Positions 1 through 25,577 of a stretch of 25,577 bases of DNA are shown piece by piece. Origin of the DNA: a virus (lineage: Duplodnaviria > Caudoviricetes); IMG/VR virus record IMGVR_UViG_3300044724_004329, positions 1 through 25,577 of that record. One strand, 5' to 3'. Position 1 is the stretch's first letter. The number at the start of each line of letters is the position of its first letter. Both the position numbers and the translations under genes were made by a program. The notes under the pieces are model-generated. The model saw only the letters and a list, made by a program, of their open reading frames with translations. It was not told where the DNA came from and did not search any database.

Positions 1-19
1 TGTGTTATCGATATTACAA

Positions 20-27
20 AATAAATA
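20..27 (+). promoter_or_regulatory. T4-type late promoter candidate (AATAAATA)
   Basis: Matches the NATAAATA late-promoter motif in intergenic DNA. Confidence 0.4.
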
Positions 28-39
28 AAGTTCCATTCG

Positions 40-63
40 GGGGGTCAGACGACCCTCTTTTTT
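40..63 (+). terminator. Rho-independent terminator
   Basis: GGGGGTC-AGAC-GACCCTC hairpin (one G-U pair) followed by T6. Confidence 0.75.
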
Positions 64-68
64 ATGTC

Positions 69-221
69 ATGACAGAACCTCATCTCTCCTGGTACCGACT
101 CCATGAATTTGCCAGAGATCTTGGCAATTATAAGATCACTCATAAAACTGTCACAAGCAAGACTCATCAATCGGAACAGATTGTGATAGAGTATAACCAT
201 CGCATTAAAGACAAACCTTGA
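69..221 (+). CDS. small hypothetical protein (50 aa, MTEPHLSWYRLHEF...EQIVIEYNHRIKDKP); not in ORF track
   Basis: Translated by hand; fills the gap, and its TGA overlaps the next ATG (TGATG at 219-223). Confidence 0.7.
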   Translation: MTEPHLSWYRLHEFARDLGNYKITHKTVTSKTHQSEQIVIEYNHRIKDKP

Positions 222-595
222 TGGATTACTCTGAATATCTTGAGAAGAAACGTGGAGTTTCTGAGGCAAAACAAGCAGCAACACGCTGCTGGGCAGTTGT
301 GATTGGTCACCTTATTCTTCCTCCTGTCTCCTCTCTTTACTACGCAGCGAAGACCAACTTCTGGAAACCCTTCTGGTGGGGAACAGGAGTCGCTGTGGCA
401 TGTGTTCCCTTGTCTCTTGTTGACATGGGCATTACAATGAGTATTGCTCCTCCTCTGACCTCTGGTGCCATTCTGGTGACCAATGCAAAGAGCAAGCGCC
501 GTAAACTTGAGGTCTTTGACCCTGAGCAGGCAGATGCGATCGTTTACGAGCGATCCGCACATGCCCCTTCAGATCCTAATTGGAGAACTAAATGA
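221..595 (+). CDS. hypothetical membrane protein
   Basis: ORF with 2-3 hydrophobic segments; coupled to both neighbours; ATG 221 preferred over TTG 218. Confidence 0.75.
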   Translation: MDYSEYLEKKRGVSEAKQAATRCWAVVIGHLILPPVSSLYYAAKTNFWKPFWWGTGVAVACVPLSLVDMGITMSIAPPLTSGAILVTNAKSKRRKLEVFDPEQADAIVYERSAHAPSDPNWRTK

Positions 596-876
596 AAGAA
601 ACCGTTATCAAGCGACTTGTTGATGCAGTCGAAGCACTCGGATGGGAAGTCGGTGATGACATTGTGGTTGAGGTTGGTGGGACTGCTGTCTCTGGCATTC
701 ACCAACCACCCACTGCTAATCCTCGCTGGTCCACACCATTCGGTGCTCGCAAGTACAATAAGGATGCGTTTATTGTAATTAAAAATCTTGACAGAGATCC
801 ATTCTCTCCCTCGCAACCAAATCCTGATTTGAAACAAGCACATGAGTACACAGGACCCAGCTCCGAAACTAATTGA
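592..876 (+). CDS. cyanophage hypothetical protein
   Basis: 94 aa ORF overlapping the upstream stop; operon-like packing. Confidence 0.75.
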   Translation: MKETVIKRLVDAVEALGWEVGDDIVVEVGGTAVSGIHQPPTANPRWSTPFGARKYNKDAFIVIKNLDRDPFSPSQPNPDLKQAHEYTGPSSETN

Positions 877-1063
877 TGGAATCTTTGAAGTGGTTAAGGG
901 CAGGTTTCTTTATCATTCTTTCGATAAAGAAGGTAAGGGACTTGTCTCTGGACTGACTGAGAATTCGGTTATTAGAACGACACACTTTTATCTAAAGGGA
1001 CTCCAAGAAGGATGGCCCGAACCAGAAAAAACATTTGCAGGAACAGTTGGAGGAAAACTCTAA
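842..1063 (+). CDS. hypothetical protein
   Basis: 73 aa ORF in a tightly packed + strand run. Confidence 0.65.
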   Translation: MSTQDPAPKLIDGIFEVVKGRFLYHSFDKEGKGLVSGLTENSVIRTTHFYLKGLQEGWPEPEKTFAGTVGGKL

Positions 1064-1065
1064 AT

Positions 1066-1239
1066 ATGGAAAAGAAGTTTCCTGTAGAACACGTTATCCT
1101 GGAAGACAAAAAAGAAGTTTGGATGAAAGGAAGTTACATCCTCTCTCTGGGTGCAACTGCCATCCAAAAGAAATACTTTCCAGGATACAAACTCTGCTTT
1201 GCTTCTCAAGAACATTTCGACAAACTTAAGAATCAATGA
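1066..1239 (+). CDS. hypothetical protein (MEKKFPVEHV...)
   Basis: In-frame ATG 1066 of ORF 1012-1239, with GGAGG upstream and just after the previous stop. Confidence 0.7.
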   Translation: MEKKFPVEHVILEDKKEVWMKGSYILSLGATAIQKKYFPGYKLCFASQEHFDKLKNQ

Positions 1240-1472
1240 CCTTCACAGTTTACTCGAAGGACAATTGTCCTTACTGCACCAAGGTTCAACAAGTTCTCCA
1301 GTTGGCAGAACTGCAGCATGTGATTTATAAACTGGACTCGGACTTCACCAGAGAACAATTCAAAAAAGAATTTGGATCTTCATCCACTTTCCCCCAAGTG
1401 GTGGTTGATGAAAAACTTCTCGGTGGATGTACCGAAACTATCAAATATCTCCAAGAAAACAATTTGGTCTAA
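1236..1472 (+). CDS. nrdC: glutaredoxin (T4 NrdC-like)
   Basis: CPYC active site, TFPQV cis-Pro motif and GG motif; 78 aa. Confidence 0.93.
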   Translation: MTFTVYSKDNCPYCTKVQQVLQLAELQHVIYKLDSDFTREQFKKEFGSSSTFPQVVVDEKLLGGCTETIKYLQENNLV

Positions 1473-1834
1473 TGGAACAAGCAGAACTCTACACTCTCTT
1501 TGGAACAGTTGAAGAGGCAATTGATTTTGCATTTGAAGGTAAGTATGTCTTGGACATGTATGCTTATTTGAAGAGTTCTAAGGCAACAAAGCGTGACACT
1601 GAGGCATTTATTAACAGTGACACTGCAAACGAAATCAATAGTCTGATCTTAGATCTGGAGGATTATCTGGAAGGTGGATCAGACTCTGAGCATAAGCAAC
1701 TCAGAGAAGCTTATGGTTACCTTGGTAAACCAGAGGCAAGAAAGATCAAGAATTACCTTTATAAGATCCTTGAAGATGCATGGAAGTATGAACAAGAGCG
1801 AAGACCTGGAAGACGAAGAAAGGTTTCTAAATAA
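1472..1834 (+). CDS. conserved cyanophage hypothetical protein
   Basis: TAATG coupling with glutaredoxin; contains LREAYGYLGKPEARKIKNYL and a basic C-terminus. Confidence 0.8.
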   Translation: MEQAELYTLFGTVEEAIDFAFEGKYVLDMYAYLKSSKATKRDTEAFINSDTANEINSLILDLEDYLEGGSDSEHKQLREAYGYLGKPEARKIKNYLYKILEDAWKYEQERRPGRRRKVSK

Positions 1835-2015
1835 CGATAACGAAGACGAACCGAAAGTTAATCGGGGAGTCGAGTTGATTCTAAGAAACAAAAACAGGAG
1901 AAGAGAGGAACCCAAAACTTTTCAGTTGAAGTTTGGGAAGATGTTATCTCTCTTCAAGAGGGAGATCCATTTTCTTATTGACTTCCAACTGGATTTCAAA
2001 AGGAAACGATCTTAG
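1788..2015 (+). CDS. hypothetical protein (start uncertain)
   Basis: 3' part of ORF 1674-2015 fills the 1834-2025 gap; true start unclear. Confidence 0.55.
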   Translation: MNKSEDLEDEERFLNNDNEDEPKVNRGVELILRNKNRRREEPKTFQLKFGKMLSLFKREIHFLIDFQLDFKRKRS

Positions 2016-2024
2016 GAGAAATCA

Positions 2025-2252
2025 ATGGAAGCACTGGTAATTACACTCACGTTGTCTGTTGTAATTTCATTCATGTTCTTCCTTGTAGGGGGTATGATTG
2101 GTTGGTTGGCACGAGACTATGTGTTTCGGAAACAAACAGAGTTTGTTCCAACTCATCCAGAGATGTTCGATGAAAACGGACAGTTTATTCCTGAAGAAGT
2201 CATGTCGATTAGGTTTGAGAACCCAGAAGACTTTCATTATGAAGACGAATAA
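2025..2252 (+). CDS. membrane-anchored hypothetical protein
   Basis: AGGAG RBS; N-terminal TM helix; HPEMFDENG motif typical of cyanomyophage core genes. Confidence 0.8.
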   Translation: MEALVITLTLSVVISFMFFLVGGMIGWLARDYVFRKQTEFVPTHPEMFDENGQFIPEEVMSIRFENPEDFHYEDE

Positions 2253-2299
2253 ACAAACACATTTAAATCAAGTAAACTGAACTTAGAGATTCTACAATT

Positions 2300-2854
2300 A
2301 TGGCCACGACGACAAAAGATCTTGATGCGACTCCTAAGAGGAGAACACCTGCTAAAAAGACCACTGCTAAGAAAGCAGCACCAGCGACTCAGGCGGAAAC
2401 TCCTCTGAAGAAACTTCCTCCCAACCCTTTCATGTCTGAGATCCTTGATCTTGCAAGCAAGCAAAGAACCAATGCTAAGAAGGTTGAGGTTCTGAAGACT
2501 TATTCAACTGATGCGCTGAAAGCGATTCTGATTTGGAACTTCGATGAGAGTGTCATCTCTCTTCTGCCCGAGGGTGAGGTTCCTTATGAGAAGAATGATG
2601 TTCCCATCGGAACTGACCACACTTCTCTTCGAAAGGAGTGGAAGAATCTGTATCACTTTATCAAAGGTGGTAACGATTCATTGTCTGGTCTCCGTCGTGA
2701 GAGCATGTTCATTCAGATGCTTGAGGGTCTTCATCCTCAGGAAGCAGATATTCTGTGCCTGGCAAAGGATAAGAATCTTGAGCGTCTTTACAAGATTCCT
2801 TTTGGTGTTGTTGAGGAAGCATTCCCCGACATCCAATGGGGTGGACGTAGTTAA
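2300..2854 (+). CDS. conserved T4-like phage hypothetical protein (DUF6433-like)
   Basis: Lys/Ala-rich N-terminus; LPEGEVPY and RRESMFIQMLEGLHPQEA motifs. Confidence 0.8.
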   Translation: MATTTKDLDATPKRRTPAKKTTAKKAAPATQAETPLKKLPPNPFMSEILDLASKQRTNAKKVEVLKTYSTDALKAILIWNFDESVISLLPEGEVPYEKNDVPIGTDHTSLRKEWKNLYHFIKGGNDSLSGLRRESMFIQMLEGLHPQEADILCLAKDKNLERLYKIPFGVVEEAFPDIQWGGRS

Positions 2855-3117
2855 TGTCCATAATTGTCTTACATGAGAACTGTGACCCATCCTTAGCAAA
2901 CGATCGAAGTCTTCCTTACACCGCTTATCTGGTGACTTATGAGAAGGATGGAAAAACTTGTTATGACATTACCATGTGTGGCAAGAAAGTTGAACTGTTT
3001 GATTATTACTGGGATCAGTACAGAGAGGGGTTGAAAACCTTCAAGCAATCAGAAGGAAGAGTCAACCCCAAAACCTGGGAGAATCCTGCTAAGTCTAAAG
3101 GAAAGAAAAAAGCATGA
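2854..3117 (+). CDS. cyanophage hypothetical protein
   Basis: 87 aa; TAATG coupling to the upstream gene. Confidence 0.8.
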   Translation: MSIIVLHENCDPSLANDRSLPYTAYLVTYEKDGKTCYDITMCGKKVELFDYYWDQYREGLKTFKQSEGRVNPKTWENPAKSKGKKKA

Positions 3118-3308
3118 GTGGATTTGGTGATTACAACGTGGAGTTTGAAGGTCTGGACATGAACAGTGACCAGGTTCAAGCACTTGTCAAGAAGTATAAG
3201 AAACTCAAGAAGTATCAGAGGTCCAGTCTCTTTGCAGTTAAGACCATGGATGGAACAGAGGATGTCATCTCTAAGATGATTGAGGAAGCAAAGGAAGCAA
3301 ATTTGTAA
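3114..3308 (+). CDS. hypothetical protein
   Basis: 64 aa; ATGA overlap with the upstream stop. Confidence 0.75.
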   Translation: MSGFGDYNVEFEGLDMNSDQVQALVKKYKKLKKYQRSSLFAVKTMDGTEDVISKMIEEAKEANL

Positions 3309-3313
3309 CAAAT

Positions 3314-3343
3314 TTGACTAAATAATATTACTGGTGTTATAAT
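3314..3343 (+). promoter_or_regulatory. sigma70-type promoter driving the riboswitch leader
   Basis: TTGACT (3314-3319), 18 bp spacer, extended TGnTATAAT (3335-3343); predicted +1 near 3350, the first base of the aptamer; CTAAATA at 3318-3324 overlaps it. Confidence 0.8.
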
Positions 3344-3349
3344 ACACCT

Positions 3350-3643
3350 ATCGTTCATCACATTCGCTGTTTGCGAATAGCGAATGAGACGCAAGTAAGT
3401 CGCGGAACGGATCGTTCAGATTATGGTTGATTTTCTCATCTTTTTGAATCTAATCACTCAAAGAGCACCTGTTGACCCAGAATATTATTTGTCTTGTGAG
3501 CAGTCAGCATGGATGAGAGAAAGAATCTTACGTTCAGAGTTGCTTGATGCTGGCCAAAAGCTAGACTTTGTGACAAGAACATGGGAAGGAACAGATCCTT
3601 CCTGTAAAGAAGACCATAATCCGCAAACGACTGAAGGAACGGG
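3350..3643 (+). ncRNA. double glutamine riboswitch (glnA / Downstream-peptide-like), second unit with an ~185-nt insertion
   Basis: Two ATCGTTCA...CGCAA...GGAACGG units; hairpin 3361-3386; AGTA/GAA E-loop-like strands; AGTCG (3398-3402) pairs with CGACT (3628-3632); GATTATGGTT (3419-3428) pairs with GACCATAATC (3612-3621); YRG peptide downstream. Confidence 0.82.
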
Positions 3644-3710
3644 GCCTAAAAATCTCATTCTTCAGGAGCAAAATCATGAACACTCTCAACCTGATTCGTC
3701 AGCAGATTAA
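3423..3710 (+). CDS. hypothetical protein encoded inside the riboswitch
   Basis: 95 aa ORF with hydrophobic N-terminus and Cys25/Cys61; ATG lies inside the aptamer stem. Confidence 0.6.
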   Translation: MVDFLIFLNLITQRAPVDPEYYLSCEQSAWMRERILRSELLDAGQKLDFVTRTWEGTDPSCKEDHNPQTTEGTGPKNLILQEQNHEHSQPDSSAD

Positions 3711-3843
3711 AAAAGCATCTGCACTGCACGATGCACAGATTCATGCCACCTCTTATCGTGGTATCGAGTACAGTCTGTGCGGTCACGAGCCCTCTGAGAC
3801 TCACGGAACCTTTTGTTATCGCGGACACACTTACAACAAGTGA
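3676..3843 (+). CDS. DUF4278-like 'downstream peptide' (55 aa); not in ORF track
   Basis: MNTLNLIRQQIKKASALHDAQIHATSYRGIEY...TFCYRGHTYNK; two YRG motifs; AGGAG RBS at 3664-3668; directly after a glutamine riboswitch. Confidence 0.85.
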   Translation: MNTLNLIRQQIKKASALHDAQIHATSYRGIEYSLCGHEPSETHGTFCYRGHTYNK

Positions 3844-3872
3844 TTGTCTTCACATTTGATTAGTGTTATAAT
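3844..3872 (+). promoter_or_regulatory. sigma70-type promoter
   Basis: TTGTCT (3844-3849), 17 bp spacer, TGnTATAAT (3864-3872). Confidence 0.65.
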
Positions 3873-3897
3873 GGGAGGAGAGATCCTCCCTTTTTTT
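3873..3897 (+). terminator. Rho-independent terminator closing the riboswitch transcript
   Basis: Perfect GGGAGGA-GAGA-TCCTCCC stem with GNRA loop, followed by T7. Confidence 0.85.
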
Positions 3898-4065
3898 ATG
3901 GAAAAAGATAAACTCAAACTTATTGTGAGGAACCTTAAACTCCTGGTCGATGCTTTGGAGTCTGAGGTCTACTCAGATGTTGAAGCATACAAATCAGATT
4001 ACCAATCACCAAAAATTTCAGATTACGACGAGGTATGGGACGATGACGACGGGTACCCTGACTGA
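3898..4065 (+). CDS. conserved cyanophage hypothetical protein (acidic C-terminus)
   Basis: MEKDKLKLIVRNLKLLVDALESEVYSD...DDDDGYPD; in-frame ATG of ORF 3844-4065. Confidence 0.75.
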   Translation: MEKDKLKLIVRNLKLLVDALESEVYSDVEAYKSDYQSPKISDYDEVWDDDDGYPD

Positions 4066-4291
4066 TTGGAGATACTCCGATAAGAGAATGAAACTCAGAG
4101 AGGAGGTTCTCGGCATTCTCCTAAAGAATTATGGAAGTGATCTAAATGAAGATGGGTCACCTAAGTATTCTAATGAATCCATTTATGAGTGTGCTCATGA
4201 TTGGGTCTCTCAAGGTAATGAAATAAGTGCTGGGGTGATTGCCTTCTACAAAGCTTATTACACTGATTACGGAAATTACAGAAATGTATGA
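4043..4291 (+). CDS. hypothetical protein (start 4043 or 4088)
   Basis: 3' part of ORF 3950-4291; SIYECAHDWVSQG motif. Confidence 0.7.
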   Translation: MTTGTLTDWRYSDKRMKLREEVLGILLKNYGSDLNEDGSPKYSNESIYECAHDWVSQGNEISAGVIAFYKAYYTDYGNYRNV

Positions 4292-4451
4292 TGATTTGGA
4301 TTCATTTGAGCGAGCTCTGATGCATTTTGGAACTCGCATCGAAGTTATTGTTGCCTTGGAAATTGGTGATAAAATAGATTCTGAGACCGCTTATCAAATG
4401 ATTAAGACAGAATTGAAAGCACTAAAGAAGATTCGTAAAGAAAACAAATGA
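4284..4451 (+). CDS. small hypothetical protein (MYDDLDSFERAL...)
   Basis: In-frame ATG of ORF 4239-4451; overlaps both neighbours. Confidence 0.75.
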   Translation: MYDDLDSFERALMHFGTRIEVIVALEIGDKIDSETAYQMIKTELKALKKIRKENK

Positions 4452-5089
4452 ATGTAAAACTGATTTCATGTACACCAGACGCAGAGAAGCAAGTGGCTTA
4501 CTGTGCAAGGGTTTCTAATCCAGCAAATCAAGACAACGATAATTATGCTGGACTTCTTCGTTACTGCATCAAACACAAGCACTGGAGCATCTTTGAGCAA
4601 GCGTTCATGACTCTGGAGATTGAAACCACTCGTGGACTGGCGGCTCAAATTTTGCGCCACCGTTCGTTCACATATCAAGAGTTCTCCCAACGTTATGCTG
4701 ATTCTTCCCTACTCTCCGAGGCGATCCCCATTCCAGAACTGCGACGCCAAGACACCAAGAATCGTCAAAACTCTATTGATGATGTGGATCCCCAACTGAC
4801 TCATCATTATCGTCTCAAGATGAAGGATCATTTTGATCAATCGATGAAACTTTATCAGGAGATGTTGGATGATGGGATTGCTAAAGAGTGCGCTCGATTT
4901 GTGCTTCCTCTTGCTTGTCCCACTCGTCTTTATATGTCAGGTTCTCTCCGTTCCTGGTTGCACTACATTGACCTGAGATCTGCCAATGGAACTCAGAGGG
5001 AACACATGGACATTGCCCTTGAGTGCAAACGCATCTTTACCGAACAGTTCCCAGTGATTGCTGAGGCTGCTTGGGGAGAAACTAAATAG
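4448..5089 (+). CDS. thyX: FAD-dependent thymidylate synthase ThyX
   Basis: ThyX signature RHRSFTYQEFSQRY; also HWSIFE and KECARFVLP. Confidence 0.95.
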   Translation: MNVKLISCTPDAEKQVAYCARVSNPANQDNDNYAGLLRYCIKHKHWSIFEQAFMTLEIETTRGLAAQILRHRSFTYQEFSQRYADSSLLSEAIPIPELRRQDTKNRQNSIDDVDPQLTHHYRLKMKDHFDQSMKLYQEMLDDGIAKECARFVLPLACPTRLYMSGSLRSWLHYIDLRSANGTQREHMDIALECKRIFTEQFPVIAEAAWGETK

Positions 5090-5108
5090 ACCTACACATT
5101 ATTTTCAC

Positions 5109-5360
5109 ATGGCAACTTATCCAGTAAAGAATAAAGAAACTGGTGAAACCAAAGAAGTGATCATGAGCATTCATGATTGGGACCAGTGGTTGAAAGATAA
5201 TCCAGACTGGGAGCGTTATTACACACCAGATAATGCTCCATGTCTTGGCGTTGAGATGGGGGATCCCTTCAGTAAGATTTACACCAAACATCCAGGATGG
5301 AAAGATGTAATCGGTAAGGCTAAGAAACAACCAGGAAGCACACTCAAACATTACGACTAA
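5109..5360 (+). CDS. conserved hypothetical protein preceding phoH
   Basis: MATYPVKNKETGETKEV...PGWKDVI; CTAAATA at 5082-5088 upstream. Confidence 0.8.
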   Translation: MATYPVKNKETGETKEVIMSIHDWDQWLKDNPDWERYYTPDNAPCLGVEMGDPFSKIYTKHPGWKDVIGKAKKQPGSTLKHYD

Positions 5361-5363
5361 TCG

Positions 5364-6128
5364 ATGCCAACAAGAAAAGCAAAAGCAGGTATTACGACTA
5401 ACCCTGTTCCTTTCGGAATGAGTAACAAAACAATGAAGAGAAAGAAGCCGATCAATCTTGATTACATGAAGAAGATCGAACCTCTCACTGAGAATCAGGA
5501 GAAGTTCTTCGACAGTTACAAGTTGGACAAAAACCTGGTTGCTTACGGGTGTGCAGGAACAGGTAAGACATTTATCACACTTTACAATGCGATTAGAGAG
5601 GTTCTGGACCCCAAGTCCCCTTACGAAAAGATTTATATCGTTAGGTCTCTTGTCGCTACCCGTGAAATTGGTTTTCTTCCTGGTGATCATGAAGACAAAT
5701 CTTCCCTTTACCAAATTCCTTACAAGAATATGGTAAAATACATGTTCGAGATGCCTGATGACGCAGCGTTTGAAATGCTGTATAATAATCTGAAGGCCCA
5801 GGGAACGATTAGTTTCTGGAGCACCTCGTTCATTCGTGGAACCACCTTCGATAATGCTATAATCATTGTTGATGAGTTCCAAAACCTGAACTTCCACGAA
5901 CTCGATTCCATCATTACCAGAATTGGTATTGATTCCAAGATCATGTTCTGCGGTGACGCAACTCAAACAGACTTGGTGAAGACAACTGAGAAGACTGGCA
6001 TTATGGACTTCATGAGAATCATCCAGAACATGCCTTCCTTTGACGTTGTTGAATTCCAAGCAGAGGACATCTGCAGAAGTGGATTGGTGAAGGAATACAT
6101 TATGGCTAAATTACAACTTGGTTTATGA
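5364..6128 (+). CDS. phoH: PhoH-like ATPase
   Basis: Walker A GCAGTGKT, IGFLPG, FIRG, Walker B IIVDEFQN, CGDATQTD. Confidence 0.96.
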   Translation: MPTRKAKAGITTNPVPFGMSNKTMKRKKPINLDYMKKIEPLTENQEKFFDSYKLDKNLVAYGCAGTGKTFITLYNAIREVLDPKSPYEKIYIVRSLVATREIGFLPGDHEDKSSLYQIPYKNMVKYMFEMPDDAAFEMLYNNLKAQGTISFWSTSFIRGTTFDNAIIIVDEFQNLNFHELDSIITRIGIDSKIMFCGDATQTDLVKTTEKTGIMDFMRIIQNMPSFDVVEFQAEDICRSGLVKEYIMAKLQLGL

Positions 6129-6793
6129 CCTTTGAACATGTAGAGATCGAAATCCCAAGACTCGAAAGACAAACCATTGATGGTGTTCGTTATTACGACG
6201 CACCCAATGGACAGAAGTTGGTTTCGATCACTTCTGTTATCAGTCACATCAAACGTGAGTTCTTCAAGGACTGGAGAGCGCGGGTTGGAGAGGATGAAGC
6301 AAACAGAATTACCAAGGCAGCAACAAGTCGGGGGACCGACATGCACACCTTGACTGAATGTTACCTCCTCAACAAAGAACTTCCTGAAGTTCAACCCCTC
6401 TCACAATTCTTGTTCATGCAGGCAAAACCAAAGTTGAATGAGATTGATAACATTCATGCCATTGAGAAGTCACTTTACAGTTTAGAACTTGGCATTGCTG
6501 GGACCGTGGACTGCATCGCAGAACACAATGGTGAACTTGCCATTATTGACTTCAAGACTTCGAAGAAACCCAAACCTCGTGAGTGGATTGATGATTATTT
6601 CGTTCAGTGTGCAGCATATGCCTGTATGCTTTTCGAATTAACTGGTATAATCGTTAAGAAGTTTGTGATTATTATGTCCTGTGAGGACGGAGAATGCGTT
6701 GTTTATGAAGAGTACGACAAGAGAAAGTACATCCAACTTCTCTCGAAGTATATTAGAGAGTTTGTTGAATTCAAGTTACGAGAGTATGTCTAA
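6125..6793 (+). CDS. PD-(D/E)XK exonuclease
   Basis: SITSV, RGTDMH, GTVDCI, IIDFKTS, QCAAYA motifs; usual position after phoH. Confidence 0.9.
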   Translation: MTFEHVEIEIPRLERQTIDGVRYYDAPNGQKLVSITSVISHIKREFFKDWRARVGEDEANRITKAATSRGTDMHTLTECYLLNKELPEVQPLSQFLFMQAKPKLNEIDNIHAIEKSLYSLELGIAGTVDCIAEHNGELAIIDFKTSKKPKPREWIDDYFVQCAAYACMLFELTGIIVKKFVIIMSCEDGECVVYEEYDKRKYIQLLSKYIREFVEFKLREYV

Positions 6794-7055
6794 GTCAGAA
6801 GAACAAAATCTCGAAGAACTGTTTGAGAACAAGTTTTATTGTTCCCGAAAGTTTACTCAAGAGATCGAAACGATTGCTCACACCAATGAGGGAATGAGTT
6901 ACATCGATGCGATCGTGTTCTTCTGCGAAAAAAATAATGTCGATGTTGAATCGATTCCTAAGTTGATTTCCAAACCGCTAAAGGATAAAATTAAAGCGGA
7001 GGCAATGGAACTCAATCTTCTCCGTCGCACATCTCACGCCAAGTTGCCTCTGTGA
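6786..7055 (+). CDS. gp33: late transcription co-activator gp33
   Basis: SYIDAIVFFCEKN...LKDKIKAEAMELNLL; adjacent to gp59 and gp32. Confidence 0.9.
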   Translation: MSKSEEQNLEELFENKFYCSRKFTQEIETIAHTNEGMSYIDAIVFFCEKNNVDVESIPKLISKPLKDKIKAEAMELNLLRRTSHAKLPL

Positions 7056-7660
7056 TCCCTAAAGTGAGTCCCTTCGAAACTTACAAGGCATACCTTGGTC
7101 TCAAAAATCATTTCACGAAACCAAAATACGATTACATCAAGTATTGTGGTAAGTCTCGTGCGACCTTGCAATCGTTTTACAAGCGTAAGGATCGTTTCTT
7201 TTTTGAGAAGTTAAGTCGTCAGAAGGATGACAAAGAAGTCGTGGATTTCTTTGTGTCTAACTTTGTTGCCTGCAATGATCCTCAATCTCTCTGGATTGGT
7301 GAGATCATGCAGAGCGGAGAAACAAATTTCACTGAATGGAAGAAGAGAGTTCAGTCACTCTCTTATCACTTCAAACAAGAATCAACTGATCTCTTTGAAG
7401 GAAAGAAGTTTGATTCAATCTTTGCGATCAACGGGTCATCTCACCCACCGATCATCAAAGAACATCTTCAGAACAAAGTTTCTTTGGAAACACTGGTTCT
7501 GTTAGAAAGAATCCTGGGATTCAAGAAGAACTTCGACAAGAAACTTCAGGATCCTGTGTGGGAATTTCTGTCAATGAGGATGGAAAAGTATTCACCCTTT
7601 CTAAATATTGACGTGTTCCATTATAAAAAGATCCTTAAGGAGGTCGTGGTAAACAAATGA
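7052..7660 (+). CDS. gp59: helicase loader gp59
   Basis: YLGLKNHF, YDYIKY, FYKRKDRFFFEKLS, SLETLV; GTG start; synteny. Confidence 0.9.
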   Translation: MIPKVSPFETYKAYLGLKNHFTKPKYDYIKYCGKSRATLQSFYKRKDRFFFEKLSRQKDDKEVVDFFVSNFVACNDPQSLWIGEIMQSGETNFTEWKKRVQSLSYHFKQESTDLFEGKKFDSIFAINGSSHPPIIKEHLQNKVSLETLVLLERILGFKKNFDKKLQDPVWEFLSMRMEKYSPFLNIDVFHYKKILKEVVVNK

Positions 7661-7989
7661 GTTTCTTCTCATCCGATATTGTCCAACAAGAGATGGATGA
7701 CATCGCAAGACTCCAAGAAGAGATCTACGGTGCTGTCTTCCAGTTTCCTCAAATGGATAAGGAGGAGAAAATGAAGCACGTCGAACTGCTGAGTAATCTT
7801 CTCAAGAAACAACAAGTCCTTTACACAAGGATGAGTCTGTCTGATGATCCTGAAGCAAAGACCATGAAGGAGAACATCATGAGATCCGCTCAGGATCTTG
7901 GGTTCCCTCCCGATGTGGACATTGCTTATGTTTTTAACAACATGACCAAGGTTCTCGATGAAATGAGAGGATCGATTGAACGATCCTAA
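7657..7989 (+). CDS. DUF1825-like cyanobacterial/cyanophage protein
   Basis: MSFFSSDIVQQE...RMSLSDDPEA; lies between gp59 and gp32. Confidence 0.75.
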   Translation: MSFFSSDIVQQEMDDIARLQEEIYGAVFQFPQMDKEEKMKHVELLSNLLKKQQVLYTRMSLSDDPEAKTMKENIMRSAQDLGFPPDVDIAYVFNNMTKVLDEMRGSIERS

Positions 7990-8056
7990 GTTTTTGTGTC
8001 ATCATTATCATGTGGAATACACAAAAGCCAAATAACAACAAATAGGTACAACACAA

Positions 8057-8977
8057 ATGTCTTTTTCTCAACTCAAGAAGCAATCTTCTCTCGGTAATCT
8101 GACTTCCAAACTGGTGAAGGAAGTCGAGAAGATGAATGGCAATGGTGGTGGTTCTGGAGCGGACGAACGCTTCTGGAAACCCGAAGTGGATAAAACTGGT
8201 AACGGTTATGCAGTGCTTCGCTTCCTTCCTGCTCCTGATGGTGAGGACCTTCCCTGGGTGAAGGTGTTCTCTCACGCTTTCCAGGGTCCTGGTGGTTGGT
8301 ACATCGAGAACTCCCTGACCACTCTTGGTCAGAAGGACCCTCTCGCTGAGATCAATCGTGGTCTGTGGAACTCAGGCACCGAAGCAGATAAGGAGACTGC
8401 TCGCAAGCAGAAGCGTAAACTGTCCTTCTATGCAAACGTTTATGTCGTGAAGGATCCTGCTAATCCTCAGAATGAGGGTCGCGTGTTCCTTTACAAGTTC
8501 GGTCGCAAGATCTTTGACAAGATCATGGATGTAATGCAACCCGAATTTGAAGACGAAAGTCCCATCAACCCCTTTGACTTCTGGCAAGGTGCTAACTTCA
8601 AACTGAAGATCACCAAGAAAGATGGTTATTGGAATTATGATAAGTCTGAGTTCGATCGTCCTGGTCCCCTCCTTGAAGACGATGATGCTCTGGAATCAAT
8701 CTGGAATAAAGAACACTCTCTGAGTGCATTCACTTCTCCCGACAACTTCAAGACTTATGAAGAACTCCAGCGTCGTCTGGAAGCAGTTCTCAACCGTCCT
8801 GTGAGTGGTGTGAGGGAAGAGGTTACTCCTGTTGAACTCGAAGCAAAAGCATCCCGCCCCAACTTCGAGCGCAAACCCGAACCCGTTGAAGATGATTTCG
8901 ATTATGGTTCGCAGTCGTCCATGACTGACAGTGATGACGATGCACTAAGTTACTTTGCTAAGTTGGCTGACTCCTGA
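8057..8977 (+). CDS. gp32: single-stranded DNA-binding protein gp32
   Basis: DERFWKP, GNGYAVLRFLP, WYIENS, GANFKLK, NYDKSEF; acidic C-terminal tail. Confidence 0.96.
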   Translation: MSFSQLKKQSSLGNLTSKLVKEVEKMNGNGGGSGADERFWKPEVDKTGNGYAVLRFLPAPDGEDLPWVKVFSHAFQGPGGWYIENSLTTLGQKDPLAEINRGLWNSGTEADKETARKQKRKLSFYANVYVVKDPANPQNEGRVFLYKFGRKIFDKIMDVMQPEFEDESPINPFDFWQGANFKLKITKKDGYWNYDKSEFDRPGPLLEDDDALESIWNKEHSLSAFTSPDNFKTYEELQRRLEAVLNRPVSGVREEVTPVELEAKASRPNFERKPEPVEDDFDYGSQSSMTDSDDDALSYFAKLADS

Positions 8978-9005
8978 GGGAAAATCAGCTTTTGATTTCA
9001 AAATA

Positions 9006-9033
9006 GTCCAGAAAAATTTTCTGGGCATTTTTT
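9006..9033 (+). terminator. terminator between convergent transcription units
   Basis: GTCCAGAAAA-A-TTTTCTGGGC inverted repeat followed by ATTTTTT. Confidence 0.55.
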
Positions 9034-9048
9034 GTGCCTATTACTTTT

Positions 9049-9171
9049 TCAATGCGCGGTTCCGTTTCCTTTATAGTCGTCAGAATCGTAATATCCGCCC
9101 TTTGTGCCGAAATAGAGAGTTGTGAGAATAAAGGGCACTGAGACCCAAATGAGTGCAATCTTTAAAAGCAT
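9049..9171 (-). CDS. ndhP: NdhP-like subunit of photosynthetic NDH-1 (40 aa); not in ORF track
   Basis: MLLKIALIWVSVPFILTTLYFGTKGGYYDSDDYKGNGTAH: one TM helix plus the NdhP C-terminal FG-x-x-x-G-[FY]-YD-x-D-x-Y-x-GNG-x-AH motif; starts 1 nt after the upstream stop. Confidence 0.85.
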   Translation of the reverse strand: MLLKIALIWVSVPFILTTLYFGTKGGYYDSDDYKGNGTAH

Positions 9172-9172
9172 G

Positions 9173-9391
9173 TTATTTCAGAGTAAGGTTGATCCAGGGT
9201 AACATTGGTGGAATCACTCCGATGAGTCGAAGGAGACCTTCAGCAAAAAGTGCAAGAACAACCCAACCAACACACATACTGATAATTGCAGCATTACGAT
9301 TATGTTTTCGTATGGCATCGTCAATCATCTCCTGACACTCTTCCCGAGTGACTAAATGTGTGGGTGGGATCTTTTCCATTCTGTGACTCAT
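9173..9391 (-). CDS. small membrane hypothetical protein
   Basis: MIDDAIRKHNRNAAIIS followed by a hydrophobic stretch; coupled to neighbours. Confidence 0.75.
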   Translation of the reverse strand: MSHRMEKIPPTHLVTREECQEMIDDAIRKHNRNAAIISMCVGWVVLALFAEGLLRLIGVIPPMLPWINLTLK

Positions 9392-9534
9392 GGGTTTTGG
9401 GGATCGAGTCCTAAACTAATCAGATAATCAATCCACCATTGTGGATCATTTTGTCTTTTCCATTCTGGAACGGTCAGACCTTTTTCAGAATAATATTCTA
9501 GCAGAGCGTCATCGATAATCTGTGCGATTTCCAT
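9388..9534 (-). CDS. small hypothetical protein
   Basis: MEIAQIIDDALLEYY...PQWWIDYL; in-frame ATG with GAGGA upstream. Confidence 0.6.
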   Translation of the reverse strand: MEIAQIIDDALLEYYSEKGLTVPEWKRQNDPQWWIDYLISLGLDPQNP

Positions 9535-9718
9535 ATTCCTCTTCCTCTTCGTCAACGTCTGCATATGCGTTTGCCACATAAGGTCCGTGTGGTTTTTTGG
9601 ATTCTTCTCTAACATAGGACTGCTCGTTGTTAACCGCTGAGATCCATAAAGAAAGTTTCATAATGATCCAAATCATCGCAAGTGGTAAAAAACAGGCAAC
9701 AAGGATTAAAGGTTTCAT
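9509..9718 (-). CDS. small membrane hypothetical protein
   Basis: MKPLILVACFLPLAMIWIIMKL TM helix, acidic tail; GGAGG RBS. Confidence 0.7.
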   Translation of the reverse strand: MKPLILVACFLPLAMIWIIMKLSLWISAVNNEQSYVREESKKPHGPYVANAYADVDEEEEEYGNRTDYR

Positions 9719-9915
9719 TCCTCCAACTCCCAACACTTTTGGAATTTGTCTCTTAATTCATTTATCTTGATTTGTTTCTGAAATTCCAAAATGTGCTCAT
9801 TTATCTGCTTTTCCTCATCTGTTAAATCCATGCGATTTTTCAGTTTGAGGTCAATTAGACGCACCATGTCCATATAGTGCTCTGTTCCTTTGAGAATGAA
9901 CTCTTCGTAAGTCAA
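9715..9915 (-). CDS. hypothetical protein
   Basis: 66 aa, TTG start overlapping the upstream stop. Confidence 0.7.
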   Translation of the reverse strand: MTYEEFILKGTEHYMDMVRLIDLKLKNRMDLTDEEKQINEHILEFQKQIKINELRDKFQKCWELEE

Positions 9916-10229
9916 TCTCTCTGTCTCCAGTCGTCTGGTCTGTCTTGTTTGAACCAGTCAATCACATCATCCGCACTTTCGAACCCCTTTTTGTGATTGG
10001 ATGGGTCGGGGTCACCTAATCCCATCCTATTCATAAAATCATCCAGACTTCCTTCCTGCATGTCTGGATTGGATGCCTGTCGTCGTGCTTTTCTCAGCAT
10101 TTCGTTGGCAGAAGTATTTGATTTTGCAAGTTTTTGAGCCCAGATCATGTCATCCAGGCTGACTTCCTCATTGAGAGAAATCTGACGGCAGATTCCCTCA
10201 AGGCGCAATCGATATTGCGTTGAAAGCAT
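9912..10229 (-). CDS. conserved cyanophage hypothetical protein
   Basis: MLSTQYRLRLEGIC...LGDPDPSNH...PDDWRQRD; AGGGGG RBS. Confidence 0.8.
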   Translation of the reverse strand: MLSTQYRLRLEGICRQISLNEEVSLDDMIWAQKLAKSNTSANEMLRKARRQASNPDMQEGSLDDFMNRMGLGDPDPSNHKKGFESADDVIDWFKQDRPDDWRQRD

Positions 10230-10249
10230 GTGTTCCCCCTTTGGTTAAA

Positions 10250-10918
10250 TCATCCGTAAAGACGAATGTTATCTCCCCTCGTGACAGAAGGAGAGATGTA
10301 CTGTGTCGATCCTTCCTGATAAGGCATGATCCTTTCGAGATCATCGATAATGAGACCAATGTAAAAGTCTTTGATCAAATAAATGTTTCTTCTGTCATTT
10401 TGCTTTCTTTCCTCATAATCATAATTTGTGACTGCATAAGTGAAACTTGAAGAAGTCTTCTCTGATGCTGTCCCACGATCATAATAAGTAACAGAGATAT
10501 TCTGTGGAACTTCCAGTCCTTTGGGGAAAATGACATTTCCCAGAGTATCAGTCACTTCGTTACTTTCGTAATGATGGACGGCATCGATGTTTTGCTCAGA
10601 TCCATACTTTCCAAGCAAATAATTTTGGAATGACTGTTGATCCAAAGGCCACTCTTCGACTTGATTGATCACATTATTGGAAAGAAGGACCAACCAGTCA
10701 AGATCGGGATCATCATAAACTTTGTTCGCAACTTCATCTGGGCGCTCATCACCAACAATCTTATATTTGGTGAAATATGACAAATCCGAGAAAATGTCAG
10801 GACGAATGATCCCTCTCTTAAACAGGTTTTTGACCTGAATGTAATCATTGATTTTCTTAGCGTCATTTAGACGACTAACGTAATCAAAATTAGGAACGTA
10901 ATCGAAGTATTGTGCCAT
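10250..10918 (-). CDS. gp53: baseplate wedge protein gp53
   Basis: YKIVGDERPDEVANKVYDDPDLDWLVLLSN (LysM-like), WP, HHYE, TNYDYE motifs. Confidence 0.9.
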   Translation of the reverse strand: MAQYFDYVPNFDYVSRLNDAKKINDYIQVKNLFKRGIIRPDIFSDLSYFTKYKIVGDERPDEVANKVYDDPDLDWLVLLSNNVINQVEEWPLDQQSFQNYLLGKYGSEQNIDAVHHYESNEVTDTLGNVIFPKGLEVPQNISVTYYDRGTASEKTSSSFTYAVTNYDYEERKQNDRRNIYLIKDFYIGLIIDDLERIMPYQEGSTQYISPSVTRGDNIRLYG

Positions 10919-10921
10919 TGT

Positions 10922-12352
10922 TTAGAACCCCATGTCGTTCGAATCGGTGTCAAAATCTTCAGCATAAAGTGGAGCAATCTCTTCAAATTGCATGTTCAAC
11001 GCATAAGTTGGCATTGATCCATCACTGTATGTCATATAATTACCAGTTGGGTTGTAATCCACTGAGAATCCTTTACATGCACATGGTTTGAATTTATGCA
11101 AGAATGGATGCTGCCCAGATCCATTGTAAACATATTTCAGTGTGAAGATGTCGGGGGTGAACAGATAAAGACCATTATTTGAGACTCTTGGGTGAATGCT
11201 CTTTTTGAAGAATTTGATAATCTGTTTTACTCTGTTTGCTTCTGCTTCATCTCTAGGAGAAAGAACGAAACTAAAATTGAAACTTCTCAAGTTTGGACCT
11301 TTGAACAGAAGTTCCATGTTTGGATTGACTACCGTTCCGCTTGCACGAGCAGTGATGTTTGTTCCAACTGCTTGTCCAGCGAAATAAGCAGCAATAAAGT
11401 ATTGAGAAGCGGAATCTGTTGCGAAGTCTTGCACCGATTGCACCGCGCTGGATGCCATCGTCTTCGCAGATTGAAGACCCCCTTCAAGTGAAAAGTCTTT
11501 TCCAAGTGCTTGAATTCCACCAAGAGCCATATCTGACATTGCTGCCTCAAGAAAGGTCAATTGATCCGAACCCCAGTCGATGCCATTCATCTCTTGGATT
11601 TTCTTCTGCATTGGGAGTTGAACCGTTCCAAGTTTGTCTCCAAGTCTAAACTTACCACTCATTCTTGAGTCTTTCGTTCCACCAAGAATGCTGTTTCCAC
11701 CTCGCCCACCCTGAATGGTTTTACTTGCAGAATACTTGTGAGCAGTGATTTCAATATAATCCAATCCAAATTGACTTACATCATTAAGTGGATAACGAAG
11801 TGCCGTTGCTGAAGGAAGAGAAGACGTTGGGGGACTTTGATCAAGAGATTTAATCTCTAAACCAATGTTTGGATCACTGTAAAACCCAGTGTTTGGAACA
11901 CCATCTTTCAGAAATGCTGCTGGTGATCCAAATGGATTTCCACTTGTGACTGATCCATCTTGGTTGACAACTTGACCAGTGATTGGATGTTGAAGACCAG
12001 GAACTTTTTGTGTGTCAACGAAGTATGCCTGAAGATTTTGTGCGTCTTTCACACTGGCATAATTTGATGTGGTGTTCAGAACTGCAGCTCGATCTTCATT
12101 AAAAAGTTTAGTTGCTGAGTTATAAAATGTCTTTTCAAATGCAGTGGTTGTTAGTTGTGGTATTCCTTTCGCTCTGTTATTATAAAGTCTGGTAAATCTC
12201 TCTAAATCGTCAACCTTCCAGTTGAAGTCACTCGAAGATGCCAAAACATCGGAAGAACCAGATGTCAGTTGAATCTTGCCTGAATAAAGGTCAGTAGTTT
12301 CATCGACCTTCAGACCGTTCCATATTCTCGATGAACTTACTGTTGTTGCCAT
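10922..12352 (-). CDS. gp48: baseplate tail-tube cap gp48 with N-terminal extension
   Basis: LRYP, VNPNMELLFKGPNLRSFNFSFVLSPRDEAEA, LNMQFEEI; next to gp53. Confidence 0.88.
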   Translation of the reverse strand: MATTVSSSRIWNGLKVDETTDLYSGKIQLTSGSSDVLASSSDFNWKVDDLERFTRLYNNRAKGIPQLTTTAFEKTFYNSATKLFNEDRAAVLNTTSNYASVKDAQNLQAYFVDTQKVPGLQHPITGQVVNQDGSVTSGNPFGSPAAFLKDGVPNTGFYSDPNIGLEIKSLDQSPPTSSLPSATALRYPLNDVSQFGLDYIEITAHKYSASKTIQGGRGGNSILGGTKDSRMSGKFRLGDKLGTVQLPMQKKIQEMNGIDWGSDQLTFLEAAMSDMALGGIQALGKDFSLEGGLQSAKTMASSAVQSVQDFATDSASQYFIAAYFAGQAVGTNITARASGTVVNPNMELLFKGPNLRSFNFSFVLSPRDEAEANRVKQIIKFFKKSIHPRVSNNGLYLFTPDIFTLKYVYNGSGQHPFLHKFKPCACKGFSVDYNPTGNYMTYSDGSMPTYALNMQFEEIAPLYAEDFDTDSNDMGF

Positions 12353-12371
12353 TAGACAATGTTATGGTCTT

Positions 12372-12770
12372 TTAGTTATTTAGAACGAATTTCTGAAATG
12401 GAATAGAACGCATGTTTTCCAATTCGTTGGGATAAACGAGGTGAAAGTTGCTCATGCACTCTTCCCAGGTGTAATTGTGAAAATCATTCCAATGATAATT
12501 CAGTCCACGAAATCCCCAAGGGTAAACACCAACACATGCAATCAGAGGAAACTCATCATATTCAATAAGTGATGTTTTTGCACTATATATAAAGGTATAA
12601 TATCTTCCAACTGATGGTGCAACCTCAATGTCAGTGAGAATTCCCATCAATTCTGTCATGATGTCATCAGGATCACGCATGTTAACGAGTTCCTGTTGAA
12701 TGTCAGCAGAGAGTCTGTTATTATCGTTTTTTAGGTAGTCTTCTTGTTGGAGGTCTTCTACGCTTGCCAT
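12372..12770 (-). CDS. DNA end protector gp2-like protein (short form)
   Basis: GRYYTFIYSAKT..YDEFPLI..GFRGLNYHW; lies between gp4 and gp48. Confidence 0.65.
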   Translation of the reverse strand: MASVEDLQQEDYLKNDNNRLSADIQQELVNMRDPDDIMTELMGILTDIEVAPSVGRYYTFIYSAKTSLIEYDEFPLIACVGVYPWGFRGLNYHWNDFHNYTWEECMSNFHLVYPNELENMRSIPFQKFVLNN

Positions 12771-13224
12771 AAGGTTTGATTCCTAAATCGTCTTCTGTGA
12801 GGATTTTGAACTCAACACCATTGTCAAGACAGAACTCTGATGCTGCTTTCCACTTTGCCTCATTCTTTGTCCAAGTTTTGACCTCATTGATGTAAGTCTT
12901 TGTGACTCGATCTTTTCTAACTGGAGGAACAGTTTGTTTCTTGGGTTTGATTTCGATGAGGTACTTTTTGATCTCACCATTTGGTCTCTTCATTTCAACG
13001 AGAGCATCTGGATAATAACGATGAACTCTCCCATCAAGTGGATTCACATAAGGAATTGAAAATTCTTCTGCTGCATACTTGAGGACACTTTCATTACGAT
13101 CGCACCATTGAAAGAAGTGCAACTCCCAAGAACTTCTGTAAATGATGTTGTTTGCGTCACCTTGATACTTCTCAGGATGTTGTGGATGAAATCTTCCCTG
13201 GTGCCACTTTGCATCCCTCGGCAT
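12721..13224 (-). CDS. gp4: head completion nuclease gp4
   Basis: HPEKYQGD, IIYRSSWE, HRYYPD, IEIKP, NEAKWKAA (TnsA-like fold). Confidence 0.92.
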   Translation of the reverse strand: MPRDAKWHQGRFHPQHPEKYQGDANNIIYRSSWELHFFQWCDRNESVLKYAAEEFSIPYVNPLDGRVHRYYPDALVEMKRPNGEIKKYLIEIKPKKQTVPPVRKDRVTKTYINEVKTWTKNEAKWKAASEFCLDNGVEFKILTEDDLGIKPYGKRRRPPTRRLPKKR

Positions 13225-13230
13225 AACCCA

Positions 13231-13261
13231 CTAAATAACAATATAAGTATCAATATTTATA
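13231..13261. promoter_or_regulatory. pair of late promoters for the divergent gp4 and gp54 units
   Basis: CTAAATA on + (13231-13237); perfect TATAAATA on - (13254-13261). Confidence 0.75.
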
Positions 13262-13262
13262 A

Positions 13263-14096
13263 ATGGCTACCAGCAGTTCTGGTTCACCAAATCCAAGCAG
13301 AGTCAGAACTTCTGACTTCAAGAGCAGAGTTCTTCATGTTGCTCAGACCTCTGTTTATCTTGTTAAGTTGCAACCACCTCCAGCAGTTGCCGCTTTTCTG
13401 AGTGGAAGAGGTTTGAATTATGCACTTTCTGGTCCAGACATTGAGTTAGCCTGCACACAAACTTCTCTTCCTGGTCATCAGTTGAACACGATTGACGTGA
13501 TGAACGATTATCGTGGTGTAAGTGAGAAGATGGCATATCGAAAGCAATATGATAATCTTGCATTCACATTTTATGTGGATCATGATTATGATGTGGTTCA
13601 AATGTTTGAAGGTTGGATCGATTATATTGCTGGTCACACATTGACTGAAAATCAATACATCAATCAATATGCTTCTTATCGAATGAATTATCCAGAGGGA
13701 AGCGGAGGATATCGTTGTAACAGTGTTTATGTCACAAAATTTGAAAAGGATGTTGGGGCAAGAAAGTCAGGATCTCAAAGTAAGTTGGATTACACTTTTG
13801 TTGGTGCTTATCCATTGAGCATCAACTCAACTCCTGTTTCTTATGCACAAAGTGATGTTCTCAAATACACTGTGAATATGACTTATATTAGATATGTTAT
13901 GTCCCGTAAGGGTAGGGGTGGTCCTGGAAGTACCACTCGTGTATCGCCATACAGATTCCAAGAACCTGGTTCTACATCTGGTGGGTCTAACAACACGGCA
14001 CCAACTCCACCAAATGGCAATCCAACACCAAGTGTAGACCCAACTGCAAGAAGACAAGGTGTCGCAAGAGACGCTAACGGATTCCTGATAAGATAA
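13263..14096 (+). CDS. gp54: baseplate tail-tube initiator gp54-like
   Basis: Tail-tube fold motifs TSLPG, FTFYVD, FEGWID, AYPLSI; divergent from gp4. Confidence 0.75.
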   Translation: MATSSSGSPNPSRVRTSDFKSRVLHVAQTSVYLVKLQPPPAVAAFLSGRGLNYALSGPDIELACTQTSLPGHQLNTIDVMNDYRGVSEKMAYRKQYDNLAFTFYVDHDYDVVQMFEGWIDYIAGHTLTENQYINQYASYRMNYPEGSGGYRCNSVYVTKFEKDVGARKSGSQSKLDYTFVGAYPLSINSTPVSYAQSDVLKYTVNMTYIRYVMSRKGRGGPGSTTRVSPYRFQEPGSTSGGSNNTAPTPPNGNPTPSVDPTARRQGVARDANGFLIR

Positions 14097-14123
14097 CTAA
14101 ATAACCTCATCTGATCTTACATA

Positions 14124-14843
14124 ATGCCTTTACCAAAGATTGCAACTCCTAATTATGAGTTGACATTACCTTCGACAAAGAAGAAAATTCAATATCGTCC
14201 CTTCCTTGTAAAAGAAGAGAAACTGCTTGTTCTTGCACTTGAGAGTGAGGATCCTAAACAAATTTCAACCGCAATCAAGCAAGTCCTGAAAGGTTGTATT
14301 GGGACCAGAGGAGTTAAGATTGAAACTCTTCCAACGTTTGACATTGAGTTTTTGTTCCTCAACATTCGTGCAAAGTCTGTTGGTGAAGAAGTTGAGGTAA
14401 CACTCACTGCTCCAGATGATGGTGTTACTCCTGTCAATGTGACAATTAACATTGAGGACATCGAAGTTCAGGAGTTGGAGGGACACACAAAACAGATCAA
14501 ACTCGATGACAGTTTGATGATGGAGATGAAGTATCCATCACTTGATCAATTCATCAAGAACAATTTTGATTTTGCTGGAAATGCAACTCTGGATCAATCA
14601 TTTGAGTTGATCGCATCCTGCATCGATAAGATTTACAGTGAGGATGAAGTTTGGGCAGCAGCAGATTCCACAAAGAAAGAACTCGTTGAGTTTCTTGAGC
14701 AAATGAACTCCACTCAGTTCAAACAGATTGAGAAGTTCTTTGAGACGATGCCGAAACTTCAGCACAACGTTGAAATTGTAAATCCCAAAACTAAAGTCAA
14801 GAGCACTGTCGTTCTGGAGGGTTTGAACTCTTTTTTCGCTTAG
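14124..14843 (+). CDS. gp26: baseplate hub protein gp26 (possible tail assembly chaperone)
   Basis: MPLPKIATPNYELTLPS, YRPFLVKEEKLL, FDIEFLFLNIRAKSVGE, LEGLNSFF; CTAAATA at 14097-14103. Confidence 0.92.
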   Translation: MPLPKIATPNYELTLPSTKKKIQYRPFLVKEEKLLVLALESEDPKQISTAIKQVLKGCIGTRGVKIETLPTFDIEFLFLNIRAKSVGEEVEVTLTAPDDGVTPVNVTINIEDIEVQELEGHTKQIKLDDSLMMEMKYPSLDQFIKNNFDFAGNATLDQSFELIASCIDKIYSEDEVWAAADSTKKELVEFLEQMNSTQFKQIEKFFETMPKLQHNVEIVNPKTKVKSTVVLEGLNSFFA

Positions 14844-14864
14844 GCATGATCCACATGGATCTTG
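14816..14864 (+). other. candidate programmed -1 ribosomal frameshift signal
   Basis: GGAGG 14816-14820; T-TTT-TTC 14831-14837 in the gp26 frame; hairpin 14845-14864; -1 frame open into the next ORF. Confidence 0.65.
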
Positions 14865-15022
14865 AGGGTTACTTCAAACTCAATTTTGCCTTGATGCAGT
14901 ACCATAAATACTCTTTGACTGAGATTGAGAACATGATCCCTTGGGAAAGGGATATCTATGTCGCTTTATTACAGCAACACGTAGAGGAAGAAAACGAAAA
15001 GGTACGTCAACAGAATGGATGA
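14846..15022 (+). CDS. gp51: gp51-like baseplate hub assembly protein (58 aa); not in ORF track
   Basis: NFALMQYHKYSLTEIENMIPWERDIYVALL motif; directly after gp26. Confidence 0.85.
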   Translation: MIHMDLEGYFKLNFALMQYHKYSLTEIENMIPWERDIYVALLQQHVEEENEKVRQQNG

Positions 15023-16910
15023 AGAAATTCTTTCGATCCTCGGCATTGACAGTGTTGAGGACTTAACTCACGAAGAATATCTCTCACTCCTTAAGGAGGC
15101 ATCTGTTCGCGCACAGATGAAAGGGTCTGCCATTTCAAAAGATGCTCTGATAAGAATCACGAAAGAGATCAAGAGAGTTAGAAGTGAATCAACGACAGCA
15201 ACTGCAAAGGGGACAAGTCAGGAAGAAGTAAGAAAGAGAAAAGTAAATCCACAAAAAGTCTTTGCTTCGGCTCCCAAACCAGTTCAGAAGACTGGGGGAA
15301 CCGCTGGTCAGAAACTGTTGGCCGCAGGAAAAGAAAAGCAGGCCGAGGATGAAAAAGAAACAAGAGCTCTGACTGTTATTATTCCTTCAGCACTAAACAC
15401 TCTTGCTGCGGGTGTGAACAACGTTGTCAAGGTCATGGTGAAGGATCTCACCATGGAGAAGAAGCAGTCAGAAGCAGAAAGAAAGGCAGCAGAAAATCTT
15501 GGACGAGCAGAAAAAGAAGAGGATAGCGAAAAGAAAGTTGAAGAGAAGACGAATAAGTTTTTCAAGGGTTTTAAACCTCCACAACTTGGCATCTTCGACA
15601 GACTGAAGAATTTTGTCACCAATGTTGCTCTTGGTGGATTATTGACGTGGTTAACAAAACCAGAGAATCAAGATAAGGTTAAGAAATTTACTGATTTCAT
15701 TGAGGATCATGGATATAAGATTCTCGTAGGAATCGCTGGACTGTTGGCACTTGGAATTGGTGCTCAAATTATTGGATTCATTGGAACTTTGATTAGTCTT
15801 GGTGGAATTCTTCTCCCTCTTCTTAAGGTGATTGCTGCTGCAGCACTTGTAGTCGGTGCGATAGAGTTGGGCGCCCGGTTGGGAGAGGGAATAAAGAATT
15901 ATTTCCAAGGAGGTGAAGCAGGAGTACAGTTTGACGAAAAGGCTAAGAAAGAAGCATTTGATGCTGCTGGAATTCTTGCGGACACCAAGGGATCGGCGGT
16001 TGCGAATCCTGATGGAACTCAGATGTACGTTAATTTATATGACCTTCCAGAGGGAGATCCACAGAAACTTCCAGGTCCAAGTCTCATGGGCCGCAAGGCA
16101 GCATCCGGGGAAAATCGTAATGCGAGAGTCCCTCTAAATCTCTATAACGACACGCATAGAAAATACATTGAGAAGCATTTTGGAAAAGACAGATTGGCTG
16201 AAATGGATGCAGCTGATGCAGCTTATAAAAAGAGAATTGAATCTAAGGATAAGGTAAAAGAATCCATGAAGGCAGAGTGGGATGAAATAACAGGAAAACA
16301 AGATTGGGACTTTATGGGAGGTTTTGCTGATTTGGCCTCTCATTTTGATGAAGATAAGAGAGCAAAAATTGAAGAATTGAATGAACGTTATGGAAGAGCA
16401 TTGACTGAGGTTTATGATCAGGGTACAGCAGAATTAGAAAAGAGAGATAAAACAAAGCCAATTACTGCTCAGGAGAAGCAAGATGCTGCTTATAAACTTT
16501 ACTTAGAAGAAAAAGGTTTGGAAGATGATCCAGACAGTTTCACTGAGTTTATCAATCAATATAAACCAGAAGCACCCAAACCAGAACAACCTAAGCCTGA
16601 AGCACCAACTAAGGTGGAAATACCAGCACCAGAACCACCTACAGAAACACTCAGTCCAACATCATTTACCAGACCCTCTTCTGGAGCCGATCCACAAGAA
16701 AGTTCTTATGAACGTCAACTTCGATTGATGAAAGAAGCAATGACGAAGGTTGATGTTACTGTTGTTCCTGTTGAAAAAGATAAAGCAGGAGTTGGTGCAG
16801 GGGCAAGAGGTGGTCAAAACATCATAGATAAATTCTCTGTTGTGGATCAAACGAATGTTTCGATCGCAGCAGTTGCTGGTGTTTACAACAGTCCAATCCC
16901 GAGGGCATAA
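15015..16910 (+). CDS. tape-measure-like virion protein 1
   Basis: 631 aa, helical and charged with a central hydrophobic stretch; follows gp26/gp51. Confidence 0.6.
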   Translation: MDEEILSILGIDSVEDLTHEEYLSLLKEASVRAQMKGSAISKDALIRITKEIKRVRSESTTATAKGTSQEEVRKRKVNPQKVFASAPKPVQKTGGTAGQKLLAAGKEKQAEDEKETRALTVIIPSALNTLAAGVNNVVKVMVKDLTMEKKQSEAERKAAENLGRAEKEEDSEKKVEEKTNKFFKGFKPPQLGIFDRLKNFVTNVALGGLLTWLTKPENQDKVKKFTDFIEDHGYKILVGIAGLLALGIGAQIIGFIGTLISLGGILLPLLKVIAAAALVVGAIELGARLGEGIKNYFQGGEAGVQFDEKAKKEAFDAAGILADTKGSAVANPDGTQMYVNLYDLPEGDPQKLPGPSLMGRKAASGENRNARVPLNLYNDTHRKYIEKHFGKDRLAEMDAADAAYKKRIESKDKVKESMKAEWDEITGKQDWDFMGGFADLASHFDEDKRAKIEELNERYGRALTEVYDQGTAELEKRDKTKPITAQEKQDAAYKLYLEEKGLEDDPDSFTEFINQYKPEAPKPEQPKPEAPTKVEIPAPEPPTETLSPTSFTRPSSGADPQESSYERQLRLMKEAMTKVDVTVVPVEKDKAGVGAGARGGQNIIDKFSVVDQTNVSIAAVAGVYNSPIPRA

Positions 16911-16913
16911 TCC

Positions 16914-19013
16914 ATGGCAATTTCGGGGATTCTCAAAGGATTTTTGGGTGGAGACTCAGATAAAAAGACACAAACAAGTGGTCCAGAGATGGCACAACGA
17001 ATGTTGCCGCCTGCTGAGGATAATAAGCAACAGAAAGGACAGATTGTCCCAGTTAAAAGTTCTCAAATTGTCCAGGCACGTCCCGTAAAAGTTGACAGCA
17101 AAAAAGCAGACGTTGATGACACGGGAATCAGTCCTCTTGATTCTGCTTTTGTTGGTCTCGCTGGTGCTGTTAACTCTCTGAGAAGTGTTATTGGAGAAAA
17201 GTTCAAATTTGAGAAAAAGGACAACAAACAAAAAGCACTCAAGAGAGAAAATCTTCTCAGATTCCTCAAGAATAAAGGTCTTGCAGTTGTTGGTGCAGGA
17301 ATGGCACTTGCAAAGGCAATCGACGACAAAACGAACATCTTTGAAAAGATGAAGAAGTTTTTTGTCAATGTGATGATTGGTGGACTCGTTACTTATCTTT
17401 TAAAGAACTGGGAAAAGGTGGTTGAATGGTGGAATGACACTCGGGAGAAACTTACTCCAATTCTTAAAAATCTAAAAGAATGGATCTTTGACCCTCTTTG
17501 GGGACTTATGAAATGGGTTGCGGTTGAAGGCACTAAACTGATAACTAACGTTTTGTCATATCCACCAATTCAGAACGCTCTTGGTGAAGCTGAAAAGAAA
17601 CTGGGCGAGTTGCTTGGAATTGAATCTGACATTACGGGACAAATTCCAGGTTTGAAAAACTCTTTAAGCAGTCTGGAAGAAAAGTATGGAAGTCAGGGAC
17701 CTGCCCCACCAGGTGCTCAACCAACGGTTGATGGTACAAGAGCTTCTGGTGCGGTTACAAGTGCAACAGCACAGGGACAAGTTAAGAAATCAGGATTTAC
17801 TCAAAGTGATTTTGAATTGTTTAGAGATGTAATCGCTCAGAAGGAATCACGCGGCAGATATAACATTCAGGGTGGTTCTGGTGATATGTATGCTGGTCGA
17901 TATCAAATGGGTGCAGCAGCAAGACAGGATGCTGCAAGACTTTTGGGGGAGACTTATCAGGGAGATGACGAAGCAGCAAGAAAGAAATTTAGAGAAGATC
18001 CAGAAATGCAGGAAAGATACTTTGCTGCGTACACAAGAGCAAATCATGGGTATCTGACAGGAACTCCTGAGTATGACAGACTAACCCCTCAAGGAAAGCT
18101 TCAAGTTCTTGCTTATGCTCACAACGCTGGAGCGGGAAATGCAATCAAATGGTTGAAAGGTGGACGCTCAAAGAGTTTCCGTGATGGATTTAACACAAAG
18201 TCATCAGATTATGCAGATGCAGTTAAGGCAGCACAAGGGGGTGGGACAAGACCCTCGTTCCCTCCTCCTGCCGCTGCAAGTCCAAGTGGTGCAGCTTTTG
18301 TTAATCCCACACCAAAAACAAATCTGAAGACTCAAAAGGGTGGATATGCCGCAGACACTGGACTTGACATTCATGGAAAAATTGGTGATCCTATCGTCTC
18401 TCCTGTTAGTGGTACTTTGGAATATGCAGAAGAGGGTCATACTGCACAGTCAAATCAAGACTCGGATCCCACGAGACCAGGATTTCAACCACAACACAGT
18501 TTTAGAATTAAATTAGACAAACCAATTTCATTTGGAGGAAAAACTGTAAGATTTGTTTATGGAACTCACTTGGCAACACTTGATCCTGCTGTTGCTAACA
18601 AAAGTGGAATAAAGATAAGACAAGGACAACTTCTTGGTACCATGGGACAAGCAAATAATGTCCCGCACTTACACTTAGGATTGGTTGGTGACAGAGCACA
18701 AGCAGAATTTCTCAATTTCAAAGAAGTTGACAAAGTTCTTGGGGGAAGATATTCTGATAAACCCACAGTAACATCAATTTACAATGGTTCTGTGACAGCA
18801 CCACCCGCTGCTCAAGAAAGTGGTTATGAGAGACAATTGAGACTAATGCAAGAGAGAATGAAAGTAACGGTTCCCATTCCTCAGGGTGAAAATCCACCAG
18901 TCGTGGTTCAGAGTGGAGGTGCTGGACCAAATGGATCTGGTGGACCCACCGAACGTCAGATGGTAAATAGTTCAGCAATTGCCAGATTCCACGCAGCAAT
19001 GTGGGGTAACTAA
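16914..19013 (+). CDS. tape-measure-like virion protein 2 with lysozyme-like and M23-like domains
   Basis: IAQKESRGRYN...GRYQM...AHNAG (lysozyme/transglycosylase-like); GLDIHGKIGDPIVSPVSG...THL...PHLHLG (M23-like). Confidence 0.75.
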   Translation: MAISGILKGFLGGDSDKKTQTSGPEMAQRMLPPAEDNKQQKGQIVPVKSSQIVQARPVKVDSKKADVDDTGISPLDSAFVGLAGAVNSLRSVIGEKFKFEKKDNKQKALKRENLLRFLKNKGLAVVGAGMALAKAIDDKTNIFEKMKKFFVNVMIGGLVTYLLKNWEKVVEWWNDTREKLTPILKNLKEWIFDPLWGLMKWVAVEGTKLITNVLSYPPIQNALGEAEKKLGELLGIESDITGQIPGLKNSLSSLEEKYGSQGPAPPGAQPTVDGTRASGAVTSATAQGQVKKSGFTQSDFELFRDVIAQKESRGRYNIQGGSGDMYAGRYQMGAAARQDAARLLGETYQGDDEAARKKFREDPEMQERYFAAYTRANHGYLTGTPEYDRLTPQGKLQVLAYAHNAGAGNAIKWLKGGRSKSFRDGFNTKSSDYADAVKAAQGGGTRPSFPPPAAASPSGAAFVNPTPKTNLKTQKGGYAADTGLDIHGKIGDPIVSPVSGTLEYAEEGHTAQSNQDSDPTRPGFQPQHSFRIKLDKPISFGGKTVRFVYGTHLATLDPAVANKSGIKIRQGQLLGTMGQANNVPHLHLGLVGDRAQAEFLNFKEVDKVLGGRYSDKPTVTSIYNGSVTAPPAAQESGYERQLRLMQERMKVTVPIPQGENPPVVVQSGGAGPNGSGGPTERQMVNSSAIARFHAAMWGN

Positions 19014-20314
19014 TGACGAACGAGAATCCAGCTACAGGCGCAGGTAATATTAAAAGATTTGAGATCACTCCTAACAAAGGCGGTGAAGCAAAAGATCTTT
19101 CTGCTGCGGTCGTTGAATATCATTATTATGAAAGTGTAATGTCAAATTACATTTCATCGATTGCGACTGTCATTGAAACAGGAAACGAAGACAAAGGACC
19201 TGCAAAAGCAGTCCTCGATAGTCTTCCAATTCGTGGTGGAGAGAAAGGAGACATTATTATTGAGGATGCAGTTGGAAATAAACTGATCGTTACTAATGGT
19301 TTGTATGTAAATCGCATCCGAGGAGCGCAACCAGGATCAACAAAACAACATTATTTTCTTGATTTCTCATCCAGAGAATATTTTGATAATGAGCAGTCAA
19401 GAGTTATCAAGAGATATGAGGGAAAGATTTCTGATAATGTCGAAACAATTTTAAAAGATGTTCTAAAAACAAAAGGGAAAATTGAAGTTGATGAAACCTC
19501 TTTGGAATACAATTTTTATGGAAATTATAAGAAACCTTTTTACATTTGCACCTGGTTAGCAACTAAATCTGTTCCAACAGAGGGTGTGGAGAAGACTGGT
19601 GGATTTTTGTTTTTCCAAACTCGTGATGGATTGTTCTTCAAATCGATTGATAAATTGTTTGAAAAAGAATCAAAGAAGAAATACATTTATAATGACACAC
19701 AAGGACTTCCACCAGGATATGATGAAAAGATTCTTTCTTATGAAATTAACAGTGACATTGAAATGGACAGAAGTTTAATGATGGGTGCTTATAATTCACA
19801 AACGATTCTGTTTGATTATTTTAAACATGAGTTCACGACAATTAACCTTGACATCAATAAGCAAAAGGGTGGAGCAATAAATGCTGGACCAGATTATGTC
19901 AATGTTAATCCAGAGTTCATTGAGAAACCATCCAGACTTATGTTTCACCTGATGGATTATGGAGTTAATCCTCGTGGCAGTGGGGATGCACAACTTTCGA
20001 ACTGGAGAGAAGGGACAGACGCAAAACCAAACTTTGATGCTCAAAAAACACTGCTGCAAACCATTATGCGTTATCAGCAGATGTTCACGGTTCAGACCTC
20101 AATTACAATTCCTGGAGATTTTTCAATCAAAGCAGGTGACATTATTGAATGTGATTTTCCAGACCTTGAAGGAAAACAAAATAAAGAAAATAATAAGCAA
20201 ACTGGTGGTAAATACATGGTAGCCCATGTTTGTCATCGCGTGACTCCGAAAGATTCACTTACACGTCTTGGTTTGGTAAGAGACTCCTTTGGTAAGAAAG
20301 GAGGTGGATTCTAA
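19013..20314 (+). CDS. baseplate hub / tail protein (gp27-like)
   Basis: YYESV, LPIRGGE, FLFFQT, IPGDFSIKAGD, GKYMV, LVRDS; immediately before the gp5-like gene. Confidence 0.7.
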   Translation: MTNENPATGAGNIKRFEITPNKGGEAKDLSAAVVEYHYYESVMSNYISSIATVIETGNEDKGPAKAVLDSLPIRGGEKGDIIIEDAVGNKLIVTNGLYVNRIRGAQPGSTKQHYFLDFSSREYFDNEQSRVIKRYEGKISDNVETILKDVLKTKGKIEVDETSLEYNFYGNYKKPFYICTWLATKSVPTEGVEKTGGFLFFQTRDGLFFKSIDKLFEKESKKKYIYNDTQGLPPGYDEKILSYEINSDIEMDRSLMMGAYNSQTILFDYFKHEFTTINLDINKQKGGAINAGPDYVNVNPEFIEKPSRLMFHLMDYGVNPRGSGDAQLSNWREGTDAKPNFDAQKTLLQTIMRYQQMFTVQTSITIPGDFSIKAGDIIECDFPDLEGKQNKENNKQTGGKYMVAHVCHRVTPKDSLTRLGLVRDSFGKKGGGF

Positions 20315-22653
20315 TGGCTGAACAGCAAGACTTAAACCTTCATTACTTTGGTAAGGGACCAAAGGTTGAGTGGATTGGACAAATTGCCTCTGAGAAATCT
20401 TGGCGCGACAACTCACAAGGAAAACCATCCAAGCAAAACAACGCAGATCAAAAGGGTTTTGCTGAAAGGTATCGCGTTGCGATTCAGGGAAGAATTCCTG
20501 ATGACATGAGTCTGATCACAGACGAGGATCTTCCTTGGGCATATGTTGAGTATCCAGTTACTGCTGGCGGAGGAGGAAGAGGTTCTGGTCAATCTTCAAA
20601 CCTTGCACAGGGAACAACTGTTAGAGGTTACTTTGCTGATGGGAGTGAGGAACAACTTCCAATTATTACCAGTGTTGTTGGTTTCAATGATTGGAACGCG
20701 ATTCTTAAGTATCCCCCAACTGACAAGAGATACACGTCTTACAGTGGATTTTTAGAGGATGAGAAGATCTCTCCTTATCTTGTAAAGGCATTTCCTGGTG
20801 GTCTTACGGCATTTCCTGTTGATTGGAATGGTGCTGCGATCAACATGAATTGGTCGGAGAGTCTTCAAGCTTCCAACACGTTCATTGATATGGCAAGTTG
20901 GGATGCTGCTGAAGAAGGTAAGAAGAAAGAACCACTTGCCGAGACTGAAGAATGTAAACCCATGCCAATGGGTAAGATTCAGAAAGAGATTCAGAATGCC
21001 ATCAATGACATTCAAAAACTGCAGAAGTCATTGTATGACTTCCGTTATGCAATTTCTGCAGAGACTGCTGATATTCAAAAGAAAATCAATGATAAGATCC
21101 AGGAAGTATCAAAAAAGGTTGCCTCTCTCTTCAAAGACATTCTGAATCAAATTCAGAAAGGAATTACCAACAAGGTCAATAAGGCTCTGAAGAAAGTTTA
21201 TTTCTTGTTGTTCCCAAGTGATCGACCCAAACTCAAAAAGCAAGTCGAAACTGTCAATGACCTAATCGCTTGCTTGTTCAAGAATCTCATCAAAGGTCTT
21301 CTTGGAATGGTTGCTAACTTTATTGGCGAAGCAGCGAAGAAGATCGTCAATGCAGCAGAGTGCTTCATTACTAACTCTTTGGGCCAAATGCTGGGTCAAA
21401 TGCTTTCTGGAATTCAGAATGCAATCAGCGGCATCATGGGTGGTGTGAATGCTCTGGTTGGATCAGTTGTTGGTGTCGGTGACATCGTTGCCAACGTTAT
21501 TAAGGATCTCCTTTCTTTCCTCTCCTGCGAAACTCAGAATGAGTGTCAGGAAGTTAACGAGTGGAGCATTTGGAGTGGACCAAAGAGCACTAACATTGGA
21601 GACATCATTGAGGTTTTGAATGTTGCCAATGATGTTGCATCCACAGTGAGCAACACGATCAGCAGCACTGGTGCAGCACTTGGTCAGATTATTGATCCAG
21701 TTGTAAACATTGGAGATGTTTTTGCCAGCGGCGCGAGTGCATGTTTCACTGGACCCCAAGCATGTGGACCACCAACGATTGATTTTATCGGAAAAGGAAA
21801 GGGAGCACTCGGAAACCTGATTGTTTCATCCGCTGGTTCTGTCATTGGATATGATCCAATCGCTTTTGGTCTTGGTTATGACCTGTTCAGCAGCGCACAC
21901 GTTGAGGATGCATGTGGAAACGGATCTGGTGCAGTTGTCACACCTGTCCTGAATGATGAAGGAGGAATCATCGATCTCATCATCATTCAAGGTGGAACTG
22001 GTTATCTCCCCACACCAAACGGATCAAATGGTGGTAATGGGAGAGTGTGGGCAACTCCAAATGACACAGAGATTACCCATCCAAATGGAGATCTTGAAGT
22101 TCCCATTCCTCCAGATTATGTTGTTGAGGTTCAACCTGGTGACTTGGTAAATACTCCATGTGGGACAGAAGTTGTTACTGAACCAATTGATAATGATCCC
22201 ACGACTGGTGGAGAAACCATTCAAGGGTGCAGCAATCATGTTGTTCAAAGACCAGGTAGATTTACAACACCCCGTCCAATTTATACCAGGAATCAGGGAA
22301 ATTATCCTACTTCAGGTGACGGTTCCTATCCTGTTATTCTTTATCTTTGCGAAGTAATCATTGAGGACGCGGGAATCAATTATCAACCAGGCGATCAGGT
22401 TATAATTGAACCAGCAAACGGTGCAACTGCGGAAGCACAGTTTGATGCAATGGGAAGAGTGTTGTCTGTTAAAGTCACAGAATCTGGTGAAGGATTCATT
22501 GAACTTCCCAACATTTACATTCGTTCTGACACTGGATTCAACGCATCACTTCTTCCTAAGTTCTGTGTTGATCGAGTTGGTGAGGATGAAGTTAAGACTC
22601 CAGAACTTCAGGATAAGATTGTCACCGTCGTGGATTGTGTAGGTAAATTCTAA
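20314..22653 (+). CDS. baseplate central spike protein, gp5-like N-terminal OB domain
   Basis: WIGQI, RYRVAIQG, DEDLPWA, VRGYFADG..QLPII; then coiled coil and Gly-rich beta repeats. Confidence 0.75.
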   Translation: MAEQQDLNLHYFGKGPKVEWIGQIASEKSWRDNSQGKPSKQNNADQKGFAERYRVAIQGRIPDDMSLITDEDLPWAYVEYPVTAGGGGRGSGQSSNLAQGTTVRGYFADGSEEQLPIITSVVGFNDWNAILKYPPTDKRYTSYSGFLEDEKISPYLVKAFPGGLTAFPVDWNGAAINMNWSESLQASNTFIDMASWDAAEEGKKKEPLAETEECKPMPMGKIQKEIQNAINDIQKLQKSLYDFRYAISAETADIQKKINDKIQEVSKKVASLFKDILNQIQKGITNKVNKALKKVYFLLFPSDRPKLKKQVETVNDLIACLFKNLIKGLLGMVANFIGEAAKKIVNAAECFITNSLGQMLGQMLSGIQNAISGIMGGVNALVGSVVGVGDIVANVIKDLLSFLSCETQNECQEVNEWSIWSGPKSTNIGDIIEVLNVANDVASTVSNTISSTGAALGQIIDPVVNIGDVFASGASACFTGPQACGPPTIDFIGKGKGALGNLIVSSAGSVIGYDPIAFGLGYDLFSSAHVEDACGNGSGAVVTPVLNDEGGIIDLIIIQGGTGYLPTPNGSNGGNGRVWATPNDTEITHPNGDLEVPIPPDYVVEVQPGDLVNTPCGTEVVTEPIDNDPTTGGETIQGCSNHVVQRPGRFTTPRPIYTRNQGNYPTSGDGSYPVILYLCEVIIEDAGINYQPGDQVIIEPANGATAEAQFDAMGRVLSVKVTESGEGFIELPNIYIRSDTGFNASLLPKFCVDRVGEDEVKTPELQDKIVTVVDCVGKF

Positions 22654-23237
22654 TGTCAGAAAAAAAGAATTATCACCAGGTTCGATACGGAACCGCAGAG
22701 GGTGAGATCAAGTTCGGTCACATTCACAGTGATAATGAGCAGTCTGCTGTGTTGCTTCGCAACGGCAAAACGTGGCGTCATTACATCACATTAGACCAAA
22801 CAGGTAAACCACACAGGAAACACGGAACAATGTGTGTTTCACCTGGTGCTTTTCAGGTGATTGCTGGCGATGGTTACACTGACAAAGAAAAAGGTCAACC
22901 TGCCATCTACATGGATGCCAAGAAGGGAGACATGGTTCTTCGCTGTCCAGAAGGCACTCTTAGAATTGAAGCTAAGAACATTGAAATGATTGCAAAAGGT
23001 CCTGATGGTGAGAATGGATCTGTTACAATAAATGCAAATGAAAAATTTATTGTAAACGCTGCATCCGTTGACATCAGTGGAAAGGTCTCAACCAAAATCT
23101 TTTCTGAAAAAACAGTTGAGATGATTGGAAGAGGAATTGTAAATATTTACGGTGGATTAGTTGACATGGCTGATGGAGCAACATCTGTCATTGGATCGAA
23201 AGGCGGATCAACAAACGAGGATCAAAACAAATTATGA
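22653..23237 (+). CDS. probable spike beta-helix protein (gp5 C-terminal-like)
   Basis: Short alternating beta-strand repeats (IYMDAKKGDMVL, LRIEAKNIEMIA, VTINAN); TAATG-coupled. Confidence 0.55.
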   Translation: MSEKKNYHQVRYGTAEGEIKFGHIHSDNEQSAVLLRNGKTWRHYITLDQTGKPHRKHGTMCVSPGAFQVIAGDGYTDKEKGQPAIYMDAKKGDMVLRCPEGTLRIEAKNIEMIAKGPDGENGSVTINANEKFIVNAASVDISGKVSTKIFSEKTVEMIGRGIVNIYGGLVDMADGATSVIGSKGGSTNEDQNKL

Positions 23238-24019
23238 AGGTACCTGATTTATACGTTGGTAAAAGACTCTTCGTTGGAGAAGGGAGACCAATCGCACTTG
23301 GCATTGGACCATTGGAGATTCGTGGATCTTCTTACATTGAAGGTCCCGTGATGATGGGATCCCCTGGTGGATTCCCAAATGTTTGGGCAACGACCATGAT
23401 TGGTCCTTGTGTGAACACAGATTTAAAAACACCACCTTTGATTCCAGGTGCGCTTTGCACCGGAGTCAATAATCCTTATTCTCTTGCAGTTCAAGGTGGA
23501 TCTGCTTTCCTTGGAAACATTGACACCGCTTTGAATGTCAACGTTGGTCTCAACCTGATTGCTCAGGGAGAGGTCATGTCACGTTGTGGTGGCCACATTC
23601 TTTCTGCAAAGAAGAACTTTGACATTCCACACCCCAGTAAGGAAGGTTATCGTCTGAGACACACCTGTCCAGAAGCACCTTATAATGACGTATATATACG
23701 TGGTAAAGTAAAGAACACAAATGAAATCAAACTTCCAGATTATTGGAAGGACTTTGTGGATAAGTCCACCATTACGGTAAATCTGACTCCGATTGGTGCT
23801 CATCAGAATGTGATTGTGAAACGAGTGGAAGAAGAGAAGATTGTGCTACAATCTACAGGTGGAATTCCCATTCATTGTTATTATCACGTCTTTGCTGAGA
23901 GAAAGGATGGTGAGAAATTGATTCCTGAATATGAAGGAACAACACCAGCAGATTATCCAGGAGACAATGATCAATATTCCATCTCAGGTTATCATTACGA
24001 CGTTAAGGAGAGTTCATAA
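23234..24019 (+). CDS. virion/tail protein with C-terminal KNFDIPHP domain
   Basis: KKNFDIPHP..RLRHTC.E.P, LPDYWK, ITVNLT motifs. Confidence 0.75.
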   Translation: MKVPDLYVGKRLFVGEGRPIALGIGPLEIRGSSYIEGPVMMGSPGGFPNVWATTMIGPCVNTDLKTPPLIPGALCTGVNNPYSLAVQGGSAFLGNIDTALNVNVGLNLIAQGEVMSRCGGHILSAKKNFDIPHPSKEGYRLRHTCPEAPYNDVYIRGKVKNTNEIKLPDYWKDFVDKSTITVNLTPIGAHQNVIVKRVEEEKIVLQSTGGIPIHCYYHVFAERKDGEKLIPEYEGTTPADYPGDNDQYSISGYHYDVKESS

Positions 24020-24726
24020 TGGCATTCGTCCCACTTTCTATCGGCAATAAAGATTGCACCACCCAGACTCCTGGATCACCAGACCCTCAGTATCATTACA
24101 TTCTGAAGGCAACCACTGGGGACACTCTTTATCCCCCTGATGCATGTGCTCTCCTTTATCATTCTTGGTTTCAGGTTGATCGCATTCTGTTGAACACAGA
24201 CATCACTGGAGCGGGATTGATCAATATTGCTGGAAGTATTACAACAGCATCTCTCGTTGCTGCTGGTGGTGAGGTGACTTCTAATGGTGGTGCTCACATT
24301 CTTTCGGTGAAAAAGAACTTTGACATTCCACACCCAACTAAAGAAGGTTGGAGACTTCGCCACACCTGTATCGAAGGACCAGAGAACGCTGTGTTCTTCC
24401 GTGGAACAATGCGAGACACCCAATACATCAATCTTCCAGATTACTGGAAAGAACTGGTGAACCCAGAAAGCATTACGGTTCAACTAACTCAGATTGGAAC
24501 CTCACAAGATCTAATTGTGGAGAAAATTGAATATGGTCGAAGAATTAAAGTAAAGTCTGGCAACGCATCCACCATTCATTGTCATTACCTGGTTCAGGGA
24601 ACTCGCAAGGATGGTGAAGATCTCATCGCTGAATATGAGGGTGAAACTCCTGCTGATTATCCAGGTAACAACGATGAGTATTCAATCTCTGGTTATCACT
24701 ATGATGTAAAGGAGGATAAGAAATGA
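24019..24726 (+). CDS. paralog of the preceding tail protein
   Basis: Shares the ~140 aa C-terminal domain, ending ADYPG.ND.YSISGYHYDVKE. Confidence 0.75.
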   Translation: MAFVPLSIGNKDCTTQTPGSPDPQYHYILKATTGDTLYPPDACALLYHSWFQVDRILLNTDITGAGLINIAGSITTASLVAAGGEVTSNGGAHILSVKKNFDIPHPTKEGWRLRHTCIEGPENAVFFRGTMRDTQYINLPDYWKELVNPESITVQLTQIGTSQDLIVEKIEYGRRIKVKSGNASTIHCHYLVQGTRKDGEDLIAEYEGETPADYPGNNDEYSISGYHYDVKEDKK

Positions 24727-24995
24727 ACATCGTTTACCAAGAAGGGTCTGCTGGAATCGTAACGGTTGGAACTTACACCTCAACAAGTAGTCCAACATTT
24801 GAAAATCTTTCCACCACACCAAACATTGAGATCACCACTCTGTCTGTGAGTGGGTTTGCCACAGTTGGTTTGGGAACAACTTCTGCTCCTGACAACAGTC
24901 AGATGACTTTTGAATTGACATCGGACACCAACCTCAGAGTTAAAGTTCGTGGTTCTGATGGTGTTCTGAGATCTGGTAATATTACTTTATCTTAA
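24723..24995 (+). CDS. small Thr/Ser-rich virion-like protein
   Basis: GGAGG RBS; C-terminal FELTSDTNLRVKVRGSDGVLRSGNITL. Confidence 0.7.
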   Translation: MNIVYQEGSAGIVTVGTYTSTSSPTFENLSTTPNIEITTLSVSGFATVGLGTTSAPDNSQMTFELTSDTNLRVKVRGSDGVLRSGNITLS

Positions 24996-24997
24996 TT

Positions 24998-25177
24998 ATG
25001 AGACCCGAAACAAGAAAGTCAATGGAAATGTTGTTCAAGGCAAAGTGGAATGTTCCGACTGCTGCCAAGAACTGCAACTTGACAGAAAAGGAAATGAAGA
25101 TTACATTTAATGAGTACTGTGTGTTTCATCCTAAGACTTACAATCCCACGAAGGAAGATCAACTCTGGTTGTTTTAA
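24998..25177 (+). CDS. small hypothetical protein (59 aa); not in ORF track
   Basis: MRPETRKSMEMLFKAKWNVPTAAKNCNLTEKEMKITFNEYC...; 2 nt after the upstream stop. Confidence 0.75.
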   Translation: MRPETRKSMEMLFKAKWNVPTAAKNCNLTEKEMKITFNEYCVFHPKTYNPTKEDQLWLF

Positions 25178-25180
25178 CTT

Positions 25181-25348
25181 ATGAAAATCAATCTCTGGTA
25201 CTGTCAACACATGGGTCAATGGAGATGGACTCTCTGTCAGGATGAGAGACCCATTATCAAGATGGAATCTGGTCAGAGACCCGACCTTAGAGATGCGATG
25301 AGCGACGTGGCAAATACGGTTGAACACATATTGAGAAGTGAAAACTGA
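25181..25348 (+). CDS. small hypothetical protein (55 aa); not in ORF track
   Basis: MKINLWYCQHMGQWRWTL...MESGQRPDLRDAMSDVANTVE; 3 nt after the upstream stop. Confidence 0.75.
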   Translation: MKINLWYCQHMGQWRWTLCQDERPIIKMESGQRPDLRDAMSDVANTVEHILRSEN

Positions 25349-25577
25349 CTTTTATATTGAAAAGATTAGTAAAAAGGAAGCAGAAGAACTTTTACTAAAA
25401 TATCATTATTTGAAAGATTTTTCAAAATCTTTTAAGTCTGGATATAATTGTGGATTGTTCAGAAAGAATGATTTTTCTCCACTAAAGATTGGTGGATTGT
25501 TGGGTGCTTGTATTTTTACTGGTCTTCCTGTTCCAGAGATAGCAAAAGGTGCATTTGGATTGGAAAGAAATGAACAA
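25338..25577 (+). CDS. Mom-like DNA modification protein, 5' fragment (runs off the window)
   Basis: GTG start; ISKKEAEELLLKYHYLK...GLF...LLGACIFTGLP; open to the window end. Confidence 0.6.
   Translation, partial: MKTDFYIEKISKKEAEELLLKYHYLKDFSKSFKSGYNCGLFRKNDFSPLKIGGLLGACIFTGLPVPEIAKGAFGLERNEQ

Follow-up and report, generated by a model that had tools for sequence, protein, structure and literature searches.

A predicted nested double glutamine aptamer that encloses a conserved small gene in T4-like cyanophages

Riboswitch aptamers are normally non-coding and lie upstream of the gene that they control. In the cyanophage locus analyzed here, a gene lies within the predicted sensor fold, and the Shine-Dalgarno (SD) position, the start codon, and usually the stop codon of that gene are parts of the helices. 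This locus raises the question of how such an RNA is folded, whether the enclosed reading frame is a true gene, and what glutamine would do to the two genes of the transcript.

The window, i.e., the whole 25.6-kb stretch of DNA that was analyzed, is a piece of a T4-like cyanomyophage carrying thyX, phoH, and the genes for an ssDNA-binding protein, a helicase loader, and baseplate and tail proteins. The nearest records of the region 3300-3900 are those of Synechococcus and Prochlorococcus phages (423 records), and the element is present as a single copy in the window genome. Two adjacent paralogous genes at 23234-24726 of the window each match phrog_17490 and phrog_28536, which have no assigned function. 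The predicted transcription unit comprises the following features:

3314..3343, + strand: sigma70-type promoter TTGACT-18-TATAAT with a TG extension (11/12 match to the consensus; predicted transcription start at ~3350)
3423..3710, + strand: nested ORF of 95 aa, with a hydrophobic N-terminus and a two-helix hairpin between C25 and C61
3676..3843, + strand: DUF4278-like (YRG-repeat) gene of 55 aa (phrog_545, E 3.8e-30)
3873..3897, + strand: intrinsic terminator-like hairpin with a T run, found by pattern scan, at the end of the two-gene unit

A TTG[AC][CT] box with a TAnnnT box located 7-9 nt 5' of the aptamer was found in 113/141 homologs. What we take to be a T4-type late promoter core, TAAATA (TTGACTAAATA), overlaps the -35 box (window 3314-3324); this overlap is also found in many homologs, which suggests both early and late transcription. 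The predicted promoter and the terminator-like hairpin would give a two-gene transcript of ~550 nt. Overlapping the terminator region (window 3844-3897) is another sigma70-like promoter (3844-3872), from which the genes that follow, in the direction of thyX, would be transcribed.

For the comparative analysis, 204 loci were gathered: 80 via the downstream peptide, 120 via the RNA motif, 3 from GenBank, and the window itself. The 5' motif was present in 192 of the 204 loci, 7 lacked the 3' half, and 151 unique segments were kept, 139 with a long inner loop and 12 compact, with a 12-27-nt hairpin instead. The parser demanded CGC[AC] at the second junction, excluding CGAA variants, three loci of which were met separately. 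A targeted scan for CAACG strands covered 120 loci, 30 of them without the 3' half, and gave 69 unique segments (67 parsed, 2 by eye). Since the homologs are related, all counts are numbers of sequences and not of independent events, and dN/dS values are pairwise.

Topology of the RNA fold

The sequence-only reading had placed two glnA-type aptamer units side by side in this leader. The motif CGTTCA...CGCA...GAACGG is indeed present twice, and so is the ordinary short hairpin described for the first unit (3361-3386), but the covariation shows a nested arrangement with a permuted inner core in place of the tandem topology. Similarly, GGAACGGA at 3404-3411 is a P1 strand, as had been proposed, but 3405-3409 pairs with 3413-3417 and not with 3352-3356. 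Judged from the natural variation, the element is one outer core of the glutamine-I type, within whose P3 loop lies a circularly permuted second core that has the order of its P1 strands reversed. Its parts are:

3352..3356, + strand: outer P1 5' strand CGTTC, with C1 and G2 of the ligand pocket; pairs with 3637-3641, and Infernal aligns compact homologs likewise
3358..3389, + strand: outer P2 hairpin, predicted; its closing triplets covary in homologs
3390-3393, 3394-3397, and 3398-3402, + strand: outer junction CGCA, E-loop 5' half AGTA, and P3 5' strand AGTCG
3405..3417, + strand: inner permuted P1' hairpin GAACG-GAT-CGTTC, covering the SD position of the nested ORF
3419..3428, + strand: inner P2' 5' strand, containing ATG 3423; forms a 10-bp helix with 3612-3621
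3612..3625, + strand: inner P2' 3' strand (3612-3621) and inner junction CGCA (3622-3625)
3628-3632, 3633-3635, 3637-3641, and 3642, + strand: P3 3' strand CGACT, E-loop 3' half GAA, outer P1 3' strand GAACG, and G3642
3631..3665, + strand: alternative OFF hairpin, CTGAAGGA (3631-3638) with TTCTTCAG (3658-3665), predicted at 0.72-1.0; covers the start of the downstream SD, AGGAG 3664-3668

Thus read, AGTA-AGTCG of the former first unit and CGACT-GAA of the former second unit are the two halves of one E-loop/P3. The P3 pairing (3398-3402/3628-3632) is kept in 149/151 segments (138 unchanged, 4 AGTCA/TGACT, 1 AATCG/CGATT, and 6 wobbles) and broken in the other 2. When one middle strand reads CAACG, the other always reads CGTTG, in 12/12 cases of the first set, where the outer strands stay CGTTC/GAACG, and in 69/69 of the targeted scan, where 7 of the 69 unique segments carry the double change CGTTT/AAACG in outer P1. 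These natural double changes support the nested topology across 250-850 nt, because only nested pairing leaves both P1 helices intact in the CAACG segments. The P1' strands stay matched even across insertions of 591-597 nt, as C/G in 5 loci and as G/C in 6, and 5 further G/C loci have a 64-nt remnant between them (neither set deduplicated). The CAACG label changes 11 times on a tree of the nested proteins (FastTree, 62 columns), at least 5 of these changes being forced by strong branches, and some could reflect recombination of the 13-nt hairpin. In 7/12 compact loci, the Infernal alignment gives a single RF01739 aptamer (38.4-43.6 bits) whose P3 loop takes up 38-48 nt; in 4/12 the best RF01739 hit is the 3' unit only, and the last locus is a triplet. 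In constrained folding, the nested fold was lower in energy than the tandem one in 112/113 homologs.

Two ordinary side-by-side aptamers (3352-3409 and 3413-3641), perhaps with a loop-loop contact, could be argued from the presence of CGTTC/GAACG in both units, which allows either pairing in 136/151 segments, from the scores of each half on Rfam models in compact loci, and from the 157 glutamine doublets that are listed as tandem in the excerpts of PMC9481103. Such an arrangement would nevertheless leave both tandem P1 helices mismatched in all 69 CAACG segments, 7 of which change their outer strands together, and would give each half only half of the E-loop and P3. Moreover, the tandem P1 pairs are predicted at <=0.01 in the window. 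The CAACG segments already largely refute the tandem reading, which we regard as very improbable.

The long-range helix proposed for the second unit was confirmed as P2' of the nested fold: 3419-3428 and 3612-3621 form nine Watson-Crick pairs and one G-U pair, closing 183 nt, with ATG 3423 in the 5' strand. The 3419 strand can form at least 10 contiguous pairs (G-U allowed) at only 11/25,555 window positions. In the 139 long inserts, the closing helix has a mean of 5.9 bp, whereas shuffling the partners gives 4.0 +/- 0.1 and at most 4.4 in 1000 shuffles, and its closing pairs vary in concert (TCC/GGA, TCT/AGA, GATT/AATC, GTCT/AGAC, CCCC/GGGG), i.e., the covariation that a genuine helix had been expected to leave was found. 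In the clade of the window, P2' has been rewritten to 10 bp.

The unconstrained fold of the window contains P2' (0.82-0.99) and P1' (0.84-0.96), and outer P1 and P3 are not formed. The nested fold costs 11 kcal/mol above the free ensemble in the window (median 7.2 in homologs), a predicted gap that would exceed the supply of a millimolar ligand in a model that ignores the E-loop and tertiary contacts. As modeled, this gap counts against the glutamine-switch reading.

Some relatives show other arrangements. In the triplet L161:444-770, an additional aptamer unit comes first, followed by a middle unit with the ORF and a compact last unit, and L030 contains two glutamine-aptamer-like elements ~800 nt apart in one locus (522-773 and ~1330-1380). 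In the CGACCCAAG variant (L060, L068, L378), the last P3 pair and the E-loop are broken and the usual stop codon is lost, the ORF being lengthened to 58 aa in L060 and L068; these loci possibly carry a decaying switch.

The enclosed gene

The 95-aa ORF (3423-3710) runs as initially described, with NPQTTEGTG read through the aptamer and an overlap of 35 nt with ATG 3676. Read-through to 92-95 aa with such an overlap (26-35 nt) occurs in 9/138 ORFs, all from the clade of the window, and in a shifted frame. In 111/138 the stop codon lies in the aptamer 3' strand (TGA/TAA in CGACT[GA]AAG) at the position of TGA 3632-3634, which is out of frame in the window; 15 stop in P2', before P3, and 3 elsewhere. 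The ATG is located 3-5 nt into the stem in 138/139 long loops, with ORFs of 49-95 aa, and 10 nt into it in the other one.

The codon conservation expected of a translated loop is also observed, dN/dS being 0.14-0.28 in frame vs 0.52-3.25 in the other frames in 7/7 length groups. The 9-member clade of the window has a dN/dS of 0.17, with 220/92/426 mismatches by codon position, and its 7 members with GAT have 13 synonymous vs 10 non-synonymous variable codons. All 138 ORFs encode exactly two Cys, 33-40 residues apart, and C25 and C61 are invariant in 77 aligned proteins. This pattern of sequence evolution indicates that the loop ORF is a real gene under selection as a protein.

A non-coding or spliced-out loop with an incidental ORF would fit the lack of a Pfam family and of a solved-structure match for the product, as well as the RNA-library contigs that skip 3419-3621. 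It would have to coexist with purifying selection, an invariant Cys pair, and a kept frame; furthermore, the two skips whose letters are shown replace the loop by a short hairpin, as compact DNA homologs do, and other RNA-library contigs are unbroken through the loop, for which no sign of splicing was found. We therefore give this possibility hardly any weight, even less than the tandem arrangement, and retain the reading of a selected gene. Fourteen RNA runs of 11 studies contain 0.22-0.49 of the words of the element, and contigs from 3/4 RNA runs cross the loop unbroken; these contigs are from relatives and could stem from DNA contamination, and they are not taken as proof of transcription.

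The structure model has helices at residues 25-37 and 43-55 (pLDDT ~88), a short N-terminal hydrophobic helix, and a tail below 55. Residues 67-95 correspond to aptamer and leader sequence in a shifted frame, and this 29-aa tail is likely a by-product because it is encoded by invariant aptamer/leader DNA and modeled with low confidence. As modeled, the nested protein would probably be a small hairpin that is anchored in the membrane or exported and closed by a disulfide.

No Pfam family was found for any of 77 nested proteins, nor a Foldseek match at E 0.001 in PDB or BFVD, and ESM Atlas gave no usable match for the nested protein. Among the best six matches in BFVD, the top four named ones are uncharacterised cyanophage proteins. 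A profile search gave 403 matching proteins, and among the 120 matches listed none has a Pfam domain or an informative name. The nested protein of the window matches phrog_13397 weakly (E 0.0016), and the family members fall in phrog_504, phrog_13397, and phrog_6471. These phrogs and the T4-like GC 430 (S-SM1 SSM1_203, Syn1_232) are the nested ORF family itself, the window member differing from the GC 430 proteins by the extra 29-aa frameshifted tail. The ORF is annotated as a hypothetical protein in S-SM1, Syn1, S-RIM2, and S-TIM61, in records without an RNA feature around it. There were no free-standing copies among 410 profile hits in the gathered loci, a search whose queries were nested genes and which distant free relatives could escape; 26 hits flagged as not nested were recognized as parser errors when inspected, caused by an upstream Cys or by a CGAA junction.

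Further genes are lodged in the element of some relatives. In 25/141 homologs, the triplet L161 among them, the stretch parsed as outer P2 is 199-249 nt long and contains a second ORF with two Cys, a paralog of the phrog_6471 type (e.g., L070:1025-1222, L093:498-695, and L366:504-704 of S-TIM61), and 23 of these 25 have ORFs in both stems. The ATG of this second ORF lies ~12 nt from the predicted transcription start, with no space for an SD. In addition, the inner P1' hairpin loop is interrupted by a homing-endonuclease-like gene of 190 aa, which matches phrog_314 (E ~1e-8) and no Pfam family, at L068:712-1281, L075:663-1232, L364:740-1312 (S-H68), and in L367-L383, 5 loci having the 64-nt remnant only.

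Ligand pocket and predicted switch

The proposed homology to glutamine riboswitches was upheld. With the Rfam models, there were no hits at the gathering score in the window, where RF01739 reaches 19.2 bits at 3350-3413 (cut-off 35), and none of 10 other ORF-carrying loci reaches that score, but 8/12 compact homologs attain 35 bits. The Downstream-peptide model RF01704, also invoked at first, gave no window hits at E up to 10, and its 3' helix would have 4 non-standard pairs in one aligned compact half. Ten other Rfam hits near the locus at E up to 10 (sraL, symR, FopS, and others) are below the cut-off and were taken as chance.

The element shares with glutamine-I (RF01739), as described in the excerpts of PMC6212724 for the Synechocystis gifB/IF17 leader, the three-way junction, the E-loop, and C1/G2/G22/C58/G59. 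The outer core has the complete P1-P2-P3 junction with the E-loop (AGUA/GAA), and the inner core is without an E-loop. The glutamine contacts reported in PMC6698751 (excerpts), C1:G59, G2:C58, and G22, correspond to C3352/G3641, G3353/C3640, and G3391 in the outer core and to C3413/G3409, G3414/C3408, and G3623 in the inner one. The long-range pair G23-C60 of glutamine-I (PMC6212724, excerpts) is absent; both cores have C23 and G60, and the pair can form, but reversed as in glutamine-II. Other differences from glutamine-I are that the present RNA is phage-borne, has a second permuted core in the P3 loop, encloses a protein gene in a P2-type stem, and scores below the Rfam cut-off in the window. 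With glutamine-II (RF01704; PMC6698751, excerpts) it shares the CGCA junction and the GAACG-G end (at 3390-3393/3637-3642 and 3622-3625/3405-3410), a short YRG/DUF4278-like gene downstream, and the picocyanobacterial setting, and it differs from it by lacking a pseudoknot 3' helix and by the P3 and E-loop of the outer core. We have not classed the element as a plain RF01739 member because the Rfam score failed, the long-range pair is reversed, and the core is a nested double. Nevertheless, it is predicted to be a variant of a known riboswitch and to work like a glutamine-I ON switch, and the intact pocket bases, together with homology, point to binding of L-glutamine at millimolar levels by both cores.

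The missing E-loop of the inner core and the CGAA at the inner junction of 3 loci count against sensing at two sites. They would suit an RNA in which only the outer core senses glutamine, or which senses something else, with the inner core as a structural remnant that hosts inserted genes; the homing-endonuclease insertions tolerated in the P1' loop (17 loci) and the low Rfam score of the window point in the same direction. Against this, the inner pocket bases are near-invariant, the P1' strands remain matched across the long insertions, and glutamine-II has the same pocket, also without an E-loop (PMC6698751, excerpts). We consider a mere remnant improbable and continue with two glutamine-binding cores as the preferred reading.

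The prediction that the DUF4278-like (YRG) gene is ON with glutamine likely holds, given a covarying anti-Shine-Dalgarno hairpin and the folding energies. The 55-aa product has DUF4278 (PF14105) as its sole Pfam match (E 5.4e-4; 20.7 bits, cut-off 25.3), and a YRG-type gene lies downstream in 69/101 motif-picked segments, 31 of the other 32 ending at the locus border. The two strands of the OFF hairpin read CTGAAG/TTCAG in 72 segments, CTGAAG/TTTAG in 33, CTAAAG/TTTAG in 34, and CTAAAG/TTCAG in none, with 12/151 outside this table. Opening the downstream RBS costs 9.6 kcal/mol in the free RNA of the window vs 4.5 in the nested fold, and among 110 homologs the nested cost is lower in 99 and higher in 4. 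The gifB leader precedes a DUF4278-type gene, for which the gene downstream of the present RNA is a candidate, and has an anti-RBS helix releasable by ligand, and the ON mechanism postulated for it in the excerpts of PMC6212724 is the same as the one predicted here. The DUF4278 N-terminal moiety of IF17 is dispensable for IF17 function (PMC6316151, excerpts), and inhibition of glutamine synthetase by the downstream peptide is not established because the likeness is limited to the N-terminal part of IF17.

At the inner start, the P1' loop reads GGAG in 114/136 ORF forms vs 0/12 compact forms, and the SD position of the nested gene begins with G3409 and G3410, which are predicted to be locked by the ligand. 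The window has GGAT and not the usual GGAG, as do 7/9 members of its clade, and GAT is the loop type of 7/12 ORF-less forms; this loop counts against an inverse toggle in the window and its clade. Without ligand, the P1' hairpin over the SD position is predicted at 0.84-0.96, and opening the inner RBS costs 11.2 kcal/mol in the window and a median of 10.2 kcal/mol across 100 homologs. Since the inner RBS is thus predicted to be closed even without ligand, glutamine may add little there.

In the mechanism that we propose, covariation supports the nested fold (outer P1/P2/P3/E-loop with inner P1'/P2') and sequence evolution supports a loop ORF selected as a protein, and for these two steps together our confidence is high. 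L-glutamine would then occupy both cores. Without it, 3631-3638 would pair with 3658-3665, a pairing indicated by covariation, and block the DUF4278-like SD; with it, the 3631-3638 strand would be captured by P3, the E-loop, and P1, freeing the SD, a direction taken from gifB. Binding and downstream switching are jointly probable. In the last and weakest step, glutamine in the inner pocket would lock G3409 and G3410 and stiffen P2' around ATG 3423, and every ribosome on the nested ORF would have to unwind P2' and P3; granted the preceding steps, we lean slightly toward this one. Nitrogen sensing and translation of the nested gene would likely compete on one mRNA. The complete scheme of a nested double glutamine aptamer enclosing a conserved gene, in which glutamine turns the downstream gene ON and the nested gene likely down, stands at even odds in our judgment. 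We have graded the inverse toggle lower because the start is already buried, the fold costs 11 kcal/mol, and the OFF hairpin, too, would be opened by ribosomes that translate the nested ORF.

The same nested RNA and gene might also work without an inverse toggle, the nested gene being expressed at a low, glutamine-independent level and its ribosomes being coupled to the downstream gene; they would stop on the OFF hairpin in most phages or cross it in the window clade, and by opening it allow refolding of the RNA or reinitiation by the ribosome. The stop codon lies within the anti-SD strand in the 111/138 homologs mentioned above, the inner RBS is predicted to stay buried whether ligand is bound or not, a wide energy gap separates the free RNA from the bound fold, and the ORF of the window clade overlaps the downstream start by 26-35 nt. 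However, the compact forms (12 of the 151 segments) keep the switch without any ORF, and so it can do without the coupling; the SD-like loop, which is confined to ORF forms, coincides exactly with the two bases that the ligand would lock, and 15/138 ORFs end before P3. This coupling is a serious but rather unlikely alternative to the inverse toggle, which we keep as the working scheme. As a speculative extension, the element may be a pseudo-symmetric double sensor with up to two genes in its P2 stems, in which glutamine would shut the nested and open the downstream gene and ribosomes would reset the switch at the OFF hairpin, i.e., a translation-clocked, two-output nitrogen gauge; we find this possible, though the balance is somewhat against it.

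Distribution and relation to known systems

The motif is common, occurring in an estimated ~2,400 IMG/VR stretches and in 437 records of phages with Synechococcus, Cyanophage, Prochlorococcus, or Marine in their names. Cultured phages have several forms of it: compact in Bellamy, with one ORF in S-SM1, Syn1, and S-RIM2, with two ORFs in S-TIM61, and with the endonuclease insertion in S-H68. A 21-letter pattern has 6 matches in 185,579 prokaryote genomes (GTDB), all 6 with the nested ORF, and we take these as phage contigs because the neighbours in L204 resemble the upstream phage genes of the window (ORFs were listed for two of the six). Two of these GTDB contigs, L204 and L207 (194 and 188 kb; a Synechococcus MAG and a Nonlabens assembly), resemble whole phage genomes inside cellular assemblies.

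Structured RNAs with a reading frame in a peripheral loop are known from the ORFs in group I intron loops and the tag ORF of tmRNA. The present case is unlike them in that the host RNA is a metabolite-sensor fold, with the start codon and SD position within its helices. Glutamine riboswitches were already known in cyanophages, including a 99-nt glnA hit in S-CREM1 (PMC9964418, excerpts), and it is the nested layout that appears to be new. CfrI was considered as the identity of the RNA and rejected, being an antisense RNA at psbA (PMC2984593, excerpts). Neither the nested fold nor the enclosed gene was found described in the literature, with the proviso that the supplements of PMC2864571 may comment on long P2/P3 loops; the motif gave 0 matches in the alignment archive of 2010, in files whose gap characters could hide it. 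The element may have stayed undescribed because the Rfam cut-off missed 11/11 ORF-carrying versions tested.

The element resembles the published tandem glutamine doublets in having two aptamer units per leader (PMC9481103, PMC2864571) and differs from them in that the units are nested, share P3, and have swapped P1 strands. The excerpts of both papers describe the doublets as tandem and mention neither nesting nor an ORF, and those of PMC9481103 mention no phage. Some of the published doublets may be compact forms of the present RNA, and the natural circular permutation and nesting alter how they should be read. Should the switch function as proposed, RNA would give marine cyanophages a direct reading of the glutamine of their host.
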